From: Vitrella brassicaformis CCMP3155
Lineage: Eukaryota; Protista; Chromerida
NCBI GenBank assembly: GCA_001179505.1
Contig: CDMY01000553.1
Coordinates: 275,203-339,202, forward strand
DNA length: 64,000 nucleotides
Direction: 5' to 3'
Part shown: positions 1 through 64,000 of the stretch, in pieces
Layout of the letters: each line of letters begins with the position of its first letter
Position numbering within the stretch: position 1 is the first letter of the stretch
Notes under the pieces: model-generated
What the model saw: the letters and a program-made list of their open reading frames with translations, nothing else
What the model was told of the DNA's origin: nothing
The model's database searches: none
Translations under genes and position numbers: made by a program

Positions 1-1383
1 TTGGTCGAGGCCCTCATCGCCAGCCAGGACGACCAGGCGGCATTTGACAACTGCCTCATGCAGCTGGAGTGGCATGTCACCGGCATCGGGGCGGCGCAGG
101 ATCAGCAGCGGGCCTATGATTTGACGGCGGTGATGGTGAATCGCAAGGCGTTGAGGGTGCTGATTGAGGCCATGAGGGCGCCCAAGACGCCCGAGAGCCA
201 AGTACATGCTTCAAAGTGAGAAGGAGAGAGCGAAGAGGGTGCCTGGAGACGGCCGTTTGTTCATTGCTCTGTCTGTGTGGTTGTGTGTTGGAATGTGTGT
301 ATCGTGTGGTGCAGCATCGTAGAGGCGTTGTGTCGGTTGAGCCACCCCTCCTTCATCCTCACCTACTCGGGCACCCTCGACCCCCCTGACGTAGCCGTAA
401 GCCGAGCCAAACAAAAGCAGAGAGAAGAAAGAACTCTCTCATCTCTCCTCTCTCTCACCTCATTGTAGGGTTACTTCGCCTGCATCAATCGCATCCCGCT
501 GCACCCCACCGACAAGGTCTACAAGCCCCACACCCTCGCCGAGCACGTCACACGAGCTCGGTTCCGGCTGCTGTGGGCGGCTGGCAAGGTGAGCGCCGAG
601 GGGGCCTCCATATGGCGGGGCACCGACATCGACTTCCGCGACTACATCTTGACCCACTACCCCGAAGTGGTCCCCGAGTGTATGGGCATCGTGGGGTCGC
701 CGGGCCACATGGCCGGGGAAGCGGCCTTGGACTTCTTGGGGGTCCTGATGATCAAGGATGCCTGGCCGTCGGTCATGCCGGTTTCCGGTGAGTATAAGGA
801 AGGGGTGGAGAGATGCATGTGGAGAGACCTCTCTCTCTTTGTGTGTGTGTGTGTCTGTTGTGTGTGTATGTGTGTTTATGGGATGCAGTTGTGATGGGCA
901 TGACCACTGGATTGGTGGACGGGGCCATCGGAAGGGCATGCTTCATCGAGCAGCAGCTCCAGCAACTCAGAAGCAGCTGCAGCACCAGCAGCAGCGTTGG
1001 GAGTGGTGGGGGTGAGGATGCCGCCGCCGGGCAGCCCACCAAGGCGAGTACCTCCAGCACCGCCATCACCACCGCCACCACCAGCAGCACCACCAGCAGT
1101 GAGGTGGTCTTGGATGAGTCCAAGTACGTCGGCCTGGTGCACACGCTCGACCTGGCCAGCTGGATGGAGAGCAACCTGCGCAGGGCACTGGAGAAAAGTA
1201 GGCCAGCCGCAGGCAGCACAGGGGGGAGTGGTGGGTGGCTCGTCCATCAAAAGAGGCACCAGCAATGTGTCACATGGATACTATGAGTCCTTTCCATCTC
1301 CCCTCCCCCCAATTGAGCATGGCTGTCAGTGCGCAAGGACGACTTTGAGGAAGTCTACCACGCGGCCGTCAAGGTGACACACA

Positions 1384-1419
<36 letters not shown>

Positions 1420-4400
1420 ATGGCTCCCTGGGGTGCACGTGGGTGTGGGTGTGGGTGTGGGTGTGTGGGCAGGAACACTGTCGGCAGAAGATGGTGTCCA
1501 ACCTGGCAGCGCTGGCCAAGGGTCAGTGCTGCGAGGACAAGCCCGTGCTCAAGTGGACAGCCACCATGGTCCTGAGCTACATCCTCAACCTGGCCACTGA
1601 GCGTACACACGCACACACACAGATGCACACGCGCACAGCCCCGGTGTGTTTGGTTTGCCTTGATGCAGCGTGGCTCACTGACGGCAACGGGCATCTGGTG
1701 GACGCCGCCGGCGTTCGTAACGGCCACTGCAGGATGGTGTTCGACGATGAGGAGGTCCTCAGACACATCGCACAGACATTCAGGTGCGTGTGTGCGTGGG
1801 GGCGTGCATCAAAACCAATCCACTGTCCACCGTGTGTGTGTGGATGCAGGAAGGAGCCCCGCGGGCACCCCCGTCTGCTGAAGCACCACATGATCTGTAT
1901 CACCTTCCTGCCGTGGCTGCTCATGGGTTCGTTGTGTGGACGCCCACACGCACACACCGACGGCACAGCACACACACGTGTGTGCGTGTGTGTGTGCGTC
2001 AGAGGTGATGGACCACGCGAGCGTGGTGCGTGTGGGGTTCCTCACGACGCTCATCAGGCTGGCCAAAGAGGAGAGAATCATCAAGGGCGAACTCGGTACC
2101 GATGGATGGATGGATGGATGGATGTGGGCGTGCGTGACACGGCACAGACAGCCTGAGATGATGACATTGTGTGTGTGTGTGTGTGTGCGTTGTGCAGGTC
2201 GCTTGTGCACCGCCCGTGTGCTGTATCTGTTGGGAGTTCTCGCCAAAGGCCACGAGAAGGTCATCCTATACCCAACACACGCACAGACAGCGATCCTTCC
2301 TACTAGTCCGTGTGTGAGTGTGGGTGCAGGAGTGTGTTCGCGAGGGTTTGCTGGAGGGTTTGTGTAGTCTGCTGTACTGGCAGGCCAGGGGCGAGCTGGC
2401 CGTCAACGTCGAAGCCGCCGCATGCCTCATGCTCGAGGACATCGTCAGGTCAGCCACGACAGCTGACACCCCAACACACGGCAACACACATATTACACCT
2501 CTGTGTGTGTGTGTGTGTGTATGTGTGTGTATGTGTGTGTTCAGGTACGGCGATAGTTTGGTGGACCAGGGCACCCACCGCCGCAACAGCTACGTCCACA
2601 TCATCCTGCAGGTCAGCACCACAGACAATGGCAGCAAATATTATCCCCCTTGAGTTGTGTGTCGCATAAATGTGTCTTCTCTGCTGCAGCTAGATTGCGT
2701 CAAGAAGATGCGGGCATCCGCCCACAAGACCCGCAAGGGCAGCCAACTCAACGTGCAGCAGAATGTGCGCCGATCCACCCACCCAACACACCCTCACACC
2801 CACATGAGGCACTCCACCCCGTATGTGTGTGTGTTCAGCTTTTGGACTTCTTCTCGCGCATCGAGGGCGAGGAGTTCCAGCGCACCGACAGGATGATGGA
2901 GAGCTTCGACGACGACCACCAACACACAAACCACCACCAACCCCACTCCACGGCCACATTACTGTCGTCATACGGCAGGAGGGGAGGGGGCGACAAGAAG
3001 CACACAGCCAACCGAAGAGCAAAGGGCGGACGCACCAGCACCAACACCAACACCAAGACACACACGCAGCAGCAGCAGCAGCAGCAGCGCACCAATGCCG
3101 CTGGGGGGTGAGCAGGAACAGAAGTTTACCCACAAAGGCCTGTCCACACACAAGGGCTTGTTCCTTGCCGTGATGTCTGATCGATTTATGTGTTAGGGGT
3201 GGTGAAGGGCAGCCAAGTGAGGGCGGCTCACCTTCGCCCGACGGCAATGATGGCAGTCCGGCTGCCGCGAGCTCCTCTGCTGCAAGCCCCGACGACGGGT
3301 GACCGACACGAGCACACAGAGAGAGGAGAGGCCGGCCGGGCTGACATTTCTTCCTGTGAGTGTTGTGTGCAGGTGTGTCCCATCTGACCCTTCGCTTAGC
3401 CCCGGCAACGGCAATGCTGCCGATGACCACCACCAGGATACTGATGGGTGCGGACAAACAAACAAAACACGCACGACACACGGACAGAAGCCATCATCAT
3501 CCAGGCAGCCACACACCCGCACACCCACACACCATCTCCCGCTATTTGTCTGTCATCTGTCAGTGCCCCCGAGTTATCGGATCGGTTCCAGGCCATAGTT
3601 GCCGAGGAGGAGGACCTGAACGGCCACCCCCCGCCGGAACGCGTAATGCGTAGCTTGCGCGTCGAGACCCACACGTGCGTGAGAAGACACCCGCACCGCA
3701 ACACAGACACAGCTGCACACAGCACGACCGTATGTGGGCTGGGTTTGCAGGACGGTAGAGAATGTGGAGGAGGACAACGCTCTTAACTCGGGCAGCAAGA
3801 ATGAGACCAGGTCGGTGGGGAGGCAGGCAGGCAGCGAGGCAGCCAGATGGTTCACACATCTGTGTGTTGGTATGTGGGTGTGTCATTTGGGTGTGTCGTG
3901 TCGATGTGTGTGTCGTGTCGGTCAGGTGTGATGCGGAGAGGGAGATCGAGTCGCTGAAGCAGCAGCTGGCCGAGAAGGACGCTATCATAGACAACATGCA
4001 GCAGACCCAGCACTGGTACACACACACACACACGCACACACACACACTCACACGCACACTCACACAAACTCTCTCTCTCGGCGTGTGTGTGTGTAGGTCT
4101 GCTGCCAAGGTGCGCGAGTTGGACATGGTCAGGTTCGAGAGCCAGCTCAAGGACGCACTCATCCTCGACAAGGACAGACAGATAGAACGGTTCGTGTTTG
4201 TGGGTGGGTGGGTGGGTGGGCGAGTCGAAGGCACCATACGGTCACACGCCGCCCGTATGTGTTGCTGCCAACATGATCAGGTTGGAGAAGTCCTTCGCCC
4301 ATCTCAACAGCGACCCAGCCGAGTGAGCATCCCATATTCCTCAACCACACGCACACGCGCACCTCTGTCACCTTAAGCTATCCCTGTCTGTCTGTGTGTG

Positions 4401-4646
4401 TGTGTGTATGTGTGTGTATGTGGCGATAGGTTGTCGGCTGAGCTGTCGTCGCTGACTACCGAGTCGCAGCTGCAGGACTTCTCCGCCCGTCTGATGGACC
4501 GGCAGGTGGCCCTCTCAGAGACCATGAGCGTCATCTCCCGGCAGCTGCCCGTGCTGCAGAGCCTCTCCATGCAGACGCAGCAGAGTATACACGCAGTGAG
4601 GGCGGAGGAGGGCCGGGCTGCCGGGCAGGGGCAGCCGACAGATTAG
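1..4646 (+). CDS. Large multi-exon hypothetical protein (5' truncated); helical N-terminal part, low-complexity middle, coiled-coil C-terminus
   Basis: About 20 coding-looking exons between CA/GT-rich introns, e.g. GYFACINRIPLHPTDKVY, EVMDHASVVRVGFLTTLIRLAKEE, EREIESLKQQLAEKDAIIDNMQQ. Last exon LSAELSSLTTESQLQDFSARLMDRQ...GQPTD ends at TAG 4644-4646. No family motif recognised. Confidence 0.7.
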
Positions 4647-4959
4647 GGAAGGGAGGAGAGAGAGGGGAGAGGAAGTCCTTTCTTCGTTTCATTCTGGTTG
4701 TGGATATGTGGATACGTTCACTCGTGTGCTTTTCCCACCCTCCAGTAGCCATCCATACGTCGCGCCTGACTGGTGCATGCTCGTGTGACGTTGTTTATCG
4801 GTCGGTCATCGGACAGCTGGCCATACGAAGCCGTTGGTCATCATCACCGACCGCATGGGAGTTCAAACTCTTCACGCGATATGCAGTCACTGGCCACGCA
4901 CACACACTGCTGAGACAGCAACTCGCCCCCGCTGTCTAAGATATCCATTTCTCCTCCGG

Positions 4960-7900
4960 CATCTCATGTATGTCTCATCCTGGCAACAAGAGACACAACT
5001 CTCAATTGCTGACGTGCGCAGCTGCGAGAACAATGGGAACGTCAGGATATAAAATGTAGACAGCGATTTGCACCCATCCAGCCATCATCCAGGGGCAGCG
5101 GTAGAATACAACACGTACCGACCCCCTCCCTCCCTCCCCTCCCCTCCTCCGCCAGCCCTTCACATTGAGACTCCTCACTAGTACACATCACATTACACCA
5201 GACGTACATACGCACAGAGAGACACCACGCTCTCGCAATAGCTTGACAGACGTCCCTTCCCCATTCCCCATCCCCCATCCCCCATCCCCCACTTACTCAG
5301 ATTCAGTCTGGCCACTGCTTCAGAGAGAGAGAGACAGACAGACAGGCAGTCGTTAGGTTTCCTTCCAACCACCTACAGCCGCACGCCCAGCCCGCCCGCC
5401 CGTACACTTGTGTCTTTCCATCCATTCATTCATCCATCCATCCATCCAAAATCAGCGGCATTCAAGACTCCCTCAATACAACCCCCACGACACCCTCCCT
5501 CCCCCTTCCAGCGCATCTCACTGGCCGCAACATTTTGAGCGGCTAATCGCCCGTCGCTCTCGCATCGCCGGCAGCGGAAGCCTGGCAGGCTGCGGTGGGG
5601 GAGGCGGGGGCAACCAAACCGGCCGCGGAAGCATGTGCGACGGGACGATATGCGGCGGAAGGAAGTGGATGTGGCAGGGAGGATGCCCGATGAGGGGATG
5701 GGGGATGAGGGTAGGGGGCGGGCCGACGGGCACAGGTCGTGCAGCGGCAGAAGCTGCAGTAGTAGGACGTGGCCGAGCAGCTAGCGGCATGGCGGGGGGC
5801 AGCATGATGGGGGGCTCGTCTGGAATCCCCTCACCCGCGCCTTCGTCAACGTCGCTGCCGAGATGCTCTCCACTCGCACTTGACAGCGAAGACAGCGAAC
5901 CGCCTGAACGAACACACATAGAGAGTAAAGGGGGAACGAGCGGTACTGCAGGTGCGTTTACGTATGCCGTGTCTTTCTGTCTGTGTGTCGACTGACCCTC
6001 CGCTCCGCTTGCTCGTCATCGCCCCCATGGCCACCATCGTCGTCATCGCCGAAGGTCCCCCAGCCATCGCCATCCTCCTGCCCGTGTGGTGGGTAGGCCG
6101 AAGCAGCAGCTGCTGACGCGTCCGCAGGCACGCCGACGGCCGTCTCCAGCTGCTGCTTCGCTTGTCCTTCCTGGCTGGGGTCGGTCGACTGCGGGGCACT
6201 TAAACGAACACACACACAGAGTAAAGGGGGAATGAGCGGCAATGGGTGGGCGTTTATGTATCTGTGCTCTGTGTGTGTCGGCCTATGTGTCGACTGACTC
6301 GATGCTTCCTCCCACGCCGCCGCGTCATCGTCGCCGATGACAAGAAACTGACCCCAGCCGTCGTCCTCCTCCTGCACCGCGCCCGCAACCTGGTGCTGGT
6401 GGTCGACTTCAGACGGAGCTGCTGGTGCGGGTGCGGCTGCCGACGTGTTGAGGGCCTCCTTGAGCTGCCGGTTCTGTTTGAAGGCAACAGGAGGACACGA
6501 CCGATTGATGCACACCGCAACCAAGGGGCGCCTCTTCATATTTGTACCTCCTCCTTCAGCTTCTCCATCTCCTGCTTGAGCTGCTCCATCTCCTCCTGGA
6601 GTTTTCTCTGTCCATGGCAGGGAAGGCAAACAGATATACATTCATTTGGTCCGTCCATTAATGCATTGAGCTCCCACATGTTTTCGGTCGACTCACGCCA
6701 CCTGATCTGGAACCTCGTCCGATCTGTGCATTCACAATCGACAAGGCAGGCCGACAAGGCAGATCGTCTTTTGCGCCTGTCTGACGCCATGTGTGGCTTC
6801 CTTCTACCCTCGTAGCGCTCGCTTCCGACGAGGAGACGCCTGACCTCAAGACACCTGACGTGCTCACTGGATCTCCCAAGTACTACAGCAAAGACAGCAG
6901 AAGTACATATCAAGACTCACGACAAATGCATTCAGCCTTACGGTCCTTGATGGTGTGGTACATCTGGTTCCGCTGTTGTCCTCGCCTTCATCTTCCTCTG
7001 CCTCTTGATCGTCGCCATGGAAGTCATCTTGACTTGAAACCGGCGACGCGCCATCTGAATGGACACATACACACAGAGTAAAGTGGGACGTCTGTACGTG
7101 CGTGAGTGCGTGCGCCCGCGTGTGTGTATCACCTTGGATGTCCTGCTGCTCCTCGATGTCTGCATCGTCATCACTGCCGGCGCCCCTGTCGCTCTCTGCA
7201 GCGGCAGAGTGCCCCGCGGATGAACAACCTGACCCTGCGCAGAACACACACAAGAGTGAAAGGGGATGCGTCATGTTCGTGTGTGCGTTGTGTGTGCCCG
7301 TCCGTGTGTGTCGGCTGACTGACCTTCCTCTTCCTCACTCTCATTTCCTTCGCTCGCCGACTCCGACTCGCCATCCTCAAACCCATCACTCTCTTCGACG
7401 GCCTGGGCCTCTCCCTCCCCCTCCCCCTCGTTAGCGTCGTTGGCCAGCCCGTCGTCCTGGCCCTGACAGACACATACGTAGGGACGCGAGATGGAAAAGG
7501 ATGGTCACATGCACTCAGCCACAGATGAAGAGAAAACGCTTACGTACTGTACCTGGCCGGGATCTCATGTCTCATCCTGGCAACGATGAGACACACCTGA
7601 TGACGTGCTTGCAGCTAAACGAAAGCAATGGGAACGTCAGGATATAAAATGCAGACAACGATCTGCAACATGTTCAACGGCCAATGATGGTCTAGGTACG
7701 TCCACGGCCGTCTCCAGCTGCTGCCTCTGACCGATGGACTGCGGGGCACCTAAACGAAGACACACACAGAGTAAAGGGGGAATGAGCGGCAATGGGTGTG
7801 CGTTTCTGTGTGCTGTGTGTGCACGTCTGTCTGTCTGTCTGTCTGTCTGTCGACTGACCTTCCTCTCCGTCGTGCATCGGTTCAGGCGGTGCTCCTGGCG

Positions 7901-8520
7901 CGGTAGCCGACACAATAGGCCCCTCCTTGAGCTGCCGGTTCTGTTTGAAGGCAACAGAAGGACACGACCGATCCATCTCCTCCTGAAGTTTTGTCTGTCA
8001 AAGGAAAGGAAGACAACATACCCCGACATACACACGGCGCCTTCTCTGCATCATCCTAGAGGGCGCACTAGGGTCGACAAACTCGCTCCGTCTCGCAGGC
8101 AGGCTCACGTTCATTATCTTCTCGTCGACCCAGAGGTTCTCGGTCGACTCGCGCCACTGCCTGTAAAATTTGATTCTGTCTGCATTCACGCAGACACAGA
8201 CAGACGCACAATCGATGTCCAATGCAGACTGGTCATCTCTCGTTCTCTGTGACTGACTCTCTGATCCCTTAATAATTACCCTGTAGGTGTGCCGTTTCGT
8301 GGAGGATGCGCTTGACCTCTTGTACCCTGACGAAATCGTTGTAGCTGTCGAGGCCTGCATGTCAATCATATGCTATGCAATGGACACCGTCGCATTCACC
8401 CTCACACTGCTTGATGGTGCGGTACATGTTCTCTCGGTCCTTCATCAGCTCCGTCATGTTGTTATGCTCATGTCTCATCCTGACAACAAGAGACATAACT
8501 CTCAATTGATGACGTGCGCA
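4960..8520 (-). pseudogene. Copies B and C of the same tandem family, rearranged/decayed
   Basis: Homologous exons GLDSYNDFVRVQEVKRILHETAH, QWRESTENLW/RWRESTENMW and NRQLKE recur at about 8290-8370, 8110-8160, 6680-6730, 7930 and 6460, with frame breaks. Confidence 0.5.
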
Positions 8521-9030
8521 GCTCAGCAGCAGCAGCCGTGGTGGCCGTCGGCACATCCACTGGCGGCTTGGCCTCCTCGGCAGGCGGCTCGGCCTCGGCC
8601 TCGTGGGCAGTTGTGGGTGGGGGAGCAGGCAGGGCGTCGTCTTGGGCAGGGGCGGGGGCGGGGGAGGCACCGTCCTTGGTGGGTGATTCGGTGCTGGACT
8701 TGGTCATCTTCTTCTTGTTCTTGCGCTTCTTCTTGCCGTCAGCCTTGGTCTCGATGTCTGACTCGTCGTCGTCGATGAAGACAGAGAAGCGGTTGCCCGC
8801 CAGTTTCTTCTTTCCCTTGGCGGGTGAGGCCGCGTAGGGGGAGCAGATGGGGGGCGCCTGGCACCTACGAACGAATACCCAGCCGTCAGCGTTGGTAGCG
8901 CGCTCGCGCCGGATGGCGCCGGGCAGCTGCAACTGGGTAGACGCCAGGGGGGGTGATTCAAAGGCTACGAAAGCAATGGGAACGTCAGGATATAAAATGT
9001 AGACAGCGATTTGCAACATCTTAAACCAAT
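4960..9030. repeat. Three copies of conserved unit-end motifs delimiting the tandem array
   Basis: The motif gggaacgtcaggatataaaatg(t/c)agaca occurs at ~5036, ~7630 and ~8978. The motif catgtctcatcctg(g)caac...gagacac.. occurs at ~4965, ~7567 and ~8469. Confidence 0.8.
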
Positions 9031-10314
9031 GGGCACGAGTCGCGCAGCGGCAGGTTCTGCGGTAGTCGGAGATGAACAACCTGACCCATGTGGAGGAGAA
9101 TGTGTCTTGTTTGTGTGTGCATGGTTTGTGTGCCCGTCCGTGTGAGTCGACTAAGTGACTGACCGTCCGTCTCACCCTCGTTGTTTTCGCTCTCCGAATC
9201 CGACTCGTCATCCTCATCGTCGTCGCTGTCTTCAGCAGCGGATGCAACACTCCCGGCCCCCTGTCCCCCTCCTCGCTGGCCACCCCGCCCTCCTGAGCCT
9301 GACAGACACATAAGCACAGACGCGAGATGAAAAAGGGTGTAAGACACGGGTGAATGAAGAGAAGACGCCTACGTACCTGGCCGGTTGCCCAGATATCCAG
9401 GGCTGTCTTGAGCTTCTTGTTCTGATTGAAGGCAACAGGAGGACACCATGATTGATTGCATCACACCCTATCTCAGTCGTGCTGTGCAGTTGCTGACCTC
9501 CTCTCTCAGTCCGTTGACCTCCTCCTGCGCTATCTCCTGGGCCCAAACCGATAAGGCCAGACAGATGTACAACTTGCATTTTCGGTGTGTTAGCAGCACG
9601 TAGACTTACCTTCTCTTCTCGCTCCTTGCACCAAAGGAGATGGACGTTTTCTAAGTCCTTCTTGTACTTGTTGGCCCTCTCTGTGCAATCACACACAAGC
9701 CAGCCAGGCAGGCAGCCAGGCAGGCCCGCCTATGGTCGCGCTTTGTCACAGTGACTGCATGACTGCCTTACCGTGCTTAAAGGCCCTGTCCCGCAACACC
9801 TGCGCAACCTCCATATACCTCACCCAGTCGTCGTAGCAGCTTTCCAGACCTACAGGACGCACACAATGCGCACAGACATACACCCTCTCTCTCCATCCGC
9901 ATGTATCAGAGAAACAACTTACAGTCCTTGATTGTGTGGATCAGAAGGCCATCTGATGGGTCAGCCTCGATGAGCTCTTTCACCTTGAGGCTGACGAGGG
10001 TCGGGGCCAGCACTCGACATTCGGGCAGCATCGGCAACGTGCTGCCCGTCCTCTTCCCCTTCCACTGCGACGGGTCGATGGGCATCTTGGTGATTTCCTC
10101 GGTCTGCTTCAGCAGCACACGGTAGGTAATAATCAAGCGCCACCGACGCGTCTATCCGCTGAAAGCTCATGGCTTTGGATGCCGGGCCGCGGCCTGAGGC
10201 TGTCCCCTCGCTGTTGTTCTTCAGTCCTCTCTCAACTCGCCCTTGAGAATATTCATCCAGCTTCACACGGCTGAATGGCTGGTGCGGCGATGCTGCTGCG
10301 GCGAACGTTAACAT
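8960..10314 (-). CDS. Copy A of a tandem coiled-coil/acidic protein family (possibly degenerate)
   Basis: Exons YRVLLKQTEEITKMP.., LESCYDDWVRYMEVAQVLRDRAFKH, ERANKYKKDLENVHLLWCKEREEK, AQEEVNGLREE, NKKLKTALDIWATGQ and an acidic exon. The 5' frame is ambiguous. Confidence 0.5.
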
Positions 10315-11182
10315 TTTTCAGGAACGGTGCAGGGGCGCTTTTGTAGACGGTGAAGATTGATGAACTCTCGCTGCTGTATCGTCTCAGTGCTCGATTCTCG
10401 CCATATATTTTTAGATTTACTTCACACTTGGGGGCGTCTCCCCGTCTCTCCCTAAAGCTCTCAGTGGAGTGCTGCAGAGTTCCTGATCCACTGAGCTTAG
10501 GTGCAAGAAAAGGCCATCATGTCATTACGAGGTTGGGACGCAATGTGGAGAAATGTGGGCGGTCCACCCATGGATGCACCGCGTTCACTCTCACTGTGTC
10601 TTTGTGCTGATGCAAGCAGAGGCAAAGAAGCCATGCATGGAAGGAATGGGAGCCGCCGTACTGCCATCGCAGTTGCAGGCCTTCTGGTGGAGGGTCCATA
10701 TTCTGTACGCGTCTTTGTGTCACGCTCCCGCCCACAATGTTCGGCATTCCACGGATTAAGGGTCGAGAGACCGTCAGTACCATCGTCAGTCACTTGCCTT
10801 TGCGTTGTGTTTTGCTGGGCTCCATATGTTGACGTGTTCATTCGTGTCTCACGTGCGGTGATGAGCCGACTGGGCGCGATAGATCCCTTTAGTGGTAGGT
10901 AGCAGAAAGAGCTTAGGTGCATGTGGGTATGCAGCAGCAGAGGCATGATGGCCATCCAGCTATCTCGCCCCCAGCGCATGAAGGCCCTCACGCCACACAA
11001 TCGATCTCATCGACAAACGACACGGACAGCCCGCCAGATAGGAAAACACATACGCAAAATGAGTAAAGCGAGCTACTTATGGTACAGCGATCATGCGCAG
11101 AGAAGTGAAGAGCAGTCAGCAGACGTCCGCACACATACGTACACACGTGTACGAGGCATGCTGTGCCCACCGACCGACACAT

Positions 11183-13004
11183 TCATGCGCTCTTGGCGAC
11201 ACCGCCGCTCACAACATGCCATACCTCGATCTCCTTTGCGTGAAATGTGAATCCTCCCGCCAGTGTGCCTTGGCCGTAGTCGTTGCATTGGTCGAGGTAG
11301 CCATCAGGCAGGTCGTCCTTGTTGATATGATTGTTGCAGCACCGCACGTCATCTGCCGGGCCGGGGGCGGCCCACGCAAGCCACAGGTATCCCTCACCCA
11401 AATACAACTGCCCTCAGCAATGTAACAGCCGTGTCCTTCTGTTCGTGCTGCTTTGTTCTTCCCACCTTGCCCCTCTTCCCACCTTGCCACGTGAGTCCTG
11501 ATTGCTGGCCTCGATGGAGGCGTCGCGGCCGGCGACCTCGACCCTCTGTTTGGCCTCGGGGATGGGCACCTTGGTGACTTTGCCGTAGGCTCCGCTGATG
11601 GAGATGAAGAAGTGCGGCACCTTGTAGTGTCCGCTGGTCTGTGTGGGGTCGGCGGGCGGCTTAAGTCGGCCGTCGACAAAGGCGCCGAATCGGTATGTGT
11701 CGTTGTGGTTGATGAGGAAGAGCAGACCGCTCGCATCGCCCGCCTTGTCCACCATCGTGCCGAAGTCACCACCGTCACGACTAGACCTGACAAACGGCGG
11801 GAGCCGCTTCTCTTTGACAGTGGCAGTATGGAGCATTCGTGGCTGCTCACCTGTACGACAGCGACGCCCTGCATGCCGGTTTGTCGATCATGTCCAGCAC
11901 ACTCACCCACTCCTCTGCAGACTTGATGATGAAATCACCACCAGGCGGCAGATGACAGATCGGGGCGCGGGAGAGGCCGTACATCTCCATGTCCTCGATA
12001 CACAGCCGTCGCGCGCACAGCCGCCACCTGGGGGGCTCAATCGGTGGGGGTGTGATCAGCTGTCCCGGCGGCATGGTCGCATGCGCCTGGCAAACTCCAC
12101 TGCGGTGATGAAATGCTTCGCGGGGGTTTCTCTGACGCGCCGATCAGGCCAGTTCGGGGCAGTGCTGCACGAGCAAATCATCACAGGAAGAGTCAAAGCA
12201 CAGGACTGTCGTGTGCCCCCCTTACTCGGAGAATCGTGTCAGCAGGGGGTGATCGTCACCCAGCCGACACAGCGTCTTTTTCATGATAGTCACCCGGCGG
12301 CCCAGGACGGTCAGGCTCAGTAGGGCATTGTCGGCATCGCTCGAGCTTTTCATGAAGGGATCCATGTCCGCCAGGAACGCCTTGATGTCATCCCCAATCC
12401 GCCACAGCCCCTTGATGGCATTCACATAGGCGCGAGTCGACTTCTCGATGAAATCAACGCACAGCTGTGTGGCCTCCTTGACACCCGCATCGTGAGCAGG
12501 CACAGCATCGAGCGGTGTCTGCTGGTCAGCCGATGGAGAGAACGCCGAAATCTCCCGCATGAAGAGGGAGTGGTACTCGCTGTAAGCCGGGTCAGCCGCC
12601 TTGGAGGGCGGCAGGTCGACAGTGTTGGTACGGCCGGTCTCGTAGAGCGTCAGCTCGTCCAGCAAAGCCTCAAAGTATGCAGGTGAGGTCTCCAGATAGA
12701 CATGGCCGTCGGCATCTCGCGGGAGGCCGTCAGCGAAGTGCATCAGCAGGACAGAGATGTATCGCTGGCGCATGAAGGGCATCAGCAGGCCTCGGCGGCT
12801 CACTGGGTAGACGAATCCACCTGAAGGAAGAACACAGGTCAGCGCACACACAACAGACCAATGACATCGATAAAGTGGACTGCCATTGTGTCTTGGCCTT
12901 CTCTCCCAGGGCCTGCGCTGCACAGTATTACCCGCGTTGATGAGCACCTCTCCGGAGGTCTCAGGTTGCTCCCACAAACCACTTCTGGCAGCCACTGAGG
13001 CCAT
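11183..13004 (-). CDS. BTB/POZ (KCTD-type)-like repeats plus C-terminal TLDc domain protein, paralog 1
   Basis: LPRDADGHVYLETSPAYFEALLDEL is BTB T1-like. LSYR|SSRDGGDFGTMVDKAGDASGLLFLINHNDTYRFGAF...GTLAGGFTFHAKEIEVW is a TLDc signature. Splice phases are consistent. Confidence 0.85.
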
Positions 13005-13226
13005 GATTTCCTCTCCCAGCTGCTTGGCGCCCTCTCTGGCGTTGCTCTCGAGCTAACGCATTCTGTCGAGGGATTGGTCGCACTCGCAGATGAGTCGTGC
13101 AACAGATGAACGCCCTGGCAGCGACGCAGACATCATCACTCTGCCCACGGAAGCGGAGATCTGTGGGGGAAAACAGGCGAAATCCTTCGCCGATCCGTCT
13201 GCGAGCTTAGATACAAAACGGAGGGG

Positions 13227-15097
13227 ATGGCGGATTTGATGGCATCGGGTGAGGGAGGGCGGCGTCCCAGCACGTCCTCCCTGCTCTTGTTCGGATGCGC
13301 CGAGAGGATGGAGTGGGACAAGGTCAAGGACATGACAAGGAGGGAGAACGACCTTCTCCGCACCGCCGACAAGAACCGCGACGGATGGACGCTGGCGCAC
13401 TACGCTGCGGTCGGTAACCAAAGCAATGGACCCACGGTCAGGATGCGTGTGTTGCTCTCGTGACTGCGCTGCCTTTCTGTCTGCAGGTTCAGAACAATGT
13501 GTCGGCTTTGACGTGGCTGAAGGGCGAGGGCGCGCCCCTCCGGCAGCGGAGTCTGCAGAACCGCACGCCGCTGCACGAGGCCATGCGCATCCACCAGGGC
13601 CGCATTGAAGTCAGCCCCAAACGGGGATCGGGAGGCGCACGAGACCTTAAAGACGCCATAGAGTTTCTCCTGCAGAATGCGTGAGTGGCCCGGGGGATCG
13701 TTCGGCTGGGATGAATGTGTTGTGTTGTGTTGTGTTTGCCTGTGTGTGTGTGCAGGTACACAGCGGCTGAGCGTTTGTATTACGGTGAGGGGCTGACGGA
13801 GGGCGAAGAGGACGCGCAGCAGCGGGTGCAGACGATGGAAAGGGAATTCACCGCCCACCCCGACGGTAGGTACACCACACAGACGCACACACACTCACTC
13901 ACTCATGTCTGTGGTATGAGAGGGTGTGTGTGTTGGTTGTTTGACGTAGAGGTGAACAGCATGATAGAGGACCTGGAGCTGCCCTGGATCGTCTACTGCA
14001 CGCAGGAAAGGAGGCTCCCCGACCTCAAGTGAGTCACTGAATGAGTTACTTGCACACCATACAGACGACTCACCACCGCCGTCCATCCATCCATCCATCC
14101 CATCTGACCGTCGCAGGTGGTTGGTGGCTCACGGAGGCGACATCGCCCACCGCGACAACAGCGGCCACACCCTGCTGCACCTGCTCTTCTACGCTGAGGA
14201 AGACCTAGACACAGAACTGGTCAGCCACACGCACACACACACACATCGTCCCTCTTTCCTTCCCATTTCATTCATCTCATTCTCTCAGGATGACCTCATC
14301 CCAGAGAATGATGGAGACCACCAGCAGCAGCAGCAGCAGGGTGCTGGGGGTGATCCCGAGGCCCGCAAGGCGAGACGACACCAGCCAGACGCTGCTGAGG
14401 CAAGTGCGAGTGCAAGTGCGAGCGCAAGTGCGAGCGGCTCTGGTGGGAGGGAGGCGTCGAGCGGCATTGCCAGCCCGGGCGATGTGCTCGAGTTCCTTAT
14501 CGAAGCCACACAAGGGGAGCTGGTCTACGCACGGTGGGCAGCAGGGTGGATGGATGGACCAGCACAACCACGGACGGATGTGCATTCGCTGTTTGTGCAG
14601 GAACACTGACGGCGAGACGCCAGCCATGGTGTGTGCGGACAGAGTGCTCGATCCGTCCCTTGCCCTTGACCTCCTCAAGATACTGCACAAAGCCGGCGCC
14701 GACATGAAGGTAGGTGCACATGGCACACACACGACCCCTGCTAACTGCCCAGCCTCCACGCATAACTATTTTGTTATGTTATGCAGGCAGTGAGTGCGGA
14801 TGGCGTGACAGTGCCGATGCGGCTGGCGCAGTCGTTTGGCGACGGCCCGTGGCTGGAGTGGGCCTTCAAGCAGCCACCGGAGGGACCGGGGTGCGACAGA
14901 GAGGCGAAGGACTTCAAAGGTCGACCTAGCCTTCGCAGTACACACCACATGTGCACCATAGTTAGAGTGTGTGTGTGTGTGTGTGTGGGCGCCCAGGTAA
15001 CGATTTGTCGTATTATCTGGCTGTGTACGCGGAGAACGAGATGGACTCGCTCTCCAGCGGGGATGAAGATGAAGATGATGACGACGATGACATCTAA
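13227..15097 (+). CDS. Ankyrin-repeat protein with acidic C-terminus
   Basis: Ankyrin motifs DGWTLAHYAA, NRTPLHEA, DNSGHTLLHLL, DGETPAMVCA and DGVTVPM. Last exon GNDLSYYLAVYAENEMDSLSSGDEDEDDDDDDI ends at TAA 15095-15097. Confidence 0.8.
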
Positions 15098-15347
15098 ACC
15101 TGCCCGTTCACACACACAGACACACACAGGTTTGTGGCTGCGTGTCTGCGTGGGTGTCTTGTGCCTTATGTGTACTTATGTGTGTTGCTGCACGTCTGAC
15201 AATGGTTCGGACACACTCACACACGAAGCCTTAGTGCTCGTCAATCAAAGGTCTATTTGTTCGCTTCGGTCGAATGACCCGACCGACCCACATGTCAGTA
15301 GCCACATATATACCTCTAGGGTATCCCCCCTCCTGTGCATGGATCCA

Positions 15348-17084
15348 TCAAGCATTCCTGCCACCCCTCAGCCTCGCCCGAGCGATCTTGTGTGCAGTCA
15401 TAGCCAGCCTCCCCTTCCCCCTCCCTCCCCCACTCCCCCGCCCCCTCTGGTCTCTCTTCTGTCTCTCCCGCTCTCTCTGCCCATCCCAGTCGACCATCAA
15501 GGGGTCCACCGGGGCACTCATGCCGCTCTGGTATGGCCTCCTCGGCTTCCTCACGGCATGGGGGTTTGTCCAGAAGACGTCAGGGGGCGGCTGGTAGTCC
15601 ACACCAGTGTCCGCTATGTCCAGCTGCATCTGCATCTTGGCAGCCTCGAGAAGGCGTCGGACGTAGGCATACTTCTCGTCCTTGGCGCGGAGTGTCTGCC
15701 AGGTGAAGTAGGGGATGTGGACGACCTTGAAGCCGAGGCGGGTGAGCAGCCGGTGCTTGAGCTTGGAGAAGGACGTCCAGTGGTAGGAGTTCTTGTAGAA
15801 GTGGTGGGGGCCGTCCACCTCTATGATGATGCCGCCGTCACTCAGATCCTCCTCTGCAGCACTCACACACACACACACACACACACCATCCTGCCCCTCT
15901 CCTCCTCCTCTCCCCTTCTGCGCACTGCATGCCCTCACCCCATGTGTGCTTCATGCTGTTTGCAGTGTGCTCCATCGGCCGTGCATATGGCCCCTCGGGC
16001 AGCTCGTCGGGAGGGTGTGGGTCCACACCGATGTCCTTCAGGGCCTCCTGCTCCTCGTGTGGCGTCATCGCACGCACAAAGTCCAACGTGTAGGGGCCCA
16101 GAGATATCTGACGGACGGGAAGACACATGGCAGGGTGTGTCGATGTGTGTGTGGGAGCGGGGGGGGGGGGGGGGGGGGGGGGGNNNNNNNNNNNNNNNNN
16201 NNNNNNNNNNNNNNNNNNNNNNNNNNNNNNNNNNNNNNNNNNNNNNNNNNNNNNNNNNNNNNNNNNNNNNNNNNNNNNNNNNNNNNNNNNNNNNNNNNNN
16301 NNNNNNNNNNNNNNNNNNNNNNNNNNNNNNNNNNNNNNNNNNNNNNNNNNNNNNNNNNNNNNNNNNNNNNNNNNNNNNNNNNNNNNNNNNNNNNNNNNNN
16401 NNNNNNNNNNNNNNNNNNNNNNNNNNNNNNNNNNNNNNNNNNNNNNNNNNNNNNNNNNNNNNNNNNNNNNNNNNNNNNNNNNNGGGGGGGGAGGGGGGCG
16501 CTGACTCCCTCACACACCTCGTGGTAGTGGTGGTAGTGGAGTCCCGCGGCGATGCGCCCGACCTCACGCTGGAGGGCGGATGTGATGCGCTCCTCGGGAG
16601 GCGTCTGCATGCGCACACACACACACACAAGCGGCCGTAGATGCCTTGTGATCGGAACACTGTGGTGTGTGCTGACCTTGGCCGTCCTCCATCTAATGAG
16701 GGTCTCGAGCAGCCCGTCGGGCAGATCGCCATACTCCAACGGCAAATGACCCACCCTGAATCAATCACGAAGGAAGCCAATTCACGCACGCAGGTGCAGG
16801 TGGGGATTCCTTACCTCGCTGCCATCTCGAAGACCTTGAGCTGCGTCAGGGCCACGTGGTCAAGACGGTTCTCGCGATGCACCAGCTGCACACACGACAA
16901 ACACACAACAGGGCAGGGGCATCAACTGGTCAGCGTAGATAGATAGCAGCAGTGTTTTGGGTGACCTGTTTGGTGAGCTGCATGTAGAGGTCAGGCTGGC
17001 CGAGGGAGAAGTACGTCAGGGCGAACAGCAGATTGATGAGCGTCTTGGTGCGACACGATTGCCACACACCAACTGCACACACAG

Positions 17085-17119
<35 letters not shown>

Positions 17120-18862
17120 CCAAGAAACACCAGACAGATAGCAGTGGAGAACCCGCCCAACAGGCAAGGCACGCCCTTTTGCCTCACTCACCAGGCACGC
17201 TCTCCACCGTGTTCATGAGCATGGCCACCACCCTCTCCTCCCACACATCCAGCCGACACATCTCATACAACACCTGTACGCTCTCACCGACCGCATCGCC
17301 ACTCGGCTCATGCTGCAGAGACCCCTCGAGCAGCCCCAGCAGCGGCCGCAGCACATCCGTCGGGCGGATGCGAAGCCGTCCGAAGGCCTGAAGCAGCTGC
17401 AGACACCGGGCAGTGGACAAGTGGGAGGCGGCCAGCCTGCCGCCAGACAGAGACAAAAGGGTCGGCCGGTGGGGTGACTGATGGTGGCTCTCTCTGGGCT
17501 GATTTACTTGTGGGGGAGCAGTTCGATGGCTGCCTGAATGATGTCGTCGTGGTGTATCTCCGCCGCGCCGAAGTGGTGCACCATTTCGATCATCTCATCG
17601 GCACTCAAGTCCTGCACATACTGCGTCACCTCGCACACAAAGGAACGATAGATACCATGTCTGCTCTCCTTCCCGCCATATATCACCGGCACGCGCCTAC
17701 GTAGAGCATTCTTCTGCCAACGGCCTTGAAGAGCATGTGGAAGCTCTGCTTGAGAGTGGCGTAGCTCCCCAGGACGTCGATCCAATCTCCCCCTCTCAGC
17801 CGATCCGACTCCGGCACACGCACCCTCGTCTTGCCCTGGTGGCTCTCGTCGTCACTGCTGCTGTCGGGCGGAGCGCCCTCCAAGTACGGCTGCAGCTGGT
17901 TGCCTAAATGAACCGCATCCACAGAGATTGGTTCTGCCAGTGTTGTGTGTGCATGTGTGTGTCTTGACCGACCAATGACAGTGAGTAGGGGTCCGTGTGC
18001 GAACTGCAGGGCCGCCAGGTCCCTGAGTATCTGTACAATGGCCCTGGCGGGCAGCACGGAAAGGGTCGGCTTGTGAGCCAGGTTGTGACACAGGCCGCGT
18101 AGACACGCATCGATCCGATAGTCTGATAAACAAGTAACCACACACACAGACAGACAGGGAGAGAGAGATGCGGATTCACCTCTGCCTGCCTGCCTGCCTG
18201 CCTGAGTGCCTGCCTGCCTGCCCTTCTGCTCGCTCACTTTCTTTTGTATCGACATTGAACATGGCCATCGTGCGCAGGGCCCGAATAAGGTCGTCGGCCT
18301 TCATCCGGTGCCGCTTGCACCACTCCGTCACCTTGACAGCATACGCCTCCACAAACGCCCCATGCACATAAGGCAGACTCGCCAGCGCCTCAGCCGCGTC
18401 AACCAGGCTCTTGGGCGAGGTGAAGTGGTACAGACGCGCTATCATGTGCTCCGTCACATACGACACGAAGTCGATGGTGCCGCCTTTTCTGGCCGGCAGC
18501 GTCATGACCTGGCTGTGTGCGGGGCTGGGAGGGTACTTGTGGTAGGCTGCAATGACCACGAGGTAGTCGGACGGATGGAAGGCCGGCATGTGGGAGAGAA
18601 TGAAGGGCACGAAGTCGACAGGGGCGGTGTTTGCCGCTTTGCCACCCGGATCTTCTGCACCCATCTCTCGCTCAACGAGGAACTTCCTGAGCCGCTCGAT
18701 GACTGATCGTGGCGTCATTTCACTCATCGCCGCCTCAGTTGCCAGCCTCTCCTTCTGCGCCTGTGACACCACACGCATCTTCTTTGGTGCTGCTGCAGCA
18801 GTTGAGAGCCGCCTCGATGCATGGCGAAGCGGCAGATGAGCGGTTGAAAGCCACGAGTCCAT
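15348..18862 (-). CDS. RAP-domain (RNA-binding, FASTK/OPR-like) protein with putative mitochondrial presequence; spans a gap
   Basis: C-terminal IIIEVDGPHHFYKNSYHWTSFSKLKHRLLTRLGFKVVHIPYFTW is a RAP signature, preceded by helical repeats. N-terminus MDSWLSTAHLPLRHASRRLSTAAAAPKK is Arg/Ser/Ala-rich. Confidence 0.85.
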
Positions 18863-19187
18863 TCCGTGAGGCGGGTCAGTCGGAGCGGCCGAAACAGCAG
18901 CTGATGGACGTCGTGCTCACGAAATCTCTACAGATCTCATGCTGATGGATGTTGGCGCTTCTGATCTTCACCGAAACAGTTTGAGTCTGTCCACCATAAT
19001 TCGTTTCACAGGCACGCTACACTAACGCAAATGAACAGTCAAGCTGCAGCTTGCAGCCGTAACGCATGGAGCGGCAACGGAAGAGAGCGGCCACGCCAGA
19101 GGCGAGCAGCCGGGTGAAGTTGTCACAACTTGCCTCACCTACCTGCAGATCTTCGCGTCCTTTCTCTTCTTCGACACGAAAGGAACG

Positions 19188-19979
19188 ATGACGGCCCGTG
19201 TGCTCGGTGCTGTTCTGCTTGTCGCTCTCGCTGGCGTCGCCACCTGCGACTTCGTCCGCAAACTTGCACCTCGTGAGTGGCAAGCCAATCACATGGAGTG
19301 ACTCATGGGTCTTTGCTTATGGGCTCCGTGTCTGCTTGTCGTGGTGCGTGTCTGTGCCTTCACCCATGGCTGCAGGTGATGAGCCTGCATCGGTCTGCCC
19401 AGATCCCGTGTATCGTACCACAATCCTCGACGTGAAGAACCTCAACCTCAATGACATCTTCGAGAGTACGGCAAACAGTGTCGTCAACGCCACCCTCCCT
19501 GCGGGCAAGTGGAAGCCAAAGGTACGCACTCACATATACGCACACGGCCGTGTGTCCGTGCATGGCCGGCGGGATGCACACGACGCATGTTGAATCGAGT
19601 CAGTCGAGCGTCTGTGTCGTGTGTCATAACGTCTCAGGGTGAGGTCGCACAGACGAGGGGTCCGTCGTCCTGCAGGCGTTCTCGCGATGACGATGATAAC
19701 GATGATAATGATGACGATGATGATAATGACGATAATGGTGGTGGGATCATAGGGGATCCCATTATGGTGAATTGCTTCGGATGGTAGGCGCTTGGTCGAC
19801 CCGGGCTGTTGAGATGCCCGCCTTCAATTCGACGCACATCCACATGCTGTGTGTGACATGGCCTGCTCTCCTCTTTCAGTTGGTGCTATGACGAAGCCAA
19901 TTGGCTGTGTGTCGAGCCGTGCATCGAGGTCGAGGGTCCCAGAATTTCGTGCACAGTGCGCTGGTGCACCCCAAAATGA
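19188..19979 (+). CDS. Small secreted protein (~158 aa) with Asp/Asn tract and Cys/Trp-rich C-terminal domain
   Basis: Four exons join in frame through GT-AG introns: MTARVLGAVLLVALAGVATCDFVRKLAP|RDEPASVCPDPVY..KWKPK|GEVAQTRGPSSCRRSRDDDDNDD..VNCFG|CWCYDEANWLCVEPCIEVEGPRISCTVRWCTPK*. The ORF track misses it. Confidence 0.65.
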
Positions 19980-21110
19980 TTCTGAATGCACGCAATTCCG
20001 AGTACAGATGGATGAGGCCGCTGGGGGTCATGTACGGTCAGTTTTTCGGTGCATACGGTGTGTGTTGTCGTGCAGTCATATGTGCGTCCTTGCCTGTCTT
20101 CCTGACTGTCACTCATGCCGTGAATGCTGGTGCTATTCTTCAAGTGGAGATCGGCCGACTGACGAGGGTATTTTTCGTCGCATCGAAGGAGTGCCCTGTG
20201 TGTTGTGTTTCGTCATGTGTGTGGTGCGGATGCCTGTCAGCGACTCGGCCCATGTCAGTCACTGTAACTGAGTGCCTCAGTGGCTGGCTGACCGACTGTC
20301 CTTGGTGTGCATCATGCAGACGGTAGGTAGATATCCATCTGTCTATATCTCGAACGAGTAGGTCTGATGCACACATGACAATGATGACATGTGCGGCAGG
20401 CATCTAGGTATCGAAATTAGAGATGTCTTGTGCGGGGCGGGATGGACTGACCGTGGGTGGGTGGGGCGCTGCTGCACCTGATTGAGCAGCCACGTAGACG
20501 TGTGTGAGGGGGACAGAGACACAGAGATGGTTGGTTGCGTCGGACAAGCGAATGAGACCAGTCGTAAGATTGACGGAAGTCAATCGTCACGTCAGCCATC
20601 CATGCGCGCGTGATCTCTTTTGCGTGAAAATCGAGTGCCACAGCCGACCGACCCGACCTTGTTTTCTCGCTTTGCTTCTTGGCCGTGGAGGCCCGGTACT
20701 GACTGTTAATCCACACGCCCGACGGCGACTCTCGCACAGAAAATTCACTCAGTCACGAAGGCTGTTGTCTCACGGATGGGCATACACTGTGTATCCCCCA
20801 CCACCAACACGAAGGAGCAGGTGAGCCACACACATCTGACCGGTCCCTCGTGCAGACAGACGGTGGATGGGTACACGTAGTCTGTACGCAGCATCACCGG
20901 CCCACGATTGCAACACACGAGGAGCAGCCAGCCAGCCAGCAGCAACCGAACCGCACCGACCCCATGAGGGCAGCAAACAGCCCACGCACCGCACACCAGA
21001 ACCACCGCCAACACACAAGGAGGCAGGGAGGCATACAGGCAGCCCGACAAAGGTGGGCAGCCATGCAGCCAGCCAGCCGGCCAGCCACTCATCCGTGTTG
21101 GCGGATCAGA

Positions 21111-21640
21111 TCACTCGTCGCGCTGTGCCTTCTCCTCCTGTGACTTCTTGAGTTCGTCCTGCTTCTTGGCCTTCTTCTCCTTGGCTGCGGCGGCCTTGGC
21201 CTTGCGGGCGGCCTGCTGCTCCTCCAACAACTTGGCCTTGGCCTTCTCGTTCTTGGCCTGCATTCAAAGATGACCACACACAGATCAGGGTCGTGCTTGT
21301 GGTTGTGGGCATGGTGTGTGGCGTGCGGTGGTTCTCAGTCAGTCGGTCACGCACCTTGTGGATGGCCTCGATGAGCACCCGCTTGTTCTTGAACTGGTTA
21401 CCCTTCGACGCGGCGTAAAAATGGCGGTAGCTGAAACATAACAGTCACACAAGACACAACAAGACACAGGAATGGTGTGTGAGTCTTGTTCTGTGGGCAA
21501 GCACGATGACTGACGTACATGTGCTTGTCGATTTTCTTGGCGTCGCGGTACTTGCGGAGGAGCCGGCGGAGCACGCGCTGGCGTCGCATCCACAAGACCT
21601 TCTGGGGCATTCGGGCGTCGCGAGTACCCTCACGCTTGCC

Positions 21641-21678
<38 letters not shown>

Positions 21679-22413
21679 ACCAGATGGACACACACGGCAG
21701 ACGGTGTGCACATTGTGTGAGTGAGAGTGTGTGTGTGTGTCATAGGCACCGGTGCCGGTGTGTCGTCCCTTGCGCTTGGCCTCGTGGAGGCGTCGCACGC
21801 GGGCGCGCGAGTGCATAGCCACGGGCTTGCGGATGATCAAACCATCCTCCTTCAACTTGCGGATGTTGAAACCTGTGCCGTGCCAGCACACAACACATGC
21901 ACAAGGTGCACAAACGACGTGTATTGTGTGCACCTCTGTCTGTTTGCTGCCTCTGAAACCCTCCCTCCCTCCCCCCCTGCAGTTACTTACGTGAGTTGGC
22001 CATGGAGATTTCATTGGTCTCGTTGGGGTCGAGCCAAATGCGGCCCTTGCCGCACTTCAGCACCGACGCCGCCAACCGCTTCTGAAGACGGAGCGACTGA
22101 TGACACACACACGCACACACACACGGACGCACACACACCACACAAAACACCACAAGGCAGGACACAGTGAGACGTTCTCGTGCTGCAGCCGGTTCCACTA
22201 CCCCTGCCTCCCGCCTGGCTGTGGCTGTGGCTGTGGACGGCTGACACTGTGCTCCTGCTCCTTCCTCCTGACTCTCTGGCTGGCTGCATCTGGCCTCTGC
22301 CTGCCTCACTGACGCCCTCCCGTGCACCCACAGCCTCACACGCGCCGTGTGGCCCTGTCTGTCTGCTTCTTGCCAGATGACCCTTCCCTCATGTATCTGT
22401 GGCGGCTTACCAT
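21111..22413 (-). CDS. RPL19: 60S ribosomal protein L19 (eL19)
   Basis: M|[114 protein letters not shown]. First exon is ATG only. Confidence 0.97.
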
Positions 22414-22598
22414 CTTGGCGATGCCCTGCTTCTCCTTCTCGGCGCTGCGGAAACGGTGCGAGCTCAACAAAGAGGAAATATAAGCTCGCAGACAACCGCT
22501 CCGCCCTTTCCCTCTCTTTTTGCAGCCTCTCTCTGTCCTGCTTTGCAGCCGCAACTGCATCTTTCCTGCGCTGCTGTCTGTCGCGTGATCACATCGTC
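22414..22598. promoter_or_regulatory. Probable bidirectional promoter between RPL19 and TPI
   Basis: Divergent ATGs at 22413 (-) and 22599 (+) are 185 bp apart, with pyrimidine-rich tracts on both strands. Confidence 0.6.
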
Positions 22599-24238
<1,640 letters not shown>

Positions 24239-25489
24239 AGAGGAGATTGACATAGATCGCTGACACGGCAGAAAGAGGACAGGATTCGATTCATTTCTCG
24301 ACCCATCTCACCTCACCCGTCAGTCAGTCACCCCTCCACAGTTTTCGTCGTATGATTCCATCGTAGCAAGCACCGTTGGCACATATGAGATACACCGCCC
24401 CATGTGTGTGGCTGGCTGTCGGCTGCCCGACTCACTGACTCACTCACTGACTCACTGACTGACCGCTCTACATATCTATCACGATCGATGTGATGGCATG
24501 GCTGCCTCAGGACGTCAGGGAGGGGCAGACAGGACAGGAGGCCACAGAACGGAGAGAGAGGGGCGAGAAGGGTGGACGGTGCGGTGCGCTGTGTTGTGTC
24601 GTTTGGTGTTCCATGTTTGACAGATGGGATGGAATGGCATGCTGCACGGCCGCTGAGTTTTGTTGTCTGTCTGTGAGTGGGTGTTGCCTGATTGATTGAA
24701 TGCCCCCGTCTGTCACGTCACGTCACGTCGTGTGGCAGATTTTTCTTCTCGTTGTGGTGGAGTGTGGTGTGGTGTGGTCGATTGCATTGCACCAGCTGGT
24801 GGCAGCCAGAGATATGCAGATGGGACGTCAGTCACGTCGGGCGATATGTGCGATGATCGATGCACTGAGTGAGTGAGTGAGACATCTCGATGATGGGTGA
24901 AGGAATGACTGATCAATGAAGGGCGTACCGACCCATAACCGACCATACACACACACTGCAGTCAGTCACACTCATGCGCACACCACACCACACCAAACTA
25001 CACCAGGCCGCCGAAAACTACAGGGTGTTCGTTCAGGTGCACATTTTGGGCGTTTCAAAGAAGGCAGGCGAAACTTTGGCTCTGTGGATGTGTGTCAGGG
25101 TTGCGTGGCTGAATGAATGAAGGACTGTCACTCTTAACAACGGGCAGCCGGTCAGTCGAGTATCCAACACTCACAATCATCATGTCGCAGCTCACACACG
25201 CTCCTGCCAATTACAGGAACGGCAAGAGTGCAATCAATCAACCTAGGATGGGGTGGCTCACATGGCCACACACCAACGACTCTCACACAGCCATGTCATG
25301 TCCCACACACGCACCAGGCAATCACGTAGAGAAGAAGACACTCGCGCGCACACACATCCACGTGGTCAACGTACCTCCCTAAGGAACCCTTCTCCCCCCC
25401 AATCTGCCTCAGACGTAAAAAATGCCAGCAGTCTCATATCCTTCAGACGGCCCCACCTCTCTCCCTCCCCCTCCCTCCCTCTGTCTCCC

Positions 25490-26350
25490 TTACTCCCTCT
25501 GCCACTCACTGGGCGGCCGTCTCTCCCTTGTGTTGGTATCTATAATGCTTCGCCTCCATCGCCCGGCGATGTCCAATGGCGGCCTGCTTGGCACCCTCAT
25601 AGCCCAACTCAGCGATTGAGAAGGGCTTCGTCTTCTCTTTGCCGCTCTCCTGCCGGCCTTCCAGCAATTCTTCCTTTTGTCGTGAAAGACGCCCTTGACG
25701 CCGCTCCGGTGCTTTGATAGCTTCCTCACCGACGCACAGCCAGCGCTCTCCATCTCACGACGGTGCTGCTCGGCCAACGCCTGACGGACGGATGCACAAG
25801 AGAGAGACTCAGGGGGAGAGGGAACGGGCGGCGTTGTGCGCACCTTGGCTGTGTCGAAGCCATGGTCTCTGACGGAGAAGTACTTGATCTTCTCCTTCGA
25901 GCCGCCCTTTTCGCACCACGATGCCATCCAGGCCTGGTTCTTCTCATGCCAGCGAACACCCGCCACGTTAGACTGATGCTCTGCAGTTGGTACCACACAT
26001 AATCAATCGGTTGCAGCGGTGTGTTGGATTTGCCTCTTGGTCTCCTCACCGGATTTGGTGATGACGGTCTTCCCCTTGCTGCCGGCCTTGCTGTCGGTGT
26101 CGGCGGCCCACTGGGGGCCAGACATACAGATGGACGACCACACATCACCGGCGGACACCGACGCACCATCCCTCTTGGCCGCCTTGGGCCTCCGGCGTGG
26201 CTGGGGAGACGGTGAGCGGCTGCCGTCATCATGATCATTATGGCTCTCACTTCCACCCTGATCAGACTGGCGGGCGGCCCAAGCCACGATGCTCCTCTGC
26301 CGGGCACGTCGGTCCAGTGTCGCGTCTCCTTCTCGACTCATACGGGGGCG
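25490..26350 (-). pseudogene. Partial duplicate of the 3' half of the ApiAP2 gene, frameshifted in its last AP2 domain
   Basis: Homologous to ~26857-27700. TGG AAG GCC GG CAG GAG lacks 4 nt relative to TGG ACA GCC AGC TGG CAT GAG of the intact copy. Downstream 25312-25610 is near-identical to 26651-26970. The 5' part runs into a gap. Confidence 0.65.
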
Positions 26351-26856
26351 NNNNNNNNNNNNNNNNNNNNNNNNNNNNNNNNNNNNNNNNNNNNNNNNNN
26401 NNNNNNNNNNNNNNNNNNNNNNNNNNNNNNNNNNNNNNNNNNNNNNNNNNNNNNNNNNNNNNNNNNNNNNNNNNNNNNNNNNNNNNNNNNNNNNNNNNNN
26501 NNNNNNNNNNNNNNNNNNNNNNNNNNNNNNNNNNNNNNNNNNNNNNNNNNNNNNNNNNNNNNNNNNNNNNNNNNNNNNNNNNNNNNNNNNNNNNNNNNNN
26601 NNNNNNNNNNNNNNNNNNNNNNNNNNNNNNNNNNNNNNNNNNNNNNNNNNGTCCCACACACGCACCAGGCAATCACGTAGAGAAGAAGACACTCGCGCGC
26701 ACACACATCCACGTGGTCAACGTACCTCCCTAAGGAACCCTTCTCCCCCCCAATCTGCCTCAGACGTAAAAAATGCCAGCAGTCTCATATCCTTCAGACG
26801 GCCCCACCTCTCTCCCTCCCCCTCCCTCCCTCTGTCTCCCTTACTCCCTCTGCCAC

Positions 26857-29520
26857 TCACTGGGCGGCCGTCTCTCCCTTGTGTTGGTATCTGTAATGCT
26901 TCGCCTCCATCGCCCGGCGATGTCCAATGGCGGCCTGCTTGGCACCCTCATAGCCCAACTCAGCGATTGAGAAGGGCTTGGTCTTCTCTTTGCCGCCCTC
27001 ATGCCAGCTGGCTGTCCATGCATTCTTCCCTTTGTTGTACCACACGCCCCTGACGCCGCTCGGGTGCTTCGATAGCTTCCTCACCGACGCACGGCCGGTG
27101 CGCTCCAGCTCACAACGATGCTGCTCCGCCAACGCCTGACAGATGAAAGCACACATATGAGACACTCAGCGGGAGAGGGGAAGAGGGGACGTTGTGCGCA
27201 CCTTGGCTCTGTCGAAGCCATGGTCCTTGACATAGAAGTACTTCTCCTTTTGCTTCGGGTCGCCCTTCTCGCACCATGTTGCCCTCCAGGCCTGGTTCCC
27301 CTCATGCCAGCGAACACCCGCCACGTCAGACTGATGCACTGCAGTTGGTACCACACATAATCAATCGCGTTGCGCTGCTGCGGTGGATTCGCCTCTTGGT
27401 CTCCTCACCGGATTTGGTGATGACGGTCTTCCCCTTGCTGCCGGCCTTGCTGTCGGTGTCGGCGGCCCACTGGGGGTTAGACATACAGATGGACGACCAC
27501 ACACCACCGGCAGACACCGACGCACCATCCCCCTTGGCCGCCTTGGGCCTCCGGCGTGGCTGGGGAGATGATGAGCGGCTGCCGTCATCATGGCTCTCAC
27601 TTCCACCCTGATCAGACTGGCGGGCCGCCCGGGCCACGCTGCTCCTCTGCCGGGTACGCTGATCCAGTGTCGCGTCGCCCTCTCGACTCATACGGGGGCG
27701 GGCCGGGAGATGAGGAGCGGCGGGCGGGGCAGGGCGGGGACAGAGAGGGGAGTCCAACGGTGGGTCGAGCCTGGGCCTCTTGCTGCGGTTGTTGCCCCCG
27801 TGCAGATGACTGTTGCGGTTGGGAGGGACACCAGGGACGCCGCCTTGCCCCTGCCCCTGCTGCGCTCGCTGCAGCCACGACAGATCGATGGGCATCGCCC
27901 GATCGCCCACACGCGACCGGTGGAGCGCATTGCGGTACTCGACAGCCTCACGGAAGGCCGTGAAGATGGCCGCGCGGGAGGCGCCGTAGCCGACGGGGAA
28001 CTGACGCAGATCGACGGTCGTCGATGCGTCGTTGTCCCAAAAATAAGCCTCATAACTGTAGTTGGTCCGCCACGAGATGCCGATACTGACACAGATACGA
28101 CAAACGCAGATGCACAGGTGTCGTCGGAGCGTCATGCACTTGGTCCTGCTCACCCTCCTCTGTCTGGCGCATGGAACTCGCCTGGCTGCTGGTCCCTCAT
28201 CCACCGCACCAGTGCGCGAGCCAGCGCATTGCCCGTCAGTTCTCCCGCCACTTGACGGTCGGCTGGGCCGCACAGCTTGGGAGGAGGACTGCGGGCAGCC
28301 GAGGCCACACGGCCGTTATGGCCGCCATGCCCATCAACAGAGCTGCTTGGCGTATGGCGCTCCTCTGGGTCGGTGCACTCTGAGTGAATGGACACACAGC
28401 CAGGCAACCGGAAGAGGGCATGGGAGAGGGTCTGTTGACGCAATGTTGCGTCTAAGTGCTGTCTGGCTCACCGTCATTGCGGTGCGCTGTCGTCGATGCC
28501 TCGGCGTGGGGGAGAGGAAGTGGCCAATCGCTCCTCTCCTCTCTGGGAGGCCGCCCCGCCCTCATGGCCTGGGCAGTCACTTGCCCATCAGACGGCACAT
28601 CCACACCTGTCGTCACACACACAGATGGATGGCAGTCAGTGAACGAACGAGTGAGACGCACCTGTTGGCAGCCACCGAATGGCTCTCGTCTGCTGGCCGG
28701 CCACTGTCACTGTGACGATCTCATACCGACCGCCACTCCCAGGATCGCTCGCACGCACACCCTCCAGCACAACGGCCAGCGCAGCCGCATCAGACGTCGC
28801 GTCAAGCCGAGCGATGTCACTGGCCGACTCGTCGGCTGGCTGCCCATTGCTGTCGGTCGGTTGGGTGTCATCGGGAGTGCTGCTGTGATCCATCGTGCCG
28901 TTGCGTCGCCGCTTGCTGGTGCGGATCGGTGGACGACTGTCATCATTCAGCTCGAATGACGGGGGCGGGGGGGAGGTGGCCGGCCAATAGTCGTAGTGCC
29001 TCTCCTCCATCGCACGGCGGTGGGGTATCGCAGCCTGCTTGGCGCCCTCATAGCCCAGGTCACGCACAGAGAACGGCTTAAACTTCCTCTTGCCGCTGTC
29101 GCGCCAGTGAGCGACCCATGCGTTGTTGCCCTTCTGATAGTAGACGCCCTTGACGCCGCTCTGGTGCTCCGATCGCTTCTTGAGCGCCGCCCGTCCGGTG
29201 CGCTCCATCTCACGACGATGCTGCTCGGCCAATGTCTGACAGATGGCGGGATGGGTGGACATGACAGAAGGAAGACAGAGAACAGTACGCACGCGTTGAA
29301 GTTTGGCATATGGGTGGTGGTGGGGTTGGGTGCGGCATGGTGGGACGGGATCCACCTTGGCCTTGTCGAAGCCGTGCTCCTTGACGTAGAACTTCCTATT
29401 TTTGTGACTCTTGTCGCCCTTATCGACCCATGACGCTATCCAGGCCTGGTCCGACTCACACCAACACACCCCCACCACCTCAGACATGTGCTCCGACTGG
29501 CGAATCACTCTCTTGCCCTC
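26857..29520 (-). CDS. ApiAP2 transcription factor with five AP2 domains (2+1+2)
   Basis: AP2 motifs: VVGVCWCESDQAWIASW..FYVKEHGFDKAK; SGVKGVYYQKGNNAWVAHW..FSVRDLGYEGAKQAAI; divergent GIGISWRTNYSYEAYFW..FPVGYGASRAAIFTAFREAVEYR; VAGVRWHEGNQAWRATW..; SGVRGVWYNKGKNAWTASW... Exon phases were checked through 28660-28100. Start is uncertain. Confidence 0.85.
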
Positions 29521-29970
29521 CTGCAGGGGAGGGGAACCATGACAACCCGACAGACAGACAGACATTAGACAGACGACAAAACCAAATGCGCCACTGTGCA
29601 AAGCTGTGTGTGCGCGTGTGTCGGTGTACCCGAGCTCGGTGTCGATGCTGCTGCTCTATCAGGATGCAGCGGATAGTGCGAGGATCAAGGCCGCCAATCG
29701 CTTGATCTCATCGTGGCAGACTGGCGCCTCGTGAGTCGCCCCTGCTGACGCGGCCAATGCAGTGATCTGACTCTTGCGGCATGGCTGGATCTGTGAGGAG
29801 GAAAATGCAAGAGCCAGCGCCCAAAAGTGGCCAAAAGTGCGATCTCCTGTCTTAGCTTGCAGTGGGAAGGGCCGGATATCGCTCGGCGCTTGCAGAGCAG
29901 TGCGCCAGCAGGCTGTGTGATCAAGATCTTTCGTTCACTCAGCCATTGAATCATCCCTGTGAGCGTCGTG

Positions 29971-31950
29971 ATGCTTGAGTTGATTGGCGGGTGCGACACC
30001 ATCGATGGCGACTTCGATGCGTCAATCGAGCGACTTACGAGGGCCAAGAGGGCGCTGACGGATGAGATCTCGCGGCTCGTTGCTTCGCGAGGCGGCGTGT
30101 CGCACCCCGCTGAGACCACTGGCGAGATGCTCGTCAATGCAGGTGAGCGGGGAAGGAAAGGACACCGGGCATGCCGGTCATCTGACTGTCTGTGTTGGTC
30201 CGTCGTGTGTGTGTCGGACGATCAGGTGGCGTGGTGTTTCCCGTTTCCCGCCGTGCGCTTCTTCTCCCCTGCATGAAGCGTCGCTACATCTCTATCCTGC
30301 TGATGCTCTTCGCTGACGGCCTCCCGCGAGATGCCGACGGCCATGTCTATCTGGAGACCTCACCTGCATACTTTGAGGCTTTGCTGGACGAGCTGACACT
30401 CTACGAGACCGGCCGCACCAACACCGTCGACCTGCCGCCCTCCAAGGCGGCTGACCCGGCTTACAGCGAGTACCACTCCCTCTTCATGCGCGAGCTGCCA
30501 TCCTTCGCACCTCCGACACACAGCAGCCGCGGTGCCGCCATGACCAAGGCGGTTGATGCCGCATGTGACGAGAAGGCCCTTGGGAACGTCATCCAGACGT
30601 CGCTGAGCGACCTGGAAAAGGTCATGAAGAGGCTCACGCGGCGCAGGGAGGAAGTGGTCCGATTCCTCTCGGCCATGGAGCCCTTCATGAAGGGCCAAGA
30701 AGACACCGGAGACGACCTGGCGGTGCTAAGCCTGGACGTCCTCGGCCGGCAGGTCGTCATCCAGAGGCGCACGCTGCTGCGACTGGGAGCCGACCATCCC
30801 CTGCTGACGCGATTCTCAAAGTGGGCACACGCACAAAGGGCAGACGGGGCAGCACAGCAGGTCACATTGGGTGCCTTCGGCTGTCGATGTGTGTTTGCGC
30901 AGTGCTCCGCCCTGCTGGGGCGATCGCCGTGTGCGTCAGACCCCCACCAAGCACTTCGTCAACACAGTCGAGTTCGCTCGTCGCATCGCCATGCTAAAGG
31001 GACAGCTCATCCGGCCCCCGCTGATGGACGAGAGCGAGCGTGAGCTGTTCAGAGAGGATTTGACAACGTATGGTCTCACTTACTCGCCAATCCTGGACCT
31101 ACCTTCCGGCCAGGAGTGGGTCATGCAGTCGCCAGAGGAGTGGGTAGCCGTCCTCGACCTAATGGACAGGCCCACATGCAGACCATCGCTGCTCTTCAAG
31201 TGGGCTCGGCACTCACGAACGCACCATAATGTTGAACGGGAGCGGCTTCCGCTGGTCTGTCAGGTCTGGGCGTGACGGTGGTGACTTCGGCACGCTGCTC
31301 GACAAGGTGGGCGACGCGAGCGGTCTCCTGTTTCTCATCAACCGCAACGACACACACCGATTCGGCGCTTTTATCGACGGCCGACTTAAGCCACCCACCG
31401 ACCCCACACAGACCAACTACTATTCGGCGCCCCTCTTCTTCATCTCGATCAGCGGCGCCTATGCCCAGGTGACCAAAGTGCCCATCCCGGAGGCCAAACA
31501 GAAGGTGAGGGTGGCCGGTCGCGACGCCTCCATCAAGGCCGGCAATAAGGATTACCGCGGCAAGGTGGGTTCATGGGGGACTAACGAGAACAGCACAGTC
31601 ATCTATGGGTCAATTCGCATGTCTGTGTGCAGATGACCATTGGCTACGGGTATCTGTGGTTTGGGTGGGCCAGCCCCGGCCCGTCAGACGACGTGCGCAG
31701 CCTGGGGCATTCCGTCAAGACGGAGGACTTGCCCGACAACGGCTACCTCGGCCAATTCAACGACCACAACAACGAAGGCACACTGGCGGGAGACTGGTAC
31801 TTCACGTCAAAGGAGATGGAGATATGGCACATCGAGACCGCCAGGGGTGGTTGGTTTAAAGCGGCAGCACCGCACAGTGCGGTCGGGTTCGGGTCGAGGA
31901 AGCCGAAGGGCTTCATGAGGTGGCTGTGGCGGCGTGGAGGTGATAAGTAG
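29971..31950 (+). CDS. BTB/POZ-like plus TLDc domain protein, paralog 2
   Basis: Same architecture and intron positions as 11183-13004: LPRDADGHVYLETSPAYF, LLFK|SGRDGGDFGTLLDKVGDASGLLFLINRNDTHRFGAF, GTLAGDWYFTSKEMEIW. Confidence 0.85.
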
Positions 31951-33192
31951 ATGGCCGATAGCCTTGCGTGGATGCGTGGTGCGTGGCAGTCCTCCTGGTG
32001 AAAAGGCGGACGTATATGTATACCTTATGTGTGAGTGTGTTGTTCGTGCGAGTCGACCGTGGCATTAGTCGTTTTTGGCTCTCTGACCCTCCCGAGGCCT
32101 CTATAAGTACTCTCTGGTGGCTTTGAATGGCGTGAATGAGGCAAGGGTCAGAAAGCGGGCCCATGGCCGTCTGCCTGTCTGCCTGTCTGCCTGTCTGCCT
32201 GTCTGCCTGTCTGCCTGTCTGTCTGTCTGGCTGGCTGTGTGTCTGTCTGGCTGTGCGTCTGCGCGGTAGACAACAAGTGCCACCGACCAGTGGTTTCCGC
32301 CGTCTGTGTTTCTGTGAAAGTGTGTCTTCCTTCGCCTCACCTGCCGTGTGCACAGTGAATAGCTAGATCGATCGACGCAACGCGCCCCCTCGTACGGTCA
32401 TGCACGTGGCTCCATCCATCCATCCGATGATCCGCCGTGCTTGTGTGTGACTGTCTGTGGTGAGATATCATGTATCGTGACTGACAGACACAGACAGACA
32501 GACAGACAGACCGGTCGGCATGGGAGGCGCTTAGATGCTGTAACAGTGACCGGTCTGTCTATCTCACTGTGTGTCTCTTGAGACAGACAGACCTGCTGAT
32601 CGGCTGATTGGCTGGTGGGCTGGTGGATACGATACATGGGGCTGGCTGTCTCGCCACGCAACGGCAGCAGAGATCAAGAATCGATACCACAAATGCTCGC
32701 TCAGCCTGGCGGTGACACACTCCGACAGTAACGAGACAGGGGTACGGCATGTGTGTCTCTGGCGCATCTGAGCTGATAAGAAAAAAGACCATCAGCTGAG
32801 CTGATGGATGCTAAATCGATGGCGGTACGAGCAGCGAGCAGCCATGAGCTCGGTGGTCAAGCTGCAGTGTCCATATGCGCTCACCTGCATCCACCAAAAC
32901 ACCATCCCGAAGCCCTACAATTTCTGCGCAAGATGTGCCTGTCTTGTCTCTCCCCAAAGGAGCTGCCATGCGGTCTTCGAGGCGTGTATGCCCAGGAGAC
33001 GTTAAGGACATACACACACTCACTATGCACCCACAAAGCACCACCGAAAACCAAATATCTGACCAATTGGGCTGCGCTATGTTCTGCTTGGGGCATTTTG
33101 GGTCTCGTGGAGGGATCAGAGAGCCTTTTGAGGAGAAGATTTGAATAGGAAAGAAGTCAGAGTACATCACTCAATCACTCATCATACCCCCC

Positions 33193-36100
33193 TCAACACT
33201 GGAATGCCTGTGGTTCCATCACTCGAGCGGCAGCTTCCGGTCCCTGATGCTCAATATCTGCACACACACACGCGGGATGGAGGAGATGACTCGTGTGGGG
33301 TCTGATGGTATGTGTCTCATGCAGGCGTGTGGGCGTGGCGTACACACCAGTTTCTTGTGGACGATGGAGATGAGGTTCTCCTGGTCGGTCTTGCGGTCGC
33401 CCGTCAGGGGGGGGGCGAAGGCCGCCACCGGTGAGCGTCGATGTCGCCAAAACTCCTGAGTGAACGGACAGACAACAGCACACGGCACACCAGAAAGGGT
33501 TGTCGGTTCTGTCTTACGAGTTGCAGATGATTGCGAGTCCGTGGAGCAGCATGAACACGGCGCAGTCACACCAGTTGGTCTGCTGCGGCAAATTGGCCTG
33601 AATCATTGGCACACACACAGACGGGGGCCGCACACACACACACACACACACACAGATGGGGCCGCCCGTGTGTCCGTGTGTGTGTGTGTGACAGGGCCCA
33701 CCTCGTTCTGTTTGGACTGCCTGCAATGTCGGGACCCTCTTCCCTCTTTCCGCCGTATCGCTCACGTAAGTATCTTTTGATTCATGGTGCATGACGGGGT
33801 GCGCAGGGGGCAATCGTGGACATCGTTGACTTACGTACATGGAGAAAGTGTATCGTTCAATTATACACACCCACGCACAGTGGCCGGTGCAGTAAAAGCC
33901 GAACCAACACAGATATAAAGTGTAGGCAGCGATTGTATGAATCGCGGCCTCTTCTTTCAGCCACTTCTCGGCCAGGGCGAATGTGATGTTGACGAGCTCG
34001 TCGTTGAGCCAATCCTCATCCGCCAGACAGACTATGTCGTACCTGCACACAACAGCCAATTCGAAACTAACACGTCACCTTCGCGCCCTCTGGCGTGTGT
34101 ATGGCGTGATGTGACGCACCCGAGCACAGGTATGCCGTTGAAATGAGCCACTTTGAGGTCCTCGCCCTTCTCGTGTCCTTCCTCCACCAGCTGCAGTGCC
34201 GCAGCCGTCTCCTCGTCACTCACATTCAGATGCCAGGGCATCTGCAGCAGACAGACATCCATACGGACTGAGGGGTTGGTGTGCGTGTATTGTTGTTGTG
34301 TTTGATACAGATGACGCACCTTCGTTTTCTCGCCGCCCTCATCGCCAACTCGTCGATCTCCATCCTCTCATAAACACCACCGCCCCCGTCCGAGGAATCC
34401 TCCTCTGCGGCGGCCAGGGGGCACCGCGCCAGGTCCTCTGCGGTCTTGACGATCTCGCCCTGCCGCCCCTTGTTCCATGGGTCCCACAGCACCTCCTCCC
34501 CGAGGCCACCGAAGACGGGCGGCGTCTCGTCCTTCTCATGAGTCTTCGGGCGGCGGACGGCGGCGCGCTTGGCCTTTAAGTGGGGCTGGTGGTCGCTGCC
34601 TGTGGGGCTGGGCGGTGGGAGGGGGCTGCGAGTGCGCTTCTTGCGGTTCTGTCGCAGCACCATGCCGTGGGTATTGTGGCCGCTGGCGAAGGGGTCGGGC
34701 TCCTGCGGTGGGTTGGGGGGCGAGGAAAGCCGATAGCGGTCGTGCTGGGAGACGGTGGGCGACGGCAGGAGGGGTGAGGGTACCGGGCTGCATGAAGGTG
34801 GGGAGACATAGAGAACAAGTTGACGTCTGATGGATCGATGGATGGTGCTGCCCCTTTGATCCCTTTGCCCACCTGTGGTCGATGGTCATCTTGGCGGGGG
34901 GCGATGCGGTGGCGATGGCTGTGTGGATGGGGTGCGTCGACAGCGCCTTGCGCGAGCGGCGCAGTTCCGCCGCCAACGATTTTTTCACAGACCTGACAGA
35001 CAGACAGACAGGAAGGAGACACATACATGTCGTCGTGCGTCGGTGTGACTTCCGTCCTCGGCTGCCATGACTGCCTGTCTGTGAGCGTACCCTTGAGCGG
35101 TGCGACTGTACTTGTTGTGCTCCTCTGGCACCTGTCTCTTGTCCTCCTTTGGCGGCGTGCTGTTGTCCCCCTGGCTGTCGTCCGCTGGGAAGGACGGCGT
35201 CTTGGATATCGTCTTGGATGCCAGTAGGGGCGAGGGGTCGGTGCCATGCGTCTCGGCCAACGACAGTGTGTCCGGCCGGCGGCTGATGGGAGGGCGACTG
35301 ACAAACACACAGAGACAGACAGACAGACAGAGAGAGAGAGGGGGAGGGAGAGGGGATGAGCAGTGGTGTCTGCTGGCTGCAGGTGCACACACATACCTGT
35401 CGAGCGGGGGTGTAGGGGCTGACACCTGGACCTTCATCTTACGCAATTGGTCCGCCAAACGATCCCTGAATCAACACACATGTATTCACCGATAGCCGGC
35501 GATGCAGGTGGTGGGTGAGTCTTCCCTTCGGTGCCTACTTGGTGCTAGGCCCATTGTGCGGGGTATCCCTGTTGCTGTGGCCGTGCGCAGGGATGCCCGC
35601 AGGCAGGCGGTCCTTCTTCAACTCAAACGGCGAGACACTGAACAAGGACCAAGGCATTTGCCCATCCTCGTGTATCTGCCTCTTTGTGTCTGTGTGTCTG
35701 TCTGACCTCGTGGCCTTCGCCTCAGTGTCTTCCGACAATGTGCCCTCGACGAGGCCGCTGACCATCCCTGGCCCCATGTCACACACGTGCATGCCCTCAC
35801 CCTCACCGAACCCCGTCTGCTGCCCATAACCTCCCAGCCCCATCTCGTCGACACACGGCGTTCCTCTCCCCCCTCTCCTTGCGCACGCGGGGCGCCTTGC
35901 CCTTGCCCTGCGGCTGTGCCTTGGACCACTTGCCGCCGGTCCGTCTGCCGGCGCGCGGTTCGTACATCTTTGCCATCAGCACACCTACGTGAACGGGGCA
36001 GCCCCGGCCATGAGGGTTAGGCCGCCGACTCTCAACAATTATGTCAGCCACCTCCGCACAATGACCGGCTTGCCGCCCTTGGTGCGGGACCCGCCCTTGG

Positions 36101-36621
36101 TGCGGGGCCACATGGCCACCGAGATGTCCCGGAGCACCGTCACAGCATAATATCTGCCGCCTGCACTGCTCGTCGGCGAGAGACGCATCACCTTGAGGGT
36201 GTGCTTCGCCTTGGTGCCAGACTTGATGTGGGCAGCCAGCTGCGAGTTGAGGGTGCTCTTGACGAGGTTCTCCACCTCGAGAGCGACTAATATCGTCGAA
36301 CGGACCACCATCAGATCTCCACAAAGCTGACTATTGCACCTGCACCACAGACACAGAGATGACACAGCCAAAGCTTTGGGGCCCATTGAAATGCGCATCT
36401 ATCTGATCTCACAGATGGCCATGCATGCGTCAGAACAGCCCAACAGAGCCTCACGACACGTCACACCATTGCAGTGCACCGCTGAATGCACGCCATATGT
36501 GATCTCACCGTTCAATGAAGGCCTCGAGTTCCTTCATCTTGCTATGGTTCACAGTTTCCGCCTGCTGGGCCATCGTCGTGGGCGACAGCCCTGCCCCTGA
36601 GAGGGCCGAAGACGACGCCAT
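33193..36621 (-). CDS. Multi-exon gene with long low-complexity N-terminus and degenerate Ulp1/SENP (C48 peptidase)-like C-terminus
   Basis: DEDWLNDELVN (~34010), GHCAWVCII..YTFSMY (~33870) and PQQTNWCDCAVFML (~33580). The exon chain appears to link upstream to MASSSALSG..ELEAFIER|CNSQLCG and GPSTK|DRLADQLRKMK. Some internal junctions and the 3' end are unresolved. Confidence 0.5.
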
Positions 36622-37072
36622 GATGACGCCCGCGAGTGCCGTGGTGCGGATAGAGAGTGAGACAACGGAGAAGAAGGGTTTTGTTGCTGGTCCGCACTGC
36701 TGATAGAACCAAATGGACACTTATAGGTCACAGAGGCTCTCCAGGGGCCTGGAAAGCAATTTCGATAGTGGCGGCTGGGATCAGGCTTGCAGATCCCCGC
36801 CAGACGGCCAGGAGCGCCCTTTTGGTTGTGCCCTGATGATGGCACCGCCTTTAGTGCAGATGACAGCCCAGTCATTTCCATCACGTCCATCCCCTCACAC
36901 ACCCAGCTGCCACTCTCCCTCTATATCGACAACATATCTACCTACCAGCCCATCTGGTCAAATGGGGAGCTTGAACCCAACCCACACACCGAAGCTGTCC
37001 CCTCCCCTCGGCCATCTGCATCTCTCGGCACCTGTCCACAGTGCCCTGGTGGCCGCTCTCGGACAGACCTTG
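36320..37072 (-). repeat. Dispersed repeat unit, copy 1 (5' end and upstream region of the Ulp1-like gene)
   Basis: 36320-36490 is essentially identical to 61203-61373, and 36773-37072 is essentially identical to 60026-60323. The intervening part is diverged but alignable with 61373-61645. Confidence 0.9.
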
Positions 37073-37433
37073 NNNNNNNNNNNNNNNNNNNNNNNNNNNN
37101 NNNNNNNNNNNNNNNNNNNNNNNNNNNNNNNNNNNNNNNNNNNNNNNNNNNNNNNNNNNNNNNNNNNNNNNNNNNNNNNNNNNNNNNNNNNNNNNNNNNN
37201 NNNNNNNNNNNNNNNNNNNNNNNNNNNNNNNNNNNNNNNNNNNNNNNNNNNNNNNNNNNNNNNNNNNNNNNNNNNNNNNNNNNNNNNNNNNNNNNNNNNN
37301 NNNNNNNNNNNNNNNNNNNNNNNNNNNNNNNNNNNNNNNNNNNNNNNNNNNNNNNNNNNNNNNNNNNNNNNNGACGAAGATCTGGGCAGATCTTTGGCTC
37401 AGCAGCGACAGCCAGAACGACTTGCTGCGCCCA

Positions 37434-37603
37434 TGTCGGTAGATGAGAGTGGCTGTGGAGGATCGCTGTCGTTGCCCGTTAAGGCAACAGATGAGCCAGA
37501 GGGACGGTTCACGAGAAGGAGGGACAGTTCGGAGTGCTCAGGGTTCTCAGCATGCAGTTGCATTACACGGCGGGATCTACCCCAACACACGCAGCCTCTG
37601 ACA
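37434..37603 (-). mobile_element. Solo LTR of the Ty1/copia family found at the window end
   Basis: 170 bp, TGTCGG...CTGACA with a TGTC/GACA terminal inverted repeat. It differs from 63480-63648 by one indel and one substitution, and homology stops exactly at the termini. Confidence 0.85.
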
Positions 37604-37749
37604 CCATCAGGTAAGTCTCATCAGACAGATCTGCAGTCAGGAAGTCTTATCATTGCGGTCTTGCCTATCATCTGTCGGTTCGTTTGGCTTTGCCGCATGA
37701 CGTTTGCTGTGTGTCACCTGCAGATGACACACAGCAACAAAGGCCGCCC

Positions 37750-39493
37750 ATGAGTGCAATGGCCCGCATTCCTCGAGTTGTGTCGAAGCGGCTCCCCAGC
37801 CGGCGATGGACGAAGGAGAAATGGAGCCGGTTCGAGAAGGAGTCCAAGCCGGTGACAATCGAGGGCAGTGCAGCGACAGGGAGGAGGCGGCTGGTGAATG
37901 TTGGTGTAGACATGGTGATACGACGGATCTACGGGGGAATGCAATGGATCAGAAAGGACGGGTACGCTGCGCTACAAGTGCCATGCGCCGGGCGGCGGAT
38001 CTTTGCATGTGTCTTCGTGTGTGCTGTGCGTGCGTGGCAGGCCGTTGCTGATTCACTATGCGGCAGTATATCGTGACCACCATGACCAACTGCGTGTGCT
38101 CAGCATCAACCAACACACGCCTAAGTCAGAGATGGACTGGTGGGCGCCACACCGCACAGCACAGCACGGTACACGGGGATTCATCCAACATCATGATGCG
38201 CTGTGAATGAGTGTCTGGTGTGTGCGTGTGTCTTTCTTGTCTTGTCAGGGTGCACCTGCACTTCCTCCGTGCCTGTTGTGACGGCATCCTCACGACGGGC
38301 CAGATTCTCAGATCCGAGCCGTCACTCACATTCGAGCACAAGCAGACCACATACTTCCGGCGGCAGCTTATGGCCGACAGGGAAGACATCGTGGACAAGA
38401 CACACGACGGTCCGCTGCAGGTGTACGTCTTGACATCTGGTGACCACCTGCTGCGGGATGGGCAGGCCGGCAGGAGTAAGGGGCGGCCGATGCTCGAACA
38501 CAAGACAATCAAGGTGGGTGGGCTGAGTACGAGATCTCACGTATCCTCTGTGTGCGCATGTTTTTTGTCGCTCTGGCTGTGTCTGTGTGTGTGCACTCAG
38601 CATCGCTCGTCATCGTGTCAGGTGAATCTGCTGGTGCCGCCAGACAGCCTGCCGGCCGTGCGCAAGGCGCTCGATGGCCGGCCCTGGGTGCAAGTGCTTC
38701 CGATCTCATCACCGCCGAGCAGGAGGGCAGCATCGGCATATGCACGTCAGGCCGACAACAGCGGAGAGACTGACACCATACCTGACATACGTAAGTCAGC
38801 TGCATGTTCTATGAGGACCATCCATCGCTTGATGTGCTCCACATGTCTGTCCATTCAGGCCATCTCCCCTCCCTCAGCAGCCATGCAGCCATCCACTCGG
38901 CCATTTCCCACCTGCAGCACATCAAGAGCACCAGAGCCCCAGCCAACCGACGTCAGCCGGCAGCGGCACAAGACGCCACACCAGCCGACAGGGCAGAGGG
39001 CCCCTCAGTGCGTCTGGGCATCGAGGCGGGTGCGTCGATCAGCCGGTCGCTTCTGCTTCGCAAGGAGGTGGACGTCATCTTCCTGACGGTGTATGCGGGG
39101 CAGGTGCCGCAGAACTGCCAGGTGAGGTGCGCTTGAGTGGCGGGCCAAACGCACCAACGGGGGCGTGGGTGCGGTGCGGATGGCTGTCATCCCCATGGCT
39201 TGTGGCTGCTATGTGGTGTGCAGGGCAATGTGCTTCTTTCTGCGGATGAGCTACGGGCGCGGTACACGTGCTGGCGGGCAGCCACTGAGGTCAGAGAGAG
39301 AAGAGGATACACACATGTCTTTTGTCGGCAAAGTGCCAAGATGGGTGTGTCTGTTTCAGGGTCACTGGACAGTGCTGTGCTTCCGACCAAGGCAATGAAG
39401 TATAGGGGAGAGTGCCATGGCGTGTGCAGATACTCATTTGAACGTCTCGTGTGTATGTTGACTGACATTGCTGATATCGATACGATACGCTGA
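37750..39493 (+). CDS. Divergent RibD C-terminal-type (pyrimidine reductase / DHFR-fold) protein
   Basis: VHLHFLRACCDGILTTGQILRSEPSL resembles RibD H.LRA..DAI.VG..TV..D.P.L. LGIEAGASISRSLLLRKEVDVIFLTVYAG resembles VLVEGG..L...FL...LVDEL. Arg-rich N-terminus. SLDG motif not seen. Confidence 0.6.
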
Positions 39494-39975
39494 TTGATTG
39501 ATGTGCAAAGTGATCGATGCGGTCCGAAAAAGAGAGACACGAGTGGGTCTGCCCTCGAAATAAGTGACTTTCGAAATATGCAGCCAGCCATCTTCACTTG
39601 CCCCTGACCTGACCCACAAAGCACTAATGTCTAGGTAACTAAGGACACGATGCGCTCACCCCGCCCCGCCCGTGTACAGGAACAAGAACACACCCACACA
39701 CGCCGCTGGGCAGAGCAACAAAAAGCCGAGCAGGAGACAGCAGCGCAGCAGCCGAGAAACAGCATCAGACCATATACATACGTCAGGTAGACATGAGTCC
39801 GTTGAAGGCGGCTGCCGTCCGTCTGAGCGACTGCACCACCATGATGGCACACTCAGGGCCGTACTGACGGATCAGCCCCTCAGATAGCCACCCGACGCAT
39901 CCCTCTGGGTACTGGTCAGCGTGTTGGTGGTGCTGGTGGCTCCATGACGTGTGCCGCGGGTTGGCCGCCATCCCC

Positions 39976-42900
39976 TCACCCTTCCAAAACGACGTGCCGA
40001 TGCCGCGGCCGCAAAAAGCACTGAGTGAGGCAACAAGAGACAGACAATACGATGCATGTCAGGCTTTTGTATCCGTCGCTTGTGTCCGTGCGTACGCTCT
40101 GTCGAGTCGTCCTTCGCCCTGCATTACGCCGTTGACGAAAGCTGTCTCCTGACAGGACAACAGATAGAAAGGAGAGCAGCCAGATGGGCAAGGACCATGT
40201 CGGCCGCCGGTAGTCGATGTCTCTGGTACTTTTTGTCTGAGGTCCATGCCGTCGACTGTGAAGCCAGCCGGCACCAGCCAATTCAGCAACATGCGGCCTG
40301 GAGGGAAGGAGCCAGGTGATGGATGCGCTTTGTAGGTCGCGTGCCTACGAGGGCTGTCTTACCGGGGAGTTTGTTTGGCGCCTCCTCGTCTTCCTCAAAG
40401 CCCTTGTCGGCTGGGCAAGGCACAGGATCCTCTGACCCAAAAGGAAGAAACAAGTCATGGGAGTGTTGCGCGCAATATGGATGCTGTCCTTTGCCCACTG
40501 TCTTCTCTTTGTCCATCCGACGTGTCTGCACTCTTCTTCTGCAGGGGAGGAACAGACACGACGCCGTAAATCATCAACCAACATGTGTGTCTCCATCCGT
40601 ATATTCAGCGGCTGACCCTTTGCCTCTTGGCCTTGGCCTTGTTGGTCTGCAGTTCCACTTTCCTGCCCTCGAGCACATAGCTCTTGAGCTCGGCCTGCCG
40701 TGAGTGGTGCACTGCCACACTGTTGAGGATTACCAAGGCGTTCCGGTAGTTCAGACTCGTCGCTGCAAGACACCCCATCGTGGACATGAAACGGCAGACA
40801 CCTCCTCTCTCAACAGCGTGCCTACATGGGCTGGACAGGCATGTGACGGCAATGATTGTGAGGTCGTTCATGCCGCTCTTGCACTGGATGAGGGCGGCCA
40901 GCAGTGACCGCCAGGGAGAGGGCGTGACGATACCCGGCTTGTGAGGCACCGGCGTGTCACACAGATGCTGCAGGTCAACGACACAGACAGATGCAAATAC
41001 TCTGGACGGGGAATGATTCATGCACGATGCTTACCCCTGCAGGGACCACGTCTCTGTCCCCATAGCACCAATACTTGAGCAGCACTCTCTCGTCCTCATC
41101 CGACAAAGTGCCTTCTTCTGCCTTTTCCTCCCCTGTCTCCCCCACGTCGTACACCACCCCTTGCTTCAGCAGCGAATACCCCAGCAGACGAGTCGAGTAG
41201 TTGCAGACCTGCTGCTGCGGCCCCTCCCGAGGCGCTAGAGGTGACCCGGTCACACTGCCAGGACCCCCCTCGCTGCCACAGTCGGCTCGACGGTGCGCAG
41301 TGCTCTTGATCGGGCTGCCTCCGACCTTGCCAAAGACGGTCTCGCGCATTGGTCTGCCGGTGGATGGGGGGACGTTGACGTCTGACGACTGTGTGGGCTG
41401 GGTTGAGCGCTTGGTTGCTCCTGGAGAGGGGTACGGGCTGTCCTTGTCTTCGCTGCTTTGGGTGGGCGGTGCGCTTATGTTGGAGTACCACCAGTCTTCC
41501 TGAGGGCGCGGCGCACAGGAATACGTGTGCAAGAGGATAAGCGATGGTGTCTGTGTCTCCCTACACACCAGTCTTGAGTAGAGGGCTGCTCCTTTTTGCG
41601 CTTTCTGCCTGTTCTCTTCTTCCCTTCGTGCCTTTTCCTGAAAGATATCTCATTATATAGGACAAGGCATTCTTGCACATGAAAATCGCCTTACCTCTGG
41701 GTCCTCCGCTTTGGGCGCAGGCGCCCTTCCCGCGTATGTTCCAGTCAGAGGCGCCCTCTTCGACCCGCTCTGACCGAATGGAGGCGCTCTTCCCCCCGTG
41801 GCATCGCTTTCCGTCCTGGTCAGGCCGAGCGGCATCAGTGCGTCAGCCATGTTGGTCCTGTTCTTTGTCATATTGAGCTCGCCCCCTGTCTGTCTGTTCG
41901 CCTTGGAGTCTGCCGCCGCTGGGGCGATGGGAGTGGAGGTCCTATTGCCGGGAGGAGGGTCTGTACCAAGGGACACAAACAGTGTCGATTCGAGAAGGCA
42001 TGAAGTGGGTCCGCTCACCGAGCGGTCGGAGTGCTTCAGCGGACCCTTTCCCCTTGCCGCCTCGACGCGCATCTTCCGTTTCCGCCTCAGCTTTCTCCGG
42101 CCTCAGCTCTCTCTTCACCATCTCAGTCGCCCCGACTGCGCTGCGGTATCGCACGTCTCCGCCGACCGATCGGCCTTTGGCACGGTTTTCGGGCGCTCTG
42201 CTGCTCTGATCGTCGCCTTTGGTTACCTCCTGTGCGAATGTCCGAATGAATCCCTGCAAGGAACAGACGGTGTCGCTGCAGAGACTGTGTCTCTGTTGGT
42301 TGGTGCTGACCCTTTGAGTGAGCTCCACACTTTCGAGGAACTTGAGTGTGAAGGGAATGATCCAGATGAGGACGATAGCGGTGAGGATACTGACGATGCA
42401 CGTGATGCACTTCATGACGGTCAACACCATCTGCGTCGACGCCTGCATATTCACCACCAGAGACATGTACGTCAAGGGTAGGTATGGCGGGCAGCAGAGG
42501 AGAGCTCACCAGCCAAGCCTCTTGGAAGGACGACAGAAGATGCGTCATGCCGCAGAAGAAGATGAAAGCCTGCAAAACATGCACACGGAGACAAGATGGG
42601 AAAAAAGGACTCTGAGACGTGAAATGGATGGATGCGTCTCACGATAAACAGCGATCCGACACACAGGAGCTCCAGCGACTGTCTGGCAGTGAAGTCAGCG
42701 CTGCCAAGCTGACGGCTCATGGGGAAGAAATCTGCAAACGAGACGACAGGCGATCTGTGAGGTGCGAATCAGAGATGAAGAGGTCCACTCACCGACTCGC
42801 AGCTTTGACTTGGTGAGAAAGAGAAACAGTTGCAGCGGGATCGAGACATAAGAAATGGCAATCAATACGTCAAACAGGGAGTCCAACAGACGCTGAACAA

Positions 42901-43353
42901 GACACAAACACAGCAAACAAATGTTGAATTCAAGCACATGCAGCCATCACAGTCACTCATCTTGACCTGCGTTGAGGACGAGTGTGTGAGGAGGTATTGG
43001 TGCCCTCCGTCGGTCTGCACGATAAATGCCTGGGTTCCCTTGAGCACCATGTGCACTCCCACCTTCTGCCCCCCCTCATCGGTGAACCGGCACGTCACAT
43101 GCTCCCCTTCCCGCCCACCCCCCAAGTGACTGTCCCGATGAAGCCGTCTCTCGCTCGTTCCGTTGGCTGCAGGGCCCCGCTTATGCGGCGGCGGCGGCCG
43201 TTCCCTCTTCGATGGCCACCACAGCTTGTGCAGGTGGTGAGGGGCGGGTGTGTTCTTGCGCAGGTTGTTGTTCACGGCGGGTGAGAATGCAGGCAAGGAG
43301 GCGAGCAGAAGGATGGCTGCCAACCACCACCGCATGAAAGCTGATGGGCGCAT
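39976..43353 (-). CDS. Ethylene-receptor-like membrane protein: signal peptide, N-terminal extension, ETR1-type three-TM ethylene-binding domain, and long cytoplasmic tail without recognisable kinase
   Basis: Phase-checked exons: 42892-42793 RLLDSLFDVLIAISYVSIPLQLFLFLTKSK; 42731-42643 ..LELLCVGSLFI; 42569-42510 AFIFFCGMTHLLSSFQEAWL; 42442-42311 ASTQMVLTVMKCITCIVSILTAIVLIWIIPFTLKF. These match ETR1 TM1-3. The 3' end is uncertain (40455 or ~39976 depending on splicing). Confidence 0.85.
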
Positions 43354-43463
43354 GTTGTGAATGGAAGATAAAACAGGACGTTGAGCCCTCTTCGAGATCA
43401 ATTCGCACTTTTTTCCCTCCTCGAGATCCCATCCTTAAGCTCGCAATCGCGATCCAATCCCAA

Positions 43464-45351
43464 ATGGCGTCTGCTGGCGGTGGAGCGGCGCTTCGGAGGA
43501 GAAGGAAGAAGGTGCTGATATGTGTGTCGACCTTCGACGAACATATGGACTTCGCGCCATCCATGACGCAATCTTCGCCGCCAGATGCGCCAGCAGGCAC
43601 GGCTGACCACCCTGCGCCTCTTGCACAGGCGGCTCTCCCATCAACAAGCTGTGCAGATCAGCCCCTTCCCTCACATGCTGCCCCGGTGCCTGCGGCCGGT
43701 CAGCAGCAGCTAGAGATAGAGGAGGGAAGCAGCGATATCATGAACGTAAGCAAACAACAGCATGGCAAACACACAAACCACGGGTGTTTTGTGTTTCAGT
43801 ATCGCAAACGGCAGCGTAAGCGTTGGGAAGCCCAGCAGCAGCTGCAACAGGAGGCAAGTGCAGCAGCAGCTGGGGATGAGGGAGAGGAGGCGCGCAAGAC
43901 GTCCCGGACGTCGCTGACATCTTCGCCTGCAGCACGGCCGGGGTGTGTCGTGTGCGCATCGTCTGTGGCAGCTGCTCCATCTGAAGCGAAAGCCTAGTTG
44001 CAGCTTCTGTCCTGGTATGTGTGCTGGTGTGTACGTGGAGGCAGGAAGAGAGCCGCCATAGCTACCTACAATGTGTTGTGCTTGTGACTGAATCAGGAAT
44101 GTGGACGGGTGCGACAAGAGGGATTTAGATGTGCGGCAGGCGGCCGTCTATGAGTGGATCAAGGAGAACAAGCCAGACATCGTCTTCCTCCAGGAGGTCG
44201 TCAACACAACGCTGGTCGGTAGACCTGTCACGATAACAACACAATACATGCGACAAGATACATGCGTGCCCATTCACAGTGCACTTGCGTTGTTCTGCAG
44301 ACCATCCTGCGCAAGCATCTGTCATACACATATGAGATAATCACACCCAAACACCAACTGTGAGCGACAGGATGGATGCTTACACACTCACCATTGCCTG
44401 TCTGTCTGACTGTCATTTGTTTGCTTGCGTCAGGTTCAGCGAACAGCCGCCTTGCAAGTCGTGTCCTCATGTTTGTGCCATCCTGCTGGCCAAACAGTCC
44501 ACGCGGCCGTGCAGCGAGCCGTCGACCTTGTGGTACCCCAACAGCAACATGCGGTGGGTGCCAACCGCCATCTCCCAGCGAACCGATGTTCGTTGGGTCA
44601 TTCTGCACGCACCTCACCTGCTGTGTCTTCCTGTCCTGTCATGCAGGCATTTGCTGAGCATCCGTGCTCGCCCTACAGCCGCCGCGGCAGCACATGCGGA
44701 GGTATCAGTCAGCCGGGCACATGTCTGGATGCCATGTCCGCGGTATCGCTTGATTGCCTGCTTCTCTCTTCAGTTGAAGCTGGCTACGAGCCACATGGAG
44801 AGCTTGAAGCACAGTAGCTATCAACGTGTAGACCAACTGCACAGGACCGTCGAACTCATGGACCGGTACGAAGCGCAGAGCAGCACACAGAAGTGTGCAT
44901 CAGATCTGGGCTGCATGCAGGTGTCGGGACGACACCGCCACGCCCAACGTGTGTACGGTCATCGTAGGAGGCGCCCTCAATCTGCGAGACTGGGAGGTGA
45001 ATTGTGCAGGTACTCTTTTCTGCCGTGGAGATACCAAATATCCCGTCATGTTTCCCTTTTTCTCGCCTCTGTATGTGTTTGTGTGCAGGCAGCATGCCCC
45101 CTCACATTCATGACGTGTGGGAGCTGCTGGGCAGGCCCGAGGGCTGTGGCGGCACGTGGAAACCTCACGGCGACAGCCACGTTTCCCGCCGGTTTGACAG
45201 GCTGCTGATCACACACCGGAGCCAGGCAGCACCTGCCTGCCGGTGGCAGCCCGTGTCGATGGAGCTGGTGGGCAGTGGCCGCTTGCTGTACGGCAGTGGC
45301 CCCTTCATCTCGGATCACTGCGGGGTGCTGGTGCAGCTGCAGCTCAGCTGA
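43464..45351 (+). CDS. TDP2: TDP2-like tyrosyl-DNA phosphodiesterase (EEP family), possibly inactive
   Basis: LLSW|NVDG, PDIVFLQEV, ATSHMES..QRVDQL, TVIVGGALNLRDWE, DVWELLGRPE..TW, RFDRLL and ISDHCG align along the human TDP2 catalytic domain. Confidence 0.8.
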
Positions 45352-46271
45352 GGGGAGCGGGAGCAGAGTAGAGAGGTGGACAGTCGAGCCAAGGCAGGCC
45401 AGCCATGGGTGTTTTTTCTTCTATGCTGATACATACACTGTGGTGCGTGCCTGGCGCTCTTCGCTTTCTCTCCCTCCTCTCTTCGTTTCTTTGGATTCCG
45501 TATTAATATTGTGTGCATGTATTTTGTGTATATCTTCAGTTTGTCACTTGCGCTTAATTGTGTATACAAACAAACATGGGTGTATGCGAAGCGAATCAAT
45601 CTGTCTGTCTGTGTATTATTATCGGTTTCTCCCTCTTTTCTCCCACTGCATGCGCGCGTGGGACCGGACCAATGCATGAATGTTCCACTGACGGCTACGG
45701 ATCACTGCATATGGCCATGCCGCTGCGGATGAGTGCATCCATTCACGCACATCGAATGCGGTTCGTCCAGCCACTCTGTCTTTCGGCTCACACATGAATC
45801 CATCCCCGCCCGCACACCTTTCCGCCCCATGTACAGACATGCGGTGATCCATCCCCATCCATCACGCCCGTCGTCCATCGATCACATGGATGCACCGCCA
45901 GTGCATGTGCGCGCCATGCACGCACCACACCGACGAGCACACCACAAAAGGCGAAACGCACAGACCTGCATGAATGTGAGATGAGAGACAAGGCGCAACT
46001 AGTTAGCTATGAGACACAACTGTAGCTATACGCAAGGAAGGCAAGACAGGGACGTGGATGCACACAGAGACAGAGAGAGAGAGGGAGAGCGAGAGAGGAA
46101 CCTTGGTGTGGCGTTTGTTCTGAGAGCCCCAGACACGTCAACGAACAATACGATACAGCACCACATACAGCAATGAGGCCTCGCTCAACCACCACACCAC
46201 CACCACAAGACAAGGCAAGACCTCCCTCCTTTTCCCCCCGATGCCCAATCCCGCCCTCAGACGTCTGTCTG

Positions 46272-46422
46272 TCAGCCAAGAGAAAAGGCGTGGCGCATGT
46301 AGGGAACGAGCAGGTTGATCACGGTCTGCATGGTGTCGTCGTTCATCGGAAGGTCGGTCGCCAGGAGGAGAGCGCTGCGGGCAATGACAGACAACGTCAC
46401 ACCGTAGCTGCATTCATACACA

Positions 46423-46460
<38 letters not shown>

Positions 46461-46630
46461 CTCTCAGAGAGTGAGAGGTACGCGCCTCCCTCCCTCACTC
46501 CCTCCCTCCCCCCCTCCCTCACCGTGTGGTTTTGGTGTTGTGCCGCGTCGGTCACCGTGCCCGACATGCCGTTGTACTCAGGCGTACTCAGACCGGACAC
46601 CCACACCTTGTCGCTGCCCCTCAGACCTGC
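46272..46630 (-). pseudogene. Frameshifted two-exon gene fragment
   Basis: KVWVSGLSTPEYNGMSGTV continues, after a 1-nt frameshift, as NTKTTR|YGVTLSVIARSALL..AFSLG*. It lies immediately downstream of the inverted copy of the oxygenase exon junction. Confidence 0.35.
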
Positions 46631-46699
46631 GCCCACGCGAAACACGTCAATCATCCACCAGCAGAGTTGTTGTCCCAAAACCCGTTGTGTGTAGTTTCC

Positions 46700-47551
46700 A
46701 TGCCCTTGCCCACGGGAGAATGAGATAAATGGTCTTCATACAGCGCCTTCAGTGCAGACGTCTGCATGCAAGGAAACACACAGACACGCAGCAATGCACA
46801 CGAGATTTGTATGTGTTGCCTATCATGCCGACCGGGGAAAGGGCTAAATAAGGACTTCTCGGCTCTCGGCAGCCGCCATCGCGAGATCTGATATCGATAT
46901 GCGCTGTCTCACACAATAGCGCCCAGAAATCGCCCCCCTTTTCCCTCTCCTATTGCGAGCTAAGCTCGCGATCGGCGGCTCTTCTTAACGAAGCGTCCAC
47001 GTCTATCCCCCGTCGGGGTGTCCTGTGGATGCGCTCATCTTACCGTCTCGCGATGATGAGTCAGATCTTCGTTATCTTCATCCTGACTTCGCTTCGTCTT
47101 GCCGTCGACACCAACGGCGCATTCATCCCCTCATCCCACTGGCTGTCGCACAAGCTCCCTCAGCATCAAGGCTTCCCCTCACCGAAGCAGGGAGTCTCGC
47201 GCGTGAGGCCTCGCCTCAAATCTGGTCTGGCAATGAGGCAGCTGACGAAGGAGGAGGCGTGGACGGCTGTTGGCGACGCTGTGAGGTATCTGAAGGAGCA
47301 TGAGAGCCCCAAGCCATTCATCTCGGGCATCCTGGACTTCCTGCCGTCCATCCACGGGCCCTCATGGACGCTCGAACCCAACTGTGACTCGATGACAGAC
47401 GCCCCTTTCTCGGTCGGCATGATAGGCAACACACACAGCATCTCGTGTGTGCATTGCTGCGTGTCTGTGCGTTTGCTTGCATGCAGACGTCTGCACTGAA
47501 GGCGCTGTATGAAGACCATTTATCTCAGTCTCCCGTGGGCAAGGGCATGGA
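46700..47551. repeat. ~150 bp inverted repeat (arms 46700-46844 and 47401-47551)
   Basis: The reverse complement of the left arm, gccctttccccggtcggcatgataggcaacac..cagacgtctgcactgaaggcgctgtatgaagaccatttatctcattctcccgtgggcaagggcatgg, matches the oxygenase exon1-intron-exon2 junction with few mismatches. Confidence 0.9.
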
Positions 47552-48883
47552 CACGGTGATGGACCTCGAGGCACGCAAGTCACGAGAGGTGGCGGGGGGA
47601 CTCGTGTCGCTCAAGAGCCTGGCTGGCAACTGGACCAGGGTGATCGAGGGCATCTGCCGACAAGTGGAGGAACAGATGTCGCCCACCAGCCGTGTGCAAG
47701 CGGATTGGTACAAGATGTTGCTCTATGGCGAGGGAGACTTCTTCGAAGTGCACAAGGACACGCAGCGCCCGAACGACCACTTCGCCTCGCTCCTCGTCTT
47801 CCTGCCCACCGAGTATACTGGAGGTGACTTTCTGCTGCACGACGATGGGGACTTCGATGGCGACAGATTCAACAAGGAGACGCAAGACGCCCTGGGGCAC
47901 CAGCAAGTTCGATGGATCGCTTTCTACTCCGACATTGTCCACAGCGTCAAGCCGGTTGTGTCGGGATATCGCCTTGCGCTCGCCTACAACCTGCGCCGTC
48001 ACGAGACTGGGGAGAGGTTCAAGAAGGACGGCCTGCTGGCGCCCCCATTGCAGCGGCTGGTGGATGGCATGAAAGAACACTTCAACTCTCCCCAGGTACA
48101 TAGAGACGGACGGTCGATCGTCCGTCTACACATTGCGATTGTGTATGTGTCTCTTCTCTCAAGGCCAACGAGTCGTGGGTGTTTCAGCTGCAGCACGAGT
48201 ACACTCTATCGAGCATGACGCCAGCTCACCTCAAAGGCATCGACAGCGCCCTCTACCAGCTGCTCTCCACACACTTCGACTGCGACATCCGCCTATTGTG
48301 CGCATACCAGTGGTTCGACGACGACCCCAAAATGAACCTCGTTGATGAGAAATATGCAGGAGAGATGAAGAAGATCGCAGCATTTTACGAAACGGGACCA
48401 GGCCGCAAGTGGCTCGGCTGGCGGCATAAGCCGAAGGAGGAGAGGGCAAAGGAACGAGAAGAGAAGGAGCGAATGGAGAGCGAGCTGGCTAAGAACTTAC
48501 CGGCTCTCTCCTATCAATTAGGAGGAGACGATGACCTCGAGGCACTGGGGCGTTTGCTGCTTGACCCTCGCTCCCTGGAGGTGTGGGACACAGCGAGATC
48601 GGATTGTTGGTTTGACGATGTCTACAGTCCGCTGCAACTCATGAATTACCTGAACTGGGGCCCCGAACGAAGCCATGTGTATCAGCTCCGCCCTGCAGGG
48701 GAATGCAGGATCCCTGGCACTCGTTCGGCACTCGGCTACAACCTAGTAACCAGACGGCTGATTACCAAATACGCAGGGAACGAGGGCACTGCTGATTTTG
48801 AGTTCCAGTACATCACAGTGGCACTTGTTGCCAAGGGAGTCATTGACGATGACAAGAAAGAGGCGCAAGCCTTGCGAGATTGA
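47053..48883 (+). CDS. 2OG-Fe(II) dioxygenase (prolyl-hydroxylase-like) with bipartite-looking N-terminal leader
   Basis: YKMLLYGEGDFFEVHKDT (HxD), FASLLVFLPTEYTGG, AFYSDIVHSVKPVVSGYRLALAYNL (distal His and Arg), LKGID and YAGNE. Three exons. Confidence 0.85.
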
Positions 48884-50499
48884 TGTGTATGTTAACATTT
48901 AAGGGTTTGTGAGAGATGCAGACCACAACGCGACGTGACGTGACGTGAATGGCACCAGCTGCGAATGCATAGTTGACATGTGTCCTTGTGCATATTAAGT
49001 CATGGGTTTTGATTGATTCACGTCAGGTGGAGCGTCTTGATACCTGTCTGATGGCTCACACACACATGCATTCATCCCATTGTACGCACATGCAAAGAGG
49101 AGGGCCTCGATGTGTTCTCAACACATGCACGCACCCGATCCTCAGAGTAACAAATACATTTCGAGGCGATCGCGTCAGGAAAAGCGACCCATAATTCTGC
49201 CTCGCGTCATGTCATAGCACGAAATGTCGTCAAAAAGGGGGGCCCCAATCACCACGAAAAGGCAAAACATGCATGGGAGCCTGGGGTACGTGTGTACGTA
49301 CTTTGTAGACAGGTGGGAGGAGAGAGAAGGCCCAGCAAGATGGCTACGTATCGCACACAACTATGCAGTCACTTCGATTGATTCAGGGAAAGGGAGGGAG
49401 AAAGAAAGATATATATATAGAGAGAGGGGACCCTAGCGTTGTGTGTGCGCTAGGCTGAATGCAGGCATTGGTTTTCCGATAGCCAGCCTCACGACAAGCT
49501 ACAATACAACACAGCAGAGCACGCCACACGGCTGTCCAGCCTCGTCCAAAAAAGAAAAAAGGGCGTCTCGTCTTGTCTCGTCCATTACATCCACCGCGGC
49601 GAAGACAAAAGGACGAATCGTATGGATGAATACTATGATGCAGTAGTAGGGCAAGGTAAGGCGAGACCCGCTTAGCGTTTTGTTTGTATTCTCTCACTCC
49701 TCCCCGCCGTGCGTATACAACCCAGGAAGAAACAAGACAGATACAGAAAGCCGGATATATCAAAAACACAGCATAGCCTGCGCGCATACAAATTCATTAC
49801 GTCACGCATTCCGAGGCGGTCGAAACGGTAGCGGTTGCCGTAAGGAAAAGCGCCCTACGATCAGCCTCGCGTCAAGACAGATGAAAAAAAGGGGCCATCT
49901 GTCAGTCGGTCCGTCCGTCCGTCTGTCTGTGTCTGTCTGTCTGTCTGCTGTAATGTGTGGATGTGTATGGGCAACGAGTGTGAAACACACACCGCCGTGT
50001 CTGGGTGAATGTGTGTGTGGAGCAAGCAATGGGTCACAGATGGATGGATGAATGGACACACACCGGGTGTGGTGCATCGGTCGGCCTGTCTGTGTGCACA
50101 TACACAGAGAGAGAGAGACAGATGTCAGCCGTCAGCCACCATGTGCAGCAAACACCAAGAAAACCACCGACCGTCCGGCCGATCGGTGTAGTCAGTCAGT
50201 CAGTCAGTCAGATGGGGAGAGAGAGGCAAAACAGACAGACAGACACGGCAGCCAGACAATGATAAATGTATGCATATGTATAGTGACGTGTCCATCAGGC
50301 AGATCGACAGAGACCGACCGATCGGAAAACCCCACGCGCACCATTGCAGCCGTCTATGTGACCGGCAGTGCCCCTCACACTGTCACCAACACCACCGCCC
50401 AGCCTGACACACACATGGAAAGACAGACAGCATTGTGTACGTCGTGAGCGCATCTTCTGCTCGTGTCAGTCGTGTTTGATGCACACATACCTCAGCTGT

Positions 50500-51858
50500 C
50501 TATGGGCCGAAGAACATGGCTGAGATGACGTCCCCCAGCACCGCACGCGCCAGCCGATAAGTCACTGGGAAGCGGTTCTTGAAGGCATCGCCCACGCCAA
50601 ACACAGCCGACTCGGTCGTGTAGATGAGCACACCCACTGCAAATGGATGACAAGAGAGCACAGCAGATGAGAGTGAGTACTCCATTGTATCTCCCTCGCT
50701 GTGCTGTGCTGTGCTGTGCTGTGCTGTGCTGGGGTGACCTTCATTGTAGGGGAGATCCTCGACGGTGATCCACGCGACGAAGGGATGGCCGGTGCCCGTC
50801 AGGATGAGACGACGCGAAGTGTAGCCGGCAGCGAAGCGGGTTGATGTCGTGATGCATCCCTCCACTAGTGTGTGGGGACTGTGTCACGATGGTCTGGAGC
50901 CGGTTGTTGTCGACGTGCCTGACCAATAAAGGCACACACATTCATCAGTCACTCGTGTGTCCTGACCATTCCCACACAGAGTGATGCCCCGCCTCACCTG
51001 TTGATCATACGGTAAGTGCTGTTGATCTGGTGGGTGCCGCTGAAGTGGTCGAGGACGATCCTCTTGACGAACGACGACACAGATGCGTAGTCTCGAGCGC
51101 CCCAAGTCAGCTGCCAGCCCAGGGCCGGGGCATGTGCGATTCTGCTGCGGACTGGCGGGTCATGTGGCTGTCGGTGCTGCTGGTAGGGGTGGTTGGGAGG
51201 GAGGGGCGGGTTGATGTCGATCTCGAAGCCAGCCTGGTCCTGGATGGCCCGCAGTGTGTTGCCGTACTGGAACAGCTGAAAGGTCACGCCGTTGCCGAAG
51301 TCGATGTGGGGGCCGACCATCTTGAGCTGAGCCAACACACGGGGAGCGGCCAAATACGCCTGCACACACAACACATCAACACACCACACCACACACCCAT
51401 TGAGAGCCATCCTTTCTCCCTCCCTCCCTCGGTTGGCTTACCGTCTTGTTTGGGTATTGGTGCAGATCAGCCGAAGTGAGCCGCACAGGCAGCTGGCAGT
51501 TGCCGCACTGCCCCGCCAGCTCGATCGCCTCGCTCATCTCACTCCAGCCGCCCATCTCCGTCACACACAGCGCCGCCAGCAGGTCACCCACACCCATCTG
51601 CTGCTCGTCGAAGGTCAGCAGCTGCTGTCCGTTGGCCGTCCACCGCAGCCCCGCCTGTGTGCTGAGCTCATCGTCTGTTGTCCATTGGCTGAGCAGATGC
51701 CGCAGCTGATCCGCTCCGAAGAGAGCTCTGGACCATTTGCAGGTCTTCCTCAGACGCAGCACATCCTGCAGCGGAAAATCGCTGCCGCGGTGGGCACACA
51801 CGTACCACACGGAGTGCTGCTGCTGCTGCTGCTGGTGGTGCTGCTCGGCGTGCTGCAT
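50500..51858 (-). CDS. Hypothetical protein of a likely lineage-expanded family with F-box-like N-terminal motif
   Basis: Spliced ORF: DFPLQDVLRLRKTCKW.., AYLAAPRVLAQLKMVGPHIDFG.., VGVLIYTTESAVFGVGDAFKNRFPVTYRLARAVLG. The F-box resemblance is weak. Confidence 0.65.
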
Positions 51859-52252
51859 GGACCACAGCTACAAAACCTCTCACTCACACCGTCATCAAAT
51901 CTGACACGGAGGCCACACACAGAGGGCATGTGTTTTTGGTTGTTGTTGTTTCCTCGCCTGATCTGCCTGCCTGCCGTTCTGACTCCACCCAGGGCTTTGT
52001 CACTGAGTGTTCTATTGCTGGTCGCTGCGGCTCAGCGACCAACCGCCTCCCTCGAGGTTGCGATCGCTGCGAGCTCGTGCTGCAAATTCGAGAGGAGTCT
52101 CGAGGGCAGAAGGTGAGTGCAGAAGGCAGCATACAACAGACCGTTCAGGTGGACCAAGACCTATGCACGGCAACAATGAGTCTCATGATCTGTTTGCGCA
52201 GGCCTTGTGTGTAGCGTGATTCATTCGTCGCTCATTCATCCGATCCGCAAGC

Positions 52253-53900
52253 ATGTCGGGCGTCATCAAAGTGCTCGAGGGTCAGTGTCGATCACCACCC
52301 GAACAGACAGGCACACGCTTGACTGATCTCTTGTCATGATGTATGTCATATGTGTGCCGTGCCGTGTGTGTGCAGGTTTTGAGAAGGTGGTGTTCAACGG
52401 CATCACGGGCTACATGTGCGGGGCTAAGGCGAGCCCTGGCGTCATAGTGCTGCAGGAGTGGTGGGGCGTCACAGATGAGATACAGGTTCGCTTGGCCACG
52501 GGCGGTGTGGCAAATGAGTGAGCGGACAGAGAGGTGGGGTGACTCATTCCGTGCTGTTGGTGTTGGTGTTGGTGTGTTGTTGCAGAGGCAGGCGGAGCAC
52601 ATTGCCAAGCAGGGCTACAGCTGCCTCGTTCCCGACCTGTAAGACAGACTATCAGACAAACGGACAACACATCCATCGGCTCTTCATGGCTCAGCCGCAC
52701 CGCATCTGTGAATGTCTGTCTGTTGGTTGGGTCACGTGATTGTGTCATTCATCCATGTGTGTCAGGTACAAGGGGAAGCTGGGTGTGGATGCCGAGGAGG
52801 CGCAGCACCTCATGAGCAACCTGGACTTCCCCCAGGCCGTGTCGGAGATCAAGGCCTCCGTCGACTATATCAAACAAGAAGGATCAAAAAAGGTTCACAC
52901 CACACCCATCCCATGCGATCCATCCAAACCACACATACGGTGGTGACTGACAGCGGCGTGTCTGTATGTGTGTATCTCTGTCTGTCTGTCTGTGTGTGTG
53001 TGCAGGTCGGTGTGACAGGCTTCTGTATGGGTGGGGCGTTGACGATTGCCACAGCGGTGAAACACTCCAGCGACATCAGCTGCGGTAGGTAGGCACACAA
53101 GCCTCACCCCAGCCACAAGCACCAACCCCATGAGCTCCATCTGTGTGTGTGTTTGTGTGCAGCGGTCCCCTTCTACGGTATCCCTGACGCCAAATTCTTC
53201 GACCCATCGCAGGCACACACCACACACACACACACACAGAGCCACGTGTCCTCGCTCGGTCGGCGTCGAGGATGGATCGAGATCAACGCGTGTTTGGTCC
53301 ACTCGATGTGACAGATCACTTGTCCCGTGCAAGCGCATTTCGGCGAGGATGACAAGCTGGTGGGCTTCTCTGACCCCACGGCGGTCGAGGCCTTCAAGGC
53401 TGCCATGGGCAAGGGTCAGTGCGCCGACTTCCAGCTGCACACGTGAGCTCACACACACAACACATGCTTGCTCCCTCCCATTGAGTGATTGTGTCATGGT
53501 GCGTGGCCTGCTGCCGTCGTCTCGTTCTCTGTTTCTCTGACTGACAGGTACAAGGGCGTCGGCCACGCCTTTATGAACGGTGGGCGCGAGAGACTCAGAC
53601 ATGGTGGTTGACCGAATCGATAGTCCCTGGCGTGGCCGGCGTGTATGTGAGTGTGTGTGTGTGCGTGTGTATGTGTTGAAGGTATGGTGCCGGAATGGCA
53701 GGAGAAGAAGACGAAGCTCGGCTTCGGAGGTCAGTCAGCCGATCACACCTGCACATCAATCAATCAGCCGATTGACCGACCCGAGGCCTTTGTTGCTGTT
53801 TGTCTTGCTCTCCTTGTCGACCTTCTCAGAGCATCGGCAGGAGGTGGTCGACCTGGCCTTCACGCGCACATTCGAGTGGTTCCAGAAATATCTCAAGTGA
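52253..53900 (+). CDS. Dienelactone hydrolase family (carboxymethylenebutenolidase-like)
   Basis: PGVIVLQEWWGV, LVPDL|Y, VGVTGFCMGG (nucleophile Cys), FYG, HFGEDD (Asp), YKGVGHAFMN (His) and FEWFQKYL. Confidence 0.92.
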
Positions 53901-54806
53901 ACCAACGAACGTCGTAGCTAATGAGCAATCGCATTCGCAGTCGCCCTCTGCTTGCTTAGCTGATGTGATGTGTGCGTGTGTTGGGTGGTGCGACATGGAC
54001 TGAGGGTAGGTACAGGCGACTGACTTTCTGTGTGTGAGCGCTTGTTTCTGCGCGAGCCCTCTTTATGTGAGGCTGTTGGTTCGTTCGTCTTGGCGATGGG
54101 GATAAGTGCATTCAGAATGTCGCGAAGAAGGCAAGCAGAGTCTAGACAGGTAGGTCTATACGCGCAGACATCATACAATCCATCAACCACGTAGTATGTA
54201 TGCCATCCACAAAACACCCGCACGCCACACGCAGGCAGGCGCCGGGTCGGAGAGTGCTTACACCGCACACACACACGCACACACACACACACCACTCACG
54301 CGCACACGCACACACGCAGAGGTCTGCAAAACGCCCCGGCCCCCTGCAGCAGCCAAGTCGACTACAAAGGATCGATCACTCGTGTGAATTATGAACAACA
54401 AAAGGAATCAGCAGCAGCAGCAGCAGCATCCACACACATCAAGGACGTATCGCATCAGGGAGGCACGCAGCACACGCAGACGACATCAGCCAGGCAGGAC
54501 CGCGACCACATCTGTCTGTACACTCGCTCGCTCAGCCAAGCCACAAATCAATCCGTCTATACCAACCCCATGTCGTGCTGCGATCCATGTCAGTCAGTGT
54601 CATACTCACATAAAAGGGTCTGACTCCCAACCAACCAACCAACCAACCACCGTGTGAATGACCCTGACAAAACCGCCCCTTTTCCCTCCCTCCCTCTCTC
54701 TCTCTCTCTCTCTCTCCCTCCCCCTCCCTGTCTGTCTGTCCTTCGACAGCACATCCAATCCATCAGCCCAGTATTTCCCCCACCCCCCACGCCCACGCCA
54801 CGTGTG

Positions 54807-55894
54807 TCATGCTATAAGGCACGGCACTGCGATTGTGAGAACAGAGAGCCATAAAAGCCACAAGGACGGCCGCCTGAAGGCGGGCATCGTGCTGCTGATC
54901 AGCGACCTGACCACAGACAAAGTGAGTGACACAAACACACAGCACAGCAACACATAACATCAGAAAATGAGTGTGTGCGTCAGGCACCTGGCCTCACTCC
55001 CTCACTCACTGACCTGTGCAGGTATGTGAAGCAGTACTCCAGCTCACGGCAGTCCTCAAAATTCCCCGCGTCGTCGTCACGCAGGCCTTCGAAGCCGAAC
55101 ATACTCACACCCCTCAGCTCACACGAATACACACCACCACCAACACCACCACTGTCACTGTCACTGCTGCTGCTACTGCTGCTGCTGCTGCTGCTGTTGG
55201 TCGATAAATCATCGTCCATCGACCTAGGCTCCGCCCCCTCCCTGCCGAACGTCACACCGAGGCACCTCTGTGTGGTGACGGCCGTGCTGGTCGGGTGGAC
55301 GCACCTGTCCAGGCAGTGTGTGTCGACCATGGCCAGAGCCTCAGGGAGGGAGGGGCTCAGCCGCACAGTGTCAATGTGGGTGCCGTCGGTCCATCTGGTA
55401 AGGTAGATGGCCTCCATCTCCCGCCGGCTGGGCATCGTCACGCTGGTGCTGTCACTCAAGGCCAGCACGTCCCTCCCCCTACCGTCCCGGTTGACATAGA
55501 GAGTGGCCTTCTCAGACACCGACAGGGAGAGCCGCCGCTCGTGTGAGCCCATGGCGTCCATCTCCAGTGTGACCATCTCGCCCGGCCGGCCATCTCTATC
55601 GCCACCTGTGGGTGGTGTTGGCGGGGTCTCAGCCCCGCCTGTAAGGGGCTGCTCTCGCGAGAAGTTGATCTTGATAAGGGTCCAGGAGGCCAGAAAGAGG
55701 CAGCTGAAGCTGAAGAAGCCCTTATACACCATCGGCAGCCATCCCAAGAGGGATTCCGGAAGAGAAAAACGGCGCGAGCCTGAGCTCGCTGTTGTGACCG
55801 AAGGGAAAGCGGTCTTTTCTGAAGCGTTTGTAGTGTAAGCTGGTCCACCCATGCAGTAGTCGCCTCGCCTCTGCTCAGATCTGCCAGTCTCCAT
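54807..55894 (-). CDS. Hypothetical membrane protein with one internal TM and a hydrophobic C-terminal tail
   Basis: Long exon 55894-55017 includes WLPMVYKGFFSFSCLFLASWTLIKI and a poly-Ser tract. It splices to RSLISSTMPAFRRPSLWLLWLSVLTIAVPCLIA* (TGA 54807-54809). Confidence 0.6.
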
Positions 55895-55923
55895 CACATC
55901 GACACCGAACCAGAGAGATCACG

Positions 55924-58065
55924 ATGGACGGTGAGCACAGAACCAGCAGAACTGATTAACGGTGCTTATCTTCCATCTGTGTGTGTCTGCAGGCCTCCCG
56001 GCCTGGGCTGATGTGATAATAGTGGGTGCGGGGCCCACTGGCCTGGTTCTTGCTTGTGAGCTGCAGCGAAGGAAGTAGGCAAGATGCCTGGCGCTGCGCT
56101 GCACATGGAGGATGATCATCAAACATCGTCAATGCCTTTGCTGCTTGCTGCAGTGTGGACTACTTGTTGCTGGATCGGGAGGAGTACTGCGTGACCTCTT
56201 CACGAGCACTCGGCGTGCAGGCTCGCTCCATAGAGATCTTTGAAGGTTAGCTAGTGCCACAGACCAGCAAGCAATACTTACACTGCAAGTGCAGTGCAGG
56301 CAGCCGCTGTGCTGTGTGAGCATATATGTTCAGATCTGGGTGTCGTCGAGGAGGCCCTTGCCAACGGCGTGCAGATGCATGGGGAGAGGCTCTTCGTCGA
56401 CGGAGCCGTCGCAGGCAAGAGCTACCTACCACACAGACAGGCACAGGCACAAGCCAACCCAAGCCAACACACTGATTGCTATGGATCCGGACTGTCGCAC
56501 TTGTCAAAAACGCTCAGTCGATTGGGACTTTGACAAGTGCGACAGCCCCTATGCCTACCCCCTCATTCTCGAGCAGTCCGAGACCGAAAGGATCCTCTTC
56601 ACGCGGCTGCTGGAACTCGGCGGGAAGGACTGCATCAAGCGCCCCGTGGAGGTCAAGAAGATACACATCGGGCGGCTGCCTGATGAGGTAGGTGGGCAAA
56701 ATGGAGGGAGGGAGGGAGGGAGGTCTCGGTCTGCCCGTCCATCCATCCAGCTGTCCGTCCGTGGTGGCTGTGTGTGCTGCGTTTGCTGCAGGGTGTGTCA
56801 GTGATGGTTGAGGCCCTCCCCGGCACCAAAGAGGTCGATGACGACCAGGTGGAGACGCACGTCCCGCCTGAAGAGTTCGTCCCACCCTCAAAGACCATCA
56901 GAGGTGCGTCCGATTAGTGTGCCCATTACCTCATCGGAAGACAGCCCAACACACACGTGGATAAACAGAAAGATGTTGTGCTCTCTCTCTCTCTCTGTCT
57001 CTGTCTCTCTCTCTGTCTCTCCACTCAGGCCGATACATCGTGGGTTGTGACGGTGCGCGTTCGATAGTGCGCAAGGCGTGCGGGATTCCCTTCCCCGGCT
57101 CCACCTTGCCCAACGAGTTCATCGTGGCGGACGTTCGCATCAAGTGGGGCGTCCCAAACGAAGTCAACAAGTTCAACCTCATGAGCGCTAACGGACGCAT
57201 GTATGTGCCCCCCCCCACAGAGCCTTACAGACCCTCTCTTGTCCTTGTGCGTGTGGAATGCAATGCGCCTGTCCTTGTGTGTGCCTGCTTCCAGGATATG
57301 CTGCCTGCCACTCACCAAGAACCGGTATGTGTGTGTGTGTGGACGAATGGATGGAGAGATGGGTGTGCCGTGTGTGGTTGTGTGTGTGCAGTTGGCGTCT
57401 GATCACAATCCGCCGCACGGGCGTGAGCGACGGCGAGATCGTGCTCGACCCCAGCTACTACACCAAGGCACCCACACGCGAGGAGCTGCAGACACTCGTG
57501 CAGAAGGTTTGTCAGGCAGGGAGGGAGGGAGGGAGGGAAGAATGGACACACAGAAAGGGTTCATTCAACACACCCATGCTCTGCTCATGTGTTGTGTTGT
57601 GTGTGTCAGGTTGTGCCTGGGAGCCTGATTGATGAGGTGCTGTGGGGCAGCTGCTACTCGATCAACAGTCGATGCGCCGCGGCCTTCAAGCACCATAACG
57701 CATTCATCGCTGGCGACGCTGCACACATCCACCCTCCGTAAGACACATATAGCAGACGCAACACACACACACACACACACACAAGTCCTGTGCTGTCTGT
57801 CTGTCCATTGGCGCAGGCTGGGGCATCAGGGCATGAACGTGGGCATCCAAGACGCACACAATCTCGGTCGGCACGGCACGCATCAAATGGACCGACCCAT
57901 CCATTTGTGCCCCATGTGAGTGTGTGTGTGTGTGCGTATGTGTGTGTGTGTGTGCACTGCATGCGCTGCAGGTTGGAAGCTTGCTCTCGTGGTCAATGGG
58001 GGCGCCATGAGCTCACTACTCGACACATACGACCAGGAAAGAAGACCTGTCGGAGGTATGGATCA

Positions 58066-58102
<37 letters not shown>

Positions 58103-58123
58103 GTGTCCTACATGCGCTTTGAG

Positions 58124-58154
<31 letters not shown>

Positions 58155-59466
58155 CAGAGTCGATAGTGTACTACACGTCTGTCGGGTACAAGGAGCTGAT
58201 CGAGGCCAAGGGGTGGGTCAAGTGGTCCATGAAGAACGTCCTGCCCATGGTCTTCTCAATCAACGCCGTCAACCGAGCACTCTCACACTCCATGAGCATG
58301 ACCAGCATCAGATACCCACCCTCCGTCAGACAAACAACACCACACACGCACACTCCAGTCGGCTGTGTCTATCTCTCTCCCTCCGTGTCTTTCTCTCTCT
58401 GTCTGCAGCTCGACGAGACCCTCGTTGGTCGCTCGCACATCCCCGGGGCCATTCAGCCCGGCCAGAGGGCACCTGATGCCTACCTGGGGATGGTACACAC
58501 AACACACAACACCTCCCTGTGTATGTCTTGCTGCATGCCCTGTGTGTGTGTCTGTGTCAGATCAACGAGAAGCGCGGCACCGAGTTCGTCCGTCTGCACC
58601 AGCTGCTGGCCACGCCACACAGCTCTCTACTGCTGCTGGTCCGAGTGCCCATGACGGGCGAGTCGGAGCAGAAGGGCTTCATCGGCTGGCTCGGCGAGAT
58701 GCTCGGCGCACACCAGGCTAGGAAGGACCCAGGAGGTAGGCATGGCATACGTTGACACACACACACATGACGCCAACACACAGAGACACACACAGAGAGA
58801 GATCTTTTCCCCATGTCTGTCTGTCTGTCTGTGTCTGTCTGTCAGTTGCCCGAGCGTTGGAGAGTGCCGTGCATCTGTCTGCCGACGTGTCTCGGCGCAC
58901 CGGGGTGCCCTCTCGTTCGCCCCACACCGGCACCCGGCTGCTGCTGATTTTTACGGCAGGCAAAGCCAGCATCGTCCCGAGCGTCACGCGACGCAAGGAC
59001 GGCATGGAGGGCGGCTCCCTGCTGCACATGCTGCAGAACGTGCACCAACACTTTGCAAGAAGGTTCGGTGGGATGGGGGCTGAGGGAGGGCATACACAAG
59101 GCTCCGTGTTTGTGTATGGGTGGGTGCCTGTGTGTCTGTCGGGTCAGCATTGGTTTGTCTCGCGAGGACCTGCTGATCGCCTGGGATGTGGACGGCGAAG
59201 TGGTCAAGAACTACAAGCTGGCGACGCAGCTGGACCCGTTCGACCATTCTGGGGCATTCGTCTCTATTCGACCTGATGGATACGTCAGCCACCACGGTGA
59301 GTGAGTGGGTGAGGGCGTATGTGTGTGTGAATGGCTTCATAGCTACTGTGATGGGGGAGTGGATGCGTTGTGGCTTGTGTGTGTGTGTGTGTGTGTGAGC
59401 GTAGGTCTGATGGACGACCACGAGGCCACCGACAGCTACATCGCTGCCCTGGATAAGCTCTTCTAG
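55924..59466 (+). CDS. FAD-dependent monooxygenase (FAD_binding_3; phenol/aromatic hydroxylase-like)
   Basis: [66 protein letters not shown]|[21 protein letters not shown] and IRPDGYV. About 15 exons. Confidence 0.92.
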
Positions 59467-60025
59467 TGGTTTTGGCCTTGAAGCTCTAGTGCCAGTCTAG
59501 TCTAGTCTAGTTTCCTGCCTCAGTCTGTGTGTCCTCTGTGTGTGTGTGTGTGTGTGTTTGTGTGGATCTGTGTCGATCTATGTGCAAACGCGACAACCGC
59601 GGCGCGGCGCGGAGCTCATCCCCCCTGCCGCTGGCTTGTGGGTGGTATGTGGGTGCACACAGACCAGACCGGCCCCCACACACACAGCAATGCAATGGGT
59701 CACTCACCGTATGAGTGCGTGGGCGNNNNNNNNNNNNNNNNNNNNNNNNNNNNNNNNNNNNNNNNNNNNNNNNNNNNNNNNNNNNNNNNNNNNNNNNNNN
59801 NNNNNNNNNNNNNNNNNNNNNNNNNNNNNNNNNNNNNNNNNNNNNNNNNNNNNNNNNNNNNNNNNNNNNNNNNNNNNNNNNNNNNNNNNNNNNNNNNNNN
59901 NNNNNNNNNNNNNNNNNNNNNNNNNNNNNNNNNNNNNNNNNNNNNNNNNNNNNNNNNNNNNNNNNNNNNNNNNNNNNNNNNNNNNNNNNNNNNNNNNNNN
60001 NNNNNNNNNNNNNNNNNNNNNNNNN

Positions 60026-60902
60026 GCTGGGATCAGGCTTGCAGATCCCCGCCAGACGGCCAGGAGCGCCCTTTTGGTTGTGCCCTGATGATGGCACCGC
60101 CTTTAGTGCAGATGACAGCCCAGTCATTTCCATCACGTCCATCCCCTCACACACCCAGCTGCCACTCTCCCTCTATATCGACAACATATCTACCTACCAG
60201 CCCATCTGGTCAAATGGGGAGCTTGAACCCAACCCACACACCGAAGCTGTCCCCTCCCCTCGGCCATCTGCATCTCTCGGCACCTGTCCACAGTGCCCTG
60301 GTGGCCGCTCTCGGACAGACCTTGCCCTTTCACATGTCGCCCGCTGTGTCGCCTCACACGCACCCCGACCGCCGCTCTGCGACGACACCTTAGTCAAGCT
60401 GCGCAAGTTCCAGCACTCGCGAGTCGATGGCGATGCTGAGGGCCCCCCAGACTATGTCGCTGGGGATGAATGGCACGCCATTGGAAGCCCTTGAAGAGGT
60501 CCGTGTTGGTGTGGACACACCCCGGCTGCTCGAGGTTGAGCCGTCTGGCCTTTGGAGGCGGCAGGATGGCGTTCACGGGGATGGCCGAGGAGGGAGTGGC
60601 GGGAGGCGTCGTAGTGAGTGTGGAAGTCTTGCACGCTGCCGGCACTTCACACACCTCGTCAGACCTGAAAAACAGAAACAGACACACACACAGAAACAGA
60701 GAGAGAAGACAGTGCGTCTGTTCTGTGCCCGGTGCTCAGAACGTCTGTCTGTCTGTCTGTCTGTGTGGGTCAGTTGGTGATGCATGAGATGGAACAGCAC
60801 GCCCTCTCAGAGAGGCTCAGCCGACACAATGGTGGTTGTACTAGTGTTGTCATCATCGCGTCCACACCACACACGCCGCTGTCTGATGACGTCCCTTACC
60901 CA
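60026..60902 (-). repeat. Dispersed repeat unit, copy 2 (gap-flanked)
   Basis: Near-identical to 36773-37072, and alignable with some divergence to 61645-62545. Confidence 0.9.
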
Positions 60903-61202
60903 NNNNNNNNNNNNNNNNNNNNNNNNNNNNNNNNNNNNNNNNNNNNNNNNNNNNNNNNNNNNNNNNNNNNNNNNNNNNNNNNNNNNNNNNNNNNNNNNNN
61001 NNNNNNNNNNNNNNNNNNNNNNNNNNNNNNNNNNNNNNNNNNNNNNNNNNNNNNNNNNNNNNNNNNNNNNNNNNNNNNNNNNNNNNNNNNNNNNNNNNNN
61101 NNNNNNNNNNNNNNNNNNNNNNNNNNNNNNNNNNNNNNNNNNNNNNNNNNNNNNNNNNNNNNNNNNNNNNNNNNNNNNNNNNNNNNNNNNNNNNNNNNNN
61201 NN

Positions 61203-62545
61203 CCACAAAGCTGACTATTGCACCTGCACCACAGACACAGAGATGACACAGCCAAAGCTTTGGGGCCCATTGAAATGCGCATCTATCTGATCTCACAGAT
61301 GGCCATGCATGCGTCAGAACAGCCCAACAGAGCCTCACGACACGTCACACCATTGCAGTGCACCGCTGAATGCAAGCCGGTATGTGGTCTCACCATAGAT
61401 GAAGGTCTCGAGCTCCTCCATCTTGCTATGGGTGGCAGGTTCCGGCTGCCTTGCCCCTGGGAGGGCTGAAAACGACGCCGTGATGACGCCGCGAGCGCCT
61501 TGGTGCGGACAGAGAGCGAGACAACGCATGAGAAGGCTTTCGGTACTGGTTCGCACTGCTGATGGAACCAGATAGACACTTATGGGACACAGAAGCTCTC
61601 CAGCAGCCTGGAAGAGCAGTTGCATGTATTTTGATATCGGTGGCGGCTGGGATCAGGCTTGCAGATCCCCGCCAAATGGCCGGGAGCGCCTTTTGGTTGT
61701 GCCCTGATGATGGCACCGCCTTTAGTGCAGATGACAGCCCACTCATTTCCATCGCGTCCATCCCCTCACATGCAGCTGACACTCTCCGTCTATATCGACA
61801 ACATATCGACCAGCTACGGTATGGCTTCCCATCTGGTCAAATGGGGAGCTGAATCCAACCCGGCCCACCCCTCCCCTCCCCTCCCCTCCCCTGCCATATT
61901 GCATCTGTCGGCACCTGTCCACAATGCCCTTGTGGCCGCTCTCGGACAGGCCTTGCCCTCTCACACATCGCCCGCTGTGTCGCCTCACACGCACCCCGAC
62001 CACCACTACGCGACCACACCTTAGTCAAGCCGCCCACGTTCCAGCACTCGCGAGTCGATGGCGATGCTGTATGTCGCTGGGGATGAATGGCACGCCATTG
62101 AAAGCCCGTCTGAAGAGGTCCGTGTTGGTGTGGACGCACCCCCGCTGCTCGAGGCTGAGCCGTCTGGCCTTTGGAGCTGCTGGTGGCGTTGAGGGGGAGG
62201 GCCGAGAGGGGGAAGGTGACGGGAGGCGGCATAGTGAGTGTTGTGGAAGTCTTGCACGCTGCCGGCCCTTCACACACCTCGTCAGACCTGACAAACAGAA
62301 ACAGAAAGACACACACAGAAACAGAGAAAGAGTACAGTGCATCTGTTGTGTGTGCCTAGTGCTCAGAACGTCCGGCTGTCTGTCGGTCGGTCGGTCGGTC
62401 GGTCTGTGTGTGTGGGTCAGTTGGTGATGCATGAGATGGATCAGCACGCCCCCTCGGAGAGGCTCAGCCGACACAATGGTGGTTGTGCTAGTGTTGTCAT
62501 CATCGCGTCCACACCACAAACGCTGCTGTCTGACATCCCTCACCC
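61203..62545 (-). repeat. Dispersed repeat unit, copy 3, including first exon SKMEELETFIY and intron of a Ulp1-like-gene paralog
   Basis: Alignable to 36320-37072 and 60026-60902. Tandem with copy 2. Confidence 0.9.
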
Positions 62546-62599
62546 ACACACATCCAACCATCTCCCTCTTACCTCCTCTGAGCATCTTAGGGACGACTC

Positions 62600-63470
62600 A
62601 AGAAGACCCACCCCTCTGCAGATCTGAAGCCAAGCCACACACATACACAACACACACAGCCCAGCAGTTTTGAGAATCCCGTCAGCTTTGTGGCGTCAAC
62701 GGGCATACGCACACACCTATGGAGGCGGACGACCGAGTCGGCGCTTGTTCGACCGTTCGTCGGTCTGCGGCAATGGACAAAGTGACTTCATGAGAGAGTC
62801 AGACTTGTGTGTGGCAGGCGTCTATGCCTGCTGCCGTGGTGCTTACCAGCTTCCAGGCTGGCAGGGCGGGCAGCATCGACATCAGTAACCTCCCGACTTC
62901 GCTTCTGTGCGATGGTAGTAAGAGCTGGCCCTGGTTCTGCTGCCTGGTCCTGATGCTGTTGTTGCTGCTGCTGCTCTTCACTGCTGCCGCTCTCGGATGC
63001 TTCCGTGGATGTGTCGACGGCAGGTTGCACTGCTGCTGGTGGTAGTGGCGGCTCCTCCTCCGAAGGTGGTGGGTCTTCATTCGTGTCCTCCGTGTTCGTC
63101 TCCTCCTGGCGGCTGCACAGAGGCGGCAACACACAGCAACGCACATGAGGGATTGTGCAGCCAAGCGCCGCATTCTCGCTGACCTCTCGTCGTCGTCCGT
63201 CCTCAGGAAGGCCTCCAACCGCCCGATGAGCTGCGTCACGCAACAACAAGCCGCCGAATTTTGGCACTATTTGTCGGGTTGGTTACCTTTCTGTTGTCAT
63301 TCAGCAGCTGCTCGAGCTTGTCGACGTCTTTGGATCTGCGGAAAGAGAGGGGGGCGGTTTGCGTCGGGTCGTCTGGCGAGATGAATGAGTGATCTTTCTT
63401 ACTTGACGCATTCTGATATTGCCGCGAGCAGCGCCCACCCCTTGCGCCTGTCCTCAGGCGCCTCCGCCAT
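62600..63470 (-). CDS. Hypothetical acidic/proline-rich protein starting 9 bp downstream of the copia 3' LTR
   Basis: In-frame splicing MAEAPEDRRKGWALLAAISECV|KSKDVDKLEQLLNDNRKVTNPTNSAKIRRLVV|ARQEETNTEDTNEDPPPSEEE..SLEA|DRRTVEQAPTRSSASI. The 3' end is uncertain. Confidence 0.5.
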
Positions 63471-63479
63471 CCCCTCTCC

Positions 63480-63648
63480 TGTCGGTAGATGAGAGTGGCT
63501 GTGGAGGATCGTGTCGTTGCCCGTTAAGGCAACAGATGAGCCAGAGGGACGGTTCACGAGAAGGAGGGACAGTTCGGAGTGCTCAGGGTTCTCAGCATGC
63601 AGTGGCATTACACGGCGGGATCTACCCCAACACACGCAGCCTCTGACA
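63480..63648 (-). repeat. 3' LTR (169 bp)
   Basis: TG...CA termini with TGTC/GACA inverted ends, directly after the PPT; matches the solo LTR at 37434-37603. Confidence 0.88.
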
Positions 63649-63657
63649 CCCCCTCTC
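63649..63657 (-). other. Polypurine tract (PPT)
   Basis: GAGAGGGGG immediately 5' of the LTR's TG on the minus strand. Confidence 0.8.
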
Positions 63658-63720
63658 GCACTGTGCTGTCCTTCTGCATCGCATTACAGCGATCACCCCC
63701 TCTCAAACAGGTAACCGCAT

Positions 63721-64000
63721 TCAGCAGACAGAACCATAACGCAGAAAGCAGCACAGGGCGCATTCAGAGGCGTGTGAGTCTGTGTTTGCGCTGTGTGACC
63801 GATCAGGCGCCATCAGCACCTTCTCGTGTGGCTCGTCGGGCACCATCGGTGTCCCTTCGTCGTCGAACACAGGATTGTTGAGGAGCTTCATCCTCAGGTG
63901 AGCGTGCTGCGCCTCATCGAGGCCCTTGGTGAAGATGTCAGCAGTATTCTCGCTCGAAGCAATCCAGTGGACGCAGAGCTGTCCTTTCAGGACCAGATCA
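63721..64000 (-). CDS. Copia Pol C-terminus (RNase H)
   Basis: Open frame from 63999 to stop at 63721-63723 containing ENTADIFTKGL. Absent from the ORF track because its start lies outside the window. Confidence 0.9.
   Translation of the reverse strand, partial: DLVLKGQLCVHWIASSENTADIFTKGLDEAQHAHLRMKLLNNPVFDDEGTPMVPDEPHEKVLMAPDRSHSANTDSHASECALCCFLRYGSVC

Follow-up and report, generated by a model that had tools for sequence, protein, structure and literature searches.

The window, by which we mean the whole analysed stretch of 64,000 nucleotides from contig CDMY01000553.1 of Vitrella brassicaformis CCMP3155 (Alveolata, Colpodellida), carries on its minus strand an open reading frame of 852 amino acids divided over 16 exons (43353..39783). 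The exons that encode the ethylene-binding part account for residues 130-256 (Table 1). A preliminary description, made from the DNA letters, had proposed that four minus-strand exons with GT and AG boundaries join in frame to encode an intact ETR1-type ethylene-binding domain. The coordinates, the translations and the joints in RNA contigs all agree with this arrangement. Specifically, the introns of E1 to E4 are GT..AG bounded and 57-74 nt in length, and the exons are in frame when joined.

Table 1. Exons of the Vitrella gene encoding the ETR1_N protein (positions in the window)
Feature	Position	Length	Strand	Residues and content	Basis
exon 0	42967..43353		-	aa 1-129, ATG at 43353	ORF, hydropathy, joint 42967>42892 in X6
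exon 1 (E1)	42793..42892	100 nt	-	aa 130-162, TM helix 1	Pfam, alignment columns
exon 2 (E2)	42643..42731	89 nt	-	aa 163-192	joints in X6 and X13
exon 3 (E3)	42510..42569	60 nt	-	aa 193-212, TM helix 2 core	Pfam, alignment A1
exon 4 (E4)	42311..42442	132 nt	-	aa 213-256, TM helix 3, then start of cytoplasmic helix	Pfam
exons 5-15	39783..42253		-	aa 257-852, cytoplasmic part with stop at 39783	RNA-contig joints

The joints were read in transcript contigs of three public RNA runs, in two of which the depth of these contigs is low. The joints are 42252/3>42310/1, 42441/2>42509/10, 42568/9>42642/3, 42731>42793 and 42892>42967. All five occur in contig X6, three of them in X13 and one in X12; contig X1 represents the unspliced genomic form. 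A splice donor that was first suspected at 42226 (CAGGAG/GTAACC) is not used, and the RNA contigs read through this site to 42019. The frame of 852 codons is uninterrupted over all 15 introns, and the RNA contigs show transcription and correct splicing of the gene.

The RNA-based gene model is identical to a protein already in the databases (P0001; CEM22599.1 in NCBI, A0A0G4G2Z9 in UniProt), whose UniRef name is ‘Ethylene receptor 1-like N-terminal domain-containing protein’. The notion of a hidden or new domain is therefore not supported. The remark in the preliminary description that no single open reading frame reveals the domain is correct for the raw list of reading frames, but the gene model in its spliced form became public with the annotation of the genome. 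The domain is thus already catalogued by UniProt and Pfam annotation, and ETR homologues of alveolates are listed in two reviews. What is unusual about this protein is that a sensor domain occurs without a kinase behind it.

When the spliced protein is compared with Pfam, the family ETR1_N (PF25487, whose curated gathering threshold is 27 bits) is matched with 58.5 bits and an E-value of 8e-16. Three of the exons also match this family individually, and they do so colinearly: E1 aligns to profile positions 5-32 (26.9 bits), E3 to positions 45-59 (17.3 bits) and E4 to positions 65-96 (22.2 bits). With E2 alone, Pfam gives no match.

The residues that are important for function in ETR1 are distributed over the same three exons. 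In exon 1, D137 (codon 42871-42869), Y144, I147 and P148 correspond to D25, Y32, I35 and P36 of ETR1. In exon 3, I195, C198 (codon 42554-42552), T201 and H202 (codon 42542-42540) are the equivalents of I62, C65, T68 and H69, and in exon 4, K223 (codon 42412-42410), T226, S230, T233 and P242 are the equivalents of K91, T94, S98, T101 and P110. Every residue that had been listed in the preliminary description, i.e., each of the above other than T201 and T226, is indeed present, and the alignment columns have 13 of 13 functionally important positions intact. In ETR1, binding of copper and ethylene depends on Asp25, Cys65 and His69, and relay of the signal depends on Lys91 being basic; Asp25 and Lys91 form a polar pair that is required for both high-affinity binding and signal relay (PMC10266040). 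Passages in PMC6324907 and PMC6944256 that cite Wang et al. 2006 include Y32, I35, P36 and I62 among the residues required for ethylene binding.

The Vitrella protein also keeps all 12 of the columns that are invariant in alignment A1, which includes 12 bacterial members of the family. Y144, I147, P148 and I195 each occupy such a column, as do C198 and H202, the equivalents of the Cu(I) ligands, which are separated by a single turn of helix 2. The polar pair of the Vitrella protein consists of D137 on helix 1 and K223 on helix 3; in the bacterial GGDEF group, N and M occupy these positions. With the profile score of the spliced protein, the spliced transcripts and the key residues in agreement, we are nearly certain that the four exons encode a genuine ETR1_N domain of three helices, at aa ~130-246 of CEM22599.1.

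The claim that these residues occur at exact spacing applies inside each helix, where the spacing is the same as in ETR1, but does not extend to the intervals between helices. The interval from P36 to I62 comprises 47 residues in Vitrella versus 26 in ETR1, because E2 encodes a loop insert of 21 residues. The interval from H69 to K91 comprises 21 residues versus 22, i.e., the link between TM2 and TM3 is one residue shorter. Exon 2 encodes the predicted cytosolic loop between TM1 and TM2, with the insert as measured against the 12 bacterial members, followed by the beginning of TM helix 2. The insert is specific to the lineage.

Hydropathy segments are located at aa 131-157, 178-208 and 211-253, and an AF2 model of the domain (pLDDT 78.8) contains three long helices (model residues 9-43, 55-89 and 96-142). 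In a Foldseek search with this model, the best matches, with 23-28% identity, were to the N-terminal domains of ethylene receptors from plants, although these matches are weak (E 0.2-2, TM 0.40-0.48). Comparison of the ESM Atlas model with Streptophyta and bacterial ETR1_N clusters gave TM values of 0.69-0.76. A search of PDB sequences with the domain produced no match and no experimental structure.

Hydropathy additionally indicates a hydrophobic segment resembling a signal peptide at aa 5-28. The extension of ~105 aa that follows it in exon 0 matches no Pfam family. Based on hydropathy and the distribution of charges, we would expect this extension to lie in the lumen or outside once the signal peptide is cleaved, and the lysine/arginine-rich loop between TM1 and TM2 as well as the C-terminus to be cytosolic, like those of ETR1. 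There is no pair of cysteines ahead of helix 1, and the sole cysteine in the mature N-terminal extension lies within HVTCRF. In ETR1, the N-terminal cysteines C4 and C6 form the disulfides of the dimer. The loop insert and the missing paired cysteines could alter assembly of the Vitrella protein.

An exhaustive phmmer search of 1.84 billion cluster representatives with E4, the TM3 exon, recovered only P0001 (residues 213-256), and a word-indexed search with aa 125-260 likewise returned the protein itself and no orthologue. The relatives of the domain that tblastn detected are bacterial. At 30-35% identity they are the nearest sequences found, and they were verified as ETR1_N with scores of 93-126 bits. 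A scan of metagenomes yielded bacterial proteins with an ethylene-binding domain (EBD) only, one of them on the same contig as the Polycyclovorans locus L002. When the search was seeded with the Polycyclovorans domain, 21 proteins were retrieved, all of them bacterial, and there were no plant or cyanobacterial receptors among them. Small stand-alone ETR1_N proteins exist according to the Atlas, which also provided a lead to such proteins in Uroviricota; for this lead, a tblastn search of 50,697 phage records gave no match. One contig in IMG/VR carries an EBD histidine kinase.

The cytoplasmic part, aa 257-852 (~600 residues), begins with a stretch of ~290 aa after helix 3 that is rich in polar and charged residues and is probably disordered. 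It is followed by aa ~545-700, which are possibly folded, and by a C-terminal tail. For a GAF domain, there was no match in Pfam even at E-values up to 10, using the whole protein as well as sub-segments. HisKA, HATPase_c and Response_reg had no match in Pfam or NCBIfam scans of the Vitrella protein, and identical scans readily detect these domains in bacterial comparators. A word-indexed search for relatives of aa 540-852 returned the protein itself only. We considered a cryptic GAF domain in aa 535-852, but do not claim it: the Atlas feature similarity to GAF clusters of 0.87-0.93, with 116-128 shared features, is within the range of shuffled sequences, and hhalign against 14 bacterial GAF segments gave a probability of just 0.15. 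An AF2 prediction for the region of aa ~535-852 from the single sequence had a pLDDT of 32.6, and the model is unusable.

Given this arrangement, the explanation that we favor, and regard as likely from the sequence, is that the protein uses its ETR1_N domain to bind an ethylene-type ligand via Cu(I) and has an output that is independent of a kinase. Each monomer would hold one Cu(I), to which ethylene or another small olefin like it would bind, and binding would be relayed along helix 3 to the cytoplasmic part. Because GAF, histidine kinase and receiver domains are absent, the output would be kinase-independent, most likely in the form of a ligand-dependent contact between the lineage-specific cytoplasmic region and partner proteins. 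A signalling role is assumed in this explanation, with an output domain that is not recognisable.

Our confidence differs between the parts of this explanation. That the domain would bind ethylene in a physiologically relevant way has, in our estimation, a slightly better than even chance of being correct, and any specific mechanism of output is doubtful. A more far-reaching form of the explanation is rather unlikely. According to it, an alveolate would possess an ancient Cu(I)/ethylene domain with a wholly kinase-independent output, either through a lineage-specific cytoplasmic module that recruits partners (possibly a cryptic GAF-like one at aa ~545-700) or through the three-helix domain itself as a ligand-gated cation pathway, and this could be part of an ethylene (or olefin) sensing system specific to chromerids.

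Several other explanations must be considered. Weak spurious matches are a known hazard with transmembrane segments, which are of low complexity, and every exon on its own is below the 27-bit gathering threshold, so one might suspect a chance likeness of hydrophobic helices, or splice sites that were picked to fit the domain. However, the three profile matches are colinear and become a strong match once the exons are spliced, the splice sites were taken from RNA contigs and not fitted, and the polar signature D, C, H, K, S, T is complete. The colinear matches, the residue signature and the RNA joints refute this explanation, and we assign it almost no probability. It is also conceivable that the protein is an evolutionary remnant, namely an ancestral ETR-type sensor kinase that has lost its kinase and whose N-terminal domain now has little or no function. 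The lack of a detectable output domain, the ~600 orphan residues of the cytoplasmic part, much of them low-complexity, and the absence of an orthologue of the TM3 exon among the cluster representatives would all fit such a history. However, a drifting sequence would be expected to lose some of its key positions, and all 13 are intact, in a frame that is open throughout and correctly spliced. We therefore consider a remnant to be quite improbable.

A more serious contender, although still an unlikely one, is that the protein has a working Cu(I) site without being a receptor for ethylene signals. The site might then sense another Cu(I) ligand (another olefin or CO) or copper status itself, or the protein might act through its membrane domain alone, e.g., as a Ca2+-permeable pore, which would leave a regulatory or scaffolding role to the orphan cytoplasmic tail. 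This possibility is consistent with the joint absence of kinase, GAF and receiver domains, and with the diverse outputs of bacterial ETR1_N proteins (HWE kinase, HisKA kinase and PAS-GAF-GGDEF). The small stand-alone ETR1_N proteins, moreover, imply that the domain is able to work without a kinase. For the pore in particular, two sources (bioRxiv 10.1101/2025.10.20.683334; PMC13261662) claim Ca2+ permeability of the plant receptors ETR1 and ERS1 and of rice OsERS1/2. However, channel activity has been reported for receptors of the green lineage only, and is not known for the three-helix domain alone. More generally, the set of residues for high-affinity ethylene binding is intact, including the D-K pair, and an ethylene-type ligand is the simplest reading of this set. 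Sensing of such a ligand with a kinase-independent output is the explanation that we favor.

Few organisms other than plants have been shown to perceive ethylene, namely Synechocystis and Azospirillum and, on weaker evidence, a mushroom. We know of no homologue from a SAR protist among the ethylene-perception proteins that have been functionally tested. Vitrella is a free-living, photosynthetic and coral-associated relative of the apicomplexan parasites. If its domain is competent to bind, functional sensing of ethylene or olefins would extend to alveolates. The protein would then be a natural sensor without a two-component module, which would bear on the old question of how signalling by plant receptors can be independent of kinase activity. 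It is important to note that, as a sequence finding, the domain adds nothing to the UniProt/Pfam annotation and the two reviews. What it offers is an incentive to test for binding, together with a cytoplasmic part that awaits explanation.

Bacterial ETR1_N sensors have the same invariant columns as the Vitrella domain. Among these proteins are an EBD-PAS-HWE kinase from a Rhodomicrobium MAG (L001), a metagenomic EBD-PAS-HisKA kinase (L004) and an EBD-PAS-GAF-GGDEF protein of Polycyclovorans (L002 / P0002). The two kinases additionally share with Vitrella the D-K pair and the helix 2 string AFIFFCGMTH. In contrast to Vitrella, the bacterial proteins have a conserved PHGYC before helix 1, lack the 21 extra residues between TM1 and TM2, and have ETR1_N coupled directly via PAS to an output that is either a kinase or a diguanylate cyclase. 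The characterised bacterial cases are SynEtr1 of Synechocystis and the ethylene receptor of Azospirillum (PMC11819568).

In eukaryotes other than plants, ETR homologues have been described from the diatom Fistulifera (HK12-15), Acanthamoeba, early-diverging fungi and Capsaspora (PMC6324907). By sequence, these proteins and that of Vitrella would share a three-helix domain with all residues for ethylene perception. However, the homologues in that survey are all histidine kinases, found by a search for HisKA/HATPase_c; because HisKA and HATPase_c are absent from the Vitrella protein, the survey was unable to pick it up. Zooxanthellae are listed as having homologues of ethylene receptors (PMC6944256), and chromerids are named in a list that pools homologues of cytokinin and ethylene receptors (PMC7700396).

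Compared with plant receptors, the Vitrella protein is set apart by its 21-residue insert between TM1 and TM2 and its orphan cytoplasmic residues, where ETR1-type receptors have GAF, HisKA, HATPase_c and receiver modules, none of which was detected in Vitrella. Its luminal extension of ~105 aa differs from the short N-terminus of ETR1 with two dimerising cysteines. Nevertheless, the plant receptors were the top, if weak, structural matches of the domain. A hydrophobic leader at the N-terminus is found in plant receptors of subfamily 2 and likewise in the Vitrella protein. The topology predicted for Vitrella, with the N-terminus out and the C-terminus in, is in common with ETR1, and the three TM helices and the equivalents of 13 residues are common to the Vitrella protein and Arabidopsis ETR1, ERS1, ETR2, EIN4 and ERS2.

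The four minus-strand exons that the preliminary description had joined into an ethylene-binding domain (EBD; E1–E4 in the table) are bounded by GT..AG introns of 57–74 nt and are in frame once joined. Their positions are borne out by the sequence and by transcript contigs, and the peptide strings quoted for them are correct. Evidence on the joints comes from transcript assemblies among the public sequencing runs containing window DNA, whose contigs were placed on the window. A contig from run X6 contains all five joints around E1–E4 (42252/3>42310/1, 42441/2>42509/10, 42568/9>42642/3, 42731>42793 and 42892>42967), which provides the RNA check that had been proposed for these junctions; runs X13 and X12 add three and one of the joints, respectively, and a contig from X1 represents the uninterrupted genomic form. 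No alternative joints or retained introns were seen at E1–E4 in the transcript contigs, although such contigs drop rare variants and minor isoforms are possible.

Tracing the joints in both directions from E1–E4 yields a gene of 16 exons, with GT..AG introns of 57–81 nt throughout and one open frame of 852 codons. A splice donor at 42226, first suspected as a candidate, is unused. The single X6 contig is 6669 nt long and spans three genes on alternating strands (window 38248–43800); the UTRs of these genes abut or overlap on it, so the genes are packed very tightly.

Positions of the exons, genes and protein regions discussed in the text
Feature	Window position	Strand	Protein residues	Remark
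E1	42892–42793	minus		100 nt
E2	42731–42643	minus		89 nt
E3	42569–42510	minus		60 nt
E4	42442–42311	minus		132 nt
Gene at lower window coordinates	GT..AG joints 38138–39358	plus		X6 contig
EBD gene	43353 (ATG) to 39783 (stop)	minus		X6 contig
Gene beyond EBD start	from ~43482, joint 43745>43800	plus		X6 contig
Signal-peptide-like hydrophobic segment			5–28
N-terminal extension			~29–129	no match to anything
Polar/charged-rich region			directly after helix 3	~290 residues
Less biased stretch	40617–41499		~545–700
C-terminal tail			after ~545–700

An exhaustive phmmer search of 1.84 billion cluster representatives with the 44-residue TM3 exon (E4) found exactly one protein, of 852 aa, with the exon at residues 213–256. 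This protein (CEM22599.1, UniProt A0A0G4G2Z9) is from Vitrella brassicaformis CCMP3155, an alveolate (Colpodellida, Vitrellaceae), as had been guessed of the lineage. It is letter-for-letter identical to our RNA-based model, and its UniRef name is [quoted passage not shown]; thus the predicted gene and its domain annotation were both already public. The domain is indeed invisible in any single ORF, as E1–E4 each lie in a separate short ORF of the mechanical ORF list. However, given the public naming and the listing of chromerids in PMC7700396 among pooled cytokinin and ethylene receptor homologues, it is neither hidden nor new for this lineage.

The sequence evidence carries the case for the domain. 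Pfam family PF25487 (ETR1_N; 97 positions, gathering threshold 27) models exactly the ethylene-binding domain. When exons were scanned singly, E1 matched positions 5–32 (26.9 bits), E3 positions 45–59 (17.3 bits) and E4 positions 65–96 (22.2 bits), i.e., successive parts of the model, while E2 alone gave no Pfam match. After splicing, the protein reaches 58.5 bits (E 8e-16), and ETR1_N is the sole Pfam family matched. Residues were tested against actual family members: proteins of two prokaryotes whose relatedness tblastn confirmed (Rhodomicrobium MAG, 35% identity, and Polycyclovorans, 30%), one metagenomic protein, one from a viral contig, and 21 more bacterial proteins. The four rescanned comparators (L001, L003, L004 and P0002) score 93–126 bits on ETR1_N; for the 21 bacterial database proteins, PF25487 was taken from precomputed annotation. 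Vitrella has the family residue in all 12 invariant columns of the alignment, and the identification of an ETR1-type ethylene-binding domain is confirmed at the level of sequence.

By alignment, the equivalents of Arabidopsis ETR1 residues are D137, Y144, I147 and P148 in TM1 (D25, Y32, I35, P36), I195, C198, T201 and H202 in TM2 (I62, C65, T68, H69), and K223, T226, S230, T233 and P242 in TM3 (K91, T94, S98, T101, P110). The earlier claim that all residues occur at exact spacing therefore holds for their presence and within each helix, but not between helices: the TM1–TM2 loop, encoded by E2, is 21 residues longer than in other members, and the distance from H69 to K91 is 21 residues, versus 22 in ETR1. 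Experiments on ETR1 show that binding of copper and ethylene depends on Asp25, Cys65 and His69, and that signal relay involves a coupling between Asp25 and Lys91 of helix 3 (PMC10266040).

The Asp25 and Lys91 columns covary in our sample (L001, L003, L004, P0002–P0021), D being paired with either K or R, and N being paired with M. Kinase-linked bacterial members have D-K or D-R, and Vitrella has D-K. The N-M pair is found throughout a set of proteins akin to the PAS-GAF-GGDEF protein of Polycyclovorans, one of them a histidine kinase (P0017). This covariation fits the Asp25–Lys91 bridge proposed in PMC10266040, and suggests that the N-M group has low ethylene affinity or a different ligand. 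The viral-catalogue contig (IMG/VR; L003:2351-3520) encodes a 389-aa ETR1_N-HisKA-HATPase_c kinase without Y32 and P36 equivalents, and the ESM Atlas contains small stand-alone ETR1_N proteins (107–138 aa) attributed to bacteria and Uroviricota. A tblastn search of 50,697 phage records with the Vitrella domain found nothing.

AlphaFold2, run on a 13-sequence alignment, predicted three helices with confidence (mean pLDDT 78.8, pTM 0.67). Plant ethylene receptor N-terminal domains (ERS2, EIN4, ETR1 and ETR2 orthologues) made up 11 of this model's 12 best Foldseek matches among reviewed UniProt models, at 23–28% identity over ~140 residues, although these matches are weak (E 0.2–2, TM 0.40–0.48). 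The ESM Atlas model of residues 125–260 has TM 0.69–0.76 to Streptophyta ethylene-receptor clusters and bacterial ETR1_N kinases, and a PDB sequence search with the domain gave no match. The predicted fold is consistent with ETR1_N but not independently decisive.

Besides ETR1_N, scans of the whole protein and its sub-segments (Pfam to E 10, NCBIfam to E 1) detected no domains, whether GAF, HisKA, HATPase_c, receiver or of another kind. The protein is therefore a member of the ETR1_N domain family, yet architecturally not an ETR1/ERS-type receptor. Searches found no relatives of residues 540–852. An Atlas language-model feature search with residues 535–852 returned mainly GAF clusters, which is suggestive, since canonical receptors have a GAF domain after the sensor. 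However, the 116–128 shared features are within the chance range, hhalign against bacterial GAF segments gave a probability of 0.15, and a single-sequence AlphaFold2 model of the C-terminal region was unusable (pLDDT 32.6). Residues ~545–700 may form a cryptic GAF domain or fold in some unrelated way, and profile and fold tests gave GAF no support.

The gene is thus expressed, and its product is a membrane protein whose ETR1_N domain is intact. By analogy to ETR1 (PMC10266040 and work cited there), C198 and H202, together with D137, would hold Cu(I), the copper would bind ethylene or a small olefin like it, and the D137–K223 link would relay the change to helix 3 and then to the cytoplasmic part. 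A cleaved leader followed by three helices would place the N-terminal extension on the luminal or external side and the K/R-rich TM1–TM2 loop and C-terminus in the cytosol, as in ETR1. Output would have to be kinase-independent.

Chance similarity is excluded as an explanation. That the domain is a functionless remnant is very improbable, as the 852-codon frame is open across 15 introns, splicing is correct and the key residues are intact (13/13). It is somewhat less unlikely, though still doubtful, that the Cu(I) site serves another ligand or a membrane-intrinsic activity; Ca2+ permeability has been reported for plant receptors (bioRxiv 10.1101/2025.10.20.683334, PMC13261662). Sensing of ethylene or a similar small olefin remains our preferred reading.

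A survey of 67 eukaryotes for HisKA/HATPase_c proteins (PMC6324907) reported the first SAR ethylene-receptor homologues, from a diatom. Its list has seven histidine kinases for Vitrella and describes none of them as an ethylene receptor; because its design required HisKA/HATPase_c, it was unable to find a kinase-less protein. ETR homologues were listed in zooxanthellae, which are alveolates, in 2019 (PMC6944256). In 2020, cytokinin and ethylene receptor homologues, pooled in one sentence, were placed in SAR clades "including zooxanthellae, chromerids..."; their domain arrangements suggest a wide range of outputs, and none was functionally tested (PMC7700396). A full-text literature search for Vitrella and ethylene found nothing further of relevance. 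Marine sediment metagenome runs from 2023–2025 (X10–X18) contain 5–43% of sampled 31-letter words of window 41800–43400, indicating near-identical Vitrella-like DNA in these samples.

The remaining interest of this protein lies in its odd architecture: a leader and luminal extension, a loop insert, no kinase and an orphan cytoplasmic part. Whereas in canonical ethylene receptors the GAF domain follows the sensor, the Vitrella protein has a polar/charged region there instead.

What the first reader, a model, noticed from the sequence alone, without database searches (positions are those of the whole stretch)
39976..42253. The ethylene-receptor-like protein has a kinase-less, unrecognised cytoplasmic output
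SEEN: after TM3 the phase-consistent exons encode about 500+ aa. This is mostly S/P/G/K-rich, plus an ordered-looking block (QVCNYSTRLLGYSLLKQGVVYDV..VLLKYWCYGD..WRSLLAALIQCKSGMNDLTIIAVTCL..LNYRNALVILNSVAVHHSRQAELKSYVL) and a basic tail. I find no H-box (xHExRTP), no N/G1/F/G2 boxes and no receiver (DD..D..K) in any frame. KNOWN: plant and most microbial ethylene receptors couple the sensor to GAF plus His kinase, with or without a receiver. INFERENCE: signalling uses a new, non-two-component route. The ordered block may be a degenerate GAF (GFIRTFAQEV weakly recalls ETR1 GRHVRMLTHEI).
Basis: partly seen in the sequence, partly recalled or inferred. Interest (0 to 1): 0.75.

Follow-up and report, generated by a model that had tools for sequence, protein, structure and literature searches.

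The report
Kinase-less ethylene-sensor protein, orphan tail
The alga Vitrella brassicaformis makes a membrane protein with a plant-type copper/ethylene-binding sensor whose roughly 600-residue inner tail has no kinase, receiver or other recognisable domain and no relatives, so any signal must leave by an unknown, non-phosphorelay route.

Summary
Observation confirmed. The minus-strand gene (ATG 43353, stop 39783-39785, 16 exons) equals a public 852-aa Vitrella brassicaformis CCMP3155 gene model. Spliced RNA contigs from two studies support the 12 introns between 42642 and 40021. One 58-nt intron (41961-42018) rests only on frame and the public model.

After TM3 come about 600 residues:
- a low-hydrophobicity linker (about 265-540);
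- an ordered-looking block (543-690) ending in a long helix;
- a K/R cluster (690-699);
- a C-terminal region (726-852) with a His-rich motif.

Only ETR1_N passes Pfam (58.5 bits). Pfam, NCBIfam, PDB sequences, my own filter-free HK, GAF and PAS profiles, and six-frame genome scans found no HisKA, HATPase_c, receiver, GAF or PAS.

The tail has no relative in 1.84 billion representatives (exon 9 only), in the word-index searches, or in its own genome.

The "degenerate GAF" idea has one weak lead: language-model features score 0.89-0.92 to GAF clusters. No alignment or confident fold supports it.

A sample of 30 bacterial EBD genes all carry recognisable domains, mostly kinases. This scan has already noted the gene and its missing kinase (s1-252815). 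A 2020 review lists chromerids among clades with cytokinin or ethylene receptor homologues. I rate it a new variant of a known kind, moderate interest, mechanism inferred.

The parts
39783..43353 (-). Whole coding span of the Vitrella EBD gene: 16 exons, 852 aa, ATG at 43353, stop codon at 39783-39785. The 3' UTR reaches at least 39571.
   Evidence: Exon translations match public model P0001 residue for residue. RNA contigs from X1 and X7 support the splicing.
42311..42892 (-). Exons 2-5 encode the three-helix copper/ethylene-binding domain (residues about 130-256).
   Evidence: Pfam ETR1_N scores 58.5 bits on P0001 and 66 bits on residues 125-265. TM1 Asp, Tyr, Ile, Pro and the TM2 FIFFCGMTH motif align with bacterial EBDs.
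42019..42253 (-). Exon 6, residues 257-334: the post-TM3 linker helix and the start of the low-complexity tail.
   Evidence: X7 record 19 covers 42050-42252 and is spliced to exon 5. The segment aligns with the bacterial post-TM3 linker.
41961..42018 (-). Inferred 58-nt intron (GTGAGC..ACAG). If it is not spliced, the frame stops at about 41942 and gives a protein of about 350 aa.
   Evidence: No listed RNA contig covers 41952-42049. Frame continuity and the public model support the intron.
41212..41960 (-). Exons 7-8 and the 5' part of exon 9, residues 335-542: G/A/S/P/R/T-rich linker with few hydrophobic residues.
   Evidence: Order-promoting residue fraction is 0.10-0.23 per 30-aa window. 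RNA joints lie at 41500-41568 and 41638-41694. No Pfam hit.
40617..41211 (-). 3' part of exon 9 plus exons 10-11, residues 543-697: ordered-looking block ending in a long helix (about 652-701) and the K/R cluster at 690-699.
   Evidence: Hydrophobic fraction is 0.30-0.40. AF2 is confident only for the terminal helix, pLDDT 83. Language-model features lean towards GAF. My GAF, PAS and HK profiles score at shuffle level.
39786..40538 (-). Exons 12-16, residues 698-852: an acidic patch, then a C-terminal region with a GRGIG motif (778-782), a His-rich stretch (802-808) and several Cys.
   Evidence: All five introns are seen in RNA contigs. No Pfam, NCBIfam or PDB hit. No relatives for residues 602-852.

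Best explanation
This is the cytoplasmic tail of a genuine, expressed Vitrella brassicaformis membrane protein.

Layout:
- a signal peptide;
- an outer domain of about 100 aa;
- a three-helix copper/ethylene-binding domain with the ligand residues intact;
- a tail of about 600 aa with no histidine kinase, receiver, GAF or PAS domain detectable by sequence, and no detectable relative anywhere.

The tail is a lineage-specific sequence with four parts: a roughly 280-aa flexible linker, a roughly 150-aa ordered block ending in a long helix, a basic cluster, and a Cys/His-bearing C-terminal region of about 125 aa.

Inferred mechanism: ligand-dependent movement of the membrane domain passes through the helix after TM3. 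It changes how the ordered block and C-terminal region bind partner proteins. This resembles how plant receptors act through bound CTR1 and EIN2 rather than phosphotransfer, but here there is no kinase-like docking domain at all.

Shown: gene structure, expression, an intact sensor, absence of two-component modules, and orphan status. Inferred: cytosolic orientation, disorder, and any signalling role of the tail.
For: - Gene and expression: spliced RNA contigs from two studies cover 12 introns. The frame is open across all exons, with 0 stops in 591 tail codons against 17 and 12 in the other frames. The translation is identical to public model P0001, sourced to Vitrella brassicaformis CCMP3155.
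- Sensor: ETR1_N is above Pfam's cut-off, and the key TM1 and TM2 residues are conserved against six bacterial EBDs.
- No two-component parts: plus the six-frame genome scans.
- Orphan tail: exon 9 (residues 447-601) finds only itself among 1.84e9 representatives. The tail 265-852 and residues 602-852 find only self or nothing. There is no paralogue of residues 540-852 in the genome.
- Segment layout: composition profile and the AF2 helix.
- Contrast: all 30 EBD genes in a 401-genome bacterial sample, and 4 nearer relatives, carry recognisable PAS, GAF, HK or GGDEF/EAL domains.
- No EIN3 DNA-binding domain was found in the genome.
Against: - No experiment or conservation signal shows that the tail does anything. 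With no relatives, purifying selection cannot be measured.
- Both AF2 models have very low confidence (pLDDT 31 and 40). 'Ordered block' therefore rests on composition only.
- One intron (41961-42018) lacks RNA support in the contigs shown. Without it the protein would stop after about 350 aa.
- Only exon 9 went through the filter-free 1.84e9-protein search. The rest of the tail was searched only through the 5-residue word index, within length bands 138-439 aa and 469-1491 aa.
- Language-model features hint at a GAF-like module, which would make the tail less 'unrecognised'.
Confidence: 0.6

Rival explanations
1. The tail is a decayed canonical receptor. Residues 543-690 would be a very diverged GAF (or PAS) module. 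The region after the long helix would be a relic of the DHp and catalytic domains. The protein would then be an extreme version of plant subfamily-2 receptors, not a new output.
For: - Language-model features of residues 543-702 sit nearest GAF clusters: at least 23 of 30 named hits, scores 0.89-0.92.
- The low-confidence AF2 models give a helix-strand-strand-helix ... strands ... long-helix order that is compatible with GAF or PAS.
- The segment order of module, long helix, then a G-rich GRGIG motif mimics GAF, DHp and G2 box. The only HK-profile alignment is GRGIG against the G2 box.
Against: - Pfam GAF, PAS, HisKA and HATPase: nothing at E<=10.
- GAF HMM: -1.8 bits, and 48% of shuffles do as well.
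- hhalign: probability 0.6%, and the alignment is out of register.
- CA HMM: -1.4 bits, 22% of shuffles as good. DHp+CA HMM: -3.1 bits, 42%.
- PAS HMM: -1.3 bits, 44%.
- There is no conserved His in an H-box context.
- The language-model score range is reached by 4-10% of shuffled proteins, and the shared-feature counts (103-129) are well under the 170 typical of true family members (tool notes).
- My GAF HMM has limited reach. It missed a Pfam GAF_2 domain in L094.
Confidence: 0.17
2. The membrane domain is kept for copper binding or handling, or for another non-signalling role. The tail would then be a fast-evolving, mostly disordered appendage without a defined output.
For: - The tail has no relatives or paralogues.
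- Nearly half of it is poor in hydrophobic residues.
- The His-rich and Cys-containing C-terminus could bind metal.
- No functional work exists on any SAR homologue (PMC7700396).
Against: - A 591-codon frame is kept open across 11 spliced exons, with coding-type GC3.
- The ordered-looking segments and the fully conserved ligand residues argue for a maintained, functional protein.
- Every characterised EBD protein is a sensor (PMC11819568, PMC6682694).
Confidence: 0.15
3. The model merges two units. If intron 41961-42018 is not spliced, translation stops at about 41942, giving a sensor of about 350 aa with a short tail. The downstream exons would then be UTR or a separate product.
For: No listed RNA contig bridges 41952-42049. 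Read straight through, the exon 6 frame meets a stop.
Against: - The candidate intron has a consensus donor identical to another intron of this gene, a size typical of the gene (58 nt against 57-81), and it restores the frame exactly.
- Ten spliced, frame-preserving exons downstream with zero stops are not expected of a UTR.
- The public model agrees.
- The coverage gaps fit low depth, about 3-8.
Confidence: 0.08

Closest known systems
Plant ethylene receptors (ETR1, ERS1; subfamily 2: ETR2, ERS2, EIN4)
   Same: Three-helix N-terminal copper/ethylene-binding domain with the TM2 Cys and His and the TM1 Asp, Tyr, Ile, Pro residues. Output in plants works by protein-protein contact rather than phosphorelay, and subfamily 2 has a degenerate kinase (established knowledge; PMC6324907).
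   Different: - No GAF directly after TM3, and no DHp, catalytic or receiver domain even in degenerate, detectable form.
- A linker of about 280 aa and an orphan C-terminal half.
- A signal peptide and a roughly 100-aa outer domain.
- A 21-aa insertion in the TM1-TM2 loop.
Bacterial EBD proteins (SynEtr1, AzoEtr1 and the relatives found here)
   Same: The EBD is 29-37% identical, including the FIFFCGMTH motif. The sensor is modular, and some bacterial members lack a kinase: PAS-GGDEF-EAL, PAS-GAF-GGDEF and GGDEF alone.
   Different: Every bacterial tail examined has recognisable domains. At least 25 of 30 in an even sample are histidine kinases. The Vitrella tail has none. The bacterial N-terminal His/Cys/Trp motif before TM1 is also absent.
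Eukaryotic non-plant EBD histidine kinases (early-diverging fungi, Capsaspora, Acanthamoeba, the diatom Fistulifera)
   Same: EBD-bearing membrane proteins outside plants. SAR members are known, and chromerids are listed among SAR clades with cytokinin or ethylene receptor homologues (PMC6324907; PMC7700396).
   Different: Those were found by searching for HisKA and HATPase_c, so all are kinases by construction. The seven Vitrella HKs reported there are other genes. The HK hits in this genome lie on other contigs.

Membership tests
ETR1-type ethylene-binding domain (Pfam PF25487 ETR1_N) | Profile score above the curated cut-off (27 bits) | tested here: met
   58.5 bits on P0001 and 66.1 bits on residues 125-265. 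Single exon pieces are collinear but below threshold.
ETR1-type ethylene-binding domain (Pfam PF25487 ETR1_N) | Three TM helices with the Cu(I) ligands Cys and His four residues apart in TM2, and Asp, Tyr, Ile, Pro in TM1 | tested here: met
   Hydropathy segments at 131-157, 179-208 and 214-253. FIFFCGMTH and Y, I, P are invariant in the alignment with six bacterial EBDs.
ETR1-type ethylene-binding domain (Pfam PF25487 ETR1_N) | Saturable ethylene binding that depends on copper | not testable with these tools
   Needs a 14C-ethylene binding assay on the expressed domain.
Canonical two-component ethylene receptor (EBD-GAF-HisKA-HATPase_c, with or without receiver) | GAF domain following the EBD | tested here: not met
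   - Nothing follows TM3 directly, and no Pfam GAF, GAF_2 or GAF_3 hit appears at E<=10.
- Genome scans with GAF profiles miss this locus.
- My own HMM and hhalign score at shuffle level.
- The only lead is a weak language-model signal for residues 543-702.
Canonical two-component ethylene receptor (EBD-GAF-HisKA-HATPase_c, with or without receiver) | DHp (HisKA) with H-box and HATPase_c with N/G1/F/G2 boxes | tested here: not met
   Pfam and NCBIfam find none. The filter-free CA and DHp+CA HMMs score -1.4 and -3.1 bits, within shuffles. There are no six-frame hits on contig C553.
Canonical two-component ethylene receptor (EBD-GAF-HisKA-HATPase_c, with or without receiver) | Receiver domain (hybrid type only) | tested here: not met
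   No Response_reg hit in P0001 or on C553 in the six-frame scan.
GAF/PAS-like small-molecule or dimerisation module (for residues 543-690) | Alpha/beta fold with a central antiparallel sheet, shown by a confident model or a profile match | tested here: inconclusive
   AF2 single-sequence models have pLDDT 31 and 40, too low for fold searches. The ESM Atlas model has pLDDT 0.39 and TM scores below 0.4 to everything. The PAS HMM scores -1.3 bits.

The most novel reading that the evidence does not exclude
The protein joins sensor and messenger in one chain. Ligand state of the membrane domain would control cleavage or release of the C-terminal half, which carries an NLS-like KAKAKRQRKK cluster next to the ordered block. 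That fragment would then move to the nucleus or another compartment. This would be a one-protein analogue of the plant receptor-to-EIN2 C-end relay, and a new output class for ethylene-binding domains in eukaryotes.
Probability: 0.07. Interest if true: 0.8.

Novelty: new variant of a known kind. Interest (0 to 1): 0.45.

Why it matters
Every eukaryotic ethylene-binding-domain protein described so far was found by its histidine kinase. Kinase-less versions were therefore invisible by design (PMC6324907).

This gene shows that an intact sensor can be kept and expressed in an alveolate alga, a free-living relative of apicomplexan parasites, with a long tail that has no known signalling domain. 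If the sensor binds ethylene or another small ligand through copper, the tail offers a way to find a non-phosphorelay output.

It also bears on how sensor modules are re-wired after endosymbiotic or horizontal acquisition. Against that, the gene and its domain are already in public databases, a review already lists chromerids among clades with cytokinin or ethylene receptor homologues, and nothing yet shows function.

Tried and rejected
- **Structure prediction.** AF2 single-sequence models of residues 540-852 and 543-702 gave pLDDT 31 and 40. I ran no fold searches on them, because matches from such models are meaningless. The ESM Atlas model is equally poor.
- **GAF.** My 24-sequence HMM and hhalign both scored at shuffle level. 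That HMM is of limited power: it missed a Pfam GAF_2 domain in L094.
- **Kinase relic.** The GRGIG, VDGMD and ETAF spacing looked like G2, G1 and F boxes by eye. The CA and DHp+CA HMMs reject this.
- **PAS.** This is the usual module after bacterial EBDs, and it is rejected at sequence level. As a positive control, the PAS HMM scored 48 bits on L100.
- **EBD word search.** It returned only the protein itself, so no eukaryotic EBD survey was possible. Bacterial relatives came from pattern scanning instead.
- **Papon and Binder 2019.** The paper is not held.
- **Joined exon sequences.** I built and sent none. Exons were searched by reference, and the spliced protein used later is the database's own record, returned.
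Full report
**What is there**

The window is contig C553:275203-339202 of a 72.7-Mb, 1064-contig assembly. A protein source record names the organism Vitrella brassicaformis CCMP3155.

The finding lies in a minus-strand gene. Pfam ETR1_N matched three separate open stretches in collinear order, for TM1, TM2 and TM3.

Two runs from different studies (X1, X7) hold spliced contigs. Their joints are CT..AC on the plus strand, which is GT..AG for a minus-strand gene. DNA runs (X2, X5) are colinear with the genome.

After resolving the one-base ambiguities, these contigs give these introns:
- 42570-42642
- 42443-42509
- 42254-42310
- 41638-41694
- 41500-41568
- 40968-41034
- 40763-40825
- 40539-40616
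- 40432-40498
- 40298-40362
- 40149-40229
- 40021-40095

All are 57-81 nt.

No listed contig covers 41952-42049. Read straight through, the exon 6 frame stops near 41942. A 58-nt GTGAGC..ACAG intron at 41961-42018 restores the frame.

With it, the frame is open from TM2 to a stop at 39783-39785. The tail has 591 codons with no stop, against 17 and 12 in the other two frames. GC3 is 0.70. The chance of an open frame by composition alone is about 8e-9.

**The public model**

I searched the spliced model exon by exon, by reference. I built no joined sequence.

Exon 9 (41035-41499) went to the 1.84-billion-representative search. It returned one protein, P0001 (852 aa, 100% identity at residues 447-601), and nothing else at E<=0.001.

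P0001 equals my exon translations residue for residue, including the inferred intron. From there on I used that database record. It carries the Pfam ETR1_N label in public sources.

I re-derived both points independently.

**Anatomy of the protein**

- Residues 5-27 are a hydrophobic signal-like segment.
- Three TM segments lie at 131-157, 179-208 and 214-253.
- Aligned with six bacterial EBDs, the TM1 Tyr, Ile and Pro and the whole FIFFCGMTH motif of TM2 are invariant. That motif holds the copper-ligand Cys and His.
- Vitrella has a 21-aa insertion in the TM1-TM2 loop. That loop is net positive, which fits a cytosolic loop and a cytosolic tail (inference).
- The segment just after TM3 (GFIRTFAQEV...) aligns with the bacterial linker helix. 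It does not align with a GAF start.
- Residues about 265-540 have 10-23% order-promoting residues.
- Residues 543-690 have 30-40% order-promoting residues.
- A K/R cluster lies at 690-699, followed by an acidic patch.
- Residues 726-852 contain GRGIG (778-782), a His-rich stretch (802-808) and several Cys.
- There is no TM segment in the tail.

**Is a known domain hidden in the tail?**

Sequence searches found nothing:
- Pfam at E<=10 on the whole protein and on five pieces gives only ETR1_N, plus a chance TraX match at E 0.06.
- NCBIfam gives none.
- PDB sequences give none at E<=10.
- Six-frame scans of the whole genome find HisKA, HATPase_c and Response_reg on other contigs and none on C553. 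Those hits fit the seven HKs reported for this species (PMC6324907).
- Six-frame scans with GAF and GAF_2 hit two other loci only.

I scored the tail with filters off against 1000 shuffles.

| Profile | Score (bits) | Shuffles doing as well |
|---|---|---|
| 24 GAF domains | -1.8 | 48% |
| 30 catalytic (CA) domains | -1.4 | 22% |
| DHp+CA | -3.1 | 42% |
| 16 PAS domains | -1.3 | 44% |

- hhalign against the GAF alignment gave probability 0.6%, and 8% of shuffles scored as well.
- The only HK-profile alignment was GRGIG against the G2 box.
- The PAS profile scored 48 bits on a held-out positive control.
- My GAF profile is the weakest of these. It missed a GAF_2 domain that Pfam sees in L094.

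One positive lead remains. Language-model features of residues 543-702 sit nearest GAF clusters, with scores 0.89-0.92 and 103-129 of 256 shared features. By the tool's own calibration, 4-10% of shuffled proteins reach that score. True family members usually share 170 or more features. I treat it as a lead, not a finding.

Structure prediction did not help:
- AF2 without an alignment gave pLDDT 31 for residues 540-852 and 40 for residues 543-702.
- Only a long helix at about 652-701 was confident.
- The ESM Atlas model has pLDDT 0.39.
- I ran no fold searches on these models.

**Relatives**

- The tail (265-852) found only itself among proteins of 469-1491 aa.
- Residues 602-852 found nothing among proteins of 138-439 aa.
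- The genome has no paralogue of residues 540-852.
- Only exon 9 had the filter-free deep search, so 'orphan' is firm for residues 447-601 and provisional for the rest.

**Context**

Pattern scanning found six bacterial EBD relatives at 30-37% identity. Their tails are PAS-HWE kinase, PAS-GGDEF-EAL, PAS-GAF-GGDEF and HisKA-HATPase.

In an even sample of 401 genomes of that phylum, 27 carry 30 EBD genes of 401-1253 aa:
- At least 25 are histidine kinases.
- One is a GGDEF protein.
- Four are PAS/GAF arrays cut by the locus end.
- None has an unrecognisable tail.

Two qualifications apply. PAS, not GAF, is the usual neighbour in these bacteria. Kinase-less EBD proteins with cyclic-di-GMP outputs do exist.

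The literature agrees that prokaryotic EBD proteins have varied outputs. [quoted passage not shown]

The eukaryote-wide survey that found EBD kinases in fungi, Capsaspora, Acanthamoeba and a diatom selected proteins by HisKA and HATPase_c. It could not have seen this gene (PMC6324907).

**How it most likely works**

Shown:
- an intact, expressed sensor domain;
- a long translated tail;
- no two-component module.

Inferred:
- The tail is cytosolic.
- About half of it is flexible.
- Any signal leaves by changed protein-protein contacts of the ordered block and C-terminal region, not by phosphotransfer.

Plant receptors already work through bound partners rather than phosphorelay. This protein would take that further by lacking even the kinase-like docking domain.

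The genome shows no EIN3 DNA-binding domain. It has a single EDR1/CTR1/ARMC3-type domain locus, which I could not examine.

Rivals:
- a decayed GAF-kinase that sequence methods cannot see (0.17);
- a non-signalling copper-binding protein with a drifting tail (0.15);
- a truncated or split product if the 58-nt intron is not removed (0.08).

**Verdict**

The absence claim is well supported. The 'new route' is a reasonable inference without direct evidence. The GAF idea stays open but weak.

The gene and its domain are already public, and this scan has already noted the missing kinase. What is added here:
- RNA support for the tail exons;
- explicit negative tests for GAF, PAS and HK;
- the orphan status of the tail;
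- the contrast with bacterial EBD proteins.

I rate it a new variant of a known kind, of moderate interest.

Noticed in passing
G000:C104 about 24100-25800 (L003 1100-1700; L050 5882-7168, minus strand): Probable second EBD gene in Vitrella.
- A TM1-like piece hits ETR1_N at E 6.8e-4.
- Downstream pieces read FCGTTH (TM2-like) and LVWIIPSML (TM3-like).
- The pieces are separated by (CA)n-rich introns.
- No HisKA or HATPase_c hit on that contig; the only Response_reg hit there is a chance-level one (E 0.4) about 150 kb away. No similarity to the P0001 tail.
   Followed up: partly
window 38900-39898, plus strand: A convergent plus-strand gene ends near 39898. X7 record 16 is spliced with GT..AG at about 39119-39220 and 39288-39357. 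The EBD transcript reaches down to at least 39571, so the two 3' ends overlap by about 330 nt.
   Followed up: no
window 43353-43482: A divergent plus-strand transcript (X7 record 20, 2472 nt, introns at 43746-43799, 44014-44095 and 44214-44299) reaches to 43482. That is only about 130 nt from the EBD gene's ATG at 43353. The two genes have either a very short shared promoter region or overlapping 5' ends.
   Followed up: no
G000:C657:22563-22865, plus strand: This is the single genome hit to the EDR1/CTR1/ARMC3 peptidase-like domain (28.1 bits, just above cut-off). The genome gave no EIN3 DNA-binding domain hit above threshold. I could not fetch the locus to see whether a kinase is attached.
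   Followed up: no
P0001 residues 155-178 (window about 42643-42810): The Vitrella EBD has a 21-aa, net-positive insertion in the TM1-TM2 loop. It also lacks the His/Cys/Trp motif that precedes TM1 in all six bacterial relatives. Instead it has a signal peptide and an N-terminal domain of about 100 aa with no Pfam hit.
   Followed up: partly
L081-L110 (bacterial loci): In a 401-genome sample of one bacterial phylum, 27 genomes carry an EBD. PAS, not GAF, is the usual module after the sensor. One protein is EBD-GGDEF with no kinase.
   Followed up: partly
window 16184-16483, 26351-26650, 37073-37372, 59726-60025, 60903-61202: Five runs of exactly 300 N. These are scaffold gaps, and they explain the apparent AT-rich dip near 37000-37400 in the composition profile.
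   Followed up: yes
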